64,000 nucleotides of DNA from Shigella phage ESh28: sequence record ON528738. One strand, 5' to 3'. This document shows, one piece after another, positions 1 through 64,000 of this stretch; positions within the stretch are counted from its first letter, which is position 1, and the number at the start of each line of letters is the position of its first letter. The notes beneath the pieces were generated by a model that was not told the DNA's origin, searched no databases, and saw nothing but the letters and a program-made list of their open reading frames with translations. The position numbers were made by a program, and so were the translations under genes.

Positions 1-1
1 A

Positions 2-127
2 GTTAAGCATCCGGAAAAATATCCGCAGCTGACCATCCGTGTATCCGGTTATGCAGTTCGCTTTAACTCTCTGACTCCGGAACAGCAGCGCGACGTTATC
101 GCTCGTACCTTCACCGAGAGCTTGTAA
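2..127 (+). CDS. 3' end of GrcA/PFL-like glycyl-radical domain protein (partial, runs off window start)
   Basis: Frame 2 translates to ...[32 protein letters not shown], the glycyl-radical RVSGY motif of the PFL C-terminus/YfiD family; a T4 homolog (Y06I) is described in the literature. Confidence 0.6.
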
Positions 128-348
128 TGGCAAAGATAATTATTGAAGGTTCTGAAGATGTGCTAAATGCTTTCGCCGAGTGGTTTAGTAATTCAGGCGA
201 ACAGCAATTTAATGAAGCATGGAACATGGGTGATATTAATGGAATTTATCCTACGACAGAAATTTCTGTTCAGGGATATGGCATTCATGAACCTATTCGT
301 TTAGTTGAATATGATTTATGCACTGGTGAGGAAGTCAAATATGATTGA
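127..348 (+). CDS. hypothetical protein, 73 aa
   Basis: Track ORF; TAATG stop-start overlap with upstream gene; no recognisable motif. Confidence 0.5.
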   Translation: MAKIIIEGSEDVLNAFAEWFSNSGEQQFNEAWNMGDINGIYPTTEISVQGYGIHEPIRLVEYDLCTGEEVKYD

Positions 349-607
349 AGATATTAAAGGTTATAAGCCACATACCGACGAAAAAATCGGTAAAGTAAAT
401 GCTATCAAAGATGCTGAAGTTCGTTTAGGACTTATCTTTGATGCTTTATACGATGAATTTTGGGAAGCATTTGATAGCTGTGAAGATGATGAACTCGCGA
501 AGAATTATGCTGAAAGCCTCGATCAGTTAACTATTGCTAAAACGAAACTCAAAGAAGCCAGTATGTGGGCTTGCCGTGCTGTGTTCCAACCAGAGGAAAA
601 ATACTAA
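341..607 (+). CDS. hypothetical protein, 88 aa
   Basis: Track ORF 305..607 trimmed to ATG at 341 with upstream GAGGAAG; ATGA overlap with previous ORF; sits at the T4 vs.4 position by synteny (unverified). Confidence 0.5.
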
Positions 608-885
608 TGGCTCAATTAAGTGCAGGGTTTGGTTATGAATATTATACTGCACCTCGTCGTGTATCTGCCGCTCCTAAGAAAATTCAAAGTCTTGATGACT
701 TCCAAGAAGTAATTCGTAATGCTTTCCAGGACTATGCGCGTTATCTTAAAGAAGATTCACAGGACTGCCTCGAAGAAGATGAAATTGCTTACTATGCGCA
801 GCGTCTTGAACAGCTCAAAAATCTACATGAGGTTCGTGCAGAAGTTTCAAAGTCTATGAATAAATTGATCAGATTTAAAGAATAA
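607..885 (+). CDS. hypothetical protein, 92 aa
   Basis: Track ORF 565..885 trimmed to ATG at 607 (TAATG overlap, GAGGAAAAA upstream). Confidence 0.5.
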
Positions 886-918
886 CTGTTTACTTTTCCT
901 CTTGACTGTGGTATAATT
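885..918 (+). promoter_or_regulatory. T4-type early promoter (GTTTAC -35, 18-nt spacer, TGGTATAAT extended -10)
   Basis: gtttac at 888-893, tataat at 912-917, followed by aagaggag RBS and ATG at 945. Confidence 0.55.
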
Positions 919-944
919 TTTCTATCAGTTAAGAGGAGAATAAC

Positions 945-1406
945 ATGACTATCAATACAGAAGTTTTTATCCGTCGAAATAAGCTCCGTCGTCACTTTGA
1001 GTCGGAGTTTCGTCAAATTAACAATGAGATTCGTGAGGCATCAAAAGCAGCAGGGGTCTCATCGTTTCATCTAAAATATTCTCAGCATCTTCTTGATCGT
1101 GCAATTCAACGGGAGATTGATGAGACATATGTTTTTGAATTATTCCATAAAATAAAAGACCATGTTTTAGAAGTTAATGAATTCCTGAGTATGCCTCCAC
1201 GTCCTGACATTGACGAGGATTTTATTGATGGGGTTGAATATCGTCCTGGACGTTTAGAAATCACAGATGGAAATCTTTGGCTTGGATTTACAGTTTGTAA
1301 ACCTAATGCGAAGTTCAAAGACCCGTCACTTCAGTGCAGGATGGCAATTATCAATAGTCGCCGTTTACCAGGAAAGGCTTCTAAAGCAGTAATTAAAACT
1401 CAATGA
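945..1406 (+). CDS. regB: probable RegB endoribonuclease, 153 aa
   Basis: Length and position (upstream of vs/tk cluster, own early promoter) match T4 RegB as I recall it; sequence identity not verified. Confidence 0.5.
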   Translation: MTINTEVFIRRNKLRRHFESEFRQINNEIREASKAAGVSSFHLKYSQHLLDRAIQREIDETYVFELFHKIKDHVLEVNEFLSMPPRPDIDEDFIDGVEYRPGRLEITDGNLWLGFTVCKPNAKFKDPSLQCRMAIINSRRLPGKASKAVIKTQ

Positions 1407-1413
1407 GGTAAGC

Positions 1414-1959
1414 ATGAGAAAAGCACTACTCGCTGGTCTATTGGCCATTTCAATGATGGCACATAGCTCCGAGCATACTTTCAGTAATGTCCAACTCGAT
1501 AACATGCGTTACGCGTATCAATTCGGGGAACAATTTTCTAAGGATGGAAAATATAAAACACACAAAAATATCCACAAGAGCGGATTAGGTCATATAATGG
1601 CTGCTATTTTATGGCAAGAAAGCTCTGGCGGAGTTAATTTAAAATCTAAACCAAAGCATCACGCCTACGGAATGTTCCAAAATTATTTGCCTACTATGCG
1701 AGCAAGAGTTAAGGAACTTGGTTATAATATGACCGATGCTGAAATAAAAAGAATGTTGAATAAACGATCCAATTCAGCTTCCTGGGCGTACATTGAACTT
1801 TCTTATTGGTTAAATATACATAAGGGCGATATAAGAAAAGCAATATCCTCTTATAATTCGGGATGGAATGTTAAAGCTGGTTCTAAATATGCTTCTGAAG
1901 TCCTAGAAAAGGCTAATTACCTTAAAAATAATAAACTTTTGGAAATAGTAAATGACTAA
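1414..1959 (+). CDS. secreted lytic transglycosylase-like (SLT domain) protein, 181 aa
   Basis: N-terminal signal peptide MRKALLAGLLAISMMAHS; motifs ILWQESSGG and AYGMFQ resemble the catalytic Glu-Ser and GLMQ motifs of family-1 lytic transglycosylases. Confidence 0.55.
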   Translation: MRKALLAGLLAISMMAHSSEHTFSNVQLDNMRYAYQFGEQFSKDGKYKTHKNIHKSGLGHIMAAILWQESSGGVNLKSKPKHHAYGMFQNYLPTMRARVKELGYNMTDAEIKRMLNKRSNSASWAYIELSYWLNIHKGDIRKAISSYNSGWNVKAGSKYASEVLEKANYLKNNKLLEIVND

Positions 1960-2299
1960 AATTTTAGTTTTATGTATAGGATTAATTTCATTTTCTGCTT
2001 CTGCGTCAGCAGATACATCATATACTGAAATTAGAGAATATGTAAACCGCACTGCGGCAGATTATTGTGGGAAAAATAAAGCATGCCAAGCTGAATTTGC
2101 ACAGAAATTAATATATGCATATAAAGACGGAGAAAGAGATAAATCAAGCAGATACAAAAACGATACATTATTAAAACGATATGCTAAAAAGTGGAATACC
2201 TTAGAATGTTCAGTTGCGGAGGAGAAAGATAAAGCCGCTTGTCATTCAATGGTTGACCGTTTAGTAGATTCTTATAATCGAGGATTGAGTACTAGATGA
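1952..2299 (+). CDS. small secreted protein, 115 aa (T4 vs position)
   Basis: Signal peptide MTKILVLCIGLISFSASASA; length equals T4 Vs but identity not verified. Confidence 0.5.
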   Translation: MTKILVLCIGLISFSASASADTSYTEIREYVNRTAADYCGKNKACQAEFAQKLIYAYKDGERDKSSRYKNDTLLKRYAKKWNTLECSVAEEKDKAACHSMVDRLVDSYNRGLSTR

Positions 2300-2775
2300 T
2301 TGTAAAATATATCAAGGGCGATATTGTCGCCCTATTTCTTCAAGGTAATATTATTGCGCACGGGTGCAATTGCTTCCACACAATGGGCTCTGGCGTAGCG
2401 GGTCAATTAGCAAGAGCCTATCCCAAAATTTTAGAAATAGATAAAACCACTACCGAGTACGGTTCTCGTGATAAATTAGGCGATATGTCTATTGTTTTTA
2501 AACATAGTCCTACGGGATTTGGTATATGCTATAACCTGTATACACAATACGAACCGGGTCCTAATCTTGATTATGGTGCTTTAGTAAACTGCATGATAGA
2601 ATTAAATCTACAGGCAGAAACCCTTTTGTTTAAACCAGTAATTTACATTCCACGCATAGGTTGTGGTATTGCTGGCGGTGATTGGGATAAGGTTTCTAAA
2701 TTAATCGACATGTTTACTCCTGATATTGATTTGATAGTGGTGGATTATGAAAGTACATTACCCGCATCCGTTTGA
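2296..2775 (+). CDS. macro-domain-like protein (possible ADP-ribose derivative processing), 159 aa
   Basis: KGDI...HGCNC...GSGVAGQLARAYP and later IPRIGCGIAGG resemble macro-domain Gly-rich ADP-ribose binding loops (Poa1p-like variant). Confidence 0.5.
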   Translation: MIVKYIKGDIVALFLQGNIIAHGCNCFHTMGSGVAGQLARAYPKILEIDKTTTEYGSRDKLGDMSIVFKHSPTGFGICYNLYTQYEPGPNLDYGALVNCMIELNLQAETLLFKPVIYIPRIGCGIAGGDWDKVSKLIDMFTPDIDLIVVDYESTLPASV

Positions 2776-2959
2776 TCCTAAAAACAAAGCAGAAATTATT
2801 CGTCAATGGGAACGCATTTGCCGTACTAAATGTCCAATTAATAGTCCACATGATGTAGATAAAGACTACATTGGAACATTCGTTGAATATACCTTTATTG
2901 ATAAGAAAGGTCGTAAACAACATGTAGAAGAATATTGCTTAAAGGTTACATGGTTATGA
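2747..2959 (+). CDS. hypothetical protein, 70 aa
   Basis: Track ORF overlapping end of previous gene in another frame. Confidence 0.4.
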   Translation: MKVHYPHPFDPKNKAEIIRQWERICRTKCPINSPHDVDKDYIGTFVEYTFIDKKGRKQHVEEYCLKVTWL

Positions 2960-3162
2960 GCCAAACTAGTATTCTTAAAAATGCCCACTGTGAAAAGTGT
3001 AAGTGGCCGGTTGTTTTTGCTTTATGTAATGATGAAATGGCTTGTGATTTCGATTATTGGTGCTATTGTTCTAATAAAGGATGCATCAATCATAAAGGTG
3101 AAGGATTTTATTCAGGATTTTATCCTTATCCTGATTTCGTTAAAGAAGGTAAACCAAAATGA
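2950..3162 (+). CDS. Cys-rich small protein, about 70 aa
   Basis: Track ORF 2935..3162 trimmed to internal ATG; many Cys (CEKCKW...CNDEMACDFDYWCYCSNKGC) suggesting metal binding. Confidence 0.4.
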   Translation: MVMSQTSILKNAHCEKCKWPVVFALCNDEMACDFDYWCYCSNKGCINHKGEGFYSGFYPYPDFVKEGKPK

Positions 3163-3332
3163 ATAGTTTTGAGTTACAATACGAAGTGTTACGTGAGCTT
3201 GATAATTTAATTGAACTCGCTGTTAATAAAGGTTTTGCCATTGGAATCGGTCAAAAAGATACTGGTCATTTAACTATGGAAATATTTAAGCAAAAGCGAA
3301 TTATTTTAAAACTCCTGGAAATTAATATATGA
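3159..3332 (+). CDS. hypothetical protein, 57 aa (below track cutoff)
   Basis: ATG at 3159 overlapping previous stop; ends in ATATGA overlap with next gene. Confidence 0.4.
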   Translation: MNSFELQYEVLRELDNLIELAVNKGFAIGIGQKDTGHLTMEIFKQKRIILKLLEINI

Positions 3333-3514
3333 GTCTGAGTAAAGAACAAAAAGATAAATTGTTTGAGCTTATCCATGAACTTCTAGATGAGCATACAGAA
3401 ACAAACACCTTTTATGATGAATACGGCCCGCTATCTCCCGAACAGCAGGAAGAATTTGTTGATCGGTTTGATAAGAAAGAAAATGAATTAATAGCTTATG
3501 TGAATACGCTTTAA
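3329..3514 (+). CDS. hypothetical acidic protein, 61 aa
   Basis: Track ORF, translationally coupled to flanking ORFs. Confidence 0.45.
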   Translation: MSLSKEQKDKLFELIHELLDEHTETNTFYDEYGPLSPEQQEEFVDRFDKKENELIAYVNTL

Positions 3515-3523
3515 GAAGGTGAT

Positions 3524-4105
3524 ATGGCGAGTTTAATTTTTACTTATGCAGCAATGAATGCTGGAAAATCTGCTTCTCTTTTGACTGCTGCGCATAATTA
3601 TAAAGAACGTGGAATGAGTGTATTAGTTCTTAAGCCTGCTATTGATACTCGCGATTCTGTCTGTGAAGTTGTTTCTCGCATTGGAATTAAACAGGAAGCG
3701 AATATTATTACAGATGATATGGATATTTTCGAATTCTATAAATGGGCCGAAGCACAAAAAGATATTCATTGCGTATTTGTAGATGAAGCTCAGTTTTTAA
3801 AAACTGAACAGGTGCACCAATTAAGCCGAATTGTTGATACATATAATGTTCCTGTTATGACTTATGGATTAAGGACTGATTTCGCTGGAAAATTGTTTGA
3901 AGGTTCTAAAGAACTTTTAGCGATTGCAGATAAACTTATTGAACTAAAGGCAGTTTGTCATTGCGGCAAAAAAGCGATTATGACAGCTCGATTAATGGAA
4001 GATGGAACACCAGTTAAAGAAGGTAATCAAATCTGTATTGGTGATGAAATTTATGTTTCTTTGTGCAGAAAACATTGGAATGAATTAACTAAAAAGCTCG
4101 GTTAG
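3524..4105 (+). CDS. tk: thymidine kinase
   Basis: 193 aa; MASLIFTYAAMNAGKSASLL P-loop and C-terminal CHCGKK...C zinc ribbon typical of TK1-type kinases; matches T4 Tk length. Confidence 0.9.
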   Translation: MASLIFTYAAMNAGKSASLLTAAHNYKERGMSVLVLKPAIDTRDSVCEVVSRIGIKQEANIITDDMDIFEFYKWAEAQKDIHCVFVDEAQFLKTEQVHQLSRIVDTYNVPVMTYGLRTDFAGKLFEGSKELLAIADKLIELKAVCHCGKKAIMTARLMEDGTPVKEGNQICIGDEIYVSLCRKHWNELTKKLG

Positions 4106-4114
4106 TGCAAAAGT

Positions 4115-4122
4115 TATAAATA
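4115..4122 (+). promoter_or_regulatory. T4 late promoter core TATAAATA
   Basis: Exact tataaata 25 nt upstream of the ORF starting at 4148; rI is known to be late-expressed. Confidence 0.5.
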
Positions 4123-4147
4123 GGTTTATCTAACTAAAGGGGTATAT

Positions 4148-4360
4148 ATGCTACAATTAACTGAAAAGCAACTTCGCAATCTTACTGTGCTTCAATTAGA
4201 TGAAATTCGTAGGGAAGTTGGAAATATCATTTCAGCTTTGCGTCGAGAAGTATCACTCAACCAATCTCCGGCAGACTATACTAGATTGCGAAATTTTGAA
4301 AAATACCTTGATAAAGTTAAGGCCGTGCATCGGCATAAAGTAAATACAGGACAAAAATGA
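4148..4360 (+). CDS. hypothetical protein, 70 aa (T4 rI.-1 position)
   Basis: Track ORF with GGGG RBS; sits between tk and rI. Confidence 0.5.
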
Positions 4361-4372
4361 TAGGAGGCCTTT

Positions 4373-4666
4373 ATGGCCTTAAAAGCAACGGCACTATTTG
4401 CCATGCTAGGATTGTCATTTGTTTTATCTCCATCGATTGAAGCGAATGTCGATCCTCATTTTGATAAATTTATGGAATCTGGTATTAGGCATGTTTATAT
4501 GCTTTTTGAAAATAAAAGCGTAGAATCGTCTGAACAATTCTATAGTTTTATGAGAACGACCTATAAAAATGACCCGTGCTCTTCTGATTTTGAATGTATA
4601 GAACGAGGCGCGGAGATGGCACAATCATACGCTAGAATTATGAACATTAAATTGGAGACTGAATGA
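4373..4666 (+). CDS. rI: lysis inhibition regulator rI
   Basis: 97 aa, N-terminal signal-anchor MALKATALFAMLGLSFVLSPSIEA; matches T4 RI as recalled; strong RBS taggagg. Confidence 0.85.
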   Translation: MALKATALFAMLGLSFVLSPSIEANVDPHFDKFMESGIRHVYMLFENKSVESSEQFYSFMRTTYKNDPCSSDFECIERGAEMAQSYARIMNIKLETE

Positions 4667-5049
4667 AATTCAGCGACTTTTCACAAAGTGGAAAACCTTC
4701 AAAGGCAGATGAATACTTAGGTTTATTAATGGCTGCACAAGCTTATTTTCATTCTGCACATTTTGAAACTAAAAGTTATGCTAGACACAAAGCATACGAT
4801 TTTATTTTCTCCGAGTTGCCAGATTTGATTGATAAATTTGGTGAGCAATATTTGGGGTATTCTGGTAGAAAATACACGCCTTCAATTCCAGATGCCAGTA
4901 AACTTCCTACCGACACAATTAAAATGATTGATCGCATACTAGACCAATCTAACAGCATTTACAAAGAAATGCCTCCAGCCATCCAAAGCACGATAGATGA
5001 TATTACTGGAATGTTTTACCAGAGTAAGTATCTTCTTTCCCTCGAATAA
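4663..5049 (+). CDS. hypothetical protein, 128 aa (T4 rI.1 position)
   Basis: Track ORF; ATGA overlap with rI; followed by terminator. Confidence 0.55.
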
Positions 5050-5053
5050 CATT

Positions 5054-5077
5054 AGTCTCCTTCGGGAGACTTTTTTC
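5054..5077 (+). terminator. rho-independent terminator (UUCG tetraloop hairpin plus T-run)
   Basis: agtctcc-ttcg-ggagact followed by tttttt. Confidence 0.7.
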
Positions 5078-5084
5078 ATTTTAC

Positions 5085-5118
5085 CGGTTTACTTTCCGTT
5101 TGAGCTGTGGTACTATAC
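5085..5118 (+). promoter_or_regulatory. T4-type early promoter
   Basis: gtttac 5087-5092, tggtactat -10 at 5108-5116, conserved leader acaactatc. Confidence 0.55.
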
Positions 5119-5144
5119 AACTATCGGATAAAGAGGAGAACATC

Positions 5145-5333
5145 ATGAAAATTGAAGCACTCAATCAAGAAGGAAATATCTACGTCATCATTAATGGTGA
5201 TTTTTTCGTCGACATGGATGAAGTTACTAGTGAAGAACTTGTAGAACTTCTTAAGAAACGTTATAATATGTGTGATGAAGTTGCAACTCATATGGCGTGT
5301 GCAATATTCTCTCTTTCATATGTGGTGGAATAA
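5145..5333 (+). CDS. hypothetical protein, 62 aa
   Basis: Track ORF 5100..5333 trimmed to ATG preceded by aagaggag. Confidence 0.5.
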
Positions 5334-5515
5334 TGATTAGTATCGAACAAGCGGATAAGATTAAAGAATTGGTAGCTTTAATTCGTAAAGCAGACGAGGA
5401 GCGCATTAACTTTGCCTTATCAGGTATTGAAGAATTTGAAGCTAAAGTTGATAATGCTTTAGAAGCGTTAGATATGTTTCTTGATGAAATTATCGATCAT
5501 AATACGAGAGTTTAA
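5333..5515 (+). CDS. hypothetical protein, 60 aa
   Basis: Track ORF trimmed to ATG in TAATG overlap. Confidence 0.5.
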   Translation: MISIEQADKIKELVALIRKADEERINFALSGIEEFEAKVDNALEALDMFLDEIIDHNTRV

Positions 5516-5516
5516 T

Positions 5517-5711
5517 ATGCTAACACGCGAACAGTTTGAAAAAATCATTAAATTAGCACGTGATATTGAAATAGATTCATACCAATTAGCAGTTGAGCAT
5601 TGTGAAGGATATTCATACGACGGTATAGAAGCAGCTAAAAAGGATTTGGATAAATCCAAAGCTAAGTTAGTTCAATATCTTGAAATGATTAGGTGGAATA
5701 ATGAAAACTGA
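5517..5711 (+). CDS. hypothetical protein, 64 aa
   Basis: Track ORF trimmed to ATG two nt after previous stop. Confidence 0.5.
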   Translation: MLTREQFEKIIKLARDIEIDSYQLAVEHCEGYSYDGIEAAKKDLDKSKAKLVQYLEMIRWNNEN

Positions 5712-5874
5712 AAAGCAGATGTTTTTAATGAAACTAATTGAAGAATATGCTAATGCAGTTTCTGACTATGAATGTTCTTCTCGGGAAAGAGGTACAGCTT
5801 TCGCCAAAGAAGAAATGAAAATCATGGTTGATGCTCACACAAAGCTTCAGAATTTTATTGAAAACGTCATTTAA
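5701..5874 (+). CDS. hypothetical protein, 57 aa (below track cutoff)
   Basis: ATG at 5701 overlapping end of previous ORF; uninterrupted frame to TAA at 5872-5874. Confidence 0.4.
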   Translation: MKTEKQMFLMKLIEEYANAVSDYECSSRERGTAFAKEEMKIMVDAHTKLQNFIENVI

Positions 5875-5908
5875 TGGTTTACAAGTTGGCAAGGTTATGG
5901 TATAGTAA
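5875..5908 (+). promoter_or_regulatory. T4-type early promoter
   Basis: gtttac 5877-5882, tggtatagt -10 at 5898-5906. Confidence 0.55.
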
Positions 5909-5934
5909 TCTTGTCAACTGCCAAGGAGAAGAGA

Positions 5935-6039
5935 ATGAAAGTTTTGTTTGTTGTGTATGTGATGATTCAATATAATTACCCAATGTTTACTTATAATCTG
6001 GTGAACAACATTATTGATATTATTCAAAGGAGTATGTAA
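5935..6039 (+). CDS. small hydrophobic peptide, 34 aa
   Basis: ATG with aaggagaagag RBS just downstream of early promoter; TAATG overlap with next ORF. Confidence 0.3.
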   Translation: MKVLFVVYVMIQYNYPMFTYNLVNNIIDIIQRSM

Positions 6040-6224
6040 TGACGAGTGAGCAGGCTTTTAAATTAAGAGAATTAATTGAGACGTATAGTAAAGCTGTTCA
6101 TACATCAACAATTATTGATGAATCAGCTTTCTCCGGACATGCTAACAAGATTAAATACAAAACTCTTATGGAAGAAGCTAAAGTAAATCTTGATTCTTAT
6201 ATTGAAACTTTAATTGGTGAATAA
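6039..6224 (+). CDS. hypothetical protein, 61 aa
   Basis: Track ORF, RBS aaggag. Confidence 0.5.
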   Translation: MTSEQAFKLRELIETYSKAVHTSTIIDESAFSGHANKIKYKTLMEEAKVNLDSYIETLIGE

Positions 6225-6225
6225 C

Positions 6226-6492
6226 ATGGGCTTTCCTAAATTAGAAGTAGGTGATTTAATCTTAACAAAATTATGGAATGATGTTCAATCAGTAGAAATC
6301 TGCCAATATCGTGGAGCAACAGGTAATTTGATGTACACGATTTATAATCCAGAAATTTTGTTAGAGTGTCATTTGGAACGCTTTATAAAAGACACCGATA
6401 GTATGCCTTATAGTGTATCAATTGTACGTAAATCTGATACAAAGGAATATTCTAAAATTTTAGAACAAATCAGCGCAAATAAAAAGGATTAA
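6226..6492 (+). CDS. hypothetical protein, 88 aa
   Basis: Track ORF 6214..6492 trimmed to ATG after previous stop. Confidence 0.5.
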   Translation: MGFPKLEVGDLILTKLWNDVQSVEICQYRGATGNLMYTIYNPEILLECHLERFIKDTDSMPYSVSIVRKSDTKEYSKILEQISANKKD

Positions 6493-6493
6493 T

Positions 6494-7027
6494 ATGAAAC
6501 GATTAGTATTAGAAGTTAGTCCACTTTTTGGTGAATTGGCTATAGAAAAAGTAAATAATATGTATCGTTTGACGCAAGAAGACGATATGATGTATTTTAC
6601 ACCTAGTGAAATTATTCATTTAACCCAAATTGAATATCCTTATACTGATAAAATAGTAAGCATCAATGATGAGCACAAAATTCATTTTTATTCTTCATGC
6701 CCAGGATTTAATATTAAAAGTGAGTCAATGTGTTTATCAGTTATCCATTGGGATAGTTTTATAGCTAAGATTAAATATTTTTATTATTCTAATGAAAGAA
6801 AACATAGTTTAAAATGGCTCAAAAATTGCAATGCTATTATTACTAACGCTTGCAATCAGAATGATGAAACTCTTTTAAATGTATCAAAATGTTATGAAGA
6901 TGGAGATGTCTTAACTATTCGTCAAATTGACGATTTTCGATCGCATATTGTCACATTTACCAAAGACGAAGCTATTGCGCTAAAGACTTATCTTGATTCT
7001 GTCATTCCAACTATGATTTCAAAGTGA
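6494..7027 (+). CDS. hypothetical protein, 177 aa (paralog of next gene)
   Basis: Track ORF; C-terminal tail DEAIALKTYLDSVIPTMISK resembles tail of the following ORF. Confidence 0.55.
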   Translation: MKRLVLEVSPLFGELAIEKVNNMYRLTQEDDMMYFTPSEIIHLTQIEYPYTDKIVSINDEHKIHFYSSCPGFNIKSESMCLSVIHWDSFIAKIKYFYYSNERKHSLKWLKNCNAIITNACNQNDETLLNVSKCYEDGDVLTIRQIDDFRSHIVTFTKDEAIALKTYLDSVIPTMISK

Positions 7028-7033
7028 GGAAAT

Positions 7034-7555
7034 ATGTTTATTTCAAGTGAAAGTGGTTTAATTCGTGCTGAATTTAAAAATGACATCTTTCTTATTCAAG
7101 GAGATGATATTATTAAAATGAGTTATGACGAAATCAAGAAAATTTGTCATGCTCTTGAAAGTCATGGAAAAGTGAACGCTGTTATTGATATTGGCGATTT
7201 ATGGGTGACACTTTATGAAGTATCCGAAGGATTTAATATTGAAGATGAAAACAACATCTTAGCTATTGATAAAAGAAGTGATTTGTTTGATGTATTAAAA
7301 GTTTATGAACAGTCAAACGGTGGAAGAAAAGCTGTATTGATTTATCAAAAACCACATTCATGTGGAACTGCTTCAATCATTTCAAATATTGATGATGAAA
7401 CTGATACTTATATGTGTGTTTTAAAAGCTGGTGGTGACCGTCATCCGGATTTTATTTCTATTCGTCAAAACAATGGAGAAATTTCATTATCAAAATCAGA
7501 AGCTGAAGCGATGATTAAGTATTTAACAACCGTTACGCCTTCAATGAAAGGATAG
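7034..7555 (+). CDS. hypothetical protein, 173 aa (paralog of previous gene)
   Basis: Track ORF; C-terminal SEAEAMIKYLTTVTPSMKG resembles tail of upstream ORF. Confidence 0.55.
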   Translation: MFISSESGLIRAEFKNDIFLIQGDDIIKMSYDEIKKICHALESHGKVNAVIDIGDLWVTLYEVSEGFNIEDENNILAIDKRSDLFDVLKVYEQSNGGRKAVLIYQKPHSCGTASIISNIDDETDTYMCVLKAGGDRHPDFISIRQNNGEISLSKSEAEAMIKYLTTVTPSMKG

Positions 7556-7557
7556 TT

Positions 7558-8019
7558 ATGATTATTAATGAAAACTCTTGGCACTATAAATTATTCAAAT
7601 TGTTTAACGATGAATGGCAACGACCTAAGACACTATGCGCATACTTTTGGTCTATTGTTATCCCTACATTTTTCGTTTCTATTTTTGGGTGTGCTATACT
7701 CGTAGGGTTAACAATTATTTGTGCAGAAAGCCTACAACGTTGGCTTATTTTCGGTAGTTTATGGACTTTGCTTCCATCAGCATTTATACTTGCGCTTTTG
7801 GTTGTTTTACTTATTATCGGTTCATTTGTTATTCCTGCACAACTGCGTGAAAAATATAAAGATTATAAATGGAAAAAGGACTATGCTTTACACGTAGAAA
7901 ATATTGATAGAGCGTATAAAGGTTTACCTCCTATTCAACCCAAGAAATCGATTATCGTCGAATTTTTAAAAGCTCGTAAAGCTAAAGTATGTCCTGTTAT
8001 TGAATATAAGGCTGAATGA
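7558..8019 (+). CDS. integral membrane protein, 153 aa
   Basis: Track ORF; several long hydrophobic segments. Confidence 0.55.
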   Translation: MIINENSWHYKLFKLFNDEWQRPKTLCAYFWSIVIPTFFVSIFGCAILVGLTIICAESLQRWLIFGSLWTLLPSAFILALLVVLLIIGSFVIPAQLREKYKDYKWKKDYALHVENIDRAYKGLPPIQPKKSIIVEFLKARKAKVCPVIEYKAE

Positions 8020-9029
8020 TGAAAACAGTAATGAAAAGCTATTTTGGTAGTCATCTTTATGGAACTTCTACCCCAGAATCTGATGTAGATTTTAAAGAAA
8101 TCTTTGTTCCTCCTGCTCGCGATATTCTTATTGGAAATGTTAAAGAGCACATGAGTAAAAATACCAACAACACATCATCTAAAAACACTAAAGATGATAT
8201 TGACCACGAATTGTATAGTCTTAAGTATTTCTTTAAATTAGCAGCAGATGGTGAAACTGTAGCATTGGATATGCTTCACACTCCACCTGAACTAGTGGTT
8301 AAATCTGATTTGCCTGATGTGTGGAAGTTTATTCAAGACAACCGTTCTCGTTTTTATACGACTAACATGAAATCCTATTTAGGATATGTCCGCAAGCAAG
8401 CTTCTAAATATGGTGTCAAGGGTTCTCGTTTGGCTGCATTACGCGATGTATTGAAAGTAGTTAATCAAATCCCTGAGCAATGGGTTGATTACCAAGAAGA
8501 TGGTTCTATTAAGCAGCGTCGTACTAAAGTTGAAGATATTAAGCATCGTCTTCCAGAAAACGAATTCTGTGAATGGGTGTTCCATAATCATGAGAAAACA
8601 GGCCCACAAACGTTCTACACTGTGTTGGGTCGTAAATATCAGACAACGCTTTCTCTTATTGAGCTTAAGCAGTCACTGAACAAATTAGATGCTGAATATG
8701 GTGAACGTGCTCGTAAGGCCGAAGCCAATGAAGGTATTGACTGGAAAGCTCTGAGTCATGCTTGCCGTGGTGGACTCCAACTATTGGAAATTTACAAAAC
8801 TGGTGACTTGGTTTATCCACTCAAAGATGCTCCTTTTATTCTCGACGTGAAGTTGGGTAAGCATCCATTTAAAACGGTTCAAGAGTTTTTGGAAGATGTG
8901 GTCGATCAAGTAGAAGCAGCATCTACTGAAGCTTCTAAGAACGGTATGCAACAAAAAGTAGACATGAGTTTCTGGGATGACTTCCTTGAGAAGGTCTATC
9001 TTGAAAACCACCGAAATTATTATAAATGA
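8016..9029 (+). CDS. Pol-beta-superfamily nucleotidyltransferase-like protein, 337 aa
   Basis: N-terminal GSHLYGTSTPESDVD fits the G[GS]x(9-13)Dx[DE] NTase active-site motif; helical C-terminal region. Confidence 0.55.
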   Translation: MMKTVMKSYFGSHLYGTSTPESDVDFKEIFVPPARDILIGNVKEHMSKNTNNTSSKNTKDDIDHELYSLKYFFKLAADGETVALDMLHTPPELVVKSDLPDVWKFIQDNRSRFYTTNMKSYLGYVRKQASKYGVKGSRLAALRDVLKVVNQIPEQWVDYQEDGSIKQRRTKVEDIKHRLPENEFCEWVFHNHEKTGPQTFYTVLGRKYQTTLSLIELKQSLNKLDAEYGERARKAEANEGIDWKALSHACRGGLQLLEIYKTGDLVYPLKDAPFILDVKLGKHPFKTVQEFLEDVVDQVEAASTEASKNGMQQKVDMSFWDDFLEKVYLENHRNYYK

Positions 9030-9030
9030 T

Positions 9031-9056
9031 AGGGAGCCTTCGGGCTCCCTTTTTTA
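9031..9056 (+). terminator. rho-independent terminator
   Basis: gggagcc-ttcg-ggctccc followed by ttttttatttc. Confidence 0.75.
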
Positions 9057-9077
9057 TTTCAAAAATTTTTCACAAAG

Positions 9078-9111
9078 TTGTTTACAAGCATAAAGCTTTA
9101 TGGTACTATAC
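9078..9111 (+). promoter_or_regulatory. T4-type early promoter with A/T-rich upstream tract
   Basis: gtttac 9080-9085, tggtactat -10 9101-9109, conserved leader caactatcaact. Confidence 0.6.
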
Positions 9112-9143
9112 AACTATCAACTGATACGGATTTGGAGAATAAA

Positions 9144-10112
9144 ATGAAAACTGTAACTATCAATAAGGGTATCTACTTCGGTAAAGAAATCTCTGGAACT
9201 TTTGAGCTCTTAGGCGAATGGTTCCCAGATAATGCTCCGGTAGATGCACAAGGAGATGGTAAAGTTTTTGTTGAAATTGACGGTAAGCGTCGCGGTGTTT
9301 GGGTTTACAAATCAGACATTTCATATGATGGTGTAAAAGTTGAAGAAGTTAAAGAATCATATGAAGATATGAAAACCCGCATTAATAAAAGATTTAATGT
9401 TATGGGAATGATGACGAATGGTATTATTAACGGAAACATTCGTTCATTAATTATCTCTGGTGCGGCGGGTATTGGTAAAACGTATTCTTTAGATAAAGCT
9501 TTAAATAAAGCAAATGATATTGGATACATTGAATATAAAAGCATTAACGGTAAAATCTCTGGTATCGGTCTTTATGAACAGCTTTGGAATAATCGTGAAG
9601 AGAATTCTGTCCTTTTGATTGATGATGTGGATGTTTTCTCTGATATGGACATTCTTAATCTTCTAAAAGCTGCTCTGGACACTGGAGAGACCCGTAAAGT
9701 CTGCTGGAGCACTGCATCTTCTTACTTAGAAGAAAAAGGCATTGAGCGTGAGTTTGAATTTAAAGGAACGATTGTTTTTATCACAAACGTTGACATTGAC
9801 CGCGAATTAGACCGTGGTACTAAACTTGCTCCGCATTTACAAGCATTAGTGTCCCGCTCAGTTTATTTGGATTTGGGTGTTCACACTAATGAAGAAATTA
9901 TGGTCAGGGTTGAAGATGTTATTCTTTCAACTGACATGATGCAAAAGCGCGGTCTTTCTGATGAAGAAACTTATAAAGCATTATCATGGATGAAAGTCAA
10001 TGTTAATCGTTTACGCAATGTTTCACTGCGTACTGCACTTTATCTTGCTGACTTTATTATGACCGACAAAAATGGTTGGGAAGAAATTGCTGAGGTTACT
10101 CTTCTGAAATAA
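9144..10112 (+). CDS. AAA+ family ATPase, 322 aa
   Basis: Track ORF 9078..10112 trimmed to ATG after ttggagaat RBS; Walker A GAAGIGKT and Walker B LLIDDVD. Confidence 0.65.
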   Translation: MKTVTINKGIYFGKEISGTFELLGEWFPDNAPVDAQGDGKVFVEIDGKRRGVWVYKSDISYDGVKVEEVKESYEDMKTRINKRFNVMGMMTNGIINGNIRSLIISGAAGIGKTYSLDKALNKANDIGYIEYKSINGKISGIGLYEQLWNNREENSVLLIDDVDVFSDMDILNLLKAALDTGETRKVCWSTASSYLEEKGIEREFEFKGTIVFITNVDIDRELDRGTKLAPHLQALVSRSVYLDLGVHTNEEIMVRVEDVILSTDMMQKRGLSDEETYKALSWMKVNVNRLRNVSLRTALYLADFIMTDKNGWEEIAEVTLLK

Positions 10113-10213
10113 TTCATAAGAGGCCTTCTATGACAAAAAGGCAGTTCAGAAATAGATTATATGGACTGCCATCAAAAAGATGACTAGAATTAAACTGGTA
10201 AATGGAGGTAATG

Positions 10214-10516
10214 ATGTTATACTCAAAGGCTCGTGAAATTTATGAAACTAAAATTAAAGACGCGGTTCATCAGTTCGCAACGACAATGCGTTGGACAAAT
10301 GACTGGGAATACTCCAAGAATCATAAGAAGCCCTTGGTGACAAGAAAGGCTCATATATTAGTGTTAATAGACCGTGAGCAGATTAAAGCCCGAGAAGCCC
10401 TCCAGAATCATAAAAAGGCTGCCTTTGAATGGTTTATGGATAACACTGCTCCTGAGACTAAGAAAGCAGTGAGCGCTTGGTTCAGTGGAAAAAATTGTGA
10501 AAGAAGTTTCTTTTAG
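10214..10516 (+). CDS. hypothetical protein, about 100 aa
   Basis: Track ORF 10202..10516; start moved to ATG downstream of ggagg. Confidence 0.45.
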   Translation: MLYSKAREIYETKIKDAVHQFATTMRWTNDWEYSKNHKKPLVTRKAHILVLIDREQIKAREALQNHKKAAFEWFMDNTAPETKKAVSAWFSGKNCERSFF

Positions 10517-10550
10517 TTGTTTACAAGACCGTTCCTCTGTGGTACTATAC
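10517..10550 (+). promoter_or_regulatory. T4-type early promoter (cassette repeated at 62184..62217)
   Basis: gtttac 10519-10524, tggtactat 10540-10548; about 65 bp near-identical to 62183..62247. Confidence 0.6.
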
Positions 10551-10576
10551 AACTATCAACTACGGAGGAACAGAAA

Positions 10577-11104
10577 ATGAATGCTAAAGATATTTTCAAC
10601 TTGGTAAACTACAATGATGGTAAATTTAAATCTGAAGCTCAAAGCAAGTTCTTTAATGATGTCTCAATCGGTGGTGAAATCACGGTTGATGGAGGACAAA
10701 TTTACAAATCCCGTTGGAATTGGATCGTTATTATCGATGAGATTGGTATTGTAGAAATTTACAAGAATACGAATAAAAATCGTACATTACACTGGTCTCG
10801 TGATACTAACGAACAGTACAAAAAGGATAAAGCATCTAAATTATCTCGTGTAACTCAAGAAGATATTGAGTTCATCAAGAAAGATATTTTGATGTATGAT
10901 AACTTAATTGCTGAAGAGCAAGCTGTTATTGATAAATTTGACGAGATTAAAGCTTCTCGTGAAATTCCTGATTTTATGAAAGAATCAGTAAATGAACGAT
11001 ACACTCTCATTTCAGAGCGTATTGAAACTTACAAAAAGCAAAGAGCTGAACGCCAAAATACTCTTCGGAAGTTTGAAGAACGGTTAAAGACGGTACTCGC
11101 ATAA
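10577..11104 (+). CDS. hypothetical protein, 175 aa
   Basis: Track ORF 10517..11104 trimmed to ATG following acggagga RBS. Confidence 0.55.
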   Translation: MNAKDIFNLVNYNDGKFKSEAQSKFFNDVSIGGEITVDGGQIYKSRWNWIVIIDEIGIVEIYKNTNKNRTLHWSRDTNEQYKKDKASKLSRVTQEDIEFIKKDILMYDNLIAEEQAVIDKFDEIKASREIPDFMKESVNERYTLISERIETYKKQRAERQNTLRKFEERLKTVLA

Positions 11105-11132
11105 CCGCTTTATACCAAGGATGGTATAATGG
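11105..11132 (+). promoter_or_regulatory. possible early promoter (extended -10 only)
   Basis: atggtataat at 11121-11130; weak -35. Confidence 0.35.
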
Positions 11133-11159
11133 TTCTAAGCCCTTTTAATTGAGATTATT

Positions 11160-11522
11160 ATGAAACAGTTGATAATTAAAAGATTGAATTTATTGATATG
11201 TTGTTTATGTATAGTAATTGCATATGGTTATTACGCAATTAATGATTATATGCATTATAAAGATTATGATGTTACTGTAGTTAATACCATTACAGGAACA
11301 CAAGGAAAGGGGTCTAGTTTATCGTTTATTGCCGTATATGAACTCAAAGACGGTTATAGATTTAGCGAATATATTTCGCCAGAGATGTATTCATCAATAG
11401 AAAAAGGTGATAATATTACTGTAAGTTTACGTCCTTTCGACGTAAAACAGACATTGTTTGATAATATTGTTTGGTTTTTTGGAATGGTATTAGTTCAATC
11501 TGTGTGTGTGGTGCTTATATAG
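11160..11522 (+). CDS. membrane-anchored protein, 120 aa
   Basis: Track ORF; N-terminal hydrophobic helix LNLLICCLCIVIAYGYYAI. Confidence 0.5.
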   Translation: MKQLIIKRLNLLICCLCIVIAYGYYAINDYMHYKDYDVTVVNTITGTQGKGSSLSFIAVYELKDGYRFSEYISPEMYSSIEKGDNITVSLRPFDVKQTLFDNIVWFFGMVLVQSVCVVLI

Positions 11523-11576
11523 TCTGTTCCATCTTATTCTGTATATTTAGTAAAATTGAAATTGAGTGAGGAAAAT

Positions 11577-12464
11577 ATGTCAGTAGTAATTAATAATGTC
11601 AATGCAGTAATTAAATCTTTAGTTAATAAAAAATTGAATGAATGGACTGTACTTCGTCGTGGAGAGCCAGATAAATTTTTTCATAGATTTAACCCAACTT
11701 TGGATTTGAATGTTATTGATAAAGATGTTCATGCTGAAATTTTAGATAAATTTAAAGTTGATATTGGGTTTGGATTAGATAAACATTTACAACGAACAAA
11801 CGGGTCTGGAATGGGTTTATCTAATCGCATTATGAAAGCCCTTAATAAAATTGGAGCATTGTCTCGTATTAACGCGAGTGAAATCCTTCGCAATTATAAT
11901 AAAGGATACGACCTTTATGGTCGACTAATGCCGAAATTATCATTTGACCAAATGATAGCGGATTTGTGGGAAAATCAACGACGATTATTAGCATTAGGCG
12001 CTCGATTAGCTAAAGGTCTAGATAAACAAATGATTTTTAAGACCAATAATACAGAAGACCTTAAATGCTTTAAATTTAGTATTCGCGGAGATGATTATTA
12101 CATCAGAGCTCGCTCTACAGATTATGTTAATATGGGACATCATCTCTGTTTAGCTTTTGAAGTTTTAAAAGAAGCCGGAACATTAGAATATTCGTCTGGT
12201 GCAAAATGCCCGATTGGTTCAAGTTGTATTTTAATTTATCGCCCGGATGAATCCAGTTCATCTAAATTACCTACAAAACCTGTACCAGTTCGTAGTAACG
12301 AAAAACATTCTGAACAAATTGATTATTTTAATAAGCAAATTGAAGAGCTGAATATTTCTATTCAACAGTATGACGATGAAATTTTCAGACTATCTGGATT
12401 GAGTAGTAAAGCTAAATCTGAGCGTGAAAAGTTAATTAAAATTGTTGATTTACTTAAATCTTAA
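11577..12464 (+). CDS. hypothetical protein with C-terminal coiled coil, 295 aa (family member 1 of 4)
   Basis: Track ORF 11556..12464 trimmed to ATG after gtgaggaaaat; C-terminal heptad-like EQIDYFNKQIEELNISIQQYDDEIFRL. Confidence 0.55.
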   Translation: MSVVINNVNAVIKSLVNKKLNEWTVLRRGEPDKFFHRFNPTLDLNVIDKDVHAEILDKFKVDIGFGLDKHLQRTNGSGMGLSNRIMKALNKIGALSRINASEILRNYNKGYDLYGRLMPKLSFDQMIADLWENQRRLLALGARLAKGLDKQMIFKTNNTEDLKCFKFSIRGDDYYIRARSTDYVNMGHHLCLAFEVLKEAGTLEYSSGAKCPIGSSCILIYRPDESSSSKLPTKPVPVRSNEKHSEQIDYFNKQIEELNISIQQYDDEIFRLSGLSSKAKSEREKLIKIVDLLKS

Positions 12465-12472
12465 GGAACACT

Positions 12473-13501
12473 ATGAAAACTCGTTCTCAAATTGAAGATA
12501 TAGTTCGTAATGCCAGCTATACTCGTGATGTTATGACATTTTTGTGCCAAAATAATTTAGACCCTGATAAAGTTAATCGTGATATTCATCACTTTAAGTA
12601 TACGAATAGCAGTGAATGGGTGCGTAATTTTAGTAAAGCAGGGTATATTACGCAAATGACTGCTCGTGAACAGCTCACCGATTTCTGTAAAACTATTGAT
12701 TATAAAAATCCTTTATTTGTTCAAGGCGTTGGTCAGAGTAAGGTTGATTTATCAACAGGATTTTTTAATCCAAATCATTATCGTCTTGAATGGAGATTTA
12801 TTGCTCTATTCCGTAAACAATTAAAGCAAATTTTGTCTACAGCTAGTCGATTAAAAGGTTCTAATATTAACTTAAAGAATCTGAAATTTGATGGTTATAC
12901 TCTTCAAATGGAAGTAAGACCATCTAAAGAAAATAATAGAACTGCACGAATTAGCTTTAAACCTAATACAAAAAATTCTCTTTCAATTTGTGAATGTCTT
13001 AAATCACAGTTGACAGAAGCATTTAAGTATATGGATGTTGTTGCTGCTGTTCAATCTAAGATTTTACCTCGTTTTGAACGATTTAAGTTAGATACAACAT
13101 CATATGAACTTGATATGATCGTTTCATTTAAATACGATTTTTTGAGAAAGGACGAAGTCCCGCAAGAGAAAAAGCAGGAAGTGCAAGATAACTTAAATTT
13201 AAATTTATCCAATTACTTATCAAACGATCCTAAATTTTGGATGTATAGCTCAAGCAATATAGATGCATGTAAACTTAATAAAGTGAGTTTTCTTCCTACT
13301 GAAAATTCAAATTTTAAACCTGTAGAAAAATGGCACGCTGACGCGATTGAGAAGTCTCTTAAGGCAGTAGATGATGAACTCGTTAAAGCGACCAATGAAG
13401 TGCTAGAAGCTGAAAAGGTGTTAGAACAAGCTCAGTCAAGGGTTCAAAATCTGACAAAGCAACGTTCTAAACTGAACAATGCACTAAATGCACTGAACTA
13501 G
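12473..13501 (+). CDS. hypothetical protein with C-terminal coiled coil, 342 aa (family member 2 of 4)
   Basis: Track ORF; C-terminal LKAVDDELVKATNEVLEAEKVLEQAQSRVQNLTKQRSKLNNALNALN. Confidence 0.6.
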   Translation: MKTRSQIEDIVRNASYTRDVMTFLCQNNLDPDKVNRDIHHFKYTNSSEWVRNFSKAGYITQMTAREQLTDFCKTIDYKNPLFVQGVGQSKVDLSTGFFNPNHYRLEWRFIALFRKQLKQILSTASRLKGSNINLKNLKFDGYTLQMEVRPSKENNRTARISFKPNTKNSLSICECLKSQLTEAFKYMDVVAAVQSKILPRFERFKLDTTSYELDMIVSFKYDFLRKDEVPQEKKQEVQDNLNLNLSNYLSNDPKFWMYSSSNIDACKLNKVSFLPTENSNFKPVEKWHADAIEKSLKAVDDELVKATNEVLEAEKVLEQAQSRVQNLTKQRSKLNNALNALN

Positions 13502-13532
13502 TTTACTTTGCCACAAGGATGTGGTATAATGT
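13499..13532 (+). promoter_or_regulatory. T4-type early promoter (near-identical copy at 57398..57431)
   Basis: gtttactttgccacaaggatgtggtataat; gtttac 13501-13506, tataat 13525-13530. Confidence 0.6.
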
Positions 13533-13558
13533 TCTTACTTTCTACTGAGGAGATTAAT

Positions 13559-14560
13559 ATGACTCGTAACGAATATATCAAATCATTCAATAGCGTTATT
13601 GATGATAAAGCTATACCGATGTTTGGTCAAAATATCGTTCTTTCTATTATCAATCAATGGCTCAATAGTGTTGATGCAAGTATTGTTTCTTCTACTAAAT
13701 TTATTCATGAAATTCGTAAAATTTCTAGCCGTGTAGATAAAGATCTTATCAAGAAAACCTTTAAAGAGTCTCGTCTTCTTTCATATTTGGTTAATCGGGA
13801 TATTCTTGGTAATTTTGGGAAAGAAATTAAACGAACCAAAGATGTAGTAGGATATAATTGGTTCGGTGATGTTAATTCTTATCATCTTAATAATAAAGAA
13901 GACCCTGAGAATATTTTTACTCGTCGTTGGATTAGTAATTTCAGACTTTTCAAAGGACAGATTCTAAAATCAGCTTCTAAATTATGTTATGGCGATTATC
14001 GTCAAATTCATCCTTTGGCTTCTGATATGATTATCGTAAAAGAATATGAGCTTGATGAAAATAAAGTAGCTATTTTTGTGAATTATGGATTTTTTACACC
14101 AGAAACTAACCAAAAGAACATCAATAAATTTTTCTCAATTGCTAGCACTATAACTCGTCAATTAGAGACCGCATTACTTTGTATGGAAACAGTAGAAAAT
14201 ATTCATACATATCCTTTTAAGAATATATGCGGTTGGGAAGGATATAAAATTGTAGTTAGTCTTCGTGAAGTGAAATGTACTTATTCACCTACTAGTAAAG
14301 AAATTTACCAACAAAAATGTGATGAAATTGTGAATACTCCTAAAGAAGAAACTACCCTTGAGGAACTAATGGAATGTCTTGACGATTCACCTGAACCGAT
14401 AGAAATTCGTCCAGAAGTTATTGCACTAGAAAAAGCTTATAAAGAAGCTCTAGAAATTTCTAATAAAGCACAGAAAGAATATGAGAAGGCTAAAAGGATT
14501 TGGGAAGAATCTGTTAATCGCCTGGATCGTCTTGAACAAGCTTTACAGTTAATTAAGTAA
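13559..14560 (+). CDS. hypothetical protein with C-terminal coiled coil, 333 aa (family member 3 of 4)
   Basis: Track ORF 13508..14560 trimmed to ATG after ctgaggagatt; C-terminal coiled-coil-like tail. Confidence 0.6.
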   Translation: MTRNEYIKSFNSVIDDKAIPMFGQNIVLSIINQWLNSVDASIVSSTKFIHEIRKISSRVDKDLIKKTFKESRLLSYLVNRDILGNFGKEIKRTKDVVGYNWFGDVNSYHLNNKEDPENIFTRRWISNFRLFKGQILKSASKLCYGDYRQIHPLASDMIIVKEYELDENKVAIFVNYGFFTPETNQKNINKFFSIASTITRQLETALLCMETVENIHTYPFKNICGWEGYKIVVSLREVKCTYSPTSKEIYQQKCDEIVNTPKEETTLEELMECLDDSPEPIEIRPEVIALEKAYKEALEISNKAQKEYEKAKRIWEESVNRLDRLEQALQLIK

Positions 14561-14612
14561 TTTAAAGCCAAGGATGGCTCGGAGTATAAACCATTAACCA
14601 AGTGAGAAGAAT

Positions 14613-15542
14613 ATGAAAACTCGTAAACATTATATTGATTATTTTGACAGTCTTATTACTAAACACCGTAATTATCAGATCGGGCACAGAGCAGTAATCA
14701 ATAATATTCTTCGTGATTTCCTTCAATATGTTGGCCAGGAAAATCATATCTGTAAAGATACTCAAAACGCTTATTCTCATTCGTTAGGCAATTTGCTTCA
14801 ATGGTTTAAACGTTCTCGTCTGTTATCTTCTACTGTAGCTAGTGATAACATTAAAAACTTTATGAAGCCGAGCTTCATTAAATCTGAGACATCTATAACC
14901 GATTTGGTTGAATTTACTATTGTTAACGATGTTAAAAAGACCCATTTGGCTGATTGGTTATCTACCATTCCCGAAACTAAATTTGCTGATAAATTCGCTT
15001 GTCAATTCAATGACCAAGTGAATATGCTTTTTAAGCATGCTCGTAAACTATTTACCGCGGGCGATGACCGTACAAATACAGTTCATGTTAAGGATTGGGT
15101 TATTGCTGATGAAGTAACACACAAGCCAGGTGGTTCATCAGTATTAATTAATATCCAGGTTCCTTATTATTACTCACGTAATCTCGGCACCATGACAGCT
15201 AGAGAAATTAATAAGCACAACAAAACTATTCGTTCGTTGTCTTATAAACTCTGCACGATGGTGGAGATGATGGACGTAGTGGAAATGTATGATGAAACCG
15301 AAGATAATGGTTCAATGTTATACAGTTCACGCATTCTAATTAAACTGAAGAACCCTAATACATATAAGACAGTTGTAAAAGAGCCTAAAGTAGAAAAGGT
15401 TGATAATCTGAGTGAAGAACGTGAATATCTCAATGCCCGTTTGACTGAAGTTGAAAAACAAATTGCAGAACACACCAAATTGTTAAAATCTCTTAATGCA
15501 AAAGCAAATGGTTTACGTAATGCTATTGAGGTATTGAAATGA
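14613..15542 (+). CDS. hypothetical protein with C-terminal coiled coil, 309 aa (family member 4 of 4)
   Basis: Track ORF; C-terminal [44 protein letters not shown]. Confidence 0.6.
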   Translation: MKTRKHYIDYFDSLITKHRNYQIGHRAVINNILRDFLQYVGQENHICKDTQNAYSHSLGNLLQWFKRSRLLSSTVASDNIKNFMKPSFIKSETSITDLVEFTIVNDVKKTHLADWLSTIPETKFADKFACQFNDQVNMLFKHARKLFTAGDDRTNTVHVKDWVIADEVTHKPGGSSVLINIQVPYYYSRNLGTMTAREINKHNKTIRSLSYKLCTMVEMMDVVEMYDETEDNGSMLYSSRILIKLKNPNTYKTVVKEPKVEKVDNLSEEREYLNARLTEVEKQIAEHTKLLKSLNAKANGLRNAIEVLK

Positions 15543-15856
15543 AAAAGCGTCTATTAGAAGACATTGCAGCTTCAAGTAATTCCAGTTTAATTAAAATTAT
15601 TATGGCCGGTGAAGAAGACGATATGGAAATGCGTGGAAAGATTCACGGCTGCGACGATCTAGACTTTAAACCTCCTGCTTGGGATGCTATTATGGCTATG
15701 GTTGAACGTCGCGAAAGGGCTTCTAAAAACGTTCCTAATTGTCCTGAATGCGGTACTGAACAGGTTCAATTGGTCCATTGGCAGACTAGTAATCTTCGTT
15801 ATAAATGCCGTCATTGCAAACACCGATTTAACCGAGAAGAAAATGACAAAGCGTAA
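15539..15856 (+). CDS. zinc-ribbon protein, 105 aa
   Basis: Track ORF; CPECG...CRHCKHRF four-Cys motif. Confidence 0.5.
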
Positions 15857-16085
15857 AGAATATATGGAGGCTGCTGAAAAGGCAGTCCGTGAATTAGCAA
15901 TATCTTATTATAATGAACATGGCAAATTTCCTGATAGATACAGTGTGCTTAAATCTGCTTTAACTCGTTCATACAAAAATATGCTATCAGAAGTAAGTGA
16001 TATTATATACAAACATAAAGAACAAACGGGCCAAAGTCTTGATTACGACGAGACTTTTAAACAAGTACTAGGAATTAAGGAATAA
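15843..16085 (+). CDS. hypothetical protein, 80 aa
   Basis: Track ORF 15684..16085 trimmed to ATG (MTKRKEY) overlapping end of previous gene. Confidence 0.45.
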
Positions 16086-16086
16086 T

Positions 16087-16350
16087 ATGTTTAAAGTATA
16101 TGGTTATGATAGCAACATCCACAAATGCGTATATTGCGATAATGCAAAACGTCTCTTGACTGTGAAGAAACAGCCATTTGAATTTATCAATATTATGCCG
16201 GAAAAAGGTGTTTTTGATGATGAGAAAATCGCTGAGCTTCTGACTAAACTAGGTCGTGATACTCAAATCGGCTTGACGATGCCTCAAGTATTTGCTCCTG
16301 ATGGAAGTCATATTGGTGGATTTGACCAATTGCGGGAATACTTTAAATGA
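16087..16350 (+). CDS. nrdC: phage thioredoxin/glutaredoxin NrdC
   Basis: 87 aa, MFKVYGYDSNIHKCVYCDNAKRLL with CVYC redox motif; matches T4 NrdC as recalled. Confidence 0.85.
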   Translation: MFKVYGYDSNIHKCVYCDNAKRLLTVKKQPFEFINIMPEKGVFDDEKIAELLTKLGRDTQIGLTMPQVFAPDGSHIGGFDQLREYFK

Positions 16351-16562
16351 TTCTCGAAGGAACTGATTATATCCATGATTACCGCGGAAGCGCGGTATAT
16401 GTAGGTGATGAAGTTGCAGTTTATTATGGGTATGGAACTTTGATGACAGCTAAGGTTATTCAAATTAAAAATAATCGTGCTAAACTCGAAGTTTATTATT
16501 CTAATGGTGAAAAGTCTATTTCTAAGTGGAAATATGGCGATTGCATGGTCAAACTGGGGTAA
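16347..16562 (+). CDS. hypothetical protein, 71 aa
   Basis: Track ORF; ATGA overlap with nrdC. Confidence 0.5.
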   Translation: MILEGTDYIHDYRGSAVYVGDEVAVYYGYGTLMTAKVIQIKNNRAKLEVYYSNGEKSISKWKYGDCMVKLG

Positions 16563-16564
16563 AT

Positions 16565-16735
16565 ATGATTTACGATATTAATGCAGCAAGAGCTCCGTCA
16601 ATGGTTACTATTCCAGTTGAAGAATTAGATCGTCTTCATAAAATTGAAGAACTTCTTTGGGAAATTGAATCTGATTTGCCATCAGGATTAGAATCCTGGA
16701 TTGATTATGAAGACCTTAATAAATTGCGAAATTAA
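16565..16735 (+). CDS. hypothetical acidic protein, 56 aa
   Basis: Track ORF 16526..16735 trimmed to ATG after previous stop. Confidence 0.45.
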   Translation: MIYDINAARAPSMVTIPVEELDRLHKIEELLWEIESDLPSGLESWIDYEDLNKLRN

Positions 16736-16745
16736 GTGGTGACAA

Positions 16746-17066
16746 ATGACTATTGAAAATAAATTAGATGTTGATGCAGTTCTGAGTGAAATCATTGAAG
16801 ACCATGATGCATTTTCAGAAAACTATGATTTCGATTTTTCCGATTATCTCAAACCTGTCGAAATAGAAGACTGGGTACAAGACGGCAAATGTCAATATCG
16901 TCAGTGTGTTTATTTTAGTCCAAAACATAACGTTCATGTGGCTGTAAATGAAACTCGCTCAGGTTCTTACCATTCTGACTGGTATTATGCAGTTCCTACT
17001 GTTGAACTGGTTGAGCTTCGAGAACGTGTAGTAACTCAGACAGTACGAGAATGGATTACGCTATAA
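16746..17066 (+). CDS. hypothetical acidic protein, 106 aa
   Basis: Track ORF with gtggtgacaa RBS. Confidence 0.5.
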   Translation: MTIENKLDVDAVLSEIIEDHDAFSENYDFDFSDYLKPVEIEDWVQDGKCQYRQCVYFSPKHNVHVAVNETRSGSYHSDWYYAVPTVELVELRERVVTQTVREWITL

Positions 17067-17189
17067 AACCTTGGTGGGCGGCTAGATGGGAAATTGTAGA
17101 GCCAGAGCCGGAAGAACCGGTTTACACTGATGAAGAAACAGTATATAATGAACCAACGATAAATGACTTAATTGATATGGAGATGGGAC

Positions 17190-17675
17190 ATGATTACAGT
17201 AGATAAGTGGTTTAGAATTAATCGTGCTGATAAAGAGCTATGTAATTACTGGCCGGAACTTAGTGCAGGTACTGTCTTTAAAGTTCGTGAACTTGCAAAA
17301 GAATGCGAAGATGATATAGAACCTGATACTGGAATTATTGAAATTGAACTTTCTGGTGGAAAGATTATTAACATCTACGATAAGCCAACTGCGTATTGGT
17401 GCTTGTGGAATACTGAATCAGTAGAAAATGGTGAAATCGAGGAAGTTGTAGAGAGAACTAATCAAGTTGTTCAGAAGCCTAAAGCCGATTTTCAAGGTGA
17501 ACGTATTCCATACGCATTAGCTAAATTAGCTGCGCAAGAAAATAACGATGGCTATGAAGGTAACCTGATGCAAGCTGCCGCAGAATACATTGAATGGCTT
17601 GAAAATCAAATTTCTTTTTCTGACCAAAAGATTCGGCAATATAAGCGATTGAATCAAATGTTTTACAATACTTGA
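17190..17675 (+). CDS. pin: probable Pin (inhibitor of host Lon protease), 161 aa
   Basis: Track ORF 17172..17675 trimmed to second ATG; length and position between nrdC and gene 49 match T4 pin; identity unverified. Confidence 0.5.
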   Translation: MITVDKWFRINRADKELCNYWPELSAGTVFKVRELAKECEDDIEPDTGIIEIELSGGKIINIYDKPTAYWCLWNTESVENGEIEEVVERTNQVVQKPKADFQGERIPYALAKLAAQENNDGYEGNLMQAAAEYIEWLENQISFSDQKIRQYKRLNQMFYNT

Positions 17676-17685
17676 AAATAATAAA

Positions 17686-17716
17686 TACCCTTATCTATTT
17701 AAGGTAAGGGTTTATT
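17686..17716 (+). terminator. putative terminator hairpin
   Basis: accctta/taagggt 7-bp stem with 11-nt loop followed by ttatt. Confidence 0.45.
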
Positions 17717-18190
17717 ATGTTATTGACTGGCAAATTATATAAAGAAGAAAAACAGAAATTTTATGATGCACAAAACGGTAAATGCTTAATTTGCCAACGA
17801 GAACTAAATCCTGATGTTCAAGCTAATCACCTCGACCATGACCATGAATTAAATGGACCAAAAGCAGGAAAGGTACGTGGATTGCTTTGTAATCTCTGCA
17901 ATGCCGCAGAAGGTCAAATGAAACATAAATTTAATCGTTCTGGCTTAAAGGGGCAAGGTGTTGATTATCTTGAATGGTTAGAAAATTTACTTACTTATTT
18001 AAAATCCGATTACACCCAAAATAATATTCACCCTAACTTTGTTGGAGATAAATCAAAGGAATTTTCTCGTTTAGGAAAAGAGGAAATGATGGCCGAGATG
18101 CTTCAAAGAGGATTTGAATATAATGAATCTGACACCAAAACACAATTAATAGCTTCATTTAAGAAGCAGCTTAGAAAGAGTTTAAAATGA
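17717..18190 (+). CDS. 49: endonuclease VII (Holliday junction resolvase)
   Basis: 157 aa, MLLTGKLYKEEKQKFYDAQNGKCLICQREL with Cys-rich zinc site; matches T4 gp49. Confidence 0.9.
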   Translation: MLLTGKLYKEEKQKFYDAQNGKCLICQRELNPDVQANHLDHDHELNGPKAGKVRGLLCNLCNAAEGQMKHKFNRSGLKGQGVDYLEWLENLLTYLKSDYTQNNIHPNFVGDKSKEFSRLGKEEMMAEMLQRGFEYNESDTKTQLIASFKKQLRKSLK

Positions 18191-20004
18191 CAATTGAAAA
18201 AGAAATTGAAGGATTGATTCATAAAACTAATAAAGACCTTTTGAACGAGAATGCTAATAAAGATTCTCGTGTTTTTCCAACTCAACGGGACCTTATGGCT
18301 GGTATTGTGTCTAAACACATTGCCAAAAATATGGTCCCGTCTTTTATTATGAAAGCGCATGAAAGCGGAATTATTCATTTCCATGATATTGATTATTCCC
18401 CTGCTCTTCCATTTACTAATTGTTGTTTAGTAGATTTAAAAGGAATGCTTGAAAACGGATTTAAGCTAGGTAATGCACAGATTGAAACTCCTAAATCAAT
18501 TGGAGTTGCTACTGCAATTATGGCACAAATTACTGCGCAAGTTGCTTCTCACCAATACGGCGGAACGACTTTTGCGAATGTAGATAAAGTACTTTCTCCT
18601 TATGTTAAACGCACCTATGCAAAACATATTGAGGATGCAGAAAAATGGCAAATCGCTGATGCGTTGAATTATGCTCAATCTAAAACAGAAAAAGATGTAT
18701 ACGATGCATTCCAAGCTTATGAATATGAAGTAAATACTCTCTTTAGTTCAAACGGACAGACTCCTTTTGTAACAATTACATTTGGTACGGGAACTGACTG
18801 GACTGAACGAATGATTCAGAAAGCAATTCTGAAAAATCGTATTAAAGGTCTTGGTCGTGATGGGATAACTCCTATTTTCCCTAAGCTTGTTATGTTCGTC
18901 GAAGAAGGTGTTAATCTTTATAAAGACGATCCGAACTATGATATTAAGCAACTTGCTCTAGAGTGCGCAAGTAAAAGAATGTATCCTGATATTATTTCAG
19001 CTAAGAACAATAAAGCTATCACTGGCTCATCTATTCCTGTTTCTCCAATGGGTTGTCGTAGTTTCTTGAGCGTGTGGAAAGATTCGACTGGTAATGAAAT
19101 TCTTGATGGACGTAATAATCTTGGCGTTGTAACACTGAATCTTCCTCGTATTGCGTTAGATTCTTATATTGGAACACAGTTCAATGAACAGAAATTTATC
19201 GAATTGTTCAATGAACGAATGGATTTATGTTTTGAAGCTTTGATGTGTAGAATTAGTTCCTTAAAAGGAGTTAAAGCGACTGTTGCTCCTATTCTTTACC
19301 AAGAAGGTGCATTTGGGGTTCGTCTTAAACCTGATGACGATATAATTGAGTTATTTAAAAACGGTAGAAGTTCAGTGTCTCTAGGATACATTGGTATTCA
19401 CGAATTGAATATTCTTGTCGGTCGTGATATTGGACAGGAAATTTTAACTAAAATGAATGCTCGTCTTAAACGGTGGACTGAAAGAACCGGATTTGCTTTT
19501 AGCTTGTATTCTACTCCTGCTGAAAACCTTTGTTATCGCTTCTGTAAACTTGATACAGAAAAATACGGAAGTGTAAAGGATGTTACTGATAAAGGATGGT
19601 ACACTAATAGTTTCCATGTTTCAGTAGAAGAAAATATTACTCCGTTTGAAAAGATTTCTCGTGAAGCGCCATATCATTTCATTGCGACAGGTGGTCACAT
19701 TTCTTATGTTGAACTTCCTGATATGAAAAATAATCTAAAAGGTCTTGAGGCCGTATGGGATTATGCTGCACAGCATTTAGATTATTTTGGTGTTAACATG
19801 CCAGTAGATAAGTGTTTTACATGCGGAAGTACCCATGAAATGACTCCTACTGAAAACGGATTTGTTTGTTCTATTTGTGGAGAAACTGATCCTAAAAAGA
19901 TGAATACCATAAGAAGAACATGTGGTTATTTGGGAAATCCGAACGAGCGCGGATTTAATCTAGGTAAAAATAAAGAAATCATGCATAGGGTTAAACACCA
20001 ATGA
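18187..20004 (+). CDS. nrdD: anaerobic ribonucleoside-triphosphate reductase NrdD (intron-less)
   Basis: 605 aa contiguous ORF; C-terminal RRTCGYLG glycyl-radical motif and CxxC zinc ribbon. Confidence 0.95.
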   Translation: MTIEKEIEGLIHKTNKDLLNENANKDSRVFPTQRDLMAGIVSKHIAKNMVPSFIMKAHESGIIHFHDIDYSPALPFTNCCLVDLKGMLENGFKLGNAQIETPKSIGVATAIMAQITAQVASHQYGGTTFANVDKVLSPYVKRTYAKHIEDAEKWQIADALNYAQSKTEKDVYDAFQAYEYEVNTLFSSNGQTPFVTITFGTGTDWTERMIQKAILKNRIKGLGRDGITPIFPKLVMFVEEGVNLYKDDPNYDIKQLALECASKRMYPDIISAKNNKAITGSSIPVSPMGCRSFLSVWKDSTGNEILDGRNNLGVVTLNLPRIALDSYIGTQFNEQKFIELFNERMDLCFEALMCRISSLKGVKATVAPILYQEGAFGVRLKPDDDIIELFKNGRSSVSLGYIGIHELNILVGRDIGQEILTKMNARLKRWTERTGFAFSLYSTPAENLCYRFCKLDTEKYGSVKDVTDKGWYTNSFHVSVEENITPFEKISREAPYHFIATGGHISYVELPDMKNNLKGLEAVWDYAAQHLDYFGVNMPVDKCFTCGSTHEMTPTENGFVCSICGETDPKKMNTIRRTCGYLGNPNERGFNLGKNKEIMHRVKHQ

Positions 20005-20471
20005 ATTATGATAGATTTTATCCTTGTGATTTTGTGAATGGCCCTGGTTGCAGGGTCGTTCTTTTCGTCACAGGTTGTTTGCATAAATGCGAAGGGTGTT
20101 ATAATAAATCAACATGGAATGCTAGAAATGGTATTCCATTCACTGGAGAGACACTAGAACAATTAATTGAATGTTTGAATAATGATTATATAGAAGGATT
20201 AACTATAACCGGAGGAGACCCTCTCTATCCTGACAATCGAGATGTTATTCATTGCATTGTTCAAACAGTAAAAAATCTTTATCCCAATAAAAGCATTTGG
20301 TTGTGGACAGGATATAAGTTTGAAGATATTAAACAACTAGAAATGCTTAAATATGTTGATGTTATTATTGATGGGAAGTATGAGAAAAATCTTCCGACTA
20401 AAAAGCTGTGGCGAGGATCAGATAATCAGCGACTTTGGTCAAATACCGATGGGGTGTGGAAACATGATTAA
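20001..20471 (+). CDS. nrdG: anaerobic RNR activating enzyme NrdG (radical SAM)
   Basis: 156 aa; Cys-rich N-terminus GCLHKCEGC; ATGA overlap with nrdD. Confidence 0.9.
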   Translation: MNYDRFYPCDFVNGPGCRVVLFVTGCLHKCEGCYNKSTWNARNGIPFTGETLEQLIECLNNDYIEGLTITGGDPLYPDNRDVIHCIVQTVKNLYPNKSIWLWTGYKFEDIKQLEMLKYVDVIIDGKYEKNLPTKKLWRGSDNQRLWSNTDGVWKHD

Positions 20472-20585
20472 ATTGAATTATATTATGGATACTATAAATG
20501 ATATGATTTTTCATTTTGGTCCAGAATTTTATTCACAGTATAGTTTAGTGCTTATCAATGCTTGGTTAATTAATTAAGGGTAAAT

Positions 20586-20798
20586 ATGTATAAATTTCGT
20601 AAAGGTTTAGCTGATTTTCTTACAACTGTAACATTCTTTCTGTTTATGGCAGTTGGAGCTATTTTCCTTATTCCTTTTATTGTTATATTTTTCGTAATTA
20701 GTTTAATTTCTCCAGAAAAAGGACTATCTTCTAGCGAGTTCAATGAGCGTCTGGATAAAATTACTAACAAGCTGAATGCTGCTCTTAGTAAGGAATAG
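20586..20798 (+). CDS. small membrane protein, 70 aa
   Basis: Track ORF; hydrophobic core FLFMAVGAIFLIPFIVIFFVISLI. Confidence 0.5.
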   Translation: MYKFRKGLADFLTTVTFFLFMAVGAIFLIPFIVIFFVISLISPEKGLSSSEFNERLDKITNKLNAALSKE

Positions 20799-20800
20799 TT

Positions 20801-21109
20801 GTGAAACAAAATAAGATTGAAGTCTATGGAATTCCAGATGAAGTAGGTCGTTGTCCTGGATGTCAATCAGTTACAAAACTTCTAAAGGAGCTCAATGCTC
20901 CTTTTACTTTCTATAAAGTTCTTACAAATAATGGTAAGATTGAGTATGATCGTCCACTGATTGTATCTCTTGCTAAACGTGCTGGATTCACATCTCTTAA
21001 CATTCGTTATCCAGTCATTTTCATTAATGATTCTAGACAAAAGAACATTAAACACTTCAAAGAAACTCTCATTTCACTTGGATATGATAGAGATATCATA
21101 GAAGACTAA
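20801..21109 (+). CDS. nrdH: glutaredoxin-like protein NrdH
   Basis: 102 aa, CPGC redox motif near N-terminus; GTG start with aagga RBS; position next to nrdG. Confidence 0.7.
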   Translation: MKQNKIEVYGIPDEVGRCPGCQSVTKLLKELNAPFTFYKVLTNNGKIEYDRPLIVSLAKRAGFTSLNIRYPVIFINDSRQKNIKHFKETLISLGYDRDIIED

Positions 21110-21111
21110 GA

Positions 21112-21134
21112 CGGGCCCTCTGGGCCTTTCTTTC
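21112..21134 (+). terminator. rho-independent terminator
   Basis: ggccc-tct-gggcc hairpin followed by tttctttc. Confidence 0.55.
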
Positions 21135-21205
21135 TTACATTCTGTATATTACCATTCTAAGCTATCGTTCCCTTCTTATCATTCCCTAAAATAATTTTCA
21201 CAAAG

Positions 21206-21239
21206 TTGTTTACAACAAGTTCAAACCGTGGTATTATTA
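21206..21239 (+). promoter_or_regulatory. T4-type early promoter
   Basis: gtttac 21208-21213, tggtattat 21229-21237, preceded by A/T tract ttttcacaaag. Confidence 0.55.
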
Positions 21240-21267
21240 ATACATGAATTGCCTTTGAGGAATTGAT

Positions 21268-21444
21268 ATGGTTGATAAAGAGATTAAAATTGACCAGTAC
21301 TATCGTGTTAACGGACATATCGTTATTGTTACAGCAGTCGATGATTTAGATGTTCATTATACTGTAATTAAATGGAACAAACGTATGATTTGTGACCGTG
21401 TTGTATTTAGTTCAGTTGCTAAGGAAATTAAACTCCATGGGTAA
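21268..21444 (+). CDS. hypothetical protein, 58 aa (below track cutoff)
   Basis: ATG at 21268 after ctttgaggaattg RBS; overlaps start of next ORF. Confidence 0.35.
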   Translation: MVDKEIKIDQYYRVNGHIVIVTAVDDLDVHYTVIKWNKRMICDRVVFSSVAKEIKLHG

Positions 21445-21730
21445 AACGTATCGTCGTAAAGACTTAAAAGTGCGTGATTATGACTATTTCGGAAAGCGTA
21501 AAGCTCCTGATGGGGTAAGTCATAAAGATATGGTTGAAAACATTTTTCGCTCAGATAAATGGCGTAGAATGAAAGGTATTGATTCAGAAGTTAAAGATGA
21601 GCTAAATCGCCAATTACGTGGTGAAGTAAGAAAGTTGAAAAAATCAGTTTACATTGACGATGATTTTGATTATAATACATCTCAACGAGTTGCTAAGCGC
21701 AAATCAAACGAGTGTTATCGTTACAGCTGA
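21437..21730 (+). CDS. hypothetical basic protein, 97 aa
   Basis: Track ORF 21392..21730 trimmed to ATG (MGKTYRRK); Lys/Arg-rich. Confidence 0.5.
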   Translation: MGKTYRRKDLKVRDYDYFGKRKAPDGVSHKDMVENIFRSDKWRRMKGIDSEVKDELNRQLRGEVRKLKKSVYIDDDFDYNTSQRVAKRKSNECYRYS

Positions 21731-21737
21731 GGAAAAT

Positions 21738-21869
21738 ATGAATATCAAACGAATGCTTTTTAAGCAAGGACTATACACTTTAAATGTTGCACCAAAAGGC
21801 GATACAACTAAGTGGTCAGTAAATGACTGGATTAAATTCATTGATGAAAACGGTAATTGGAAAATTTAA
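21738..21869 (+). CDS. hypothetical small protein, 43 aa
   Basis: Track ORF 21654..21869 trimmed to ATG after gaggaaaat RBS. Confidence 0.3.
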   Translation: MNIKRMLFKQGLYTLNVAPKGDTTKWSVNDWIKFIDENGNWKI

Positions 21870-22070
21870 ATGAATCCTGAATCTAAATTATCGCAACGAA
21901 TTGCTGAAGCTCGTCGCCAGTTCTTTGAAAATATGATAGCCCAAGGTATTGATGACGAAGTTTTTCTAAACTGGTTTTGGAATCACAAATATTCAAGTTG
22001 CTCAGGAGCAATATTAATATCAGCCGCAATGATGTACGAAGGCTGGAAGGGTGCCAAAAAGTTTAGCTAA
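21870..22070 (+). CDS. hypothetical protein, 66 aa
   Basis: Track ORF; TAAATG overlap; followed by terminator. Confidence 0.5.
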   Translation: MNPESKLSQRIAEARRQFFENMIAQGIDDEVFLNWFWNHKYSSCSGAILISAAMMYEGWKGAKKFS

Positions 22071-22088
22071 GGGCTTCGGCCCTTTTTG
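22069..22088 (+). terminator. rho-independent terminator
   Basis: aagggc-ttcg-gccctt followed by ttttt. Confidence 0.7.
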
Positions 22089-22122
22089 GATAATAAAATT
22101 TTAATGCAATTGAGGATAATGT

Positions 22123-22449
22123 ATGACTATTCAAATTAAAAACGCCATCAATTCTTACGCATATGATAAAGTAGTTTCTTTGCTAGAAAAAGGCGATATT
22201 GTAACTCCTCAAATTTTGGATAAATGGGAAAAAGAGCTTCATCAAACGATGAAACAGAATGATCAGAAGATTGGACGCAATACTGTCCGTGAATTGTTGG
22301 TTCAATATATCTTGTCAGAATTTGATGTTAAAGCTTTTGGTGTAGAATCTAAAGCTTATCAAAAGCATGAAATTTCCGATAAAACTATTCGTCGCATGAA
22401 AAATCAACGCAAGAAAAAATTTGCAGACCTGAAAATTACTAAGGTATAA
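22123..22449 (+). CDS. hypothetical protein, 108 aa
   Basis: Track ORF with gaggataatgt RBS. Confidence 0.5.
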   Translation: MTIQIKNAINSYAYDKVVSLLEKGDIVTPQILDKWEKELHQTMKQNDQKIGRNTVRELLVQYILSEFDVKAFGVESKAYQKHEISDKTIRRMKNQRKKKFADLKITKV

Positions 22450-22451
22450 TT

Positions 22452-22667
22452 ATGAACGAAGCTCTTATTAACGATTTACGTCTTGCTGGGTATGAAGTAA
22501 ATACAAATGGCATTGGTTTAACTCAAATTGAAGGAAATGGATTCATCCTTGAGTATGAATTTAGCCAATGGTGGTTATACGCTAATTACGGCGAATTGAT
22601 TGAATATGTTGATCAATTTGATTCACTAGATGCAGCTCTTGAAGCGGCTAAGTTGATGAATGCATGA
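22452..22667 (+). CDS. hypothetical protein, 71 aa
   Basis: Track ORF. Confidence 0.5.
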   Translation: MNEALINDLRLAGYEVNTNGIGLTQIEGNGFILEYEFSQWWLYANYGELIEYVDQFDSLDAALEAAKLMNA

Positions 22668-22933
22668 AATTTATTAATATTTCTATTACTATTGAAAATT
22701 ATGGCATTTTCTATGTTGATCAATACATGAAAATTTCATTTTTCCCAAATAAGACTGGTGTTGGATATTGGGAAAGCCATGTTTCTGAATTAAATGAAAG
22801 TGAATATGTTAGTACACATGAAAAGTTTTTAGACTTTTTATATCATGCTGATCTAACTAGTCATTATATAGATATTCATGAATTTAAAAAGATGATGGAG
22901 AAAGTATTCCAAGCATACTGTTTACTTAGATAA
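22664..22933 (+). CDS. hypothetical protein, 89 aa
   Basis: Track ORF; ATGA overlap. Confidence 0.5.
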   Translation: MKFINISITIENYGIFYVDQYMKISFFPNKTGVGYWESHVSELNESEYVSTHEKFLDFLYHADLTSHYIDIHEFKKMMEKVFQAYCLLR

Positions 22934-22946
22934 CTGATATCCTCTA

Positions 22947-22982
22947 TGCTTTAAGATAGATCTTCAAATATTATGATATAAT
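22947..22982 (+). promoter_or_regulatory. possible MotA-dependent middle promoter upstream of gene 55
   Basis: MotA-box-like tgcttta at 22947-22953 with A/T-rich -10 candidates downstream; flanked by two ATAGATCT copies. Confidence 0.3.
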
Positions 22983-23011
22983 AGATCTATGAATTGAGCT
23001 AAGAGGTGAAA

Positions 23012-23569
23012 ATGTCAGAAACTAAGCCTAAATATAATTACGTAAACAATAAAGAGCTTTTACAAGCTATTATTGATTGGAAAACAGAATTAGCAAATAA
23101 TAAAGACCCAAATAAAGTAGTTCGTCAGAATGATACTATCGGATTAGCCATTATGCTTATTGCAGAAGGCTTATCTAAACGTTTTAACTTTTCAGGATAC
23201 ACCCAATCTTGGAAACAAGAAATGATTGCAGATGGTATAGAAGCTTCTATTAAGGGGCTTCACAATTTTGATGAAACGAAATATAAAAACCCACATGCAT
23301 ATATAACTCAAGCTTGTTTTAATGCATTCGTCCAACGTATTAAAAAAGAACGTAAGGAAGTTGCAAAGAAATATAGTTACTTCGTTCACAATGTCTATGA
23401 CAGTCGTGACGACGATATGGTTGCGTTAGTAGATGAAACTTTTATTCAAGACATCTATGATAAAATGACGCATTACGAAGAATCAACCTATAGAACACCG
23501 GGGGCTGAAAAGAAAAGTGTTGTAGACGATTCTCCTAGTTTGGATTTTTTATATGAGGCTAACGATTAA
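23012..23569 (+). CDS. 55: late-transcription sigma factor gp55
   Basis: 185 aa, [23 protein letters not shown]; matches T4 gp55. Confidence 0.9.
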
Positions 23570-23771
23570 CCTCTCCGGATTCTTGGAAGAAATACCTGAA
23601 GTTGAAGCTATTCCCTATTTACTTAAAATGTATCTCAGGGAAGTTTTAGCTCTTGACATTGATATTGATCCAGAAAATCCGTATGATACCGCTTTTAAAT
23701 CTAATGGTGTAGAATTAAACTATCGGTATCATTTAACAGATGATGATTTTTATTTTATATTAGAGAAATAA
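23553..23771 (+). CDS. hypothetical protein, 72 aa
   Basis: Track ORF overlapping gp55 3' end; no clear RBS. Confidence 0.3.
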
Positions 23772-23772
23772 T

Positions 23773-24090
23773 ATGACTGATAAACCCGAAATTAATGATG
23801 AAGTGGAAAAGCTTATTTCTTCTATTGAAGAAAAGAACCGTCTTGAAGCAGAAAGAAAAGCAAATAAGTTATTGTCTAAAAACAAACGCGAACTGAATCG
23901 TCTTTATAAGCACGCTCAGATCGCAGCTGAAAATAATAATTTTGCTCAATACGAATATGCTATCAAGAAAAGTCGGGATATTCTAAAACAGCCATATAAC
24001 GATGAACTCATCAGTATTCTTTGGAAGACTACTAGATCGCAAATTGAGGATATGATTGATGCTTACACACGTAAAATTCAAGCGTCTTAA
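23773..24090 (+). CDS. hypothetical protein, 105 aa
   Basis: Track ORF. Confidence 0.5.
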   Translation: MTDKPEINDEVEKLISSIEEKNRLEAERKANKLLSKNKRELNRLYKHAQIAAENNNFAQYEYAIKKSRDILKQPYNDELISILWKTTRSQIEDMIDAYTRKIQAS

Positions 24091-24262
24091 AATTAATGCA
24101 GGATTTACTGAATCTTTGAATGGTCATCTTTGTGTGAAAATTTCTGAAAAAGAATACCATGATAGTTCAATTAAAGAAGTTAATCCTCCTATTGTAAGAG
24201 CAGACCCTAATATGAAAGTGTGGGTTGATTCCTATCAAGTCAAAAAATGGTGGCAACTGTGA
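24059..24262 (+). CDS. hypothetical protein, 67 aa
   Basis: Track ORF 24056..24262 (TTG) trimmed to adjacent ATG; gagga RBS. Confidence 0.4.
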   Translation: MLTHVKFKRLKINAGFTESLNGHLCVKISEKEYHDSSIKEVNPPIVRADPNMKVWVDSYQVKKWWQL

Positions 24263-24265
24263 AAG

Positions 24266-24439
24266 ATGAACACCCAGACTTCTGAAATAGATTATAATAA
24301 AATTCGTTCCTCTAAAGAGGAAATGATGAGACGCTTTAAAGAGTCTCATGATAAAGCTAAAGCAGAAGGAACTATAAAATATAAGCGCATAAAATTTAAA
24401 AGTTCTAACGAGCCTCTGTACGGCGTATTATGCGGATAG
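24266..24439 (+). CDS. hypothetical protein, 57 aa (below track cutoff)
   Basis: ATG 3 nt after previous stop; ends just before terminator. Confidence 0.35.
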   Translation: MNTQTSEIDYNKIRSSKEEMMRRFKESHDKAKAEGTIKYKRIKFKSSNEPLYGVLCG

Positions 24440-24460
24440 GAGCTTCGGCTCCTATATTGC
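24437..24460 (+). terminator. terminator-like UUCG hairpin
   Basis: taggagc-ttcg-gctccta followed by tatt. Confidence 0.5.
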
Positions 24461-24505
24461 TTTATAAATTTTTGGTAAAATAAACCAAAACAAAGAGGAT
24501 ATTAA

Positions 24506-25708
24506 ATGAAAGTATGTATTTTTATGGCTCGAGGTCTTGAAGGTTGTGGTGTAACAAAATTCTCACTCGAGCAACGTGATTGGTTTATTAAAAATGGTCA
24601 TGAAGTGACTTTGGTTTATGCTAAAGATAAATCATTTACTCGTAATTGCGCGCATGATTATAAATCATTTTCAATTCCGGTTTTATTGGCAAAAGAATAT
24701 GATAAAACACTTAAGCTGGTAAATGATTGTGATATTCTAATTATCAATTCAGTTCCTGCTACTTCGGTTGAAGAAGACACTATTAATAACTATAAAAAAA
24801 TTATTGATAACATTAAACCTTCTGTTCGTGTTGTAGTTTATCAGCATGACCATTCTTCTCTTTCTTTGCGTCGAAATTTGGGATTAGAAGAAACTGTTCG
24901 TCGAGCTGATGTTATTTTTAGCCATTCTGATAATGGCGATTTTAATAAAGTTCTGATGAAAGAATGGTATCCAGAAACTGTTTCTCTGTTTGATGATATT
25001 GAAGAAGCACCGACAGTATATAACTTTCAGCCTCCTATGGATATTGCGAAGGTTCGGTCAACCTACTGGAAAGATGTTTCTGAAATTAACATGAATATCA
25101 ACCGTTGGATTGGTCGTACGACTACATGGAAAGGTTTTTATCAGATGTTTGATTTTCACGAAAAACATCTTAAACCTGCAGGACTAAGTACTATTATGGA
25201 AGGTCTGGAACGTTCTCCAGCGTTCATTCCCATTAAAGAAAAAGGAATTCCATACGAGTATTATCGTCTTCATCAAGTAGACCAAATTAAAATTGCTCCT
25301 AATTTGCCAACGCAAATTCTTGACCGTTATGTAAATAGCGAAATGCTTGAACGCATGAGTAAATCCGGATTTGGTTATCAGCTGAGTAAGTTGGACAAAA
25401 AATATCTACAACGTTCTTTAGAATATACTCATCTCGAGCTTGGTGCATGTGGAACAATTCCGGTATTTTGGAAATCTACTGGCGAAAATTTAAAATTCCG
25501 TGTTGATAATACTCCTTTGACCTCGCATGATAGCGGTATCATTTGGTTTGATGAAAATGACATGGAATCAACATTTGAACGTATTAAAGAACTGTCATCT
25601 GACCGAACTCTTTATGACCGCGAACGCGAAAAAGCTTATGAATTTTTGTATCAGCATCAAGATTCAAGCTTCTGCTTTAAAGAACAGTTTGACATTATTA
25701 CAAAATAA
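24506..25708 (+). CDS. agt: DNA alpha-glucosyltransferase
   Basis: 400 aa, MKVCIFMARGLEGCGVTKFSLEQRDWFIKNGHEV; matches T4 alpha-gt as recalled. Confidence 0.9.
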   Translation: MKVCIFMARGLEGCGVTKFSLEQRDWFIKNGHEVTLVYAKDKSFTRNCAHDYKSFSIPVLLAKEYDKTLKLVNDCDILIINSVPATSVEEDTINNYKKIIDNIKPSVRVVVYQHDHSSLSLRRNLGLEETVRRADVIFSHSDNGDFNKVLMKEWYPETVSLFDDIEEAPTVYNFQPPMDIAKVRSTYWKDVSEINMNINRWIGRTTTWKGFYQMFDFHEKHLKPAGLSTIMEGLERSPAFIPIKEKGIPYEYYRLHQVDQIKIAPNLPTQILDRYVNSEMLERMSKSGFGYQLSKLDKKYLQRSLEYTHLELGACGTIPVFWKSTGENLKFRVDNTPLTSHDSGIIWFDENDMESTFERIKELSSDRTLYDREREKAYEFLYQHQDSSFCFKEQFDIITK

Positions 25709-25730
25709 AGGGCTTCGGCCCTTTAGCTTT
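25708..25730 (+). terminator. rho-independent terminator
   Basis: aagggc-ttcg-gccctt followed by tagcttt. Confidence 0.6.
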
Positions 25731-25747
25731 ATACGGAGTTTGATATA

Positions 25748-25888
25748 ATGATATTTCTTGGATATGTGATACTTTTTCTTGCATTTTATCTATTCACTAG
25801 AGCATGTTGGATTGGGTTCTTTAGCACACCAGATGGGTTTATTTCAATAATTTTATTTTGCATTTCAATGACGGTTCTTGATATATGA
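25748..25888 (+). CDS. small hydrophobic protein, 46 aa
   Basis: ATG at 25748; ATATGA overlap with gene 47 start. Confidence 0.35.
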   Translation: MIFLGYVILFLAFYLFTRACWIGFFSTPDGFISIILFCISMTVLDI

Positions 25889-26904
25889 AAATTTTAAATT
25901 TAGGTGATTGGCATTTAGGCGTTAAAGCTGATGATGAGTGGATTCGCGGTATTCAAATTGATGGAATTAAGCAAGCGATAGAATATTCTAAGAAAAATGG
26001 AATTACGGTATGGATTCAATACGGTGATATTTTTGATGTGCGAAAAGCGATCACGCATAAAACTATGGAGTTTGCCCGTGAAATAGTTCAAATGCTTGAT
26101 GGTGCTGGAATCAAATTACATACTATTGTAGGAAATCACGATCTCCACTACAAAAATGTAATGCATCCAAATGCCTCTACTGAGCTTTTGGCTAAATATC
26201 CTAATGTTAAAGTATATGATAAGCCTACTACAGTAGATTTTGACGGATGTTTAATTGATTTAATTCCTTGGATGTGTGAAGAAAATACTGGTGAAATTCT
26301 TGAACACATCAAAACTTCATCTGCTTCTTTTTGTGTTGGTCACTGGGAGCTGAATGGATTTTATTTTTATAAAGGAATGAAATCTCACGGTCTTGAACCT
26401 GATTTCCTTAAGACTTATAAAGAAGTGTGGTCTGGTCACTTCCATACTATCTCTGAGGCTGCTAACGTCAGATATATTGGGACACCATGGACACTAACTG
26501 CAGGTGACGAGAATGACCCTCGTGGGTTCTGGATGTTTGATACAGAAACAGAACGAATGGAATTTATTCCAAACAATACTACCTGGCATCGTAGAATTCA
26601 TTATCCATTTAAAGGAAAAATTGACTATAAAGATTTTACAAATCTATCAGTACGTGTTATAGTAACTGAGGTAGACAAAAATCTGACGAAGTTCGAATCT
26701 GAACTAGAAAAAGTTGTGCATTCATTACGAGTTGTGTCAAAAATTGATAACTCTGTCGAGTCAGATGAAAGTGAAGAAGTTGAAGTTCAATCTCTTCAGA
26801 CGTTGATGGAAGAATACATTAATGCAATTCCAGACATCACTGATTCTGACCGCGAAGCACTTATTCAATATGCAAATCAGTTATATGTAGAGGCAACACA
26901 ATGA
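25885..26904 (+). CDS. 47: recombination nuclease subunit gp47 (Mre11-like)
   Basis: 339 aa; phosphoesterase motifs GDWHLG, GDIFD, GNHD, GHWE. Confidence 0.9.
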   Translation: MKILNLGDWHLGVKADDEWIRGIQIDGIKQAIEYSKKNGITVWIQYGDIFDVRKAITHKTMEFAREIVQMLDGAGIKLHTIVGNHDLHYKNVMHPNASTELLAKYPNVKVYDKPTTVDFDGCLIDLIPWMCEENTGEILEHIKTSSASFCVGHWELNGFYFYKGMKSHGLEPDFLKTYKEVWSGHFHTISEAANVRYIGTPWTLTAGDENDPRGFWMFDTETERMEFIPNNTTWHRRIHYPFKGKIDYKDFTNLSVRVIVTEVDKNLTKFESELEKVVHSLRVVSKIDNSVESDESEEVEVQSLQTLMEEYINAIPDITDSDREALIQYANQLYVEATQ

Positions 26905-27164
26905 CTTTTGATGAATTTAAAAATGTTATGATGAGTCAGCATTTTGAATGCGAAGTAAAAGATGATATTGGGCATAAAGAAATTATTGAATATTGGTTTG
27001 AACCGCTAGAGGTTGAAGATAATTGTATTAAAAAGGTTACAGTCTGCACTGACTGGGCTGTATCTTTTAACTTCAACATTTTAGATAATGACACACCTAA
27101 ATCATTACGAGATATGGCTGTATCTTGTATTAAGGATGCATACTGTGAAGTTTTCGACATTTGA
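26901..27164 (+). CDS. hypothetical protein, 87 aa
   Basis: Track ORF; ATGA overlap with gene 47. Confidence 0.5.
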   Translation: MTFDEFKNVMMSQHFECEVKDDIGHKEIIEYWFEPLEVEDNCIKKVTVCTDWAVSFNFNILDNDTPKSLRDMAVSCIKDAYCEVFDI

Positions 27165-27351
27165 CATTAATGATGAATTCATAGCAAATATTGATTATAC
27201 TGAAGAAGATTCCAGATATGTTGGAATAATTTATATTACATCAAAAACAGCACAAGGTGTTGTTTGCATGGCTGAATTTGATGAATACTTTCTAGATTAT
27301 GATGATATGATAGAATGGTCTAAAAGATACATTAAAAGGAATCTTTTGTGA
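27136..27351 (+). CDS. hypothetical protein, 71 aa
   Basis: Track ORF 27088..27351 trimmed to ATG after ttaagga RBS. Confidence 0.4.
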   Translation: MHTVKFSTFDINDEFIANIDYTEEDSRYVGIIYITSKTAQGVVCMAEFDEYFLDYDDMIEWSKRYIKRNLL

Positions 27352-29030
27352 AAAATTTTAAACTAAACCGAGTTAGGTATCAAAATATAATGTCAGTAGG
27401 TGGAAATCCTATTGACATTCAATTAGATAAGGTTCAAAAAACTCTTATTACTGGACGAAATGGCGGTGGTAAGTCTACTATGTTAGAAGCCATCACATTT
27501 GGGCTTTTTGGCAAGCCATTTCGTGATGTAAAGAAAGGTCAATTAATAAACAGCACAAATAAGAAAGAACTTTTAGTTGAACTGTGGATGGAATATGATG
27601 AGAAAAAGTACTACATCAAAAGAGGACAAAAACCAAACGTTTTCGAAATCACCGTTAACGGTACACGTCTTAATGAATCTGCCAGCAGTAAAGATTTCCA
27701 AGCAGAATTTGAACAGCTTATCGGAATGTCATATGCCAGTTTCAAGCAGATTGTTGTCCTTGGTACAGCAGGGTATACCCCTTTCATGGGTTTGTCGACC
27801 CCTGCACGAAGAAAGCTTGTGGAAGACCTGCTTGAGGTAGGAACATTAGCTGAAATGGATAAGCTTAATAAAGCACTAATACGTGAATTAAATTCACAAA
27901 ACCAAGTGCTTGATGTTAAAAAAGATAGTATTATCCAACAAATTAAAATATATAATGATAACGTTGAACGCCAGAAAAAATTAACGGGTGACAATCTTAC
28001 TCGTCTGCAAAATATGTATGATGATTTGGCAAAAGAAGCTAGAACGCTAAAATCGGAAATAGAAGAAGCTAATGAAAGATTAGTTAATATTGTTTTAGAC
28101 GAAGACCCGACTGATGCATTTAATAAAATCGGTCAAGAAGCAGTTTTAATTAAATCAAAAATTGACTCGTACAATAAAGTCATTAATATGTATCACGAAG
28201 GTGGATTATGTCCAACCTGTTTGTCACAATTAAGTTCCGGTGATAAAGTTGTTTCTAAAATTAAAGATAAAGTTTCTGAATGTACGCATTCGTTTGAACA
28301 GCTTTCAACACACCGTGATAATTTAAAAGTTCTTGTTGATGAATACCGAGATAATATTAAAACTCAGCAGTCGTTGGCAAATGATATTCGCAATAAAAAG
28401 CAATCTCTAATCACGACGGTAGATAAAGCTAAAAAAGTTAAAGCAGCTATAGAAAAAGCATCTTCTGAGTTTATTGACCATGCTGATGAAATAGCACTGC
28501 TTCAAGAAGAACTTGATAAAATTGTTAAGACAAAAACTAATTTAGTAATGGAAAAATACCACCGAGGAATTTTGACTGATATGCTCAAAGATTCTGGTAT
28601 TAAAGGTGCTATTATTAAAAAGTACATTCCATTATTCAATAAGCAGATTAACCATTATCTTAAAATAATGGAAGCGGATTATGTGTTTACATTAGATGAA
28701 GAATTTAATGAGACAATTAAATCCCGTGGTCGTGAAGATTTTAGTTATGCTTCATTTAGTGAAGGTGAAAAGGCACGAATCGATATTGCTCTTTTATTTA
28801 CTTGGCGTGATATTGCTTCTATCGTATCTGGTGTTAGTATTAGTACATTAATACTCGATGAAGTGTTTGATGGGTCATTTGATGCCGAAGGTATTAAAGG
28901 TGTAGCTAATATTATAAATTCAATGAAAAACACTAATGTCTTTATAATTTCGCATAAAGACCATGACCCGCAAGAATATGGTCAGCATCTTCAAATGAAG
29001 AAAGTTGGTCGATTTACTGCAATGGTTTAA
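27348..29030 (+). CDS. 46: recombination ATPase gp46 (Rad50/SbcC-like)
   Basis: 560 aa, GTG start; Walker A GRNGGGKST, long coiled coil with CPTC zinc hook, signature SEGE and Walker B LILDEVFD. Confidence 0.9.
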   Translation: MKNFKLNRVRYQNIMSVGGNPIDIQLDKVQKTLITGRNGGGKSTMLEAITFGLFGKPFRDVKKGQLINSTNKKELLVELWMEYDEKKYYIKRGQKPNVFEITVNGTRLNESASSKDFQAEFEQLIGMSYASFKQIVVLGTAGYTPFMGLSTPARRKLVEDLLEVGTLAEMDKLNKALIRELNSQNQVLDVKKDSIIQQIKIYNDNVERQKKLTGDNLTRLQNMYDDLAKEARTLKSEIEEANERLVNIVLDEDPTDAFNKIGQEAVLIKSKIDSYNKVINMYHEGGLCPTCLSQLSSGDKVVSKIKDKVSECTHSFEQLSTHRDNLKVLVDEYRDNIKTQQSLANDIRNKKQSLITTVDKAKKVKAAIEKASSEFIDHADEIALLQEELDKIVKTKTNLVMEKYHRGILTDMLKDSGIKGAIIKKYIPLFNKQINHYLKIMEADYVFTLDEEFNETIKSRGREDFSYASFSEGEKARIDIALLFTWRDIASIVSGVSISTLILDEVFDGSFDAEGIKGVANIINSMKNTNVFIISHKDHDPQEYGQHLQMKKVGRFTAMV

Positions 29031-29044
29031 TTTATAAGAGATTA

Positions 29045-29068
29045 TGCTTTAATTTATTAGAGTATAAT
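29045..29068 (+). promoter_or_regulatory. possible middle promoter (MotA box plus -10)
   Basis: tgcttta at 29045-29051, tataat at 29063-29068 inside short inverted repeat tagag/ctcta. Confidence 0.35.
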
Positions 29069-29085
29069 CTCTATGGAGGAAAAAC

Positions 29086-29274
29086 ATGGAATATTCAACC
29101 GGACAGCATCTATTAACTATTCCTGAAATAAAACGATATATTCTGAGAAATAATTTTTCTAATGAAGAGCATATAGTTACTGAATCTATGCTTAGGAATG
29201 CATTTAAAGCAGAATATACAAAAATAATGTCCAATAGAAATGAAGCTTGGACTGTTACTGATTATTATGACTAA
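29086..29274 (+). CDS. hypothetical protein, 62 aa (T4 45.2 position)
   Basis: Track ORF with ggagg RBS. Confidence 0.5.
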   Translation: MEYSTGQHLLTIPEIKRYILRNNFSNEEHIVTESMLRNAFKAEYTKIMSNRNEAWTVTDYYD

Positions 29275-29283
29275 AGGTGTATT

Positions 29284-29673
29284 ATGACTAAAATTACTGT
29301 GAATTATACTGTTGATGTAAAAGATATTCAGCCAAAACACGTGCGTTCTGACTCAAATCCGCAAAACCAAAATAAAATTCGTCGAGCATGGGTTTTGTCT
29401 CTTTCTGATAACGCAATGGAAGTTATTCAGAACAAAATTAAATCTGCACCTGCTCGTCATGCGTATTATGAAGCTATCGATCGTGAAGTAAGTAATAAAT
29501 GGATTGAATTAATGCGCAAACATACTGCAGAATCTCTAAACGCCGGTGCTAAATTTATTATGACTTCATGTGGTGAACGCCTTGAAGATGAATATTGCGG
29601 TAATGCAGATGAACGCCTAATTGTTGCTGCTCAAATTGTTGCTGAAACAATTGCGGCTGATTTTAATCGTTAA
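29284..29673 (+). CDS. rpbA: probable RNA polymerase-binding protein RpbA, 129 aa
   Basis: Length and position immediately upstream of gene 45 match T4 rpbA; identity unverified. Confidence 0.45.
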
Positions 29674-29674
29674 T

Positions 29675-29697
29675 TGCTTTATTAAATTAGTTATAAA
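29675..29697 (+). promoter_or_regulatory. possible middle promoter upstream of gene 45
   Basis: MotA-box-like tgcttta at 29675-29681, A/T-rich -10 tataaa at 29692-29697. Confidence 0.35.
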
Positions 29698-29728
29698 ATT
29701 AAATCTCATTTGAATTGAAGGAAATTAC

Positions 29729-30415
29729 ATGAAACTGTCTAAAGATACTACTGCTCTGCTTAAAAATTTCGCTACTATTAACTCCGGTATTATGCTTAAA
29801 TCCGGTCAATTTATTATGACTCGCGCAGTTAATGGTACAACTTATGCGGAAGCAAATATTTCTGACGTTATTGATTTTGATGTAGCAATTTACGATTTAA
29901 ACGGTTTTCTCGGTATTCTGTCTCTAGTTAATGATGACGCAGAAATTTCCCAGTCAGAAGATGGAAATATTAAAATTGCTGATGCTCGCTCAACAATTTT
30001 TTGGCCAGCAGCCGATCCGAGTACAGTAGTTGCTCCTAATAAACCGATTCCATTCCCGGTAGCATCTGTTGTTACTGAAATTAAAGCTGAAGACCTTCAA
30101 CAACTGTTGCGTGTATCTCGTGGTCTACAAATTGATACAATTGCTATCACGGTAAAAGAAGGTAAAATCGTAATTAACGGTTTTAATAAAGTAGAAGATT
30201 CTGCTTTGACTCGTGTTAAATATTCTTTGACTCTTGGTGATTATGATGGTGAAAATACATTTAATTTCATTATCAATATGGCAAATATGAAAATGCAACC
30301 AGGAAATTATAAACTTCTGCTCTGGGCAAAAGGTAAACAAGGTGCTGCTAAATTTGAAGGTGAACACGCGAATTATGTAGTAGCTCTTGAAGCTGATTCT
30401 ACCCACGATTTTTAA
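29729..30415 (+). CDS. 45: sliding clamp gp45
   Basis: 228 aa, MKLSKDTTALLKNFATINSGIMLKSGQFIMTRAV; matches T4 gp45. Confidence 0.9.
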   Translation: MKLSKDTTALLKNFATINSGIMLKSGQFIMTRAVNGTTYAEANISDVIDFDVAIYDLNGFLGILSLVNDDAEISQSEDGNIKIADARSTIFWPAADPSTVVAPNKPIPFPVASVVTEIKAEDLQQLLRVSRGLQIDTIAITVKEGKIVINGFNKVEDSALTRVKYSLTLGDYDGENTFNFIINMANMKMQPGNYKLLLWAKGKQGAAKFEGEHANYVVALEADSTHDF

Positions 30416-30416
30416 T

Positions 30417-30440
30417 AGAGGGCTTCGGCCCTTTATAATT
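30417..30440 (+). terminator. terminator-like UUCG hairpin
   Basis: agggc-ttcg-gccct followed by ttataatt. Confidence 0.55.
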
Positions 30441-30466
30441 TACACTAAAATTTGAATGAGGAAATT

Positions 30467-31426
30467 ATGATTACCGTAAATGAAAAAGAACACATTCTTG
30501 AACAGAAATATCGTCCATCTACTATCGATGAATGTATTCTTCCCGCCTTTGATAAAGAAACCTTTAAATCTATTACAAGTAAAGGTAAGATTCCACATAT
30601 TATTCTTCATTCTCCTTCTCCAGGAACAGGTAAAACAACTGTAGCAAAAGCATTGTGTCATGATGTAAATGCTGATATGATGTTTGTGAATGGATCAGAT
30701 TGTAAAATTGATTTCGTTCGTGGTCCTTTGACTAATTTTGCCAGCGCCGCTTCATTTGATGGTCGTCAAAAAGTAATCGTTATTGATGAATTTGACCGCT
30801 CAGGATTAGCAGAATCTCAGCGACATCTTCGTTCCTTTATGGAAGCTTATAGTTCGAACTGTAGTATTATTATTACTGCTAACAATATTGATGGTATTAT
30901 TAAACCACTTCAGTCACGCTGCCGAGTTATTACGTTCGGTCAACCGACCGATGAAGATAAAATTGAAATGATGAAGCAGATGATTCGTCGATTGACTGAA
31001 ATCTGTAAACATGAAGGTATTGCTATAGCTGATATGAAAGTTGTAGCAGCTTTGGTTAAAAAGAATTTTCCTGATTTTCGTAAAACTATTGGCGAGCTCG
31101 ATAGTTATTCATCTAAAGGTGTTTTGGATGCTGGTATTTTATCACTGGTTACTAACGATCGTGGTGCTATTGATGATGTTCTTGAGTCTCTCAAAAATAA
31201 AGATGTTAAACAACTCAGAGCTTTAGCACCAAAATATGCAGCTGATTATTCGTGGTTCGTGGGTAAACTTGCCGAAGAAATCTATACACGTGTAACACCA
31301 CAGAGTATTATTCGTATGTACGAAATTGTCGGCGAAAATAATCAGTATCATGGAATTGCGGCTAATACTGAATTGCATCTAGCTTATCTTTTCATTCAGT
31401 TAGCATGTGAAATGCAGTGGAAGTGA
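30467..31426 (+). CDS. 44: clamp loader large subunit gp44
   Basis: Track ORF 30452..31426 trimmed to ATG after gaggaaatt; 319 aa; Walker A GTGKTT, Walker B DEFD. Confidence 0.9.
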
Positions 31427-31427
31427 T

Positions 31428-31991
31428 ATGAGCTTATTTGAAGATGATATTCAATTAAACGAGCATCAAGTTGCTTGGTATTCAAAAGATTGGACAGCTG
31501 TCCAATCCGCTGCTGATTCTTTTAAAGAAAAAGCTGAAAATGAGTTTTTTGAAATAATTGGAGCTATTAATAATAAAACTAAATGCTCTATTGCTCAAAA
31601 AGATTATTCAAAATTCATGGTTGAAAATGCATTATCACAATTTCCGGAGTGCATGCCAGCTGTATATGCTATGAATTTAATTGGATCAGGTTTAAGCGAT
31701 GAAGCCCATTTTAATTATCTGATGGCTGCAGTTCCTCGTGGTAAAAGATATGGTAAATGGGCAAAACTAGTTGAAGATTCCACCGAAGTATTGATTATTA
31801 AGTTACTTGCTAAGCGGTATCAAGTTAATACAAATGATGCAATTAACTATAAATCAATTCTTACTAAAAATGGAAAACTACCTTTAGTATTAAAAGAACT
31901 AAAAGGTTTAGTCACGGATGATTTTTTGAAAGAAGTGACTAAGAACGTAAAAGAACAGAAACAACTCAAAAAACTAGCATTGGAATGGTAA
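31428..31991 (+). CDS. 62: clamp loader small subunit gp62
   Basis: Track ORF 31407..31991 trimmed to ATG; 187 aa; position between 44 and regA. Confidence 0.85.
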
Positions 31992-31992
31992 A

Positions 31993-32361
31993 ATGATTGA
32001 AATTACTCTTAAAAAACCTGAAGATTTTCTGAAAGTAAAAGAAACTTTGACTCGTATGGGAATTGCTAATAATAAAGATAAAGTTCTGTATCAGTCCTGT
32101 CATATTCTTCAGAAAAAAGGACTATACTATATCGTTCATTTTAAAGAAATGCTTCGTATGGATGGACGTCAAGTTGAAATGACAGAAGAAGATGAAGTTC
32201 GTCGTGATTCGATTGCATGGCTGTTAGAAGATTGGGGACTGATTGAAATCGTCCCTGGTCAAAGAACTTTTATGAAAGATTTAACTAATAACTTCCGAGT
32301 TATTTCTTTTAAACAAAAACATGAATGGAAACTCGTTCCTAAATATACGATTGGTAATTAA
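31993..32361 (+). CDS. regA: translational repressor RegA
   Basis: 122 aa; position between 62 and 43, length matches T4 RegA. Confidence 0.85.
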   Translation: MIEITLKKPEDFLKVKETLTRMGIANNKDKVLYQSCHILQKKGLYYIVHFKEMLRMDGRQVEMTEEDEVRRDSIAWLLEDWGLIEIVPGQRTFMKDLTNNFRVISFKQKHEWKLVPKYTIGN

Positions 32362-32363
32362 GC

Positions 32364-32386
32364 AAGGGGCTTCGGCCCCTTATTTG
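32364..32386 (+). terminator. rho-independent terminator
   Basis: aggggc-ttcg-gcccct followed by tattt. Confidence 0.7.
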
Positions 32387-32402
32387 GAGTATAATATATC
32401 AA

Positions 32403-32440
32403 GAGCCTAATAACTCGGGCTATAAACTAAGGAATATCTA
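32403..32440 (+). promoter_or_regulatory. gene 43 translational operator (autoregulatory RNA hairpin overlapping the RBS)
   Basis: agccu-AAUAACUC-gggcu hairpin (5-bp stem, 8-nt loop) followed by aaggaa SD and ATG at 32440; loop matches the T4 gp43 operator as recalled. Confidence 0.6.
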
Positions 32441-35136
32441 TGAAAGAATTTTATATCTCTATCGAAACAGTCGGAAATAATATTGTTGAACGTTATATTG
32501 ACGAAAATGGAAAGGAACGTACTCGCGAAGTAGAATATCTTCCGACTATGTTTAGACATTGTAAGGAAGAATCAAAATACAAAGACATTTACGGTAAAAA
32601 CTGCGCTCCTCAAAAATTTCCATCAATGAAAGATGCACGAGATTGGATGAAACGAATGGAAGACATCGGTCTCGAAGCTCTCGGTATGAACGATTTTAAA
32701 CTCGCTTATATCAGTGATACATACGGTTCAGAAATTGTTTATGACCGAAAATTTGTTCGTGTAGCTAACTGTGACATTGAGGTTACTGGTGATAAATTTC
32801 CTGACCCAATGAAAGCTGAATATGAAATTGATGCTATCACTCATTACGATTCAATTGATGATCGTTTTTATGTTTTCGACCTTTTGAATTCAATGTATGG
32901 TTCAGTATCAAAATGGGATGCAAAGTTAGCTGCTAAGCTTGACTGTGAAGGTGGTGATGAAGTTCCTCAAGAAATTCTTGACCGAGTAATTTATATGCCA
33001 TTCGATAATGAGCGTGATATGCTCATGGAATATATTAATCTTTGGGAACAGAAACGACCTGCTATTTTTACTGGTTGGAATATTGAGGGATTTGACGTTC
33101 CGTATATCATGAATCGTGTTAAAATGGTTCTCGGTGAACGTAGTATGAAACGCTTCTCTCCAATCGGTCGAGTAAAATCTAAACTTATCCAAAATATGTA
33201 CGGTAGCAAAGAAATTTATTCTATTGATGGCGTATCTATTCTTGATTATTTAGATTTGTATAAGAAATTCGCATTTACTAATTTGCCGTCATTCTCTTTG
33301 GAATCAGTTGCTCAGCATGAAACCAAAAAAGGTAAATTACCATACGACGGTCCTATTAATAAACTTCGTGAGACTAATCATCAACGATACATTAGTTATA
33401 ACATCATTGACGTAGAATCAGTTCAAGCAATTGATAAAATTCGCGGGTTTATCGATCTAGTTTTAAGTATGTCTTATTACGCTAAAATGCCTTTTTCCGG
33501 TGTAATGAGTCCTATTAAAACCTGGGATGCTATTATTTTTAACTCATTGAAAGGTGAACATAAGGTTATTCCTCAACAAGGTTCGCACGTTAAACAAAGT
33601 TTTCCGGGTGCATTTGTATTTGAACCTAAACCAATTGCTCGTCGATATATTATGAGTTTTGACTTGACGTCTCTGTATCCGAGCATTATTCGTCAGGTTA
33701 ACATTAGTCCTGAGACTATTCGTGGTCAGTTTAAAGTTCATCCAATTCATGAATATATCGCAGGAACAGCTCCTAAACCGAGTGATGAATATTCTTGTTC
33801 TCCGAATGGATGGATGTACGATAAGCATCAAGAAGGTATCATTCCAAAGGAAATCGCTAAAGTATTTTTCCAGCGTAAAGATTGGAAAAAGAAAATGTTC
33901 GCTGAAGAAATGAATGCCGAAGCTATTAAAAAGATTATTATGAAAGGCGCAGGGTCTTGTTCAACTAAACCAGAAGTTGAACGATATGTTAAGTTCAGTG
34001 ATGATTTCTTAAATGAACTATCGAATTATACTGAATCTGTTCTCAATAGTTTGATTGAAGAATGTGAAAAAGCAGCTACACTTGCTAACACAAATCAGCT
34101 GAACCGTAAAATTCTTATTAACAGTCTTTACGGTGCTCTTGGTAATATTCATTTCCGTTACTATGATTTGCGAAATGCTACTGCTATCACAATTTTCGGC
34201 CAAGTTGGTATTCAGTGGATTGCTCGTAAAATTAATGAATATCTGAATAAAGTATGCGGAACTAATGGTGAAGATTTCATCGCAGCAGGTGATACTGATT
34301 CGGTATATGTTTGTGTAGATAAAGTTATTGAAAAAGTCGGTCTTGACCGATTCAAAGAGCAGAACGATTTGGTTGAATTTATGAATCAGTTCGGTAAGAA
34401 AAAGATGGAACCTATGATTGATGTTGCATATCGTGAGTTATGCGATTATATGAATAACCGCGAGCATCTGATGCATATGGACCGTGAAGCTATTTCTTGC
34501 CCTCCGCTTGGTTCAAAGGGTGTCGGTGGATTTTGGAAAGCGAAAAAGCGTTATGCTCTGAACGTTTATGATATGGAAGATAAGCGATTTGCTGAACCGC
34601 ATTTAAAAATCATGGGTATGGAAACTCAGCAAAGTTCAACGCCTAAAGCGGTCCAAGAAGCTCTTGAAGAAAGTATCCGTCGTATTCTTCAAGAAGGCGA
34701 AGAGTCTGTCCAAGAATACTACAAGAACTTCGAGAAAGAATATCGTCAACTTGACTATAAAGTTATCGCTGAAGTAAAAACTGCGAACGATATAGCGAAA
34801 TATGACGATAAAGGTTGGCCAGGATTTAAATGCCCGTTCCACATTCGTGGTGTGCTAACTTATCGTCGAGCTGTTAGTGGTCTGGGTGTAGCTCCAATTT
34901 TGGATGGAAATAAAGTAATGGTTCTTCCATTACGTGAAGGAAATCCATTTGGTGACAAGTGCATTGCTTGGCCATCGGGTACAGAACTTCCAAAAGAAAT
35001 TCGTTCTGATGTGCTATCTTGGATTGACCACTCAACTTTGTTCCAAAAATCGTTTGTTAAACCGCTTGCGGGTATGTGTGAATCGGCTGGCATGGACTAT
35101 GAAGAAAAAGCTTCGTTAGACTTCCTGTTTGGCTGA
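32440..35136 (+). CDS. 43: DNA polymerase gp43 (family B)
   Basis: 898 aa; MKEFYISIETVGNNIVERYIDENGKERTREVEYLPTMFRH, exonuclease and polymerase motifs (DIE, YGDTDS); matches T4 gp43. Confidence 0.95.
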   Translation: MKEFYISIETVGNNIVERYIDENGKERTREVEYLPTMFRHCKEESKYKDIYGKNCAPQKFPSMKDARDWMKRMEDIGLEALGMNDFKLAYISDTYGSEIVYDRKFVRVANCDIEVTGDKFPDPMKAEYEIDAITHYDSIDDRFYVFDLLNSMYGSVSKWDAKLAAKLDCEGGDEVPQEILDRVIYMPFDNERDMLMEYINLWEQKRPAIFTGWNIEGFDVPYIMNRVKMVLGERSMKRFSPIGRVKSKLIQNMYGSKEIYSIDGVSILDYLDLYKKFAFTNLPSFSLESVAQHETKKGKLPYDGPINKLRETNHQRYISYNIIDVESVQAIDKIRGFIDLVLSMSYYAKMPFSGVMSPIKTWDAIIFNSLKGEHKVIPQQGSHVKQSFPGAFVFEPKPIARRYIMSFDLTSLYPSIIRQVNISPETIRGQFKVHPIHEYIAGTAPKPSDEYSCSPNGWMYDKHQEGIIPKEIAKVFFQRKDWKKKMFAEEMNAEAIKKIIMKGAGSCSTKPEVERYVKFSDDFLNELSNYTESVLNSLIEECEKAATLANTNQLNRKILINSLYGALGNIHFRYYDLRNATAITIFGQVGIQWIARKINEYLNKVCGTNGEDFIAAGDTDSVYVCVDKVIEKVGLDRFKEQNDLVEFMNQFGKKKMEPMIDVAYRELCDYMNNREHLMHMDREAISCPPLGSKGVGGFWKAKKRYALNVYDMEDKRFAEPHLKIMGMETQQSSTPKAVQEALEESIRRILQEGEESVQEYYKNFEKEYRQLDYKVIAEVKTANDIAKYDDKGWPGFKCPFHIRGVLTYRRAVSGLGVAPILDGNKVMVLPLREGNPFGDKCIAWPSGTELPKEIRSDVLSWIDHSTLFQKSFVKPLAGMCESAGMDYEEKASLDFLFG

Positions 35137-35148
35137 TAGAATAAATCT

Positions 35149-35171
35149 AGGGACCTCCAGGTCCCTTTTTC
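35149..35171 (+). terminator. rho-independent terminator
   Basis: agggacc-tcca-ggtccct followed by ttttt. Confidence 0.7.
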
Positions 35172-35251
35172 ATACAAGTAATATAAATCTATACTTATGA
35201 AAAAGAGATGATTCTGGACCCTTTGGATTCCCTAAAAATTTTTTCACAAAA

Positions 35252-35285
35252 CCGTTTACATCCCTGTTCTTCTATGGTACTATAC
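35252..35285 (+). promoter_or_regulatory. T4-type early promoter
   Basis: gtttac 35254-35259, tggtactat 35275-35283, leader nearly identical to the one at 9100-9146. Confidence 0.6.
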
Positions 35286-35320
35286 AACTATCAACTACTG
35301 ATACGGATTTGGAGAATGAA

Positions 35321-35701
35321 ATGAAAATCGCTATTTTGGTTATTGCATTAGGTCTTACTGGTTGTGTAGCTCAAGGACCGGTAGTAAATCAGTCTGATGT
35401 AGGAAAAATTGTAAACTGTTCAAGCAAGTTTTATAATCCTAATGTCAAGTGTTATAAAGAAGCTCCAAAGCAGACAGTAGAACAAATGCAGGCGAATTTT
35501 GACGAAGCTATTCGTCCAGATGAATCTGCTCAAGCATATCGTAATTCGGATGTAATTACACGCGAAGAAAAAATTGAAAACTACTGTGCAGAACTTTGGG
35601 CAAATTGGGCTAATAATTATCAATGGCGTACAGGTAAAAATGCTCCGATGGAGTATGTAGTGAATTCTTATAATTCATGTGTAAAAAATTTGACTAAGTG
35701 A
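35321..35701 (+). CDS. lipoprotein, 126 aa
   Basis: Track ORF 35309..35701 trimmed to ATG; signal peptide with lipobox LTGC. Confidence 0.55.
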   Translation: MKIAILVIALGLTGCVAQGPVVNQSDVGKIVNCSSKFYNPNVKCYKEAPKQTVEQMQANFDEAIRPDESAQAYRNSDVITREEKIENYCAELWANWANNYQWRTGKNAPMEYVVNSYNSCVKNLTK

Positions 35702-35708
35702 GGAAAAC

Positions 35709-35960
35709 ATGGAAACTTTAGTAGCAGGTTCAATTTTTATGGTTTTAGTTTCAGGTGTGTTGGCTATTATTATATACATGCTTCCATGGTTCATTGCCTT
35801 GATGCGTGGGTCAAAATCGACAGTAGGAATCTTTTTCACATCTTTACTGTTTAACTGGTCAATTATTGGTTGGTTTATTACATTTATTTGGTCAATTGCG
35901 GGTGAAACTAAAAAGTCTGCACAACCAAATCAGGTAATTATCATCAGAGAGAAGGAATGA
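35709..35960 (+). CDS. imm: superinfection immunity membrane protein Imm
   Basis: 83 aa, two hydrophobic helices; length and position between 43 and 42 match T4 imm. Confidence 0.7.
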   Translation: METLVAGSIFMVLVSGVLAIIIYMLPWFIALMRGSKSTVGIFFTSLLFNWSIIGWFITFIWSIAGETKKSAQPNQVIIIREKE

Positions 35961-36106
35961 AAAGCAAAATTATAACAGTGTTGCTTTTAATCTTGATGAT
36001 TATAATAAGTATATACTATAGTGTAACGGTTCCTCCTATGATTCCAACTATTATTTTAGGTTGGGGTTTATTACTGTTACAAGTTAAATATGAATGTATC
36101 AATTGA
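35957..36106 (+). CDS. small membrane peptide, 49 aa
   Basis: ATGA overlap with imm stop; strongly hydrophobic. Confidence 0.35.
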   Translation: MKSKIITVLLLILMIIISIYYSVTVPPMIPTIILGWGLLLLQVKYECIN

Positions 36107-36113
36107 GGTTTAA

Positions 36114-36854
36114 ATGATTAGTGACTCTATGACAGTTGAAGAAATCCGTCTTCATTTGGGGCTTGCATTAAAAGAAAAAGATTTCGTAGTTGATAAAACT
36201 GGTGTTAAAACTATTGAAATTATTGGCGCATCATTTGTAGCAGATGAACCGTTTATTTTTGGCGCTCTTAATGATGAATACATTCAGCGTGAACTTGAAT
36301 GGTACAAGTCTCAAAGTCTGTTTGTTAAAGATATTCCAGGTGAAACACCAAAGATTTGGCAGCAGGTAGCATCTTCTAAAGGCGAAATTAACTCGAATTA
36401 TGGTTGGGCTATTTGGTCAGAAGATAACTATGCCCAGTATGATATGTGTTTAGCTGAACTTGGTCAAAATCCTGATTCTCGACGTGGCATCATGATTTAT
36501 ACTCGTCCATCTATGCAGTTTGACTACAATAAAGATGGTATGTCAGATTTCATGTGTACGAATACAGTACAGTACCTGATTCGTGATAAGAAAGTCAATG
36601 CAGTAGTAAGCATGCGCTCAAATGACGTGGTCTTCGGATTCCGCAATGATTATGCATGGCAAAAATACGTACTAGATAAATTAGTATCTGATTTGAATGC
36701 AGGCGATTCAACTCGTCAGTATAAAGCAGGTTCTATTATATGGAATGTCGGAAGTCTTCATGTATATTCTCGTCATTTTTACTTGGTTGATCATTGGTGG
36801 AATACTGGCGAAACTCATATTGTGAAAAAAGATTATAACGGTGAGTGGAAATGA
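36114..36854 (+). CDS. 42: dCMP hydroxymethylase gp42
   Basis: 246 aa; thymidylate-synthase-like fold; matches T4 gp42. Confidence 0.9.
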   Translation: MISDSMTVEEIRLHLGLALKEKDFVVDKTGVKTIEIIGASFVADEPFIFGALNDEYIQRELEWYKSQSLFVKDIPGETPKIWQQVASSKGEINSNYGWAIWSEDNYAQYDMCLAELGQNPDSRRGIMIYTRPSMQFDYNKDGMSDFMCTNTVQYLIRDKKVNAVVSMRSNDVVFGFRNDYAWQKYVLDKLVSDLNAGDSTRQYKAGSIIWNVGSLHVYSRHFYLVDHWWNTGETHIVKKDYNGEWK

Positions 36855-37693
36855 TTCAATTCGTAATTCCAAGCTATCAACGTGTAGGGGCAGTTTCTGC
36901 CCTTGATATGTTTCCGACTGATTATGAACCGCATATTGTAGTGCGTGAACACGAAGAAAAAGCTTATTATGATGCCTATGGGTCTAGAGCTAAAATTATA
37001 ACTATTCCTGATGATGTTAATGGAATTTCCGGTACTCGTAAAGCAATTACTGATATGTATGCAGGTCAACGAATCTGGATGATTGACGATGATACTACTA
37101 TTCGTATGAGTTCAATACGAAAAAGAGATGATCGCCGATGTGTAGATAAAATTAATCAATTAACTCGTGAACAGTTCTATGAATTGATTCAATACGTTGA
37201 GGATGCCATGGATTGTGGGTATTATCATGGCCATGCTCGTCTACCAATTTTTAAAATTACTTCATCTTGGGGTAATTATCGTGAAAATTCATATGGATTC
37301 ACAAATACATGGTATGACCTTGGAAAACTTACGACAGAACAAATTGGGTATGGAAAAATTGATTTATGTGAAGATATGTATGCATTTCTCAATTTAATTA
37401 ATCAAGGTTATCCGCATTTGGCCTTGTTCAAATATCTGGTTGTATCTGGAAAAGCACAGGCTCCTGGCGGGTGCAGTTCAATTCGTAGTAATTCTAAACA
37501 TAATAGAGCGCTTGAGCAAATCAATAGAGAGTTTCCAGAGCAAGCTCGTTGGAAAACTTCTAATATTGAAAAACGAAAATCGTTGGGTGAAGAAGACGAA
37601 CCATTAAAGGTTCTTCGCATGTGTGTTTCGCGCAAAGAAAAATCAGAAGCATTTCATAAGTTTAATGTTATTCATCCAATAGCAGTTGATTAA
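36851..37693 (+). CDS. putative DNA sugar-transferase (GT-A-like, DxD motif) at the beta-gt locus
   Basis: Track ORF 36845..37693 trimmed to ATG; 280 aa; VIPSYQR and IWMIDDD motifs; unlike T4 beta-gt (351 aa) as recalled. Confidence 0.6.
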   Translation: MIQFVIPSYQRVGAVSALDMFPTDYEPHIVVREHEEKAYYDAYGSRAKIITIPDDVNGISGTRKAITDMYAGQRIWMIDDDTTIRMSSIRKRDDRRCVDKINQLTREQFYELIQYVEDAMDCGYYHGHARLPIFKITSSWGNYRENSYGFTNTWYDLGKLTTEQIGYGKIDLCEDMYAFLNLINQGYPHLALFKYLVVSGKAQAPGGCSSIRSNSKHNRALEQINREFPEQARWKTSNIEKRKSLGEEDEPLKVLRMCVSRKEKSEAFHKFNVIHPIAVD

Positions 37694-37770
37694 TGCCTAA
37701 ATTTATTGTGTTATAATTACTCTATCTTTAACCAGTGAGGAAAATATAATGATGCCTATGGAAAAAATGA

Positions 37771-38952
37771 ATGTCTATTGCAGATTTAAAATCCCGTTTG
37801 ATTAAAGCTTCCACTTCTAAAATGACTGCTGAACTGACTACATCTAAATTCTTTAATGAAAAGGATGTAATTCGTACAAAAATTCCAATGCTTAATATTG
37901 CTATTTCTGGTGCGATTGATGGCGGTATGCAGTCTGGTTTAACTATTTTCGCAGGGCCTTCTAAACACTTTAAATCAAATATGTCTTTGACTATGGTTGC
38001 GGCATATTTAAACAAATATCCTGACGCGGTTTGTCTATTCTATGATAGTGAATTTGGTATTACTCCAGCTTATTTGCGATCCATGGGAGTTGACCCGGAA
38101 CGAGTAATTCATACGCCAATCCAGTCAGTTGAACAGCTGAAAATTGATATGGTGAATCAGCTTGAAGCTATTGAGCGCGGTGAAAAAGTTATTGTATTCA
38201 TCGACTCAATCGGTAATATGGCTTCTAAGAAAGAAACGGAAGATGCCTTGAATGAAAAATCTGTGGCAGATATGACTCGTGCTAAATCACTGAAGTCATT
38301 ATTCCGTATTGTTACTCCTTACTTTAGCATTAAAAATATTCCATGTGTTGCGGTTAACCATACAATTGAAACAATTGAAATGTTTAGTAAAACCGTGATG
38401 ACAGGTGGTACAGGCGTAATGTATTCGGCTGATACCGTATTCATTATCGGTAAGCGTCAGATTAAAGATGGTTCTGATCTTCAGGGGTATCAATTTGTTC
38501 TAAATGTAGAAAAATCTCGTACCGTTAAAGAAAAAAGTAAATTCTTTATTGATGTTAAATTTGATGGTGGTATCGATCCTTATTCTGGATTGTTAGATAT
38601 GGCTCTAGAATTAGGATTTGTGGTAAAACCTAAAAATGGCTGGTATGCTCGTGAATTTCTTGATGAAGAAACTGGCGAGATGATTCGCGAAGAAAAATCT
38701 TGGCGCGCAAAAGATACCAACTGCACTACATTCTGGGGTCCTTTATTTAAGCATCAACCATTCCGAGATGCTATTAAACGTGCTTATCAGTTAGGTGCTA
38801 TTGATAGTAATGAAATTGTTGAAGCTGAAGTTGATGAATTGATTAACTCAAAGGTTGAAAAATTTAAATCTCCGGAAAGTAAAAGTAAATCAGCTGCTGA
38901 TTTAGAAACTGACCTCGAGCAGTTAAGTGATATGGAAGAATTTAATGAATAA
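37771..38952 (+). CDS. uvsX: recombinase UvsX (RecA-like)
   Basis: 393 aa; Walker A GPSKHFKS, C-terminal acidic tail; matches T4 UvsX. Confidence 0.9.
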   Translation: MSIADLKSRLIKASTSKMTAELTTSKFFNEKDVIRTKIPMLNIAISGAIDGGMQSGLTIFAGPSKHFKSNMSLTMVAAYLNKYPDAVCLFYDSEFGITPAYLRSMGVDPERVIHTPIQSVEQLKIDMVNQLEAIERGEKVIVFIDSIGNMASKKETEDALNEKSVADMTRAKSLKSLFRIVTPYFSIKNIPCVAVNHTIETIEMFSKTVMTGGTGVMYSADTVFIIGKRQIKDGSDLQGYQFVLNVEKSRTVKEKSKFFIDVKFDGGIDPYSGLLDMALELGFVVKPKNGWYAREFLDEETGEMIREEKSWRAKDTNCTTFWGPLFKHQPFRDAIKRAYQLGAIDSNEIVEAEVDELINSKVEKFKSPESKSKSAADLETDLEQLSDMEEFNE

Positions 38953-39289
38953 AGATGATTTAGACTTAGATCTAGAAATTATCGATGAATCCCCCTCTTC
39001 GGAGGGGGAAGAAGAAAGAAAAGAACGTCTTTTTAATGAATCTCTTAAGATAATTAAATCCGCTATGGAAAATGTTATCCAGGAGATTGTCATTAAACTA
39101 GAAGATGGTTCTACGCATATAGTATATGTAACAAAACTGGATTGGGTTAATGGAAAGGTTGTAATGGACTTTGCTGTTCTTGACCAAGAAAGAAAAGCTG
39201 AGTTAGCTCCTCATGTAGAAAAATGTATTACAATGCAACTACAAGATGCATTTAATAAAAGGTCAAAGAAAAAATTTAAATTCTTTTAA
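38945..39289 (+). CDS. 40: probable gene 40 product, about 114 aa
   Basis: Track ORF 38927..39289 trimmed to ATG overlapping uvsX stop; position between uvsX and 41. Confidence 0.5.
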   Translation: MNKDDLDLDLEIIDESPSSEGEEERKERLFNESLKIIKSAMENVIQEIVIKLEDGSTHIVYVTKLDWVNGKVVMDFAVLDQERKAELAPHVEKCITMQLQDAFNKRSKKKFKFF

Positions 39290-39298
39290 GGAGTAAGT

Positions 39299-40726
39299 GT
39301 GGTAGAAATTATTCTTTCTCATCTCATATTTGATCAAGCTTATTTTTCAAAAGTTTGGCCATATATGGATTCAGAATATTTTGAAAGTGGTCCAGCTAAA
39401 AATACGTTCAAATTAATTAAATCTCATGTTAATGAGTATCATAGCGTTCCATCTATTAATGCGTTAAATGTTGCATTAGAAAATAGTTCATTTACTGAAA
39501 CGGAATATTCTGGTGTAAAAACACTTATTTCAAAACTAGCCGATTCTCCAGAAGACCACAGCTGGTTAATAAAAGAAACAGAAAAATATGTTCAGCAAAG
39601 GGCGATGTTTAATGCTACGTCTAAAATAATCGAAATTCAAACTAATGCTGAGCTTCCTCCGGAAAAACGAAATAAGAAAATGCCGGATGTTGGTGCTATT
39701 CCTGACATCATGCGTCAAGCATTATCAATTTCATTTGATAGCTACGTTGGTCATGATTGGATGGATGACTACGAAGCACGCTGGCTATCTTATATGAATA
39801 AAGCTCGTAAGGTTCCATTTAAACTCAGAATTCTAAACAAAATTACTAAAGGCGGAGCTGAGACTGGAACACTGAACGTTTTAATGGCTGGTGTTAACGT
39901 TGGTAAATCATTAGGACTTTGTTCATTAGCAGCAGATTATTTGCAGCTTGGTCATAACGTTCTTTATATCTCCATGGAAATGGCAGAAGAAGTCTGTGCT
40001 AAGCGTATTGATGCTAATATGCTTGATGTTTCTCTTGATGACATTGATGATGGGCATATTTCTTACGCTGAGTATAAAGGAAAAATGGAAAAATGGCGCG
40101 AGAAATCTACTCTCGGTCGTTTAATCGTTAAACAGTATCCTACTGGTGGAGCAGACGCTAATACATTCAGGTCTCTCTTGAACGAATTGAAGCTCAAAAA
40201 GAATTTTGTTCCAACAATCATTATTGTCGACTATCTAGGTATTTGTAAATCTTGCCGCATTAGAGTTTATTCAGAAAATAGTTACACAACTGTTAAAGCT
40301 ATTGCAGAGGAATTGCGTGCTCTGGCTGTTGAAACCGAAACTGTTCTTTGGACTGCAGCACAGGTCGGTAAACAAGCTTGGGACTCTTCTGATGTTAACA
40401 TGAGCGATATTGCAGAATCTGCCGGTCTTCCAGCAACGGCTGATTTTATGCTTGCGGTCATTGAAACCGAGGAGCTAGCAGCTGCTGAACAACAACTTAT
40501 TAAGCAAATCAAATCACGATATGGCGATAAGAATAAGTGGAATAAGTTTTTGATGGGTGTTCAAAAGGGAAATCAGAAATGGGTAGAAATTGAACAAGAT
40601 TCTACTCCAACCGAAGTGAGTGAAGTAGCAGGTTCACAACAGATTCAGGCTGAACAGAATCGCTATCAAAGAAACGAATCAGCTCGAGCTCAGTTAGATG
40701 CTTTGGCAAATGAATTAAAATTTTAG
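39299..40726 (+). CDS. 41: replicative DNA helicase gp41 (DnaB-like)
   Basis: 475 aa, GTG start; MVEIILSHLIFDQAYF, Walker A GVNVGKS; matches T4 gp41. Confidence 0.9.
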   Translation: MVEIILSHLIFDQAYFSKVWPYMDSEYFESGPAKNTFKLIKSHVNEYHSVPSINALNVALENSSFTETEYSGVKTLISKLADSPEDHSWLIKETEKYVQQRAMFNATSKIIEIQTNAELPPEKRNKKMPDVGAIPDIMRQALSISFDSYVGHDWMDDYEARWLSYMNKARKVPFKLRILNKITKGGAETGTLNVLMAGVNVGKSLGLCSLAADYLQLGHNVLYISMEMAEEVCAKRIDANMLDVSLDDIDDGHISYAEYKGKMEKWREKSTLGRLIVKQYPTGGADANTFRSLLNELKLKKNFVPTIIIVDYLGICKSCRIRVYSENSYTTVKAIAEELRALAVETETVLWTAAQVGKQAWDSSDVNMSDIAESAGLPATADFMLAVIETEELAAAEQQLIKQIKSRYGDKNKWNKFLMGVQKGNQKWVEIEQDSTPTEVSEVAGSQQIQAEQNRYQRNESARAQLDALANELKF

Positions 40727-40757
40727 TTTACAAGCTGACAAGACTATGGTATAGTAG
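40724..40757 (+). promoter_or_regulatory. T4-type early promoter
   Basis: gtttac 40726-40731, tggtatagt 40747-40755; -10 lies within inverted repeat caagacta/tagtcttg. Confidence 0.6.
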
Positions 40758-40784
40758 TCTTGTTGGTTAAATGAGGAGATTGTT

Positions 40785-40967
40785 ATGGAATTGGTAAAGG
40801 TAGTTTTTATGGGGTGGTTTAAGAATGAAAGTATGTTTACTAAAGAAATCACAATGATGAAAGATGACGTTCAATGGGCTACTACTCAATATGCTGAAGT
40901 TAATAAAGCATTAGTTAAAGCTTTCATTGATGACAAGAAAGTATGTGAAGTGGATTGCCGAGGATAA
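40785..40967 (+). CDS. dmd: Dmd antitoxin (inhibitor of RnlA/LsoA)
   Basis: 60 aa, MELVKVVFMGWFKNESMF; length, own early promoter and position next to gene 41 match T4 dmd (61.5). Confidence 0.7.
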   Translation: MELVKVVFMGWFKNESMFTKEITMMKDDVQWATTQYAEVNKALVKAFIDDKKVCEVDCRG

Positions 40968-40968
40968 T

Positions 40969-41226
40969 ATGCATATTGTTTTATTTAAACCTACTCCATA
41001 TAACGTCAGGAAAAATACTCAATTCAAAGCACTTATTGCAGATACGTGGGAATTGGTGTTAGATATTCCAGCAGAAGAAAGTCCTCCATTTGGTCGAGTG
41101 GAATTTATTAAGTTTGCTGTACGTCCTACGAAGAGACAGATTCGTCAGTGTAAAAGGTATTTTCGTAAAATCGTTAAGCTAGAGAAACAGTTTGTAACAT
41201 GTGATTATGCAGAAGTTTTAAAATAG
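40969..41226 (+). CDS. hypothetical protein, 85 aa (T4 61.4 position)
   Basis: Track ORF 40927..41226 trimmed to ATG after cgaggataat. Confidence 0.5.
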   Translation: MHIVLFKPTPYNVRKNTQFKALIADTWELVLDIPAEESPPFGRVEFIKFAVRPTKRQIRQCKRYFRKIVKLEKQFVTCDYAEVLK

Positions 41227-41260
41227 CTGTTTACTTTTGTTGGAAATTGATATACTATAT
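41227..41260 (+). promoter_or_regulatory. T4-type early promoter
   Basis: gtttac 41229-41234, tatactatat -10 region. Confidence 0.5.
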
Positions 41261-41286
41261 AAACATAAACTACTGAGGAGATTATC

Positions 41287-41580
41287 ATGAAAAAATTTAT
41301 CTTTGCTACAATTTTTGCTTTAGCTTCTTGTGCTGCTCAGCCTGCTATGGCAGGATATGATAAAGATTTGTGTGAATGGTCTATGACTGCAGATCAGACT
41401 GAAGTTGAAACTCAAATTGAAGCGGATATTATGAATATCGTTGAGCGCGATCGTCCTGAAATGAAAGCTGAAGTGCAAAAACAACTTAAGTCTGGTGGTG
41501 TAATGCAGTATAATTATGTTCTGTATTGCGATAAAAACTTTAATAACAAAAATATCGTAACCGAAATCACAGGCGAATAA
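41287..41580 (+). CDS. sp: spackle periplasmic protein Sp
   Basis: 97 aa, signal peptide MKKFIFATIFALASCAAQPAMA; matches T4 Sp (61.3) as recalled. Confidence 0.7.
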   Translation: MKKFIFATIFALASCAAQPAMAGYDKDLCEWSMTADQTEVETQIEADIMNIVERDRPEMKAEVQKQLKSGGVMQYNYVLYCDKNFNNKNIVTEITGE

Positions 41581-41581
41581 T

Positions 41582-42214
41582 ATGATTTATTATATGCACA
41601 AAAATCCACCGTTTAAATACGGTAAATTTCCTGATGCACAATGTTATAACATAACGCCTGATGAAAATAACCGTGGATATCTTATTGGCACAATTTTTGT
41701 AATTGTTAAAGATAACGAAATCGTTGCCTGGGCAGATTTTAAAGGTACAACATATGATGTTAATCCGGTGCCTTTCACATATTACAATTTAATGGATTTG
41801 GCATACGATTATAATTGGTTTAATCATGACACGTTGGCTCATATTGAAGGTGTAGGATTTGACATCTCTTATTCTAGCTACTCATTGTGTCCTATGAGTC
41901 GGGCTCATAAAGAACCTGAATATTTTTCATTTAGGAAACGTGTAAACTTTAAACGCAACACAGAGTATGTCGGTGGAATCTTTGTTAAAGATAATCGAAT
42001 TACTCGCATTATTTATCCTTTGGGCTGTGGTCAAAAAGATATTGATGTTGATTTAGACTTTACTGAAAACATCATTAATCATATTGCTTCTGTGTATTTT
42101 GGTATCGATCACAAAATTGTAATATGTGGATATGAATTACCGTTTGAAGAACAACCTAAAGTAAAAGTTTCTATTGACGATCAAATTTTTAATGCTTTTA
42201 TGAATAAAGGTTAA
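41582..42214 (+). CDS. 61.2-like protein, 210 aa (possible anti-DarT factor AdfA homolog)
   Basis: Track ORF; position matches T4 61.2; shares VKDN motif and 14-aa C-terminal tail with the next ORF. Confidence 0.5.
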   Translation: MIYYMHKNPPFKYGKFPDAQCYNITPDENNRGYLIGTIFVIVKDNEIVAWADFKGTTYDVNPVPFTYYNLMDLAYDYNWFNHDTLAHIEGVGFDISYSSYSLCPMSRAHKEPEYFSFRKRVNFKRNTEYVGGIFVKDNRITRIIYPLGCGQKDIDVDLDFTENIINHIASVYFGIDHKIVICGYELPFEEQPKVKVSIDDQIFNAFMNKG

Positions 42215-42215
42215 T

Positions 42216-42572
42216 ATGTATAGTTCTGAATTTTCATATTTAAAAATGGAAAAAATTTCATACGATTTTATAGATGAAAAGGTTTATTACAGTTTCCATG
42301 AACCACGTTTTAATAGTGAGGTTGGGTTTATTGTAGTAAAAGACAATTTCATTTTAAAGATATATTCGGCATTAAAGGATTTTCACTACGAAAATATTAA
42401 CCTAAAATTTGATAAAGAAAACGTTCGTAATTGTGCAGTAACAATTACAGGAAATAAAGGCACATGTGTTATGCTATCTGATGAAATTAATGATTTGCTA
42501 AATGATGCCGAAAAGGTTGCTATTCCATCTATTGATGACCAAATTTTTAATGCTTTTATGAATAGAGGTTAA
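42216..42572 (+). CDS. truncated paralog of the 61.2-like gene, 118 aa
   Basis: Track ORF; ends in SIDDQIFNAFMNRG, near-identical to the preceding gene's SIDDQIFNAFMNKG. Confidence 0.5.
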   Translation: MYSSEFSYLKMEKISYDFIDEKVYYSFHEPRFNSEVGFIVVKDNFILKIYSALKDFHYENINLKFDKENVRNCAVTITGNKGTCVMLSDEINDLLNDAEKVAIPSIDDQIFNAFMNRG

Positions 42573-42573
42573 T

Positions 42574-42738
42574 ATGAAAACATATAAAGAATTTATTAAA
42601 GAAGATATGGTAGCTGGAGATTCAGGTGGTAATCCTGAAAATATCTCTACTGGAACAACATCAGGTGCTGTAGTAAATAAAGGTCCTGAACAGATTCCTA
42701 AAAAGAAAAAAGAGGAATCTAAAGAAAAAGAAGAGTAA
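42574..42738 (+). CDS. hypothetical Lys/Glu-rich protein, 54 aa (T4 61.1 position)
   Basis: ATG 2 nt after previous stop; ends 2 nt before primase start. Confidence 0.4.
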   Translation: MKTYKEFIKEDMVAGDSGGNPENISTGTTSGAVVNKGPEQIPKKKKEESKEKEE

Positions 42739-42740
42739 AA

Positions 42741-43769
42741 ATGTCATCAATACCTTGGATTGATAATGAGTTTGCGTATCGTGCATTAGCTCATTTACCT
42801 AAATTCACACAAGTAAATAATAGTTCAACTTTTAAATTGCGGTTTAGATGCCCTGTTTGTGGAGATTCAAAAACCGACCAGAATAAAGCTCGTGGATGGT
42901 ATTATGGTGATAATAATGAAGGAAATATTCATTGTTATAACTGTAACTATCATGCACCAATCGGAATATATTTAAAGGAGTTTGAACCTGATTTATATCG
43001 TGAGTATATCTTTGAAATAAGAAAAGAAAAAGGTAAAAGTCGTCCAATAGAAAAACCTAAAGAACTTCCTAAACAACCTGAGAAGAAAATAATTAAATCT
43101 CTTCCGTCATGCGTTAGATTAGATAAACTGGCGGAAGACCATCCAATTATAAAATATGTAAAAGCTCGTTGTATTCCAAAGGATAAATGGAAATTTCTTT
43201 GGTTTACAACCGAATGGCCTAAATTAGTTAATAGCATAGCACCGGGAACATACAAAAAGGAAATTTCTGAGCCTCGTCTTGTTATTCCAATTTATAATGC
43301 TAACGGAAAAGCCGAGTCTTTTCAAGGACGCGCATTAAAGAAAGATGCTCCTCAAAAATATATCACCATCAAAGCTTATCCTGAGGCAACAAAAATTTAC
43401 GGTGTTGAACGAGTTAAAGATGGTGATGTATATGTTCTAGAAGGACCTATAGATTCGCTTTTTATTGAAAATGGTATAGCTATTACGGGTGGTCAATTAG
43501 ACCTAGAAGTTGTTCCATTTAAAGATAGACGAGTGTGGGTTTTAGATAATGAACCTCGTCATCCTGACACTATCAAGCGAATGACTAAATTAGTTGATGC
43601 AGGAGAAAGGGTTATGTTTTGGGATAAATCTCCCTGGAAATCAAAAGATGTTAATGATATGATTAGAAAGGAAGGTGCAACCCCTGAACAAATTATGGAA
43701 TATATGAAAAATAATATTGCCCAGGGGTTGATGGCTAAAATGCGGCTATCTAAATATGCTAAGATTTAA
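42741..43769 (+). CDS. 61: DNA primase gp61
   Basis: 342 aa; zinc ribbon CPVCGDSKTD...CYNCNYH and Toprim domain; matches T4 gp61. Confidence 0.9.
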   Translation: MSSIPWIDNEFAYRALAHLPKFTQVNNSSTFKLRFRCPVCGDSKTDQNKARGWYYGDNNEGNIHCYNCNYHAPIGIYLKEFEPDLYREYIFEIRKEKGKSRPIEKPKELPKQPEKKIIKSLPSCVRLDKLAEDHPIIKYVKARCIPKDKWKFLWFTTEWPKLVNSIAPGTYKKEISEPRLVIPIYNANGKAESFQGRALKKDAPQKYITIKAYPEATKIYGVERVKDGDVYVLEGPIDSLFIENGIAITGGQLDLEVVPFKDRRVWVLDNEPRHPDTIKRMTKLVDAGERVMFWDKSPWKSKDVNDMIRKEGATPEQIMEYMKNNIAQGLMAKMRLSKYAKI

Positions 43770-43966
43770 ATCAACCCAACTAAAGCAAATGCTAAATCTA
43801 CGAATGTATCAAGAGTAACTATTGGAATATTAATACCATGTGCAATTGCAACAGGTGATAGAATAAAGTTCCAGAGTAAAATTCCTACCATAGCAGAAAT
43901 AGTAAAAGCTATACGTTTTTTATTACCTTTTATGGCATTAACAAGTGCCATTAATTTTTGTACCAT
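43766..43966 (-). CDS. antisense small membrane protein, 66 aa
   Basis: Only intergenic minus-strand ORF; AAGGAGG 5 nt upstream of ATG; two hydrophobic helices; convergent with primase. Confidence 0.45.
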   Translation of the reverse strand: MVQKLMALVNAIKGNKKRIAFTISAMVGILLWNFILSPVAIAHGINIPIVTLDTFVDLAFALVGLI

Positions 43967-44039
43967 ATGTCCTCCTTATTGCTTTATATATTTATTGTAT
44001 AATTAATCTACTAACCCATGAATTGAAAGGAAAAATAAC

Positions 44040-44558
44040 ATGCCACATTTCAACGAATGTAGTCAACTGATCGAAGGTGCTGATAAAGCTCAAAATGAAT
44101 ATTGGGATATTCTCGGTGATGAAAAAGACCCGCTGCAGGTAATGCTTGACATGCAGAAATCTCTACAGATTCGTTTAGCTAAAGATAAACCTGAATATAA
44201 CCGTCATCCTGATGATTTGGCTACTGCAGGTGAAGTTGTTGATTGGCTGCGTAATCAGAAAGATTACATTGATGATGAATTCCGTGAACTTCTGACTTCT
44301 CTTGGTGGTATGAGCAATGGTGAAAAAGATGCATCTGCTGTATGGAAGCCTTGGAAGTCGCAGCATGGTGAACGCCGTGAAACTCTAATTACTGATTTGT
44401 CTCCTCAAGACCAGTTGGAAATTAAATTCGAAATGATTGATATTCTTCATTTCGTTCTGAACATGTTCCAAGGTCTTGGTCTTACGGCTGAAGAAATCTT
44501 TAAACTTTATTATCTGAAAAATGCTGAAAACTTCGCTCGTCAAGATCGAGGTTATTAA
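44040..44558 (+). CDS. 56: dCTP pyrophosphatase gp56 (MazG-like)
   Basis: 172 aa; position and length match T4 gp56. Confidence 0.8.
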   Translation: MPHFNECSQLIEGADKAQNEYWDILGDEKDPLQVMLDMQKSLQIRLAKDKPEYNRHPDDLATAGEVVDWLRNQKDYIDDEFRELLTSLGGMSNGEKDASAVWKPWKSQHGERRETLITDLSPQDQLEIKFEMIDILHFVLNMFQGLGLTAEEIFKLYYLKNAENFARQDRGY

Positions 44559-44602
44559 TGGCTCGTTTAAATAAACGACGACTTAAAAGCCGTGAGAATT
44601 AT

Positions 44603-44610
44603 TATAAATA
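44603..44610 (+). promoter_or_regulatory. T4 late promoter core TATAAATA (soc)
   Basis: Exact tataaata about 30 nt upstream of soc ATG. Confidence 0.65.
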
Positions 44611-44640
44611 ATCATGTAATTTAAATAAAAGGAGAATTAC

Positions 44641-44886
44641 ATGGCTAGTACTCGCGGTTATGTTAATATCAAAACATTTGAGCAGAAATTAGATGGAAAT
44701 AAGAAAATTGAAGGAAAGGAAATTTCAGTAGCTTTCCCTCTTTATTCTGACGTTCACAAAATTTCTGGCGCTCATTACCAGACATTCCCTTCAGAAAAAG
44801 CAGCATATACTACTGTATATGAAGAAAATCAACGTGCTGCATGGATTGCTGCAAACGAAGATTTGTGGAAAGTAACTGGTGGTTAA
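44641..44886 (+). CDS. soc: small outer capsid protein Soc
   Basis: 81 aa, MASTRGYVNIKTFEQKLDGNKKIEGKEISVAFPLY; matches T4 Soc. Confidence 0.85.
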   Translation: MASTRGYVNIKTFEQKLDGNKKIEGKEISVAFPLYSDVHKISGAHYQTFPSEKAAYTTVYEENQRAAWIAANEDLWKVTGG

Positions 44887-44892
44887 TAATTC

Positions 44893-44919
44893 AAGGACTC
44901 CTTCGGGAGTCCTTTTTTC
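44893..44919 (+). terminator. rho-independent terminator
   Basis: ggactcc-ttcg-ggagtcc followed by tttttt. Confidence 0.75.
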
Positions 44920-44926
44920 ATTTAAA

Positions 44927-44960
44927 CGGTTTACTTTCCAAAATGAGTATGGTATAATAG
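44927..44960 (+). promoter_or_regulatory. T4-type early promoter
   Basis: gtttac 44929-44934, tggtataat 44950-44958. Confidence 0.6.
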
Positions 44961-44984
44961 ATTTATCTTATAGAGGAGAGCACT

Positions 44985-45197
44985 ATGTTAAATCGCTGGA
45001 TTAAACCAAATGAAGACCTCCAGAAGGTTCTTGATAAAGCTATCTCTGATAAATGGGGTATGAAAAGCTGGGATTGTGATGTCGTTACGCATTCATTCAT
45101 GATGCATGCAGATGGTTCAGTCGAGTTCAATGCTGAAATGCGATACACTGACTGGGGTGGATTTCAAAGAGTCGAATTTCAAAGAGGCTTTTTATAA
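44985..45197 (+). CDS. hypothetical protein, 70 aa
   Basis: Track ORF with gaggagag RBS. Confidence 0.5.
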   Translation: MLNRWIKPNEDLQKVLDKAISDKWGMKSWDCDVVTHSFMMHADGSVEFNAEMRYTDWGGFQRVEFQRGFL

Positions 45198-45529
45198 TGT
45201 TTATCTTTAATTGGTTTAAAAGTTTCTTTACGGATTTTTTCTCTACAACTCCTGGAGAAGGTGTAGTTCCTATTTCAAATGACTATCTTCCTTTAACTGT
45301 AGTTGAATATGTTTATATGGGAGATGGAACAGTAGAAGCAGTCACTATGACTTACGAAGAAGCCCAAGAATATTATAAAAATCCTTGGCGATGGTCAGTA
45401 CCTGCATCTTCTAACGAAGTTAAAAGTTCTAATTCTTCATATGATACAAATGTCCCTGTTCACATATGGGCAGGTGATTCATGCGGAAGTTCTTGTGATT
45501 CTAGTTGTTCATCTACATCTTGCGATTGA
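45197..45529 (+). CDS. hypothetical protein with Cys/Ser-rich C-terminal tail, 110 aa
   Basis: Track ORF; hydrophobic N-terminus and C-terminal [15 protein letters not shown]. Confidence 0.5.
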
Positions 45530-45537
45530 GGAAAATT

Positions 45538-46023
45538 ATGGAAGCAATTTTGTTTGAAATGTATATTAGCAGTAATAGTATGTCGTTTGCTAAAGACGTT
45601 CCAATTACAGTAGCAGTAATGATTGATAAAAGATATGACAATAACATGTATCTAGTAGAAGATTTTATTTCAATGCCAGTTCCAGAAGATGTTGAAATAA
45701 AACTTAAAAAGATCGGAATTATTGAAACTGTACAAAATTCTCCATTTATGTCAATTCAAGCATTTACTAAATCTAGCTATATTGATGTTAGTGAAGCATA
45801 TTATAATAATAAACCATTGTCCTTCTATTCATATGATTCAATATATGACTGGAAAATAGATAAGGGAAATAAATTTATAATTACGGACGAAAGTGCGCTA
45901 TCATATTTTATTACCTCTTTATGGAATAATTTAAATCCAAATTTGCTAAAAATTCATGAATTTGACGATGCTCCTACTATTGTTTTAGGTAAAACAAATG
46001 AAAGTTCTGAAGAAAATGTTTGA
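45538..46023 (+). CDS. hypothetical protein, 161 aa (length equals T4 mrh)
   Basis: Track ORF 45505..46023 trimmed to ATG after gaggaaaatt. Confidence 0.5.
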
Positions 46024-46201
46024 ATGGTTCAATAGACCAAACTCAATGTATATTGATGATGGTTGGGTTGAACAGGCAAATAAAGAAATGCAGAACGAAT
46101 CAGAAGAATGGATGAAATCAATGATTAGTGCCGAGAAAGAAAAGAAATTAGAACGCTCAGCGCTTAAATTGATGAGAGACATCTATGGGGATAAATCATG
46201 A
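45998..46201 (+). CDS. hypothetical protein, 67 aa
   Basis: Track ORF overlapping end of previous gene; start uncertain (alternative ATG 46016). Confidence 0.4.
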
Positions 46202-46362
46202 ACAGAGATATGACGTTAGAAGAGGCTAAAGCTAAAGCAAATGAAGCATTGGATTTGCTTCTTAAAATCGGTAGTAAAATGATGGAAGAAAATGAGAAAT
46301 ATATCCAGGAAAACAAAATTCCTGACGGCCCGTTAGTAGGCAAGAGGAAATCACATGATTGA
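46198..46362 (+). CDS. hypothetical protein, 54 aa (below track cutoff)
   Basis: ATGA overlap with previous stop; overlaps next start. Confidence 0.35.
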
Positions 46363-46825
46363 AGTAGCAAAACATTATTCAATAGAATTTATGTCTAAAG
46401 AAGGTAAATCAGTAAATACGCTTGATAAAAAGTGCTCATTAATTATTCCTTTAGCAGAAAATCCAGATCTTTTAATTAAAGATATAAAAGAAAGAAAATA
46501 TCCAGAAAATGTTATTCTAATTATAAAGCATACTGAAGATATTTTGCAGAATACAGATTCACCATTTTCTTCTTCTGAAGCTTTAACTATTAAAGGCTAT
46601 AAAAGAGCTCATGAATATGGTCTTTTTGACATGTTTGAAGACGATAAAGTTAAATTAGCGAGTCAACCTTCTAAAAGTAAAACATTCATTATTGAAGATA
46701 TTAAAGATATAAATGCATTTGTTAAGATGGTCTGGGCTCATTTTGACGTTGGACTACGCTGGAGAATGTCCGAAGAAGAAAGAAAGATTATTGAAGCTAA
46801 TCGTTATTTTGGTTTTTATCGTTAG
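46355..46825 (+). CDS. hypothetical protein, 156 aa
   Basis: Track ORF with agagga RBS. Confidence 0.5.
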
Positions 46826-46833
46826 GAATTAGT

Positions 46834-47016
46834 ATGGATTTATTTGAGATGTTAGAAGATAATCATTCTACGAATATCCAGAATGATTCTAGTGATTATA
46901 AGAAAGAGTACCGTATAGTATTACAGAATTATGGAATTGAAGCCCCAGACGCTCTTCTAGAAGAACTAGCTTCATACCATCTTGACCCTCCGCCCTGGGC
47001 TCCCTGGGCAAAATAA
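46834..47016 (+). CDS. hypothetical protein, 60 aa
   Basis: Track ORF; GC-rich 3' end encoding LDPPPWAPWAK. Confidence 0.45.
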   Translation: MDLFEMLEDNHSTNIQNDSSDYKKEYRIVLQNYGIEAPDALLEELASYHLDPPPWAPWAK

Positions 47017-47025
47017 TTCAAAAAG

Positions 47026-47059
47026 TTGTTTACTTTCCTTTCTAACGATGATATGATAG
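47026..47059 (+). promoter_or_regulatory. T4-type early promoter
   Basis: gtttac 47028-47033, tatgat -10 at 47052-47057. Confidence 0.5.
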
Positions 47060-47083
47060 CTTCTGAAGTATACGGAGGCTATC

Positions 47084-47707
47084 ATGATTATTAATCCTGT
47101 AGATGTTGAACAATTATCTATAAAAGCTGAAAGCGTTGATTTTCAATATGATATGTATAAAAAGGTCTGTGAAAAATTTACTGACTTCGAGCAGTCAGTT
47201 CTTTGGCAATGTATGGAAGCTAAAAAGAATGAAGCTCTTCACCGGCAGTTGAATAAAATCATTAAAAAGCATTTAACTAAATCACCTTATCAGCTATATC
47301 GTGGTATATCAAAATCGACAAAAGAGCTCATTAAAGGTTTACAAGTTGGAGAAGTGTTTTCAACGAACAGAGTAGATTCATTTACTACTAGTTTGCATAC
47401 AGCGTGTTCTTTTTCTTATGCTGAATATTTTACTGAAACAATACTTCGCTTAAAAACTGATAAAGCTTTTAATTACTCTGACCATATCAGCGATATTATA
47501 CTTTCTTCTCCTAATACTGAGTTTAAGTATACATATGAAGATACTGATGGATTAGATTCAGAACGTACTGATAACTTAATGATGATTGTGCGTGAACAAG
47601 AATGGATGATTCCAATTGGAAAGTATAAAATAACTTCTATTTCAAAAGAAAAATTACACGATTCATTTGGAACATTTAAAGTGTATGATATTGAGGTAGT
47701 TGAATGA
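47084..47707 (+). CDS. modB: ADP-ribosyltransferase ModB
   Basis: 207 aa; R-S-E ART motifs (YRG, TTS, EQEWMIP); length and order match T4 modB. Confidence 0.65.
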   Translation: MIINPVDVEQLSIKAESVDFQYDMYKKVCEKFTDFEQSVLWQCMEAKKNEALHRQLNKIIKKHLTKSPYQLYRGISKSTKELIKGLQVGEVFSTNRVDSFTTSLHTACSFSYAEYFTETILRLKTDKAFNYSDHISDIILSSPNTEFKYTYEDTDGLDSERTDNLMMIVREQEWMIPIGKYKITSISKEKLHDSFGTFKVYDIEVVE

Positions 47708-48306
47708 AATATTCAGCAATGCAATTAAAAGATTTTAAAATCAAATCAATGGATGCATCTGTGCGTGCTTCTATTCGTGAAGAATTACTTTCTGAAGGAT
47801 TTAATTTATCTGAAATTGAACTTTTAATTCATTGTATTACTAATAAGCCAGACGATCATTCTTGGTTAAATGAAATAATCAAATCTCGTTTGGTTCCAAA
47901 CGATAAACCTCTTTGGAGAGGTGTTCCAGCTGAGACTAAGCAGGTGTTAAATCAAGGAATTGATATTATTACATTTGATAAAGTCGTATCAGCTTCATAT
48001 GATAAAAATATAGCTCTACATTTTGCTTCTGGATTAGAATACAATACACAAGTTATTTTTGAATTCAAAGCTCCTATGGTATTTAATTTCCAGGAGTATG
48101 CTATAAAAGCTCTACGTTGTAAAGAATACAGTCCAAGTTTTAAATTTCCGGATAGCCATCGTTATCGTAATATGGAATTAGTTTCAGATGAACAGGAAGT
48201 AATGATACCAGCTGGAAGTGTATTTAGAATTGCGGATAGATATGAGTATAAAAAGTATTCAACATACACTATCTATACTCTTGATTTTGAAAGATTTAAT
48301 CTATAA
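47704..48306 (+). CDS. modA: ADP-ribosyltransferase ModA
   Basis: 200 aa; R-S-E ART motifs (WRG, SAS, EQEVMIP); length and order match T4 modA. Confidence 0.65.
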   Translation: MKYSAMQLKDFKIKSMDASVRASIREELLSEGFNLSEIELLIHCITNKPDDHSWLNEIIKSRLVPNDKPLWRGVPAETKQVLNQGIDIITFDKVVSASYDKNIALHFASGLEYNTQVIFEFKAPMVFNFQEYAIKALRCKEYSPSFKFPDSHRYRNMELVSDEQEVMIPAGSVFRIADRYEYKKYSTYTIYTLDFERFNL

Positions 48307-48360
48307 TGGAAGGACTTAGATTCATTATACCATGAAAGTTTTAAAGCATTTTTCATAAAG

Positions 48361-48394
48361 TTGTTTACAAGCTGAAGTAAAAATGATATAGTAT
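48361..48394 (+). promoter_or_regulatory. T4-type early promoter
   Basis: gtttac 48363-48368, tatagt -10 at 48387-48392. Confidence 0.5.
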
Positions 48395-48421
48395 AAGTAG
48401 TTAACCGTCCGTGAGAAAAAT

Positions 48422-49168
48422 ATGAAACTGTCTAAAAATCAAATTCGTAAAATTACACGTCGTTTAGAGCACACTCAGGCATCGGCTAAAAGACGTTCTA
48501 AAGATTTTAACTTAGACTTCAATTACATTAAGAACATTTTAGATCAGAAAGTTTGCGCTTACTCGGGAGAACCTTTTGATAATCGTATTGAAGGAGAGAA
48601 ATTATCGTTAGAACGTTTTGATAATAACATTGGATACATTAAAGGGAATGTTATTGCAGTAAAGAAAAAGTATAATACATTTCGTTCTGATTATACTTTA
48701 GAAGAGTTGATTGAAAAGCGTGATTTATTTGCTTTGCGAATTGGTCGTTCATCTGCGAAAAAAGTTCATAAACTAAATTTAGATGAAAAGAAATGGGCTA
48801 AAATCAAAAAGACTTATAATCAAATTAAAGCTATACAGAAAAAGCGTGAAAATCGAATTGAACACATTTCTCAGCTTTCTAAATCAAAACAAACTTCTGA
48901 CGTTAAGCTAACGATTATAGCACTTAAAGCTCGTATTGATGGTTCTCGTATAGCAGAAGGCGCTGAAGTTGTTAAATTGAACGTTCTTCTTAAAGGCTCG
49001 GATTGGAAAATTGTGAAAAAGTTGTCAGAAGCAGAAATGCAATATGATATGTGTGATAAAATTATTCAAGGTGTAGAGCGGTATCAAAACTTATCATTTA
49101 TTGATAAACTCAAATTAAAAAGAGGATACCCGCTAAACTGTTCAATTTTTAAACTTATCCGAGGATAA
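48422..49168 (+). CDS. hypothetical protein, 248 aa (T4 srd position)
   Basis: Track ORF; position between modA and dda; identity to Srd unverified. Confidence 0.5.
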   Translation: MKLSKNQIRKITRRLEHTQASAKRRSKDFNLDFNYIKNILDQKVCAYSGEPFDNRIEGEKLSLERFDNNIGYIKGNVIAVKKKYNTFRSDYTLEELIEKRDLFALRIGRSSAKKVHKLNLDEKKWAKIKKTYNQIKAIQKKRENRIEHISQLSKSKQTSDVKLTIIALKARIDGSRIAEGAEVVKLNVLLKGSDWKIVKKLSEAEMQYDMCDKIIQGVERYQNLSFIDKLKLKRGYPLNCSIFKLIRG

Positions 49169-49169
49169 T

Positions 49170-49481
49170 ATGGTTTATGTATATGCGATAGTTTACCGAG
49201 ACAAAGACGGATTTACGGCGCCAGTTCCACTTGATGAACATCGTCCTGCTGTATTTTTTGAATGGAATATTGCTGATAAAGTATTTACCACTCTTAAAGA
49301 GCAGTATCAATTAGCTTTAGGTAAGGGAATTCCAAGATTAGTTGAGACTCCACGTAAATTTTGGTTTAATAAAATAGAAGTTAAACATGTTAAGCCTGAC
49401 GTAGACACACAAAGATTATATCAGCGAATTTTAGATACTGGGCGTATTGTTAGTATACCAATTGCAGGGAATTTACGATGA
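49170..49481 (+). CDS. hypothetical protein, 103 aa
   Basis: Track ORF; ATGA overlap with dda. Confidence 0.5.
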   Translation: MVYVYAIVYRDKDGFTAPVPLDEHRPAVFFEWNIADKVFTTLKEQYQLALGKGIPRLVETPRKFWFNKIEVKHVKPDVDTQRLYQRILDTGRIVSIPIAGNLR

Positions 49482-50797
49482 CATTTGATGATTTGACCGA
49501 AGGCCAGAAAAATGCCTTTAACATCGTTATGAGGGCTATTAAAGAAAAGAAACATCATGTAACTATTAATGGACCTGCTGGTACTGGTAAGACTACTCTT
49601 ACTAAGTTCATCATTGAAGCTTTAATATCAACAGGCGAAACTGGTATCATTTTGGCAGCTCCTACACATGCAGCTAAAAAGATTCTTTCAAAACTGTCGG
49701 GGAAAGAAGCGAGTACTATTCACAGTATTCTTAAAATTAACCCAGTTACGTATGAAGAAAACGTTCTTTTTGAACAGAAGGAAGTACCAGATTTAGCTAA
49801 ATGCAGGGTATTAATCTGCGACGAAGTGTCAATGTATGATAGAAAGCTATTTAAAATTCTGCTTTCAACTATTCCACCTTGGTGTACTATAATTGGAATA
49901 GGTGATAATAAGCAAATTAGACCTGTTGATCCAGGAGAAAATACTGCTTATATCAGTCCATTCTTTACACACAAAGATTTTTATCAGTGTGAACTTACTG
50001 AAGTTAAACGCAGTAATGCTCCTATTATTGATGTAGCTACTGATGTTCGCAACGGTAAGTGGATTTATGATAAAGTTGTTGACGGGCATGGAGTACGTGG
50101 ATTTACTGGTGATACCGCTTTACGCGATTTTATGGTAAATTATTTTTCAATTGTCAAATCTTTAGATGATTTGTTTGAAAATCGCGTAATGGCATTTACG
50201 AATAAATCTGTTGATAAGTTAAATAGCATTATTCGTAAAAAGATTTTTGAAACTGATAAAGATTTTATTGTCGGTGAAATTATTGTAATGCAGGAACCAT
50301 TAATTAAAACATATAAAATTGATGGAAAGCCTGTGTCAGAAATTATTTTTAATAACGGACAATTAGTTCGTATTATAGAAGCAGAGTATACATCAACCTT
50401 TGTTAAAGCTCGTGGTGTTTCTGGAGAATATCTAATTCGTCATTGGGATTTAACAGTAGAAACTTACGGCGATGATGAATATTATCGTGAAAAGATTAAA
50501 ATAATTTCATCTGATGAAGAACTGTATAAGTTTAACTTATTTTTAGGTAAAACGGCAGAAACTTATAAAAATTGGAACAAAGGCGGAAAAGCTCCATGGA
50601 GTGATTTTTGGGATGCTAAATCACAGTTTAGTAAAGTGAAAGCACTTCCTGCATCAACATTCCATAAAGCGCAGGGCATGTCTGTAGACCGTGCTTTCAT
50701 TTATACGCCTTGTATTCATTATGCAGATGCTGAATTGGCTCAACAACTTCTTTATGTTGGTGTTACCCGTGGTCGTTATGATGTGTTTTATGTGTGA
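49478..50797 (+). CDS. dda: DNA helicase Dda (SF1B)
   Basis: 439 aa; Walker A GPAGTGKTT, helicase motifs; matches T4 Dda. Confidence 0.9.
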   Translation: MTFDDLTEGQKNAFNIVMRAIKEKKHHVTINGPAGTGKTTLTKFIIEALISTGETGIILAAPTHAAKKILSKLSGKEASTIHSILKINPVTYEENVLFEQKEVPDLAKCRVLICDEVSMYDRKLFKILLSTIPPWCTIIGIGDNKQIRPVDPGENTAYISPFFTHKDFYQCELTEVKRSNAPIIDVATDVRNGKWIYDKVVDGHGVRGFTGDTALRDFMVNYFSIVKSLDDLFENRVMAFTNKSVDKLNSIIRKKIFETDKDFIVGEIIVMQEPLIKTYKIDGKPVSEIIFNNGQLVRIIEAEYTSTFVKARGVSGEYLIRHWDLTVETYGDDEYYREKIKIISSDEELYKFNLFLGKTAETYKNWNKGGKAPWSDFWDAKSQFSKVKALPASTFHKAQGMSVDRAFIYTPCIHYADAELAQQLLYVGVTRGRYDVFYV

Positions 50798-50803
50798 GGC
50801 TAT

Positions 50804-51064
50804 ATGATTAACATCAATTCAAAATATTTAAATCGTCTAATAGATGGTATAAGGAAGCATACTAATAAGCAAGATAATCTTAATGTTATGGTAACAGGAG
50901 CTGAGCTCCTTCATAAGCTTTATCTTATAAGTGATACTATATTAGCAATTAAACGAATTGAAAAACAATCATATCACAGTAATACAGATACGGTAATTAC
51001 ACTAGATGAAAGTGTCTGTAAATTACTAATTAAATTTGAGGAAGCTATTCGTGGAAATAACTAA
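50804..51064 (+). CDS. hypothetical protein, 86 aa
   Basis: Track ORF. Confidence 0.5.
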   Translation: MININSKYLNRLIDGIRKHTNKQDNLNVMVTGAELLHKLYLISDTILAIKRIEKQSYHSNTDTVITLDESVCKLLIKFEEAIRGNN

Positions 51065-51296
51065 AGATCAGTTTTATCTTCTTCAGGATAAAGTTAGCGA
51101 AATTTATGAAATAGCTTATAGTAAAAATCGCAAAAACGTGAAAATTGAATCAGGCAAGTTAATGCTTCAATTGGAAGAAATTGAACGAGATTTGATTGCG
51201 TTAGAATTCTTTTGTGGTGAAGTAAAAACTGTTACAATCAGTGATTACATTTTAGGTGAAATTAGCCATCTTTATAAGGCGGTTATTAATGATTGA
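51051..51296 (+). CDS. hypothetical protein, about 81 aa
   Basis: Track ORF 51036..51296 (TTG) trimmed to GTG after gaggaag RBS; start uncertain. Confidence 0.4.
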   Translation: MEITKDQFYLLQDKVSEIYEIAYSKNRKNVKIESGKLMLQLEEIERDLIALEFFCGEVKTVTISDYILGEISHLYKAVIND

Positions 51297-51531
51297 ATTA
51301 AGTTGGTGTCAGTTTAAATCTCTTATGACAAATGTTAAAGCTGTCATTGAGAAAAATTCTGGTCCTGAAAATATTACTATTCGCGAAAAAGCTTTAAAGA
51401 TAATATACAGTCTTGAAGAGATGCAAAAAGATATTGAATCTATGGCAAAATTTATTGATGAACCTATTAATAAAGTTTATATTCAAGACTATACTGTAGG
51501 TCAAATTCGCGATTTAGCAAGGAAAATTTAA
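51289..51531 (+). CDS. hypothetical protein, 80 aa (paralog of previous ORF)
   Basis: Track ORF 51256..51531 (GTG) trimmed to ATG after aaggcgg; C-terminal ...YIQDYTVGQIRDL resembles previous ORF's ...TISDYILGEISHL. Confidence 0.4.
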   Translation: MIELSWCQFKSLMTNVKAVIEKNSGPENITIREKALKIIYSLEEMQKDIESMAKFIDEPINKVYIQDYTVGQIRDLARKI

Positions 51532-52214
51532 TGTTTGATTTTATTATAGATTTTGAAACAATGGGAAGTGGTGAAAAAGCAGCTGTTATTGATTTAGCTG
51601 TAATTGCTTTTGACCCTAACCCAGAAGTAGTTGAAACATTTGATGAATTAGTTTCACGCGGCATTAAAATCAAATTTGATTTAAAAAGCCAAAAAGGACA
51701 TCGTCTTTTTACTAAAAGCACTATCGAATGGTGGAAAAATCAGTCTCCTGAAGCTCGAAAAAATATTGCACCATCAGATGAAGATGTAAGCACCATCGAT
51801 GGTATTGCAAAATTTAATGATTACATCAATGCACATAATATCGATCCTTGGAAATCTCAAGGCTGGTGCCGTGGAATGTCGTTTGATTTTCCAATTTTAG
51901 TCGATCTCATTCGTGATATTCAACGTCTTAATGGTGTTTCTGAGAATGAGCTTGACACATTTAAGTTAGAACCATGTAAATTCTGGAATCAGCGTGATAT
52001 TCGTACCAGAATTGAAGCACTTCTGCTTGTTCGTGATATGACCACGTGTCCTCTTCCAAAAGGAACTTTAGATGGATTCGTTGCGCATGATTCTATTCAT
52101 GACTGTGCGAAAGACATCCTGATGATGAAGTATGCTTTGCGCTATGCTATGGGTCTTGAAGACGCTCCATCAGAGGAAGAATGCGATCCTCTGTCTCTTC
52201 CAACAAAACGATAA
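51531..52214 (+). CDS. dexA: exonuclease A DexA (DEDD 3'-5' exonuclease)
   Basis: 227 aa, MFDFIIDFETMG exo motif I; matches T4 DexA. Confidence 0.85.
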   Translation: MFDFIIDFETMGSGEKAAVIDLAVIAFDPNPEVVETFDELVSRGIKIKFDLKSQKGHRLFTKSTIEWWKNQSPEARKNIAPSDEDVSTIDGIAKFNDYINAHNIDPWKSQGWCRGMSFDFPILVDLIRDIQRLNGVSENELDTFKLEPCKFWNQRDIRTRIEALLLVRDMTTCPLPKGTLDGFVAHDSIHDCAKDILMMKYALRYAMGLEDAPSEEECDPLSLPTKR

Positions 52215-52218
52215 AAAG

Positions 52219-52252
52219 TTGTTTACTTCCTCGGTTAGTTGTGGTATTATAA
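52219..52252 (+). promoter_or_regulatory. T4-type early promoter
   Basis: gtttac 52221-52226, tggtattat 52242-52250. Confidence 0.55.
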
Positions 52253-52277
52253 CACCATAGCTACTGAGGATAATAAA

Positions 52278-52790
52278 ATGAAAATTTATCGTGTTGAATC
52301 ATCGTTTAGCGCATTAAATGATGATAGTGGTATAGTGAAAATTAGGCAAGAGTTGTGCGTTCAATCAACTCCTTATCGTGGATTTGATTCTATGAAAACT
52401 CGAACTTGGCTAAAATTTTGCGGTATTAATTCATCGTCATTTCATCATCATAGCGATAATTATGAAAGCCATGAAAGTATTCCTATTCCACACGATGATA
52501 AGTTATTAGTTGAAAATGCTAATGATGTTATTAAAACTAAATGGAATAAAGATTATTCACAATTTGAAAATTATATTCCGTTGTGGCTTATTGCATTATA
52601 TCATTTTGCTTTCGCTAGTGAATATGATATGATGAGATGGTTCACCCGAGAAGAGCGTGAAGACTTAAAAGATCGTGGAATGTACATTGCGATTTATGAA
52701 GTTCCTGAAGATGAAGTTATCATTGGCGGGCACCAAGTAATGTTCCGTAAATCCCATGCTGAACTTGTAGATTTTATTGAAATGAGATAA
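52278..52790 (+). CDS. hypothetical protein, 170 aa
   Basis: Track ORF 52239..52790 trimmed to ATG after ctgaggataat. Confidence 0.5.
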   Translation: MKIYRVESSFSALNDDSGIVKIRQELCVQSTPYRGFDSMKTRTWLKFCGINSSSFHHHSDNYESHESIPIPHDDKLLVENANDVIKTKWNKDYSQFENYIPLWLIALYHFAFASEYDMMRWFTREEREDLKDRGMYIAIYEVPEDEVIIGGHQVMFRKSHAELVDFIEMR

Positions 52791-52792
52791 TT

Positions 52793-53338
52793 ATGAAATT
52801 TAATTATAATCTTGAATACACACCGAATCCTGTAGATAAACTGATTGATTTTGATGTTATAAGCACTTATGTATGCCCTGTTAAACCACTGGAAATTAAG
52901 GAACCTACTATGACTACCGCTATTGAAATCGGCAAAACCTACAAACTGGTTGAACCTAAAATTAAAACTAATGCCTTGATTTCTGGTCATAAAACTCTGA
53001 CTGATGTTTTTGGCGAAGGCGAATTTATTGTTGAAGAATTTGCCAAAAGTGAGTGGTTTGACAAATCTTACGTCATCCACGGTCGCCGGTTAGATAATAA
53101 CAAAATAAAGAAAAACCTGGTTTATGAAGATGAGTTCATCCTGTTCCAAGAAGTTGAAGAACAAGACCCTACAGACCTGTTGTGTGCTGCTGTGTCTATC
53201 CGTCGTCCTTTTGATAATCCTATCTGTGGTTGGGTAACAGACCAGTGGATTGAAGATGGTGTTGAGCTTCTGAACGTTGTCCATGCAGGAGATTTTAGTG
53301 TAGTACCTCGTAGTGCGGTGGTAGCTATTTTGAATTAA
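52793..53338 (+). CDS. MotB-like paralog, 181 aa
   Basis: Track ORF; C-terminal ICGWVTDQWIEDGVELLNVVHAGDFSVVP parallels the next gene's MCGYITDQWVEDGVKLYNVVFLGTYKVIP. Confidence 0.55.
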   Translation: MKFNYNLEYTPNPVDKLIDFDVISTYVCPVKPLEIKEPTMTTAIEIGKTYKLVEPKIKTNALISGHKTLTDVFGEGEFIVEEFAKSEWFDKSYVIHGRRLDNNKIKKNLVYEDEFILFQEVEEQDPTDLLCAAVSIRRPFDNPICGWVTDQWIEDGVELLNVVHAGDFSVVPRSAVVAILN

Positions 53339-53372
53339 TAGTTTACAAACTCTTGGGACCAGAGTATAATGG
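53339..53372 (+). promoter_or_regulatory. T4-type early promoter
   Basis: gtttac 53341-53346, gagtataat -10 at 53362-53370 inside gggacca/tggtcct inverted repeat. Confidence 0.6.
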
Positions 53373-53414
53373 TCCTGTGGAGTATAAAATCTTTTTAACA
53401 AGTGAGAGATAACT

Positions 53415-53903
53415 ATGATTATTAATATTGGTGAAATTGCTCGTGTATCTGATAAATCCTGCTCTAAAGCAGCAGGAAAATTGGTCGAAATTGTAAGCAT
53501 TCAGCTTAAACACGGTGTTAAAGATGAAGATTCTGAAGTAAAAGTGCGTATCATTCCTAAAGATGGAAAGTCTAAACCTCAGTTTGGCTATGTTCGTGCG
53601 AAATTTCTTGAATCTGCGTTTTTGAAAGCTGTTCCCGCTAAAGGAATTGAAACGATTGATACTTCGCATGTAGGTGTAGACTTTAAGTGGAAACTCGGTC
53701 AAGCTATTAAGTTCATTGCTCCTTGTGAATTTAAATTTATCAAAGATGATGGAAAGGCTGCTTATACTCGCGCTATGTGTGGATACATTACCGATCAATG
53801 GGTAGAAGATGGCGTTAAGTTGTACAACGTGGTATTTTTAGGAACATACAAAGTCATTCCTGAAAGTTGGATTAAACACTATAGCAATGCTCTCTATGCA
53901 TAA
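53415..53903 (+). CDS. motB: probable MotB, 162 aa
   Basis: Length and position (own early promoter, between dexA and 39) match T4 motB; identity unverified. Confidence 0.5.
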   Translation: MIINIGEIARVSDKSCSKAAGKLVEIVSIQLKHGVKDEDSEVKVRIIPKDGKSKPQFGYVRAKFLESAFLKAVPAKGIETIDTSHVGVDFKWKLGQAIKFIAPCEFKFIKDDGKAAYTRAMCGYITDQWVEDGVKLYNVVFLGTYKVIPESWIKHYSNALYA

Positions 53904-53926
53904 AGTTTAAAATTTTTTCATAAAAC

Positions 53927-53960
53927 TATATACATCAGTAGTTGATTATGGTACTATATC
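53927..53960 (+). promoter_or_regulatory. possible early promoter with conserved leader cassette
   Basis: tggtactat -10 at 53950-53958 and leader caatatcaactactgata...ttggagaataaaATG as at 9100 and 35277; -35 weak. Confidence 0.4.
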
Positions 53961-54075
53961 AATATCAACTACTGATATAGAAAACAACTTGGAGAATAAA
54001 ATGGATAATTCGTTAAAGGTGCTGATACTCTTCTGAAACGCATCGCTCCAATGTTCAATTAATGAGGAAATTGTA

Positions 54076-54291
54076 ATGAAACGTAAAATTGTTCAGAACT
54101 GCACTAATGACGAATTTGAAGATGTATTATTTGATCCAGATTTGGTAGTAGTTCAAAAGGAACATACTAGCAAGTTTACTCACTTGACTTCTGTTTATGT
54201 GTATGAGAAAGTCGGTGATAAACAGCCAATTTACGGTGTATTTCGTGAAATTACTGAAGACGGCACAACTTACTGGAAGGAAATTTATTAA
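54076..54291 (+). CDS. hypothetical protein, 71 aa (length and position of T4 cef)
   Basis: Track ORF with gaggaaatt RBS. Confidence 0.5.
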
Positions 54292-54695
54292 TGGCTATTA
54301 AATTTGAAGTTAATAAATGGTATCAATTTAAAAATAAACAAGCTCAAGAAAATTTTATTAAAGACCATATTGATAACGGAATCTATGCACGACGTTTAGG
54401 TATGGAGCCTTTTAAAATTTTAGATGTTGACTATTACGGGCGTCCTACTAAAATTGTGACATCCACAGGTGTACTTAAACGTTGTGCCGGCGCTGATATC
54501 CTTGACGAAAACTTTATCTGGCTCTCTACTAACGAAGCTGAGTTCTTTAATGAAGTGGAAAATCCATACCAAGCTTCTGAAGAGCAAGAACAGATAGAAG
54601 ATTTCACAGAATTCCCGGTCATGAAAGTTACTATCGAAAATAACGACCAGGCATGGTCCTTGTATCAGATGTTGAAAGCTCACTTTAAGGAATAA
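54291..54695 (+). CDS. hypothetical protein, 134 aa
   Basis: Track ORF; TAATG overlap. Confidence 0.5.
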
Positions 54696-54697
54696 TT

Positions 54698-54874
54698 ATG
54701 CCAATGTATGATTATAAATGCCAATCCGAAGATTGCGGGCATGAATATGAAAAAATTAAAAAGATTTCTGAACGAGAAAATGATGTTTGCCCTAAATGTC
54801 ATCGTTTGTCTACTCGTCGGCCTTCTGCTCCTAAGCATGTGAATGGTGGTTTTTACGACTTACTTAAAGGGTGA
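54698..54874 (+). CDS. FmdB-like zinc-ribbon protein, 58 aa (below track cutoff)
   Basis: MPMYDYKCQSEDCGHEYE...CPKCH matches the FmdB-family putative regulatory zinc ribbon pattern. Confidence 0.5.
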   Translation: MPMYDYKCQSEDCGHEYEKIKKISERENDVCPKCHRLSTRRPSAPKHVNGGFYDLLKG

Positions 54875-54876
54875 TT

Positions 54877-55248
54877 ATGTTTAAAATCGGTAAGAAATAT
54901 CGTATTCGCGAAGGCGAAGAAAAGAAATATCTAATGTCTGCTATTTATAGGAATGGTTCTATTAATGCTGTAATATCTACAAGCGAATTTATCGTTGAAG
55001 ATATGAAAGGTAATAATGTTACAATGATTAGTACAGCATCTGGAAATGATGGAAAAATTCTTCACAGTTTTCAGAGTAATGTTCTAATTTATGATGAAGA
55101 ATTTGACTTCTTCGAAGAAGTTCCTGAAGATTTTGATTTTGAATGCACCATCACTATGAAATCTGGTGACCCTCTTTCATTTACGGTTAAAGATGAAAGA
55201 AGTCGCTTGAGAATTATTAGTCTTCTTCAAGCCATTAAATTTGAGTGA
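54877..55248 (+). CDS. hypothetical protein, 123 aa
   Basis: Track ORF 54871..55248 (GTG) trimmed to ATG. Confidence 0.5.
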   Translation: MFKIGKKYRIREGEEKKYLMSAIYRNGSINAVISTSEFIVEDMKGNNVTMISTASGNDGKILHSFQSNVLIYDEEFDFFEEVPEDFDFECTITMKSGDPLSFTVKDERSRLRIISLLQAIKFE

Positions 55249-55252
55249 AATT

Positions 55253-55513
55253 ATGAAATATGTTAATCGTTCTATCGCGGCATTAGTATTAGCAGTATCT
55301 TTAGTAGGATGTACTGATGCTGATAATGCAACCAAAGTTTTGTCTTCAAGTGGTTTTACTAATATTGAAATCACTGGATATAATTGGTTCGGTTGCTCTG
55401 AAAATGATTTCCAGCATACTGGATTTCGTGCTATTGGACCTACCGGGCAGAAAGTAGAAGGAACAGTATGTTCTGGTCTATTCTTCAAGGATTCGACTAT
55501 CCGTTTTAAATAA
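55253..55513 (+). CDS. small lipoprotein, 86 aa
   Basis: Track ORF 55241..55513 trimmed to ATG; signal peptide with lipobox LVGC. Confidence 0.5.
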   Translation: MKYVNRSIAALVLAVSLVGCTDADNATKVLSSSGFTNIEITGYNWFGCSENDFQHTGFRAIGPTGQKVEGTVCSGLFFKDSTIRFK

Positions 55514-55532
55514 AAGGCCTTCGGGCCTTTAG
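55513..55532 (+). terminator. rho-independent terminator
   Basis: aggcc-ttcg-ggcct followed by ttagcttt. Confidence 0.6.
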
Positions 55533-55582
55533 CTTTATGATTACCGGAGTATAATATTCCCGAAACCAAACGAGGATAAGTG

Positions 55583-57400
55583 ATGATTAAGAATGAAATT
55601 AAAATTCTGAGCGATATTGAACATATCAAAAAGCGTAGCGGCATGTACATTGGTTCTTCTGCTAATGAAATGCATGAGCGCTTTCTGTTTGGTAAATGGG
55701 AAAGTGTTCAGTATGTACCTGGTCTTGTTAAGCTTATTGATGAAATTATCGATAACTCAGTAGATGAAGGTATTCGTACTAAGTTTAAATTCGCAAATAA
55801 AATTAATGTTACTATTAAAAACAATCAAGTAACAGTTGAAGATAACGGTCGTGGTATTCCGCAAGCGATGGTTAAAACACCTACCGGTGAAGAAATTCCT
55901 GGTCCTGTTGCTGCCTGGACTATTCCAAAAGCAGGTGGTAACTTCGGTGATGATAAAGAACGCGTCACTGGTGGTATGAATGGTGTTGGTTCTAGTTTGA
56001 CAAATATTTTTTCTGTGATGTTTGTCGGTGAAACTGGCGACGGTCAAAATAATATTGTAGTTCGTTGTTCAAATGGCATGGAAAATAAATCGTGGGAAGA
56101 TATTCCTGGAAAATGGAAAGGAACTCGCGTTACTTTCATTCCTGATTTTATGTCATTTGAAACTAATGAGCTATCTCAAGTTTATCTTGACATTACGCTA
56201 GATCGTCTTCAGACACTTGCAGTAGTTTATCCTGATATTCAATTTACCTTTAATGGTAAAAAGGTTCAGGGTAATTTTAAGAAATACGCACGCCAATATG
56301 ATGAGCATGCTATCGTTCAAGAACAAGAAAACTGTTCTATTGCGGTTGGTCGTTCACCGGATGGTTTTCGTCAATTAACATACGTCAATAACATTCATAC
56401 TAAGAATGGTGGCCATCACATTGACTGTGTTATGGATGATATTTGTGAAGACCTTATTCCACAAATCAAACGTAAATTTAAAATTGACGTAACTAAAGCA
56501 CGTGTTAAAGAATGTTTGACTATCGTTATGTTTGTTCGTGATATGAAAAACATGCGATTTGACTCTCAAACTAAAGAGCGTCTGACTTCTCCATTTGGTG
56601 AAATCCGTAGTCATATTCAGCTTGATGCTAAAAAGATTTCACGTGCTATTTTAAATAATGAAGCGATTTTAATGCCAATTATTGAAGCTGCCTTGGCTCG
56701 TAAATTGGCGGCAGAAAAAGCAGCAGAAACTAAAGCAGCTAAAAAGGCTTCTAAAGCTAAGGTTCATAAACATATCAAAGCGAATCTTTGTGGTAAAGAT
56801 GCTGACACTACTCTTTTCTTGACTGAGGGTGATTCTGCTATCGGATATCTTATTGATGTTCGTGATAAAGAACTTCACGGTGGTTATCCATTGCGTGGTA
56901 AAGTTCTCAACAGTTGGGGTATGTCATATGCTGATATGCTTAAAAACAAAGAACTGTTTGATATTTGCGCAATCACTGGATTAGTTCTTGGTGAAAAAGC
57001 TGAAAACTTGAATTATCATAATATTGCTATTATGACTGATGCTGACCATGATGGTCTAGGAAGCATTTATCCTTCTCTGCTCGGATTTTTTAGTAATTGG
57101 CCAGAATTGTTTGAGCAAGGACGAATTCGCTTTGTCAAAACTCCTGTAATCATCGCTCAGGTCGGTAAAAAACAAGAATGGTTTTATACAGTCGCTGAAT
57201 ATGAGAGTGCTAAAGATGCTCTACCTAAACATAGCATCCGTTATATTAAGGGACTTGGCTCTTTGGAAAAATCTGAATATCGTGAGATGATTCAGAACCC
57301 AGTATATGATGTTGTTAAACTTCCTGAGAACTGGAAAGAGCTTTTTGAAATGCTCATGGGAGATAATGCTGACCTTCGCAAAGAATGGATGAGCCAGTAG
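55583..57400 (+). CDS. 39: DNA topoisomerase II large subunit gp39, unsplit (GyrB-like ATPase plus Toprim)
   Basis: 605 aa; GHKL ATPase motifs (EDNGRGIP) and Toprim EGDSA...DADHDG in one ORF. Confidence 0.9.
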   Translation: MIKNEIKILSDIEHIKKRSGMYIGSSANEMHERFLFGKWESVQYVPGLVKLIDEIIDNSVDEGIRTKFKFANKINVTIKNNQVTVEDNGRGIPQAMVKTPTGEEIPGPVAAWTIPKAGGNFGDDKERVTGGMNGVGSSLTNIFSVMFVGETGDGQNNIVVRCSNGMENKSWEDIPGKWKGTRVTFIPDFMSFETNELSQVYLDITLDRLQTLAVVYPDIQFTFNGKKVQGNFKKYARQYDEHAIVQEQENCSIAVGRSPDGFRQLTYVNNIHTKNGGHHIDCVMDDICEDLIPQIKRKFKIDVTKARVKECLTIVMFVRDMKNMRFDSQTKERLTSPFGEIRSHIQLDAKKISRAILNNEAILMPIIEAALARKLAAEKAAETKAAKKASKAKVHKHIKANLCGKDADTTLFLTEGDSAIGYLIDVRDKELHGGYPLRGKVLNSWGMSYADMLKNKELFDICAITGLVLGEKAENLNYHNIAIMTDADHDGLGSIYPSLLGFFSNWPELFEQGRIRFVKTPVIIAQVGKKQEWFYTVAEYESAKDALPKHSIRYIKGLGSLEKSEYREMIQNPVYDVVKLPENWKELFEMLMGDNADLRKEWMSQ

Positions 57401-57431
57401 TTTACTTTACCACAAGGATGTGGTATAATTA
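57398..57431 (+). promoter_or_regulatory. T4-type early promoter (copy of 13499..13532)
   Basis: gtttactttaccacaaggatgtggtataat, one mismatch to the copy at 13501. Confidence 0.6.
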
Positions 57432-57454
57432 ATTGGGCAAATGAGGATATTAGA

Positions 57455-57658
57455 ATGAAATCATATAAAGTAAATTTAGAACTTTTTGATAAAGCAGTTC
57501 ATCGAGAATATAGAATCATTCAACGCTTTTTCGATATGGGAGAAGCCGAAGAATTTAAAAACCGCTTTAAAGATATTAGAGATAAAATTCAATCCGACAC
57601 CGCAACTAAAGATGAACTACTAGAAGTTGCTGAAGTTATTAAACGCAATATGAATTAA
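57455..57658 (+). CDS. hypothetical protein, 67 aa (T4 rIIA.1 position)
   Basis: Track ORF with gaggatatt RBS. Confidence 0.5.
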
Positions 57659-57668
57659 TGAGGAAATT

Positions 57669-59846
57669 ATGATTATCACCACTGAAAAAGAAACAATTCT
57701 TGGTAATGGTTCTAAATCAAAAGCATTTAGCATCACAGCATCTCCTAAAGTATTTAAAATTCTGTCATCTGATTTGTATACAAACAAAATTCGCGCAGTA
57801 GTCCGTGAATTGATTACCAACATGATTGATGCCCATGCTCTCAATGGAAATCCTGAAAAATTTATCATTCAAGTTCCTGGACGTTTAGATCCACGATTTG
57901 TTTGCCGAGATTTTGGTCCAGGTATGAGTGATTTTGATATTCAGGGTGATGATAATTCTCCTGGTTTGTATAATTCATACTTCAGTTCATCTAAGGCTGA
58001 ATCTAACGATTTCATTGGCGGATTTGGTTTAGGTTCTAAATCTCCGTTTAGTTATACTGATACATTTAGTATTACTTCATATCATAAAGGCGAAATTCGT
58101 GGTTATGTAGCTTACATGGATGGTGATGGTCCGCAAATTAAACCTACATTCGTAAAAGAAATGGGTCCAGACGATAAAACTGGTATTGAAATCGTAGTTC
58201 CAGTTGAAGAAAAAGACTTTAGAAACTTTGCTTATGAAGTTTCTTATATCATGCGACCATTCAAAGATTTGGCTATCATTAATGGTCTTGACCGCGAAAT
58301 TGATTATTTTCCGGATTTTGATGATTATTACGGTGTAAATCCAGAAAGATACTGGCCTGATCGCGGTGGATTATATGCTATCTATGGCGGTATTGTTTAT
58401 CCTATTGATGGTGTTATTAGAGACCGCAACTGGTTAAGCATTCGCAATGAAGTGAATTACATTAAGTTTCCAATGGGTTCACTGGATATTGCTCCATCAC
58501 GCGAAGCTCTTTCACTGGACGATCGCACTCGCAAAAATATTATTGAACGAGTTAAAGAACTCAGTGAGAAAGCATTTAATGAAGATGTAAAACGATTTAA
58601 AGAATCTACATCTCCTCGTCACACATATCGTGAATTGATGAAGATGGGATATTCTGCTCGAGATTATATGATTAGTAATTCAGTCAAATTCACGACTAAA
58701 AATCTGTCATATAAAAAGATGCAGAGCATGTTTGAACCTGATAGTAAGTTATGCAACGCGGGAGTTGTGTATGAAGTAAATCTTGACCCTCGACTGAAAC
58801 GCATTAAGCAAAGCCATGAAACTTCAGCCGTTGCATCAAGTTATCGTCTGTTTGGTATTAATACAACAAAAATTAATATCGTTATTGATAATATTAAAAA
58901 TCGTGTTAATATTGTCCGCGGATTAGCACGAGCGTTAGATGATAGTGAATTTAATAACACTTTGAATATTCATCATAATGAGCGTCTTCTGTTTATTAAT
59001 CCAGAAGTAGAATCGCAGATTGATTTACTTCCTGATATTATGGCGATGTTTGAAAGTGATGAAGTTAACATTCATTATTTGTCAGAAATTGAAGCTTTAG
59101 TTAAAAGCTATATTCCAAAGGTAGTTAAAAGTAAAGCTCCTCGTCCTAAAGCTGCTACAGCATTTAAGTTTGAAATTAAAGACGGACGCTGGGAAAAAGA
59201 GGAACTATTTACGCTCACATCAGAAGCAGATGAAATTACTGGTTATGTAGCGTATATGCATCGTTCTGATATTTTCTCTATGGATGGTACTACATCTCTT
59301 TGTCATCCATCTATGAATATTTTGATTCGTATGGCTAATCTTATTGGCATTAATGAATTTTATGTTATTCGTCCGCTTTTACAGAAAAAGGTAAAAGAAC
59401 TCGGTCAGTGCCAATGTATTTTTGAAGCTTTGCGTGATTTATATGTAGATGCTTTTGATGATGTAGATTATGATAAGTACGTAGGTTATTCAAGTTCAGC
59501 TCAACGATATATTGATAAAATTATCAAGTATCCTGAACTAGATTTTATGATGAAGTACTTCAGTGTAGATGAAGTTTCTGAAGAATATACACGACTCGCT
59601 AATATGGTTAGTTCATTACAGGGTGTATATTTTAATGGTGGAAAAGATACCATCGGTCATGACATCTGGACAGTAACTAATCTTTTTGATGTATTATCAA
59701 ATAATGCTTCAAAAAATAGTGATAAAATGGTTGCTGAGTTTACCAAGAAATTCCGTATTGTTTCCGACTTCATTGGTTATCGCAATTCTTTAAGCGATGA
59801 TGAAGTTTCCCAAATCGCTAAAACTATGAAGGCCCTTGCGGCCTAA
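57669..59846 (+). CDS. rIIA: rIIA
   Basis: 725 aa; N-terminal GHKL-like ATPase motifs; matches T4 rIIA length and position. Confidence 0.9.
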
Positions 59847-59857
59847 TAAGGAAAATT

Positions 59858-60796
59858 ATGTACAATATTAAATGCCTGACCAAAAACGAACAAGCTGAAA
59901 TTGTTAAATTGTATTCAAGTGGTAATTACACCCAACAGGAATTGGCTGATTGGCAAGGTGTATCGGTTGACACAATCCGTCGTGTTTTGAAAAATGCTGA
60001 AGAAGCTAAACGCTCTAAAGTTACTATTAGTGGTGATATTACAGTTAAAGTTAATAGCGATGCAGTTATTGCTCCAGTTGCTAAATCTGACATTATTTGG
60101 AATGCATCTAAAAAATTCATTTCAATTACTGTTGACGGTGTAACTTATAATGCAACTCCTAATACTCATTCAAACTTCCAGGAAATTCTTAATCTGCTCG
60201 TAGCAGATAAGTTAGAAGAAGCGGCACAAAAAATTAATGTTCGTCGCGCTGTTGAAAAATATATTTCCGGTGATGTTCGAATTGAAGGTGGAAGCTTGTT
60301 CTATCAAAATATTGAATTGCGGTCTGGTTTGGTTGATCGTATTCTTGATTCGATGGAAAAAGGTGAAAACTTTGAATTTTATTTTCCGTTCTTGGAAAAT
60401 CTGCTGGAAAACCCAAGCCAGAAAGCGGTATCTCGACTCTTTGATTTCTTGGTAGCAAACGATATTGAAATTACAGAAGATGGTTACTTCTATGCTTGGA
60501 AAGTAGTTCGCAGCAATTACTTTGACTGTCACTCAAATACCTTTGATAACAGTCCGGGTAAAGTAGTTAAAATGCCGCGTACTCGCGTGAATGACGATGA
60601 TACACAAACTTGTTCTCGTGGTCTGCATGTGTGTTCTAAATCTTATATTCGTCACTTTGGCAGTTCAACCAGCCGAGTTGTAAAAGTTAAAGTGCATCCG
60701 CGTGATGTAGTATCAATTCCGATTGATTACAACGATGCTAAAATGCGTACCTGCCAATACGAAGTAGTTGAAGACGTTACTGAACAATTTAAATAA
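59858..60796 (+). CDS. rIIB: rIIB
   Basis: 312 aa, MYNIKCLTKNEQAEIVKLYSSGNYTQQELADW; matches T4 rIIB. Confidence 0.9.
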   Translation: MYNIKCLTKNEQAEIVKLYSSGNYTQQELADWQGVSVDTIRRVLKNAEEAKRSKVTISGDITVKVNSDAVIAPVAKSDIIWNASKKFISITVDGVTYNATPNTHSNFQEILNLLVADKLEEAAQKINVRRAVEKYISGDVRIEGGSLFYQNIELRSGLVDRILDSMEKGENFEFYFPFLENLLENPSQKAVSRLFDFLVANDIEITEDGYFYAWKVVRSNYFDCHSNTFDNSPGKVVKMPRTRVNDDDTQTCSRGLHVCSKSYIRHFGSSTSRVVKVKVHPRDVVSIPIDYNDAKMRTCQYEVVEDVTEQFK

Positions 60797-60815
60797 GGGC
60801 TTCGGCCCTTAACTG
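60795..60815 (+). terminator. terminator-like UUCG hairpin (no clear U tract)
   Basis: aagggc-ttcg-gccctt followed by aactg. Confidence 0.4.
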
Positions 60816-60824
60816 AGGAAAATT

Positions 60825-61019
60825 ATGTTAGGTTATCAAGCACGAGTAAAAGAAGAATACGATCAATTAATGCTCAAAATTAATGCACTGAGCAAATTTT
60901 TAGAAAGCGCAAAGTTTCTAACAGTTAATGCAGTTGAGCAAGAACTGTTACTTTCGCAGTTTATCTCAATGAAATCTTATGCTGAATGTCTAGAGAAAAG
61001 AATTGCACAATTCAAATAA
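60825..61019 (+). CDS. hypothetical protein, 64 aa
   Basis: Track ORF with gaggaaaatt RBS. Confidence 0.5.
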   Translation: MLGYQARVKEEYDQLMLKINALSKFLESAKFLTVNAVEQELLLSQFISMKSYAECLEKRIAQFK

Positions 61020-61020
61020 A

Positions 61021-61045
61021 ATAAGGGCTTCGGCCCTTTTGTTTT
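61021..61045 (+). terminator. rho-independent terminator
   Basis: aagggc-ttcg-gccctt followed by ttgtttt. Confidence 0.7.
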
Positions 61046-61105
61046 AAGAGAAATTATGATTTATTATATGAATACCAGTGATTCAGACATAAAAGGAAAG
61101 TTTAA

Positions 61106-61663
61106 ATGCAGAAAACGAATCCGGGGTTACAGAGACTATTTCAGATTCCGACATTTACCCTATCGAACAGTGACTTGACTAGTGAAATGAAGGTCAAAAT
61201 TGTTGATACTGCAAGATACTCTTTAAAACAAAACCCAAATCAGGATAAGGCAGAAGTTATCGAAAGATGCCGTATCGCGGTGTACGCAGAGTTTTTTGTA
61301 GCAGATTGGTTGAGCGGGTATGTTAACAAAGGCCAAGAGGATGTTAATGACCCGTATACATACGCATGGGATGTATTGGCGCATCCAAGATACTGCGGGC
61401 TTCGTGTAGAAGTTAAGACACATCAAACTGACTCACGTTGGATTTCTGTAACAACAGGATGCAGCGGAGAGTATCCATATGGTTCTGGAATAAATCTAGG
61501 GCCCATTCTGAATCATCAGGTCGCTGACTGTATAATTATATTCAACACTAAAGAAATTCATCCAGGTGTCATCCAGTACACTCCGAAGTTCATCGGTGAT
61601 AGAGAAGACCTTCGTAAGGTTGTAAGAAAAAGCAACTACAACGGATGGTATCTTTCCATTTAA
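61106..61663 (+). CDS. denB: endonuclease IV DenB
   Basis: 185 aa; length and position next to rIIB match T4 denB. Confidence 0.75.
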   Translation: MQKTNPGLQRLFQIPTFTLSNSDLTSEMKVKIVDTARYSLKQNPNQDKAEVIERCRIAVYAEFFVADWLSGYVNKGQEDVNDPYTYAWDVLAHPRYCGLRVEVKTHQTDSRWISVTTGCSGEYPYGSGINLGPILNHQVADCIIIFNTKEIHPGVIQYTPKFIGDREDLRKVVRKSNYNGWYLSI

Positions 61664-61677
61664 AAATTTTCACAAAA

Positions 61678-61711
61678 CAGTTTACATACCACAAGGACTG
61701 TGGTACTATAC
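61678..61711 (+). promoter_or_regulatory. T4-type early promoter
   Basis: gtttac 61680-61685, tggtactat 61701-61709, leader caactatcagctacggagga. Confidence 0.6.
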
Positions 61712-61736
61712 AACTATCAGCTACGGAGGAGTAAAA

Positions 61737-62000
61737 ATGAAATTTAAATTTTATTACGCTAAACATAAAATAACTGATGAGTTTGTGTCAGTTGAATATT
61801 CTAGCGACGATGAAGGTATGATTTATACTCGCTTGGGACTATCGCATTGGGAGTCTGATACGCCTTATTTTTCAACTCCCGAAGAAATTACACGCTTAGT
61901 TAATGGTCATATGAATGACCACTGGAATGTAATTCTTTCAGATAGTCTTAAAGCGGCTATTAATAGTAATGAAATGAAAATCGCTGAGATTGAACTATGA
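61737..62000 (+). CDS. hypothetical protein, 87 aa
   Basis: Track ORF with ggaggagt RBS. Confidence 0.5.
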   Translation: MKFKFYYAKHKITDEFVSVEYSSDDEGMIYTRLGLSHWESDTPYFSTPEEITRLVNGHMNDHWNVILSDSLKAAINSNEMKIAEIEL

Positions 62001-62183
62001 GTTCATTGTGGTGGTGTTTTGTTTGGTTAATTAGTATTCCAGTAATTTGTTTAACATTTACTTTTGTGATGAGGTTATTATGAAAATTTTGAATTCTGTA
62101 CTTATTGCTTGTGCGTGGTGGGTTGCGCAAGTTTCAGCAGTAGTAGTTGGTATTCACATTTATTACGAATATTTTTAAAAAAG

Positions 62184-62217
62184 TTGTTTACAAGACTGTT
62201 CCTCTGTGGTACTATAC
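62184..62217 (+). promoter_or_regulatory. T4-type early promoter (cassette copy of 10517..10550)
   Basis: gtttac 62186-62191, tggtactat 62207-62215; one mismatch to the cassette at 10515-10579. Confidence 0.6.
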
Positions 62218-62243
62218 AACTATCAACTACGGAGGAACAGAAA

Positions 62244-62357
62244 ATGAAAAAGATTGTTAAAGCTATATGGAATGTAGTTATAATACTAGTAGTTTTGAGT
62301 ATATTCCCAATCGTTTTAATGATTGATGTATTAAACGCTTACTTTGGATTTATGTGA
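62244..62357 (+). CDS. small membrane peptide, 37 aa
   Basis: ATG with acggagga RBS in the cassette; the longer track ORF 62109..62357 reads through the promoter. Confidence 0.35.
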   Translation: MKKIVKAIWNVVIILVVLSIFPIVLMIDVLNAYFGFM

Positions 62358-62364
62358 GGAAAAT

Positions 62365-62562
62365 ATGAAGCGTAAACGTAGTGCTTTTACATTTATGGAA
62401 TGGTTTTTCGATAATATTTTTCCGGCTTTATTCATTTTCATGCTGATTTTCGCCTTAGGTTCAGTTGTAGTTGGAATCTATTTGATGGCGGTTGTCGGAA
62501 TGGACATTCATCAAAATGGCTTGAAATCTGTGGTTGAAACAATTTGGAATGGTGTAAAATAA
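62365..62562 (+). CDS. small membrane protein, 65 aa
   Basis: Track ORF 62344..62562 trimmed to ATG after gtgaggaaaat; hydrophobic. Confidence 0.45.
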   Translation: MKRKRSAFTFMEWFFDNIFPALFIFMLIFALGSVVVGIYLMAVVGMDIHQNGLKSVVETIWNGVK

Positions 62563-62669
62563 TGAATTTACTAAGCATTTGGTTTTATATTCTCATGTTT
62601 TACGTTGGTGCAAATTTTCCGTATTGGATGGGATGGTCAACAACTGCATTTGGATTTTATACTCCCTGA
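62562..62669 (+). CDS. small hydrophobic peptide, 35 aa
   Basis: TAATG overlap with previous ORF; low confidence. Confidence 0.25.
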   Translation: MNLLSIWFYILMFYVGANFPYWMGWSTTAFGFYTP

Positions 62670-62677
62670 GGTGAATT

Positions 62678-62893
62678 ATGAAAATTTTTAAAGATGTAAA
62701 AGTTGGCGAAATTTTTTGCTTAGATAGTGGTGATCAGTTAATTCGTATTTCACCTCTTAAGAGCACTAGTGAGAAAATGACAGTTAACGCTACTTTAGCA
62801 AATAACAGCAATGAACGCTTCTGTATTGAAAATGATACTGAAACTTATACCGTAGAAGAGTTCTGGGAATTGAGCGTCGACTGCGACGATTAA
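62678..62893 (+). CDS. hypothetical protein, 71 aa
   Basis: Track ORF with gaggtgaatt RBS. Confidence 0.5.
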   Translation: MKIFKDVKVGEIFCLDSGDQLIRISPLKSTSEKMTVNATLANNSNERFCIENDTETYTVEEFWELSVDCDD

Positions 62894-62953
62894 TTTATTG
62901 GCCGTGTGTATTCATGCGGCCTTGGAGTAGAAAATAATTTAGAGGAAATTAAT

Positions 62954-63409
62954 ATGAAATACATGACTGTTACTGATCTGAATAATGCAGGTGCTACTGT
63001 TATTGGTACAATCAAGGGCGGTGAATGGGTTTTTGGAACTCCGCATAAAGATATTTTATCTAACCCTGGATTTTACTTTTTAGTGAGTAAATTTGGTGGT
63101 CCATTTGATAGTCCGTGTGTATCTGCACGATTTTATGTAGGTAATCAGCGTTCTAAGCAAGGATTCAGTGCAGTTCTAAGTCATATTCGCCAGCGTCGAT
63201 CTCAGCTTGCGCGTACTATTGCAAATAACAATGTTCCATACACGGTATTTTATCTACCTGCTTCTAAGATGAAACCTCTGACGACGGGATTTGGAAAAGG
63301 TCAGTTAGCTTTAGCGTTTACTCGTAATCATCATTCTGAGTATCAAACGCTTGAAGAAATGAATCGTATGTTGGCTGATAACTTTAAATTTGTTTTGCAG
63401 GCATATTAA
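62954..63409 (+). CDS. ndd: nucleoid disruption protein Ndd
   Basis: Track ORF 62906..63409 trimmed to ATG after agaggaaatt; 151 aa, [25 protein letters not shown]; matches T4 Ndd. Confidence 0.8.
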
Positions 63410-63489
63410 TGAGTAATTTCCATAACGAACATGTAATGCAGTTCTATCGTAACAATCTTAAAACTAAAGGCGTCTTCGGACGCCAGTGA
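63409..63489 (+). CDS. stp: Stp peptide (activator of host PrrC anticodon nuclease), 26 aa
   Basis: [26 protein letters not shown]; TAATG overlap with ndd; matches T4 Stp as recalled. Confidence 0.65.
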
Positions 63490-63496
63490 GGAAAAT

Positions 63497-63655
63497 ATGA
63501 ATATTGCGAAACTATTAGGAGTTATTTCATTTATTTGTTGGATAGTAGCATGTGTTTTAACTATCTGTATTGATGCTAGCAGTGTGTTTTCACAAGCTTT
63601 AGCCCAGGGTATGTGTGCATATTTAACATTTGTGTTGTTATCTACCAATGATTAA
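63497..63655 (+). CDS. small membrane protein, 52 aa (T4 ac position)
   Basis: ATG after gtgaggaaaat RBS; two hydrophobic segments. Confidence 0.4.
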   Translation: MNIAKLLGVISFICWIVACVLTICIDASSVFSQALAQGMCAYLTFVLLSTND

Positions 63656-63788
63656 GAAAATCTTGGGCTATTCATTAGCCCTTGCTACTTTATTGGTAGC
63701 GCTATATTATGGAGTAATGTTCGGATTAATTCAAGTCGTGCTTTTCATTTCTGATGTTATTATGGCACTACATTCACTAGTATGGTAA
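63648..63788 (+). CDS. small membrane peptide, 46 aa
   Basis: ATG overlapping previous ORF end; hydrophobic. Confidence 0.3.
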   Translation: MIKKILGYSLALATLLVALYYGVMFGLIQVVLFISDVIMALHSLVW

Positions 63789-63792
63789 ATTT

Positions 63793-64000
63793 ATGCAACT
63801 GAATAATCGCGATTTAAAAAGTATCATTGATAATGAAGCACTGGCTTATGCTATGTACACGGTTGAAAATCGTGCTATTCCAAATATGATTGATGGATTT
63901 AAGCCAGTTCAACGGTTTGTTATTGCTCGAGCTCTTGATTTGGCACGAGGAAATAAAGATAAGTTTCACAAACTCGCTTCTATTGCAGGTGGTGTAGCGG
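63793..64000 (+). CDS. 52: DNA topoisomerase II medium subunit gp52 (GyrA-like), 5' part only
   Basis: MQLNNRDLKSIIDNEALAYAMYTVENRAIPNMIDGFKPVQRFVIARAL, GyrA/ParC N-terminal signature; ORF runs off window end. Confidence 0.85.
   Translation, partial: MQLNNRDLKSIIDNEALAYAMYTVENRAIPNMIDGFKPVQRFVIARALDLARGNKDKFHKLASIAGGVA

Follow-up and report, generated by a model that had tools for sequence, protein, structure and literature searches.

The open reading frame at 2296..2775 on the plus strand of the window (the whole 64,000-nucleotide stretch of DNA that was analyzed) encodes a macrodomain protein of the ALC1/TARG1-like class, and its homology and gene order indicate that it is the tk.4/adfM gene of the T4 family, a gene that is already known. 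The product, Tk.4, is probably a Gln-type thymidine-ADP-ribose glycohydrolase, carried by the phage as an orphan, that reverses the damage caused by DarT2. Since the domain assignment of tk.4 is about twenty years old and its anti-defense role was published in 2025, the finding adds no new biology. The fold, class, conserved residues, synteny and allele replacement described here come from this analysis, whereas others established the DarTG2 phenotype of T4 tk.4 and characterized SCO6735 biochemically. For the window allele, which is 58% identical to that of T4, we infer that the activity and target would be the same as for the T4 allele.

The coding sequence starts with ATG, includes its stop codon within 2296..2775 and encodes a single macrodomain of 159 residues; an earlier note made on this DNA had given the same ORF and length, and the ORF list agrees with it. 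The stop codon of vs and the start codon of tk.4 overlap (ATGA), and the 3' end of tk.4 overlaps the start of tk.3 by 29 nt according to the ORF coordinates (2747..2775, plus strand). At this 3' edge, a 13-nt indel relative to T4 (alignment columns 859-871) extends the ORF 29 nt into tk.3. The same indel lengthens the C-terminus by four residues compared with T4 Tk.4, and in the short tail that results, residues 156-159 have pLDDT values below 50 and are predicted to be disordered in the AlphaFold2 model. In a large protein collection, 794 homologs were found at E <= 1e-3 (best 2.6e-101), a tblastn search with Tk.4 matched 2,789 phage genome records from many genera, and Escherichia phage PBM-1 carries an annotated protein identical to that of the window. 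A chance ORF was dismissed because of the 794 homologs and the identical annotated protein in PBM-1. The DNA around tk.4 matches many Tequatrovirus (T4-like) genomes at 98% identity, and the gene order in annotated relatives is regB, vs.1, vs, tk.4, tk.3, two small RB32-type ORFs, tk.2, tk, rI.1 and rI; based on the order vs - tk.4 - tk.3 in these relatives, the ORF was assigned as tk.4. The homology to T4 Tk.4 (NP_049723) is full-length and gapless, with 58% identity over 155/155 residues and an E-value of 1e-70, and PHROG 335 was matched at 1e-71. The gene tk lies downstream at 3524-4105, so that placing the ORF in a cluster upstream of tk, as the earlier note did, was correct. The same applies to the ADP-ribosyltransferases that it reported elsewhere in the window, as ModB (47084-47704) and ModA (47704-48303) together occupy 47084-48303 and are each 97% identical to T4.

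The T4 RefSeq entry for tk.4 carries the text 'contains A1pp phosphatase motif', and a comparative paper of 2006 gave an A1pp match for the tk.4 orthologs (PMC1524935). In 2024, T4 lacking both adfA and adfN was found to be still resistant to DarTG2, and it was noted that T-even phages must have further counter-defense (10.1101/2024.07.11.602962). In a transposon-sequencing preprint of November 2025, tk.4 was the only gene to reach significance on a DarTG2 host; the authors showed that a clean deletion of tk.4 makes T4 sensitive to DarTG2 and named the gene adfM, anti-DarT factor Macrodomain (10.1101/2025.11.20.689424). The authors pointed out the structural similarity of Tk.4 to the DarG macrodomain, stated that enzymatic ADP-ribose removal was likely from the genetics of the T4 allele, and found the gene to be dispensable on E. 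coli K-12 without DarTG2, where its loss carried no fitness cost in the screen (10.1101/2025.11.20.689424). The suggestion in the earlier note that a phage macrodomain could remove ADP-ribose installed by host defenses is supported by this requirement of T4 tk.4 for DarTG2 resistance (10.1101/2025.11.20.689424); both the idea and the DarTG experiment proposed with it were right and had already been published for T4. The T-even genes against DarTG systems are adfA, adfN and adfM, of which tk.4/adfM explains the resistance to DarTG2. In a 2026 paper, PhiKZ gp104 was independently named AdfM and was shown to remove DarT2-installed ADP-ribose from DNA in vitro (PMC13309987). The name AdfM is now used for two proteins, T4 Tk.4 of Gln-type and PhiKZ gp104 of Lys-type. 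Proteins identical or near-identical to Tk.4 are listed in databases as 'phosphatase', 'RNase III inhibitor', 'Poa1p-like family protein', 'macro domain protein', 'MazF family toxin-antitoxin system protein' and 'leucine aminopeptidase'.

The resemblance to macro domains, which had been proposed from the letters of the sequence, was confirmed by Pfam, by a sequence search of the PDB, and by an AlphaFold2 model compared using Foldseek. Pfam Macro (PF01661) matched residues 22-136 of Tk.4 at profile positions 2-117 of 118, with 32 bits against a gathering score of 22. The PDB sequence search returned BT1257 (4e-10), Poa1p (2e-9), SCO6735 (8e-8), the M. tuberculosis DarG macrodomain (5e-5) and human TARG1 (0.01). 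The AlphaFold2 model, for which an alignment of 62 homologs was used as input, had a pLDDT of 93.8 and a pTM of 0.89 with disorder confined to the last four residues, and Foldseek against the PDB matched it to TARG1, Poa1p, BT1257, DarG and SCO6735 at E-values of 1e-9 to 1e-7. Structure prediction, which the earlier note had suggested as a check, thus gave a macro fold, with the three-layer α/β/α arrangement present in Tk.4. In both structure and sequence, Tk.4 is nearer to the ALC1/TARG1-like class, used here for TARG1, DarG, SCO6735, BT1257 and Poa1p, than to the MacroD, macroH2A, PARG and viral Mac1 classes. A profile of the Tk.4 family ranked BT1257 highest (3e-21), followed by SCO6735 and TARG1 (approximately 1e-16 each), Poa1p (2.5e-14) and DarG (2.7e-11), and the NCBIfam MacroD/YmdB-type model scored 15.7 bits against a cut-off of 291.

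Both Gly-rich motifs quoted in the earlier note are present in Tk.4, AHGCNCFHTMGSGVAGQLARAYP at residues 21-43 and IPRIGCGIAGG at residues 118-128, and from these conserved loops 1 and 2 we infer that the protein would bind ADP-ribose. Loop 1 contains the predicted catalytic motif H22-G-C-N25-C-F-H-T-M-G-S-G-V-A35 (2359..2400, plus strand), which was delineated from alignments. Within this motif, the 62-sequence alignment shows no variation at H22, G23, N25, C26, G33 or A35, and the same six residues are conserved in 118/118 or 120/120 homologs, with H22 and N25 each found in 118/118. His24 and Asn27 of SCO6735 align to H22 and N25, and their mutation abolished DNA de-ADP-ribosylation or nearly so (PMC9411070). 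N25 also aligns to an Asn in the loop-1 motif of DarG; its equivalence to N23 of PhiKZ AdfM, whose mutation lowers activity (PMC13309987), is a by-eye reading from that DarG motif. The motif N80-L-Y-T-Q84-Y-E-P-G-P-N90 (2533..2565, plus strand) was placed by profile alignment to TARG1, BT1257 and SCO6735, in which Q84 falls where TARG1 (K84) and DarG (K80) have their catalytic Lys. When aligned using hmmalign, this position is Gln in the window, T4, BT1257 and SCO6735 and Lys in TARG1 and both DarGs, and it is Gln in 120/120 homologs. The Q85A and Q85E mutants of SCO6735 are inactive (PMC9411070). Loop 2, the putative diphosphate-binding loop, comprises P119-R-I-G-C-G-I-A-G-G-D-W130 (2650..2685, plus strand; motif alignment), in which P119, G122, G124 and W130 are invariant among the 62 sequences, and it matches the GCGLAGG-W of BT1257 and SCO6735. 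Considering that Asp125 of TARG1 aligns to A126 of Tk.4 and that K84 is replaced by Gln84, the Lys/Asp dyad is absent from Tk.4. As such, a TARG1-type Lys/Asp mechanism was rejected on the profile alignment.

While the genes around tk.4 are close to those of T4, with protein identities of 100% for Vs, Vs.1 and rI, 99% for RegB and Tk and 94% for Tk.3, that of Tk.4 is 58%. Compared with T4 in a sliding window of DNA, the identity is 97-100% as far as position 2335 (codon 13), 30-77% over 2336-2772 and 93-100% from 2803. It thus falls from about 99% to about 60% at codon 13 and recovers past the stop codon, and this divergence in a near-identical backbone marks a recombinant block at 2336..2800 (plus strand), comprising the tk.4 body and the first ~25 nt past its stop codon. 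In Dhakavirus-type loci such as that of IME281, identity to the window is 80-97% over the tk.4 body but only 40-70% over the vs flank. Because the T4 and Dhakavirus identity patterns mirror each other, the tk.4 body is taken to have moved as a cassette between T-even lineages, an allele replacement that this analysis shows. Synonymous sites between window and T4 tk.4 are saturated (pS 0.74) and dN/dS is approximately 0.13, and recent positive selection was rejected on these values as the cause of the 58% identity. The saturated synonymous sites together with the low dN/dS indicate that the window tk.4 is an old allele imported by recombination, which fits the Dhakavirus comparison. Conservation between the two alleles is 84% over residues 1-43, 65-67% in the two loop segments and 24-53% elsewhere, and is thus concentrated in the pocket-forming segments. 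The H22, N25 and Q84 core is identical in both. In contrast, loop 2 reads GCGIAGGDW in the window, which is the family consensus, and GAGIGKGNW in T4 Tk.4, which is unusual; the T4-type Lys at position 127 was found in 3/120 clusters only. Proteins with 90% or higher identity to the window type are present in 312 records of the phage collection, compared with 224 records at 90% or above for the T4 type and a further 159 at 80-90%. The allele tested against DarTG2 is the less common type with an unusual diphosphate loop, and the window allele occurs in at least 312 sequenced phages. It is conceivable, though in our view unlikely, that the diverged tk.4/adfM alleles are functionally specialized, either by matching DarT2 variants through direct binding or by acting on different ADP-ribosylated nucleic-acid substrates. 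If they were, the T4 allele and that of the window, the latter being commoner and nearer the family consensus, could not replace one another.

Divergence from T4 was also observed at other positions in the window. At 41582-42211 (plus strand), the homolog of gene 61.2 (adfA, an anti-DarTG1 factor) is 77% identical to T4 while most neighbors checked are 94-100% identical, so that a second anti-DarT gene in the window is also a divergent allele. The segment between tk.3 and tk (~2953-3520, plus strand) is replaced relative to T4, with three small ORFs in place of T4 tk.2 and tk.1. These ORFs, located on the plus strand at about 2935/2956-3162, 3159-3332 and 3329-3514, are annotated in relatives as RB32ORF111c, RB32ORF110c and tk.2, respectively, and only the last has a T4 counterpart (Tk.2, 54% identical).

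A GC-rich hairpin, AGGGCGA-TATTG-TCGCCCT (2315-2333, plus strand), lies inside codons 7-13 of tk.4 in an otherwise AT-rich genome. It sits at the 5' edge of the divergent block, with the break in window/T4 identity directly after it, and is unannotated in the 1986 T4 record. The hairpin is kept in T4 and Dhakavirus phages and absent from most distant homologs. A stem of -10 kcal/mol or lower was found at this position in 16 of 78 related viral loci, and in all but one of those 16 it ranks first in stability among the 23-mers of the gene, coming close to this in the exception (L064). Several stem variants occur, including two-sided changes (L021/L025; L034 and phage A6-1), and the peptide G-D-x-[IV]-A, encoded with the codons GGC and GCC, accounts for some of the symmetry. 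When the hairpin was considered as a general recombination boundary, no consistent boundary was seen, as the other allele pairs have divergent flanks themselves. As an intrinsic terminator the hairpin was discounted: a simple scan flagged it, but the region has only four terminator-like sites where 2.1 +/- 1.4 are expected, its 66-nt context folds at a z-score of only -1.84, and the U-run is weak in the window. The hairpin may be an attenuator, an RNA stability element or a recombination edge, or may result from codon choice, and it might serve as a regulatory or recombination element for the tk.4 cassette. A sigma-70 promoter scan of 1-4300 gave 13 sites, fewer than in shuffled sequence (16.7), and was uninformative on expression; the 1986 T4 record places a hand-predicted promoter directly upstream of the T4 tk.4 ORF.

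In the mechanism that we favor, Tk.4 would be produced early in infection and act as a free-standing ADP-ribosyl glycohydrolase of the macrodomain type. As the DarT2 enzyme of a host DarTG2 system puts ADP-ribose on thymidines in single-stranded DNA, Tk.4 would strip it off again so that replication of the phage DNA could continue, making the protein in effect an orphan antitoxin carried by the phage. The distal ribose would be positioned by the invariant Q84, itself held by Asn25 beside His22, and hydrolysis would rely on an activated water instead of a catalytic lysine. T4-type DNA contains modified cytosines. The target motif of DarT2, TNTC, contains a C (PMC13309987), which bears on which DNA would be modified and rescued during infection and was counted against this mechanism. 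We also counted against it that the T4 evidence is genetic and comes from a single preprint, that Lys34 and Val25 of SCO6735, both tied to its DNA activity, are not conserved in Tk.4, that Tk.4 is acidic (pI 5.0), and that loop 2 differs between the window allele and the tested allele of T4. The difference at Lys34 is not disqualifying, because TARG1, which is reported to be active on thymine-ADP-ribose (PMC13036486), has Ala there too.

Other roles for Tk.4 were weighed against this one. The alternative that came closest is an anti-defense enzyme with a broader or different substrate, such as RNA (e.g. uracil-linked ADP-ribose) or proteins that another host ADP-ribosyltransferase has modified, so that DarT2 reversal would be one activity among others or would not be that of the window allele. 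Uracil-linked ADP-ribose on RNA is hydrolyzed by SCO6735, TARG1 and DarG alike (PMC13036486), and SCO6735 has protein substrates as well (PMC9411070), while the window allele differs from that of T4 in loop 2 and in most surface residues, and several deeply diverged alleles circulate among T-even phages. However, the catalytic core is common to both alleles and the purifying selection (dN/dS ~0.13) suggests a conserved function; moreover, a bacterial defense that ADP-ribosylates uracil in RNA is not described in the cited literature, and the adenine modification by CmdT is described as irreversible (PMC13036486). We consider this alternative quite unlikely, although a broader range of nucleic-acid or protein substrates would be plausible as an addition to DarT2 reversal. 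It is also improbable that Tk.4 is a housekeeping small-molecule enzyme, namely an ADP-ribose-1''-phosphate phosphatase like Poa1p or an O-acetyl-ADP-ribose deacetylase. That function is implied by the legacy names 'phosphatase', 'A1pp phosphatase motif', 'Poa1p-like family protein' and 'RNase III inhibitor'. To our knowledge, tRNA repair in T4 by polynucleotide kinase and RNA ligase yields no ADP-ribose-1''-phosphate, which counts against such an enzyme. The names themselves were carried over from domain matches and not from tests (PMC1524935), and the sole phenotype found for T4 tk.4 was the loss of DarTG2 resistance, the gene being otherwise dispensable on K-12 (10.1101/2025.11.20.689424). 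In addition, BT1257, SCO6735 and TARG1 outscore Poa1p, and the MacroD/YmdB-type model falls far short (15.7 bits versus 291).

Protection could in principle come mainly from binding, with Tk.4 blocking DarT2 directly or sequestering ADP-ribosylated DNA without turnover. The dead Q85A mutant of SCO6735 is a stronger inhibitor of DarT in vitro than the dead forms of DarG and TARG1 (PMC9411070), and surface residues are the most divergent part between the alleles, as expected of a co-evolving interface. We nevertheless regard this as very improbable, given that the C-terminal DarT-binding domain of DarG is absent from Tk.4 (159 residues, DarG model positions 2-142 of 338) and that the catalytic residues are invariant in 118-120 homologs, an invariance that implies selection for catalysis. 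The least probable role, to which we give almost no credence, is that of an eraser of the phage's own Alt, ModA and ModB marks on RNA polymerase, ribosomal protein S1, EF-Tu and others. A writer and an eraser in one genome is a natural idea, with ModA and ModB encoded in the same window. However, tk.4 and modA/modB are approximately 45 kb apart, homologs of Tk.4 occur in about 2,790 phage records of many genera, which may or may not carry Mod or Alt genes, and the Alt and Mod enzymes of T4 modify arginine. Although SCO6735 and TARG1 do act on Glu/Asp-linked ADP-ribose of proteins (PMC9411070), the substrates reported for the TARG1/SCO6735/DarG class are Glu/Asp esters and thymine or uracil bases, and activity on Arg-linked ADP-ribose is unreported for the class in the cited work (PMC9411070, PMC13036486). 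The loss of tk.4 likewise carried no fitness cost in the T4 transposon screen when DarTG2 was absent (10.1101/2025.11.20.689424).

Compared with known systems, Tk.4 is distinct from DarG, whose macrodomain structures are available from Thermus aquaticus (5M31/5M3E) and M. tuberculosis (5M3I). Membership in DarG was rejected, as the scores were far under the cut-offs, the Lys is replaced by Gln and the second domain is absent. The NCBIfam DarG equivalog NF048014 gave 27.7 bits for Tk.4 against a cut-off of 250, and the PADLOC DarG model gave 27.5 bits for Tk.4 and 132.9 for PhiKZ gp104. The catalytic Lys80 of DarG (Taq) lies in an FPTK motif where Tk.4 has Gln84. DarG also has a second, C-terminal DarT-binding domain and an adjacent darT, whereas Tk.4 covers only positions 2-142 of the 338-position DarG model and has vs and tk.3 as its neighbors. 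PhiKZ gp104, on the other hand, is a true DarG-type protein, with a match to Mtb DarG at E = 9e-25 and the FPTK lysine motif. Judged by these motifs and matches, T4-type Tk.4 and PhiKZ gp104, although both called AdfM, are members of different macrodomain subfamilies with the same proposed job. The PADLOC DarG scores of the two kinds of AdfM differ likewise, at 132.9 for the Lys-type gp104 and 27.5-36 for the Gln-type Tk.4.

Human TARG1/OARD1 (PDB 4J5R/4J5S) was the top Foldseek match (E = 1e-9, TM 0.72-0.84) and has a similar size and a common His in loop 1. Its catalytic dyad Lys84/Asp125 is Gln84/Ala126 in Tk.4, and the Ser of its loop 1 is Asn. TARG1 removes thymine- and uracil-linked ADP-ribose as well (PMC13036486). 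Yeast Poa1p (PDB 6LFQ-6LFU), an ADP-ribose-1''-phosphate phosphatase, ranks under BT1257, SCO6735 and TARG1 with the Tk.4 family profile. Of its probed residues, His23 aligns to H22, Ser30 to T29 and Phe152 to A126 in a pairwise alignment, and its substrate is a small molecule without known relevance to T4 infection.

The closest likeness is to SCO6735 of Streptomyces coelicolor (PDB 5E3B) and BT1257 of Bacteroides (PDB 2AFC/2FG1), the Gln-type members of the ALC1/TARG1-like class. Tk.4 shares with them the H-x-C-N loop 1, the N-x-x-x-Q motif and the GCG[IL]AGG-W loop 2, and equivalents of the essential Gln, Asn27 and His24 are all present. Experiments have shown that SCO6735 hydrolyzes thymidine-ADP-ribose on DNA and that it protects both E. 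coli and Streptomyces against DarT; its activity is lost, or almost lost, in the mutants Q85A, Q85E and N27S, and a water-mediated, lysine-independent mechanism was proposed (PMC9411070). However, the identity of Tk.4 to SCO6735 and BT1257 is only about 26-29%, and Tk.4 is encoded by a phage, in contrast to both. Val25 of SCO6735, the proposed water-positioning residue, is Gly23 in Tk.4 and Gly in 118/118 homologs, and Val/Ile25 is described as a feature specific to SCO6735 (PMC9411070). Lys34, whose mutation K34E leaves SCO6735 nearly inactive on DNA (PMC9411070), is Ser32 in Tk.4; among the homologs, 94 have Ala at this position, 21 have Ser and 5 have Gly. The extended mobile loop past the Gln in SCO6735 and BT1257 (Lys89, Lys94) is 5-6 residues shorter in the Tk.4 family according to profile alignments, and the DNA-binding site of SCO6735 is described as positively charged (PMC9411070), whereas Tk.4 is acidic. 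A stand-alone chromosomal gene of Pelagimonas phthalicica (L004 6001-6459, P0094) encodes a homolog 40% identical to the phage protein, like the orphan SCO6735; at this one bacterial locus examined, the neighboring genes are unrelated, and no conserved toxin, DarT or other ADP-ribosyltransferase was found within 6 kb. Taken all together, the aligned residues indicate that Tk.4 resembles SCO6735 mechanistically more than DarG, although it is not a plain SCO6735 ortholog. T4-type AdfM would thus be a lysine-free, SCO6735-like enzyme and not a DarG mimic, and designs of inactive mutants should therefore target Gln84 and Asn25 rather than a lysine.

Follow-up and report, generated by a model that had tools for sequence, protein, structure and literature searches.

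NrdC.11 of Shigella phage ESh28, an RlaP-family nucleotidyltransferase with a proposed role in tRNA repair, and its neighbour NrdC.10, an orphan AAA+ ATPase

Two successive genes on the plus strand of the window, the 64,000-nt stretch of Shigella phage ESh28 DNA analysed here (ON528738), raise the question of what a phage nucleotidyltransferase (NTase) acts on and whether the AAA+ ATPase encoded just after it is its partner. The window is from a Tequatrovirus and is 97-98% identical to Tequatrovirus genomes. By comparison with phage T4, the ORF at 8016..9029 is nrdC.11 (98.5% amino acid identity across the full length; "38.9 kDa protein" in UniProt, PHROG 388) and the ORF at 9144..10112 is nrdC.10 (99.7%), both names being those of the T4 annotation. 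As in T4, nrdC.11 sits 5' of nrdC.10 in the tk-nrdC region, whereas the gene upstream of nrdC.11 is the homing endonuclease gene mobD in T4 and a 153-aa membrane-protein gene (7558..8019) in ESh28. An earlier sequence-only reading of this DNA left the two genes unrecognised, yet nrdC.11 had been assigned to the COG3541 NTases and nrdC.10 to the AAA ATPases in 2006 (PMC1524935), and a 2025 preprint names T4 NrdC.11 as RlaP, in cluster 5 of the PF10127 sequence-similarity network (PMC12776372). Both are ordinary genes already known in the literature: homologs of the NTase occur in 1517 and those of the ATPase in 1311 of 50,697 phage records, and a library of 1.84 billion proteins yields 3436 cluster representatives for the NTase (E <= 1e-3). 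The features described below far exceed chance. Our preferred reading, to which we give a probability of about 0.6, is that these are two independent early genes, NrdC.11 being a template-independent RNA 3'-NTase for tRNA repair and NrdC.10 an orphan AAA+ ATPase that is not its partner.

The transcription signals separate the two genes. The start of nrdC.11 (8016..9029, 337 aa) overlaps the stop codon of the upstream gene in the sequence ATGA (8016..8019); an alternative start one codon later, at 8019, is that of the T4 annotation and gives 336 aa. Further upstream, an early-promoter-like site on the plus strand (5877..5907; TTTACA-17-TATAGT with an extended TG, 10/12 matches) differs at 3 positions from the early-promoter cassette of the window, and no strong-hairpin terminator occurs between this site and 9031; transcription of the unit ending with nrdC.11 probably starts here. 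This unit is closed by an intrinsic terminator (9031..9056, plus strand), in which an 8-bp G+C-rich hairpin (9031..9050) is followed by TTTTTTATTT, with a folding energy of -17.7 kcal/mol (z = -3.6 against shuffles). A T4-type early promoter at 9080..9110 (plus strand) then drives nrdC.10, as a perfect match to the cassette GTTTACA-N14-TGGTACTATA, which has 13 matches in the window, 12 of them on the plus strand, against 0.28 expected by chance. A terminator and early promoter between the genes had been noted from the letters, and both are present; in phage Lutter, a terminator and a promoter are annotated at the equivalent places. The nrdC.10 gene starts with the ATG at 9144, behind GGAG at 9134..9137, and encodes 322 aa. 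A 344-aa ORF with a TTG start at 9078 reads through the promoter and is an artefact.

Judged by its sequence profile, NrdC.11 is an RlaP-family NTase. The Pfam RlaP model (PF10127; gathering cut-off 23) scores 44.6 bits at E 1.9e-11, over residues 7-135 only (profile positions 23-142 of 249). The same model is matched by 60 of 60 diverse relatives (best 2.2e-19), a precomputed PF10127 assignment is found in all of the 120 close homologs listed, and NrdC.11 matches PHROG 388 at 1.5e-136. Similarly, hhalign aligns residues 3-131 with canonical RlaP at a probability of 95% (E 3e-8), and the catalytic residues are in register. The AF2 model has a pLDDT of 94.2, and its best 43 Foldseek matches are all Pol-beta NTases, with probabilities of 0.99-1.0 for the top dozen and about 0.1 further down. 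The profile match and the fold, the latter from the very structure prediction proposed as a check, bear out the earlier call of a Pol-beta-superfamily NTase at 8016..9029; on the other hand, the families then offered (CD-NTase-, MNT-, Cid1- or CCA-like) were wrong, the family being RlaP. Kanamycin nucleotidyltransferase ANT(4'), whose substrates are small-molecule aminoglycosides, and the NTase-like protein 3c18 share 8-12% identity with NrdC.11 and no family-level sequence match.

In the NrdC.11 model, the G-S loop follows strand 1 and the D-x-D pair opens strand 2. This motif, G11-S12...D23-x-D25 (8046..8090, plus strand; residues 11-25, GSHLYGTSTPESDVD), comprises a predicted triphosphate-binding loop and two predicted metal-binding carboxylates, and hhalign sets it on the SGS...DSDYD of canonical RlaP. 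The predicted third catalytic carboxylate, D63 (8202..8204, plus strand), lies on strand E62-68 and is matched to the invariant D72 of canonical RlaP. Among the 60 diverse relatives, G11, S12, G16, S22, D23, D25, D63, Y124 and Y132 are invariant, so the catalytic acidic residues pass the conservation check that had been suggested for them, and conservation at D61 and D85 is 92% or higher. The Pol-beta fold, G-S loop, D-x-D and third carboxylate of RlaP are thus all present and conserved.

The Pfam and hhalign matches end at residues 131-135, and the C-terminal half alone aligns with canonical RlaP at a probability of 0.3%. This half contains an insertion found in the T4-type clade only (residues 141-221; 8436..8678, plus strand), absent from canonical RlaPs of 250-270 aa, which consists of a helix end, a five-strand beta-rich subdomain (strands 155-159, 165-169, 185-192, 196-203 and 206-209) and a helix start; the region is retained across the clade with poor conservation. 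When residues 141-221 are deleted in silico, the alignment reaches the C-terminus and places K244/H248/R251 on K149/Y153/R156 of canonical RlaP, the score being no higher. These residues form the invariant basic motif K244-x3-H248-x2-R251 within DWKALSHACR (8745..8768, plus strand), with the same spacing as K149-x3-Y153-x2-R156, and are a candidate RNA or NTP contact. They lie in the helical C-terminal domain (H214-336 of the model), a region anticipated in the earlier note. In general, NrdC.11 and Pseudomonas RlaP (PF10127 cluster 1a) share the Pfam family, the G-S/D-x-D/D set in register and the placing of a helical domain after the NTase domain; the T4 type differs in its network cluster, in being about 70-80 aa longer, in having the beta-rich insertion, and in a C-terminal half with no significant profile alignment to Pseudomonas RlaP. 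Homology to the characterised RlaPs can be detected no further than the N-terminal 130 residues; the remaining part, which carries the insertion of about 80 aa, could alter substrate choice.

The genomic context of the T4-type clade points to RNA repair. In five IMG/VR phage loci with NTases about 40% identical, PseT-like and Rnl1-like genes precede the NTase gene on its strand; four further phage loci have RNA-repair neighbours, and phage phiM7 has an RNA ligase gene 3.3 kb upstream of the NTase. In a survey of 112 neighbouring proteins of at least 170 aa within 3.5 kb of the NTase, the families included AAA_33 Pnk-type kinases (5), HD proteins (5), RNA_lig_T4_1 (3), RtcB (2) and RNA_ligase PF09414 (2). 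In bacteria, the T4-type gene occurs in Pnkp/Hen1/RtcA/Rnl1 operons (five loci serve as examples), and in several cellular RNA-repair loci stop and start codons overlap. These neighbours accompany a minority of loci: an Rnl1- or PseT-like ligase or healing enzyme lies near the gene in only 9 of 79 phage loci, and Pnkp, Hen1, RtcA or Rnl1 in only 12 of 80 cellular loci. In addition, a canonical RlaP gene stands directly downstream of the T4-type gene in 19 of the 80 cellular loci and elsewhere in the locus in 2 more. The link to RNA ligases and end-healing enzymes that the T4-type clade shares with Pseudomonas RlaP is a property of the clade and not of the window's own locus: near nrdC.11, no RNA ligase or Pnk gene is found in the ESh28 window or in T4, and the gene here lies outside any rtcBA operon, unlike that of Pseudomonas RlaP.

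The same context bears on the proposal that NrdC.11 is a signalling-nucleotide enzyme, either CD-NTase- or cGAS-like or one that modifies or decoys CBASS, Thoeris or Pycsar nucleotides. The generic Pol-beta G-S...D-x-D active site is indeed shared with CD-NTases, and T4 carries other anti-signalling genes. However, the relatives of NrdC.11 adjoin RNA ligases, Pnkp, Hen1 and RtcA, not effectors or receptors; its Pfam family is RlaP, and at E <= 0.1 Pfam gave no match to a CD-NTase/SMODS family; the PADLOC models gave 0 matching families; and its nearest structural neighbours include no cGAS or DncV, which gives no ground for placing it with cGAS, DncV, OAS or CdnE. Synthesis or modification of signalling nucleotides, raised in the sequence-only reading, is consequently most improbable.

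What that reading had said of RNA ends is its sole functional suggestion to fit, RlaP being a family that adds nucleotides to RNA 3' ends and is tied to RNA repair. PfRlaP and PaRlaP add 1-2 NMP to an RNA 3'-OH without acting on DNA or protein, prefer cleaved-tRNA mimics and Mn2+, act in these mimics on the 5' tRNA half, at its 3' end, in preference to the acceptor end, and rescue aminoacylation of tRNA missing one anticodon-loop nucleotide (PMC12776372). RlaP has little NTP specificity in vitro, uses dATP efficiently on RNA primers and, when given total E. coli RNA, labels full-length tRNA and rRNA-sized species as well; its biological role is provisional according to the same authors (PMC12776372).

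This chemistry weighs on two further alternatives. Nucleotidylation of a protein, as by MNT/MntA, which AMPylates HEPN RNase toxins, or by GlnE/DrrA, would let NrdC.11 neutralise a host toxin, and a sub-threshold NCBIfam MntA match (E 0.059) does cover the G-S loop. That match amounts to 13.3 bits against a cut-off of 60 over 18 residues, characterised RlaPs leave E. coli proteins unlabelled (PMC12776372), and the context is one of RNA repair with no adjacent HEPN partner gene; MNT/MntA proteins are of about 100-150 aa with a HEPN partner, and NrdC.11 has 337 aa and is encoded between a membrane protein and an AAA+ ATPase. We regard a protein target as very unlikely. Synthesis of an oligonucleotide, de novo or protein-primed, is highly improbable as well. 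Here the model is Hailong HalB (PDB 9dbh), an anti-phage NTase that synthesises oligodeoxyadenylate, and the phage product might, for instance, prevent a DNA-gated host effector from opening. The efficient use of dATP by RlaP on RNA primers (PMC12776372) and the invariant Y124 and Y132 could be read in this way, but RlaP requires an RNA 3'-OH and halts after 1-2 additions (PMC12776372), whereas HalB is a 217-aa tetramer making tyrosine-primed poly-dA. The likeness is at the level of the fold only: HalB has 15% identity to NrdC.11 and no profile match, the family profile finds no HalB in the PDB at E <= 1, and the genomic context of HalB differs from the RNA-repair context of NrdC.11.

Based on the family chemistry and the clade's neighbours, we infer that NrdC.11 acts in vivo by adding 1-2 nucleotides to broken tRNA, as an extra "healing" step in T4 tRNA repair. 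The G11-S12 loop would hold the NTP triphosphate, D23, D25 and D63 would coordinate a pair of divalent metal ions, probably Mn2+ by analogy with Pseudomonas RlaP, and the RNA end may be held in a basic and aromatic cleft of the helical domain (Y124, Y132, K131, K135, R138, K244, H248, R251 and K279). The putative pathway is the T4 PseT/Pnk and Rnl1 repair directed against the anticodon nuclease PrrC, and PseT-like and Rnl1-like genes are operon neighbours of NrdC.11 homologs in other phages; the T4 genome encodes RnlA, RnlB and PseT, and in T4-like genomes rnlA and pseT lie about 80 kb from nrdC.11. Some host anticodon nucleases, the RloC-type "smart" ribotoxins, not only cut the tRNA but also remove nucleotides at the break, a lesion proposed to defeat T4 repair (PMC2610378), and RlaP has been predicted to restore the nucleotides lost to RloC (PMC7824862). 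T4 Pnk (PseT) would make the 3'-OH, NrdC.11 would restore 1-2 nucleotides, and finally Rnl1 would seal. One objection is that RlaP discriminates poorly among NTPs in vitro, so that a wrong base would be present in most of the repaired tRNAs; some of the repaired molecules would regain function. A genome-reduced T4 loses the nrdC.11-mobD.3 fragment (PMC9825161); nrdC.11 is therefore dispensable in the laboratory, as expected for a counter-defence gene.

The family chemistry, addition to an RNA 3'-OH with little NTP specificity, could also serve other purposes at RNA 3' ends, in mending of tRNA 3'-CCA, maturation of phage tRNA or tailing of host or phage transcripts to alter their stability. The labelling of rRNA-sized and full-length tRNA species (PMC12776372) and the lack of linkage to ligase genes in ESh28 and T4 agree with such a role. 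That RlaP works at the cut end of the 5' tRNA half in preference to the acceptor end (PMC12776372) and that ligases and end-healing enzymes are neighbours across the clade point instead to repair of breaks, and the other 3'-end roles are unlikely.

If NrdC.11 restores the nucleotides excised by RloC, T4 tRNA repair would comprise three steps, heal, refill and seal, and the question posed in 2008, of T4 Pnk/Rnl1 repair against "wobble-excising" nucleases, would be settled. The heal-refill-seal idea is already in print, attributed to Burroughs and Aravind 2016 where PMC12776372 and PMC7824862 cite it, and the present finding therefore brings no new concept. Its additions are modest: the RNA-repair association is valid for the T4-type clade specifically, a large insertion distinguishes this clade from the RlaPs that have been characterised, its bacterial members are commonly paired with a canonical RlaP, and the adjacent AAA+ gene appears to be outside the system.

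With regard to that gene, nrdC.10 appears to be a neighbour of nrdC.11 and not a partner, and their adjacency reflects synteny local to the Tevenvirinae; the independence of the two genes is supported by the terminator and promoter that separate them and by their independent distributions. A two-gene module, with NrdC.10, for instance, remodelling broken tRNA or ribosome-bound RNA or handing it to the NTase, is very unlikely. Among close relatives the pair does hold together: in 23 of 28 IMG/VR loci with an NTase at least 61% identical, NrdC.10 follows the NTase on the same strand after 0.1-2.3 kb, as it does in all 9 loci with NrdC.10 at least 66% identical and in one locus with an NTase 52% identical. 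Both genes are also driven by early promoters, and the bacterial slot just 3' of the T4-type NTase often holds a partner-like gene, canonical RlaP. However, five loci with NTases 69-82% identical have no NrdC.10 within 10 kb, variable genes are inserted between the two in relatives, with gaps of up to 2.3 kb, and only 1 of 51 loci with an NTase at most 59% identical (the one at 52%) has NrdC.10 within 10 kb. None of the NrdC.10 homologs at most 58% identical has an NTase within 8 kb; NrdC.10 is found in jumbo phages, such as Pseudomonas jumbo phage MIJ3; and its neighbours in distant phages show no RNA-repair enrichment, with one RNA ligase among 102 proteins. The pairing implied by the title of the earlier note is thus not supported, the genes being separate in all distant relatives.

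The cellular pairing with canonical RlaP allows another reading, which we hold to be very unlikely: the "long" T4-type RlaP would be a distinct subfamily, an obligate partner of canonical RlaP in cells, which the Tevenvirinae use alone or with NrdC.10 as a substitute. Its beta-rich insertion of about 80 aa might then confer a different RNA-end specificity or a partner-binding surface, and long and canonical RlaP might form a heterodimer or make two successive additions that rebuild a two-nucleotide gap. The Tevenvirinae are without a canonical RlaP paralog. Were this reading true with NrdC.10 as the partner, nrdC.11-nrdC.10 would be a phage-specific tRNA-rescue module against nucleotide-excising anticodon nucleases.

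Taken apart from nrdC.11, NrdC.10 is by its motifs an AAA+ ATPase, predicted to be catalytically competent, of an orphan and essentially phage-only family. The Walker A GAAGIGKT (9459..9482, plus strand) and Walker B LLIDDVD (9612..9632, plus strand) were read from the sequence, and the 322-aa AAA+ ATPase first called on these motifs stands at 9144..10112. Among 33 relatives with 54-89% identity, G106, G109, G111, K112, D160, D161 and N215 are invariant, conserving the Walker A (G106-x4-G111-K112-T113), Walker B (D160-D161) and sensor-1 (N215) set of the AAA+ superfamily; R184, R238, R291 and R296 are invariant too and could supply the arginine finger and sensor 2. NrdC.10 matches PHROG 1250, annotated as function unknown, and the named AAA+ families searched (AAA, AAA_14, AAA_22, clamp loader, Hda/DnaA and STAND) give no match above a curated threshold: the Pfam scores remain below the cut-offs (AAA_14, 23.5 against 27; AAA_22, 21.2 against 27; nSTAND3, 20.3 against 27.2; AAA, 16.5 against 21.2), the Hda model scores 14.7 against 194.8, PHROG clamp-loader matches are at 1e-4 only, and the best hit of a PDB profile search is Cdc6 at E 0.16. 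The AF2 model (pLDDT 89.3) comprises an N-terminal beta domain (1-62), a linker helix (73-95), an alpha-beta-alpha ATPase core with five strands (100-245) and a helical lid (249-320), and Foldseek returns 127 PDB matches at E <= 1e-3, all 50 of those listed being AAA+ or related P-loop ATPases. The initiator/clamp-loader and PS1-hairpin ATPases (Cdc6/ORC, RFC, Hda, RuvB, PspF, CbbQ) have the Walker A, Walker B and sensor-1 motifs, the core and the lid in common with NrdC.10, at a Foldseek E of about 1e-5 to 1e-4 and a target-normalised TM of up to 0.57, whereas the N-terminal beta domain is its own.

The open reading frame at 8016..9029 (+ strand, 337 aa; the T4 annotation takes the next codon, a second ATG at 8019, as its start) encodes NrdC.11, and the one after it (ATG at 9144 preceded by GGAG, end at 10112; 322 aa, containing GAAGIGKT and LLIDDVD) encodes NrdC.10. 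These proteins are 98.5% and 99.7% identical in amino acids to those of T4, whose record names them NrdC.11 and NrdC.10 and describes them as 'conserved hypothetical proteins', and the 3.1 kb surrounding both genes are 97-98% identical to many Tequatrovirus genomes. The sequence-only reading had described a nucleotidyltransferase (NTase) ORF with its motif, a terminator, an early promoter and a 322-aa AAA+ ORF; all of these were accurate, and the finding comes down to two long-catalogued T4 genes, real and correctly described.

Pfam assigns NrdC.11 to PF10127 ('RlaP, RNA repair pathway DNA polymerase beta family') with 44.6 bits (gathering score 23) and a match that spans residues 7-135 only, and PHROG 388 ('nucleotidyltransferase') matches the full-length protein at 1.5e-136. 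Of 1.84 billion cluster representatives searched exhaustively, 3436 are relatives at E ≤ 1e-3, and 826 of these reach E ≤ 1e-30; nearly all of the relatives among the matches listed are 300-360 aa long. When 60 relatives with 33-55% identity were aligned, all 60 matched PF10127; 15 positions were invariant (G11, S12, G16, S22, D23, D25, N57, D63, Y124, Y132, K244, H248, R251, P268 and K279), and D61 and D85 were at least 92% conserved. Residues 11-25, read directly from the translation, are GSHLYGTSTPESDVD. In the AlphaFold model built from this alignment (mean pLDDT 94.2), the N-terminal part has the Pol-beta NTase topology of strand 1, a G-S loop with a short helix, and strand 2; D23-x-D25 opens strand 2, and D63 lies on a later strand. 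The predicted fold and the invariance of the catalytic residues D23, D25 and D63 bear out the earlier claim of a Pol-beta-superfamily active site.

Plain sequence searches of the PDB with NrdC.11 or NrdC.10 gave nothing useful, and profile searches with the two families gave chance-level matches only. The idea that NrdC.11 is a signalling-nucleotide enzyme of the CD-NTase kind, also raised from the sequence, found no support: PADLOC and NCBIfam returned nothing above threshold for NrdC.11 or NrdC.10, and the Pfam family is RlaP. Protein AMPylation of the MNT type can draw on a fold-level resemblance and a 13-bit partial match, and on nothing else; the MNT and CD-NTase readings were rejected, as was a HalB-like one. 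NrdC.11 is very likely (probability about 0.95) a Pol-beta NTase of the RlaP family whose substrate is an RNA 3' end or something closely related.

In 2006, nrdC.11 was assigned to the COG3541 NTases and nrdC.10 to AAA (PMC1524935). [quoted passage not shown] According to a 2021 survey, RlaP is predicted to restore such nucleotides before ligation and is distributed across jumbo phages in parallel with RNA ligases (PMC7824862). In a preprint of December 2025, two Pseudomonas RlaPs extend the RNA 3'-OH by one or two NMP (or dNMP), are inactive on DNA and protein, favour Mn2+ and the broken end of a cleaved-tRNA mimic, and can restore aminoacylation of tRNA missing one anticodon-loop nucleotide (PMC12776372). 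In the RlaP crystal structure from that work, a cleft separates an NTase domain from a helical domain; the authors propose that RlaP is an antidote to 'smart' ribotoxins, e.g., RloC, which cuts tRNA and then excises a nucleotide, and in their sequence-similarity network of PF10127 'T4NrdC.11' is expressly assigned to cluster 5 (PMC12776372). Because this preprint and the earlier papers give both, the identity and proposed function of nrdC.11 are already published: the NTase family, the chemistry and the proposed role, with T4 NrdC.11 named, are in print, as is the AAA+ identity of NrdC.10 since 2006. T4 can do without nrdC.11 in laboratory hosts (PMC9825161), as expected for a counter-defence function.

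The NrdC.11 family was compared profile to profile with ten canonical RlaPs, the shorter PF10127 proteins (254-277 aa), from bacterial loci. The alignment had a probability of 95% (E 3e-8) over residues 3-131 only, and in its register the G-S motif of NrdC.11 falls on SGS, D23/D25 on DSDYD, D63 on the invariant D72, and D85 on the invariant E94. Relative to canonical RlaP, the T4-type proteins carry an extra element at residues ~141-221, modelled with five short strands, which is present clade-wide and poorly conserved. Removal of this element in silico extended the alignment to the C-terminus and placed K244-x3-H248-x2-R251 on canonical K149-x3-Y153-x2-R156. Homology of the two C-terminal domains is likely, though the evidence is suggestive only, because the C-terminal half of the NTase family alone gives no signal against canonical RlaP in hhalign (probability 0.3%) and removing the insertion does not increase the score.

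Since the characterised RlaPs fall in another cluster and the Pfam match is limited to the N-terminal third of the protein, the association with RNA ligases was retested on the relatives of NrdC.11. For phages, 79 IMG/VR loci, extending to 10 kb per side if the contig was long enough, were probed by tblastn with T4 RnlA, RnlB and PseT. In phage loci L070, L071 and L074-L076, PseT-like and Rnl1-like genes lie immediately 5' of the NTase on the same strand, and further phage loci with RNA-repair neighbours are L055, L056, L069 and L081. Pfam was also run on 112 proteins encoded near the NTase in 32 distant phage loci, and the commonest families included AAA_33 Pnk-type kinase (5), HD (5), NAPRTase (4) and RNA_lig_T4_1 (3), as well as RtcB (2) and RNA_ligase PF09414 (2). 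The seven ligases seen among these 112 proteins compare with fewer than one expected by chance, by our rough estimate from ~two ligase genes per ~280 in a T4-like genome. In addition, phage phiM7 has an RNA ligase gene 3.3 kb upstream of its NTase.

The cellular set comprised 80 bacterial and archaeal genome loci (L131-L210), some of them on multi-megabase contigs, whose T4-type proteins are full-length and 33-54% identical. In 12 of the 80, the T4-type gene lies near a gene for a ligase or healing enzyme; the classic RNA-repair operons that contain it have orders such as Pnkp, T4-type NTase and canonical RlaP (L188); Pnkp and T4-type NTase (L197 and L209); a kinase-phosphatase-Rnl1 fusion and T4-type NTase (L180); and RtcA, T4-type NTase, canonical RlaP and Hen1 (L165). 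T4 itself encodes RnlA, RnlB and PseT, and its rnlA and pseT are ~80 kb from nrdC.11. The RNA-repair association that defines the family extends to the T4-type clade, though it is absent within the window.

Unexpectedly, 21 of the 80 cellular loci have a canonical RlaP gene in addition to the T4-type one. In 19 of those 21, the canonical RlaP (~255-275 aa) is directly 3' of the T4-type gene on the same strand, abutting or overlapping it (for example, L188:6001-7799, L165:6001-7743 and L149:6001-7727). This suggests that the long and canonical paralogs cooperate in cells; none of the 79 phage loci has the tandem. Among phages, canonical RlaPs were found in 86 records, most of them from Pseudomonas jumbo phages and none from a Tequatrovirus.

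Nicotinamide/nicotinate phosphoribosyltransferase genes (NAPRTase/NAMPT, 4 loci), along with HD-domain and NUDIX genes, are also repeated neighbours, within 3.5 kb, of distant NrdC.11 homologs in phages (L047-L084), a pattern that may represent a NAD-salvage neighbourhood or just shared early-gene clustering.

On what is shown for NrdC.11 (its identity and fold, its family and catalytic residues, and its context across the clade), a mechanism may be proposed. The start codon of nrdC.11 and the stop of the upstream gene share ATGA, so the gene belongs to a longer read unit. Transcription is early, probably from a promoter-like site at 5877..5907, and the unit stops at the terminator at 9031..9050 (an 8-bp G+C-rich hairpin followed by a T-run; -17.7 kcal/mol, z = -3.6). 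Once the protein is made, D23, D25 and D63, together with two metal ions, would transfer an NMP from any NTP onto an RNA 3'-OH. In T4 tRNA repair, Pnk strips the 2',3'-cyclic or 3'-phosphate and phosphorylates the 5' end, and Rnl1 seals the break. NrdC.11 would act after Pnk and before Rnl1, refilling the one or two nucleotides taken by RloC-type nucleases; this substrate, product length and in vivo role are suggested by analogy with the Pseudomonas enzymes and by gene context. We lean towards NrdC.11 being the nucleotide-refilling step in T4 tRNA repair, and the most serious alternative is some other RNA-end function, either CCA-end mending or transcript tailing.

The sequence-only reading further implied a pairing of the NTase with the ATPase. 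In most close relatives, NrdC.10 is indeed found 0.1-2.3 kb 3' of the NTase, as in a functional two-gene unit. However, the strong terminator is followed by a separate T4 early promoter at 9080..9110, a perfect GTTTACA-N14-TGGTACTATA; this cassette is a genuine promoter class, matched at 13 places in the window (12 on the + strand) where shuffles predict 0.28. Moreover, the spacer in relatives contains variable additional genes, and NrdC.10 is missing within 10 kb in five loci whose NTases are 69-82% identical. The two genes part further with distance: among NTases of ≤59% identity, NrdC.10 is present in one of 51 loci (L040), the NTase is absent within 8 kb of every NrdC.10 that is ≤58% identical, and the NTase has other neighbours in Cr30, KVP40-like PVA23 and phiM7. 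A functional unit is not supported, and the two-gene module was rejected; because of the terminator and promoter, the variable spacers and the separate distributions, the adjacency is best explained as inherited Tevenvirinae gene order. In Caulobacter phage Cr30, the next gene downstream of the NTase is not an NrdC.10 homolog.

NrdC.10 belongs to PHROG 1250 ('unknown function'), and no Pfam AAA model matches it at gathering score. Among 33 relatives with 54-89% identity, Walker A K112, Walker B D160 and D161, sensor-1 N215, and the arginines R184, R238, R291 and R296 are invariant. In the AlphaFold model (pLDDT 89.3), a small beta domain at the N-terminus (aa 1-62) is followed by a long helix, an AAA+ core of five strands and a helical lid. 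Foldseek gave 127 PDB matches at E ≤ 1e-3, and the 50 of these that were listed are all AAA+ or related ATPases, including ORC/Cdc6, RFC, Hda, RuvB, NSF, PspF, CbbQ, dynein and E1, with TM-scores of ~0.3-0.57 and no outstanding family among the matches listed; a PDB-sequence profile search returned only Cdc6 (E 0.16). Homologs occur in 1311 phage records, including the jumbo phages Pseudomonas phage MIJ3 and Yersinia phage fHe-Yen9-04, and in jumbo phages the match often begins past the N-terminal domain. Guilt by association gave no meaningful recurrence among 102 neighbour proteins from ~20 distant phage loci (adenylosuccinate synthetase 3, topoisomerase 2, GP88 2). We conclude that NrdC.10 is probably an active ATPase and belongs to an orphan AAA+ family restricted to phages.

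Distant NrdC.10 homologs (L102, L105-L114, H107 and H109; e.g., those of fHe-Yen9-04 and Escherichia virus TH47) align only from ~residue 62-80 and appear to be without the T4-type N-terminal beta domain. Loci L119-L130 were rejected as sources of orthologs, with weak partial matches of 26-34% identity over the ATPase core, mostly in ~500-aa proteins.

In GenBank records of T4-like phages, the label 'thioredoxin' is widespread on homologs of NrdC.4 to NrdC.11, many records labelling all nrdC.x so, and one NrdC.11 homolog carries the label 'HNH homing endonuclease'. Pfam gives no thioredoxin family match for NrdC.11 or NrdC.10, and these labels are an annotation artefact from the gene-name prefix or from neighbours, not homology.

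The gene 5' of nrdC.11 is the homing endonuclease mobD in T4 and a 153-aa predicted membrane protein here (7558..8019, PHROG 944), a mobile-element presence/absence polymorphism at the nrdC.11 boundary. Also upstream, the ORFs 6494..7027 (177 aa) and 7034..7555 (173 aa) are diverged tandem paralogs (27% identity, E 9e-9); Lutter has hypothetical-protein ORFs of the same lengths and order, and T4 has MobD.1 and mobD at this position. Next after nrdC.10 is nrdC.9 (10202..10516, 104 aa; PHROG 1931), which matches Pfam DUF7203 at 1.7e-15. The TTG-started extensions in the mechanical ORF list at 9078..9143 ('MFTSIKLYGTIQLST...') and 10517..10580 ('MFTRPFLCGTIQLST...') are translated copies of the early-promoter cassette and are noncoding.

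Follow-up and report, generated by a model that had tools for sequence, protein, structure and literature searches.

Why should genes of unrelated families in one phage genome begin behind nearly the same short sequence, shared down to the ribosome-binding site (RBS) and the start codon? The question is raised by a block in the DNA of Shigella phage ESh28 that precedes an open reading frame (ORF) at position 9144 of the 64,000-nt stretch of record ON528738 that we analyzed (hereafter, the window). It recurs upstream of a second gene and, in more altered form, upstream of an ORF of only 11 codons. A prior interpretation based on the letters of the DNA (hereafter, the sequence-only reading) had proposed that the copies reflect cassette-mediated shuffling and a shared post-transcriptional control, for example RegB-type cleavage at GGAG. 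Here, we follow up these proposals by comparison with phage T4 and its relatives. We favor, with a probability of about 0.8, the explanation that the copies are T4-type immediate-early expression cassettes that are alike because the cassette spread and was re-assorted, and that carry RegB/S1 sites.

A promoter and leader block repeated in a T4-like phage

By alignment, the window comes from a Tequatrovirus, with about 98% identity to T4 relatives that have been sequenced. The 4-kb stretch around the repeat matches the best Tequatrovirus (T4-like) genomes at 97.6-98.1% identity, and 492 of the 769 records matching this stretch are 95-99% identical to it. Early transcription in T4 runs in the direction of the window's + strand, on which the features listed below lie. 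Alignment to T4 (NC_000866) places copy 1 upstream of the nrdC.10 ortholog, copy 2 upstream of imm.1, and copy 3 in the spacer between motB and cef.

All three copies that had been described are present in the window. Their ends were given exactly, as were the coordinates of the 11-codon ORF (54001..54036), but their starts were off: the equivalent first base, the T of TATGG, lies at 9099, 35273, and 53947, not at 9100, 35277, and 53950. Copies 1 and 2 differ by one substitution (GGAGAAT(A/G)AAATG) and by a 3-nt indel, the ACT of ACTACT, which had been taken for a 2-nt AC difference; they are otherwise identical up to ATGAAAA and divergent beyond it. In 100 shuffles, neither half of the repeat found a match.

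The family is larger than the three members first recognized, with the -10/start block found at seven promoters in the window. With three or fewer mismatches, the initial 24 nt (TATGGTACTATACAACTATCAACT) occur at six sites (9099, 10538, 35273, 53947, 61699, and 62205), and a shorter seventh match lies at 5106. A repeat finder returned this promoter block as the largest direct-repeat family of the window (D1, seven copies of 69 nt). The second half (TGATACGGATTTGGAGAATRAAATG) is found in the window only at 9122 and 35299, that is, at nrdC.10 and imm.1. Copy 3, which had been viewed as a more diverged version of the other two, does share the block; it has a different linker and is all but identical to the T4 e.8 leader, whose gene lies just outside the window. 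The description of the repeat as a shared 5' leader likewise held in part. The RBS and ATG are shared, while the first ~17 nt of the proposed leader correspond to a sigma-70 promoter's extended -10 plus discriminator and are, for that reason, probably not transcribed. Nor is the similarity confined to the -10 region; it continues through the Shine-Dalgarno (SD) sequence and the ATG. The four further members in the window are as follows.

5088..5151, + strand: related cassette upstream of the rI.-1 ortholog, with only TGGTACTATACAACTATC in common.
10520..10580, + strand: related cassette upstream of the nrdC.8 ortholog, sharing the -10/start block ACAACTATCAACTAC, with a different, shorter leader (GGAGGAACAGAAAATG).
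61681..61739, + strand: related cassette downstream of denB, sharing the -10/start block, with another leader and an 87-aa ORF at 61737-62000.
62187..62247, + strand: related cassette, 99% identical to the nrdC.8 cassette across 67 nt (family D2).

The D2 pair, at 10515-10581 and 62182-62248, is alike from the -35 through GGAGGAACAGAAAATGAA and lies upstream of the nrdC.8 ortholog and of an ndd.4-like small membrane ORF. It is presumably what the sequence-only reading counted as a first leader family.

T4 carries the same three copies and, in addition, copies at e.8, at motA (5' part only), and in the denB/ndd.6 spacer. Across the GenBank phage set, the leader turned up 1110 times in 507 phage records, each compatible with the genus Tequatrovirus; a scan of IMG/VR yielded five loci only, making the GenBank set by far the richer source. 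The A/G difference and the ACT indel are locus-specific and identical in T4 and the window, suggesting that exchange between these particular copies is infrequent.

Two other pairs of repeats in the window lie in or at the ends of coding regions. The initiation regions of gene 44 and rIIA (30455-30500 and 57657-57702, assigned by T4 map position) are 83% identical over 46 nt that include the SD, the ATG, and the first ~10 codons; both mRNAs are RegA-repressed, and the similar region may be a shared operator. A 49-nt repeat with 94% identity (42170-42218 and 42528-42576) is shared by the 3' ends of two neighboring ORFs, one 61.2-like (210 aa) and the other an extra 118-aa ORF that the T4 table lacks. 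The final residues of each are ...SIDDQIFNAFMN(K/R)G, stop and start overlap in TAATATG, and the arrangement looks like a partial tandem paralogue.

Anatomy of the three cassettes

The elements follow one another in the same order in each copy: UP tract (A/T-rich), -35 (GTTTACA), spacer of 17 nt, extended -10 (TGgTACTAT), ACAACTATCAACT, leader, GGAG SD, and ATG. The AAAAATTTTTCACAAA-type A/T-rich tract lies upstream of the -35 in 3/3 copies, and GGAG with the ATG of the downstream gene forms the 3' end in 3/3. Copies 1 and 2 have TTTACA-N17-TACTAT with TGn, and copy 3 has TATACA-N17-TACTAT, with its -35 outside the TTTACW consensus. The features of the first cassette, whose promoter directly adjoins the terminator hairpin of nrdC.11 (stem-loop 9031-9050), are as follows.

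9031..9056, + strand: terminator stem-loop, AGGGAGCC-TTCG-GGCTCCCT and a T tract, with 8 pairs of which 6 are GC; ends nrdC.11.
9057..9109, + strand: early promoter, with UP-like tract, -35 TTTACA at 9081-9086, 17-nt spacer, TGn at 9101-9103, and -10 TACTAT at 9104-9109.
9116..9143, + strand: predicted leader of the nrdC.10 ortholog mRNA, with TATCA-AC-TGATA at 9115-9126 and the linker CGGATTT.
9134-9144, + strand: SD and RegB/S1 11-mer GGAGAATAAAA, overlapping the ATG at 9144-9146; predicted RegB cut G9135/A9136.
9144..10112, + strand: nrdC.10 ortholog, 322 aa; P-loop/AAA matches are weak and sub-threshold.

Cassette 2 lies between gene 43 and imm.1, and its spacer differs both from that of cassette 1 and from that of T4's own imm.1 promoter.

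35149..35171, + strand: terminator stem-loop after gene 43 (stem-loop 35149-35166), ~85 nt upstream of the cassette 2 -35.
35235..35283, + strand: early promoter, with UP-like tract, -35 TTTACA at 35255-35260, 17-nt spacer with TGn, and -10 TACTAT at 35278-35283.
35290..35323, + strand: predicted imm.1 leader, with GGAGAATGAAA at 35311-35321 (its one mismatch being a G at position 8) and ATG at 35321-35323.
35321..35701, + strand: imm.1 ortholog, 126 aa, DUF5481, with an N-terminal lipobox-like LTGC.

Cassette 3 has the same promoter sequence as its T4 counterpart. With 8/12 hexamer matches, this promoter was not called by a generic promoter scan, and no stem-loop was found upstream of it.

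53909..53957, + strand: promoter in the motB-cef spacer, with UP-like tract, degenerate -35 TATACA at 53929-53934, 17-nt spacer with TGn, and -10 TACTAT at 53952-53957.
53964..54003, + strand: predicted leader with e.8-type linker, GGAGAATAAAA at 53991-54001 and ATG at 54001-54003.
54001..54062, + strand: remnant of an 89-codon ORF, comprising the 11-codon ORF (54001-54036) and the original stop TAA (54060-54062).

Transcription of copy 1 probably starts at A9116, which was placed 7 nt past the -10 hexamer. If start sites lie seven bases past the -10 in each case, the leaders would be ~28-37 nt long. Folding of five leaders indicated that they are unstructured relative to shuffles, with z = -0.26 for nrdC.10, 0.16 for imm.1, and 0.80 for cassette 3, and an Rfam scan of the whole window returned no match.

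The leaders match the rule for RegB/S1 cleavage

Cleavage of the SD by RegB inactivates early mRNAs, and early proteins thus peak at ~4 min. According to Durand 2006 (PMC1702504), all 68 intergenic GGAG/U sites of T4 were tested for cleavage and 26 were cut, efficient RegB/S1 cleavage needing the 11-nt single-stranded GGAGAAUAAAA or, more generally, GGAGRAYARAA. The same paper gives motB.2 and 55.2 as the only two GGAU sites cut and lists nrdC.8 as moderately cut. A RegB/S1 site thus has GGA followed by G, rarely by U, and then directly by an A-rich, C-free seven-base tail.

In the 64-kb window, an exact GGAGRAYARAA occurs twice only, at 9134 and 53991, each time inside one of the leaders described here; GGAGAATAAAA, found at both positions, is the T4 consensus for efficient cleavage. 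We scored the seven-base tail of all 341 GGAG/U sites on the + strand, and only four had a perfect (7/7) tail: copies 1 and 3 and two GGAU sites, which map to motB.2 and 55.2 by sequence and T4 position. The 6/7 class includes GGAGAATGAAA of imm.1, the sequence of the motB model substrate (GGAGUAUAAAA), and, at 935, the SD of regB in the window (GGAGAATAACATG). Cleavage at the regB SD in T4-related phages is reported in a review (Uzan & Miller 2010, PMC3014915). The G at position 4, after GGA, is thus present in 3/3 copies, with the RAYARAA tail complete (7/7) in copies 1 and 3 and at 6/7 in copy 2. In the imm.1 copy, position 8, which is among the three A positions conserved best, is a G, and this site may therefore be cut less well. 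The enzyme predicted to act on these leaders in trans is encoded in the window.

945..1406, + strand: regB, endoribonuclease (Pfam REGB_T4, E = 1.4e-68).

Position and context agree with such a role: the 11-mer follows an early-type promoter at a distance of 18-35 nt, overlaps the ATG, and sits in a leader no more stable than shuffles. Moreover, the 11-mer is kept before nrdC.10 in a Mosigvirus with an unrelated linker, which points to selection on the 11-mer itself. The proposed shared control at GGAG thus gains support from the consensus match (copies 1 and 3, with one mismatch in copy 2), the unstructured leaders, and the presence of regB, and we infer that RegB would cleave at all three sites. 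A literature search for these genes together with RegB returned nothing relevant.

A separate intergenic element is a multi-copy hairpin, AAGGGCTTCGGCCCTT, with a UUCG tetraloop (families D5/D6; 22068, 25702, 30412, 32364, 55508, 60794, and 61017). Its copy at 22068 directly precedes GGATAATAAAA, the 55.2 site, which is one of the two GGAU sequences reported as RegB-cut.

Promoters, leaders, and genes are combined in mosaic fashion

Promoter and leader do not always travel together. At T4 (NC_000866) positions 146846 and 55355, the frd.3 and nrdC.10 promoters are the same from the UP tract through ACAACTATC (UP, -35, spacer, and -10), with another leader thereafter, and window position 61681 and T4 position 167057 have one promoter with different leaders. 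Conversely, at imm.1 the nrdC.10 leader lies behind a different promoter spacer, which in the window resembles the T4 e.8 spacer, not the T4 imm.1 spacer.

We also identified three rearrangements among close relatives with junctions inside the -10/leader/ATG module. At the site that follows denB, the window carries its own leader ahead of the 87-codon ORF (61737-62000). In T4, the family-2 leader, as we call the leader of nrdC.10 and imm.1, is joined there to the ORF's final eight codons, MKIAEIEL*. Window and T4 diverge past ACAACTATCA and become alike again at ATGAAAATCGCT, which is also found at the imm.1 start. The 87-codon ORF, for which no Pfam match was found, is conserved in 628 phage records, and only its last eight codons are left in T4, as an unannotated 8-codon ORF in the denB/ndd.6 spacer whose stop overlaps the start of ndd.6 (ATGA). 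Between gene 43 and imm.1, other Tequatroviruses have an extra 78-codon ORF right behind the leader, with imm.1 next and preceded by a different SD. This ORF, seen at 6271-6508 of an IMG/VR Tequatrovirus contig (L006) behind a family-2 leader and absent from T4 and the window, has a signal-peptide-like N-terminus (MKIVMGCLAVCLVALAA...). Both it and imm.1 begin with ATGAAAAT, and the junction lies at ATGAAAAT(C/T)G.

The third rearrangement, at motB-cef, explains the 11-codon ORF. The shared leader had been described as driving only this ORF ahead of the next gene. About 261 relatives, T2 included, keep the 89-codon ORF whole behind this leader, and the window and T4 share an internal deletion of 208 nt bounded by ATGGAAAA and ATGTAAAA repeats. 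The deletion shifts the frame and leaves 11 codons, a scar rather than a control element; a regulatory mini-ORF was rejected once the intact ORF was seen. The direction of each of the three events is one that we infer.

Together, promoter/leader mosaicism and the three junctions inside the module support the shuffling that had been proposed, insofar as aligned genomes can speak to it. Paralogy of the downstream genes was considered and rejected: the 89-aa ORF and T4 e.8 have no similarity, and NrdC.10 and Imm.1 belong to unrelated families. In Mosigvirus, the imm.1 and nrdC.10 orthologs lie behind early promoters of their own, with different linkers, indicating that the linker is not deeply constrained. 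Selection on the expression signals may also help keep the copies alike.

A model for cassette function, and its alternatives

Our model is that host sigma-70 RNA polymerase would transcribe from a very strong UP/-35/TGn/-10 promoter, probably starting at the A seven bases past TACTAT. The product would be a short, unstructured, A/U-rich leader ending in the GGAG SD and the start codon. The SD and the next seven bases (GGAGAATAAAA) would form an optimal RegB site, cut between G and A with ribosomal protein S1 helping, so that genes behind the cassette would show an expression burst in the first minutes and then be switched off. Recombination at the conserved blocks (the -10/start block and the SD/ATG) would join the cassette to unrelated genes, leaving scars such as the 11-codon ORF.

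One alternative is that no DNA was copied between loci and each gene independently reached optimal promoter, ribosome-binding, and RegB signals. The blocks of known function (UP, -35, TGn/-10, and GGAGAATAAAATG) are indeed the best conserved, and the 11-mer occurs at other genes with unrelated leaders (T4 30.8 and the trna.4 region) and, with a different linker, at Mosigvirus nrdC.10. Convergence does not account, however, for the linker TGATACGGATTT, which is without known signal yet identical at nrdC.10, imm.1, and the T4 denB/ndd.6 spacer, nor for homology that stops abruptly at shared junctions and the accompanying rearrangement scars; we therefore regard convergence by itself as improbable. 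If DNA was copied, a dedicated site-specific recombination system might have moved the cassettes in place of general or microhomology-mediated recombination. The three junctions do not coincide: one follows ACAACTATCA, one is at ATGAAAAT(C/T)G, and one is at ATGGAAAA/ATGTAAAA. Each is within shared sequence, as expected for homology-driven events, with no associated recombinase. A dedicated system is thus unneeded, and we consider it very unlikely.

We consider each of two further alternatives most improbable. Were the block a structured cis-regulatory RNA or a leader-peptide (upstream ORF) element, with the 11-codon ORF encoding a regulatory peptide, then the small palindrome TATCA-N(2/5)-TGATA at the predicted 5' end and the mini-ORF's perfect SD, kept in both T4 and the window, would find a ready explanation. 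A structured RNA was nonetheless rejected on the fold energies of the five leaders, which are no better than those of shuffles (z from -0.26 to +0.80), and on the Rfam scan. The mini-ORF, for its part, is the out-of-frame remnant of a gene intact elsewhere, is polymorphic within the genus, and stops 40 nt short of cef, indicating no coupling to it. The same palindrome, with its N5 spacing and at about +1 to +15, could instead be a DNA operator bound by a phage protein that shuts off some early promoters, a notion that draws on its presence at imm.1, upstream of cef, and at e.8, motA, and the T4 denB/ndd.6 copy, and on a review stating that T4 early-transcription shut-off is not fully understood. 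Yet the carriers are all homologous copies, which means that its recurrence does not count as independent evidence. Arms of 5 bp make for a weak palindrome where the DNA is A/T-rich, and at nrdC.10 the half-sites are spaced by 2 rather than 5, a difference that a dimeric operator would not tolerate and that makes an operator unlikely. No protein is known to bind the TATCA/TGATA palindrome.

Significance

The repeated block is real but ordinary for T4-like phages: on our preferred explanation, it is an immediate-early promoter with leader, RBS, and start codon, of the already known PeSL type, and its RBS matches the textbook RegB site. Its discovery value is low, with the same sequences in T4, a promoter class and RegB rule that are textbook matter, and cassette shuffling published in 2010 and 2014. 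For annotation, the analysis suggests three immediate-early transcription units with probable RegB cut sites and explains an odd 11-codon ORF as a deletion scar. It also supplies three clean natural examples of rearrangement with junctions in the cassette. We speculate, tentatively, that the family-2 cassette is a portable "pulse-expression" module: with the optimal RegB/S1 11-mer at the 3' end of an unstructured leader, it would wire a captured ORF at once into an immediate-early, RegB-terminated burst. If so, leader recombination would be a route by which T-even phages recruit new genes into the RegB-terminated regulon.

Comparison with known systems

With leader-peptide or upstream-ORF elements, copy 3 shares a very short ORF with a strong SD ahead of cef. 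Unlike in such elements, this ORF is what a frameshifting deletion left behind; it is polymorphic within the genus and uncoupled from cef.

The closest published counterpart is the PeSL. In Arbiol 2010 (PMC2839356) and Comeau 2014 (PMC4122927), this is a composite intergenic element in which a stem-loop, an A/T-rich tract, and a sigma-70-type early promoter are followed by the SD and start codon of the next gene. These sources describe recombination-mediated shuffling of PeSL cassettes, including in the PST/T4 pair and the ndd region, and give a PST/T4 promoter consensus of TTTACW-N17-TAYWAT. In RB49, sequencing of mini-circles demonstrated crossovers in the interval from the -10 to the ATG (Arbiol 2010, PMC2839356). 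The cassettes described here resemble PeSLs in their composite layout, their many copies per genome, their location beside indels and gene replacements among close relatives, and their crossovers in the -10-to-ATG interval. The stem-loop is adjacent in copy 1, ~85 nt upstream in copy 2, and missing from copy 3, which, having a degenerate -35 as well, resembles the "degraded" or half PeSLs of the Arbiol and Comeau work. RegB is not mentioned in Arbiol 2010 (PMC2839356) nor in the parts of Comeau 2014 (PMC4122927) that we consulted, and in neither did we find the link between PeSL shuffling and RegB; the modest addition of our analysis is to connect the two literatures explicitly and to provide the three natural junctions.

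Two other early promoters of the window, at 5877-5914 and 40726-40763, are 87% alike and have 13-14 bp inverted repeats flanking the -10 hexamer (AGTTGGCAAGGTTA ... TAATCTTGTCAACT). A stem-loop formed by these repeats would overlap the -10, as described for RB49-type PeSLs.

T4 early promoters consist of UP, -35, TGn, and -10 elements, with extra conserved positions in alignments (Hinton 2010 review, PMC2988021). All four RNA polymerase recognition elements are present here as well. Relative to T4 early promoters in general, the copies here make up a sub-family marked by the -10 TACTAT and the start block ACAACTATCAACT, a block found at 7 of the ~20 early-type promoters in the window.

Finally, the SD regions resemble the RegB/S1 sites of motB, regB, motB.2, and 55.2 as presented in PMC1702504 and PMC3014915, with GGAG in the SD, an A-rich 7-mer, a predicted single-stranded context, and an early transcript. 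The likeness is one of sequence: copies 1 and 3 equal the RegB/S1 consensus GGAGAAUAAAA, and imm.1 deviates from it at position 8.
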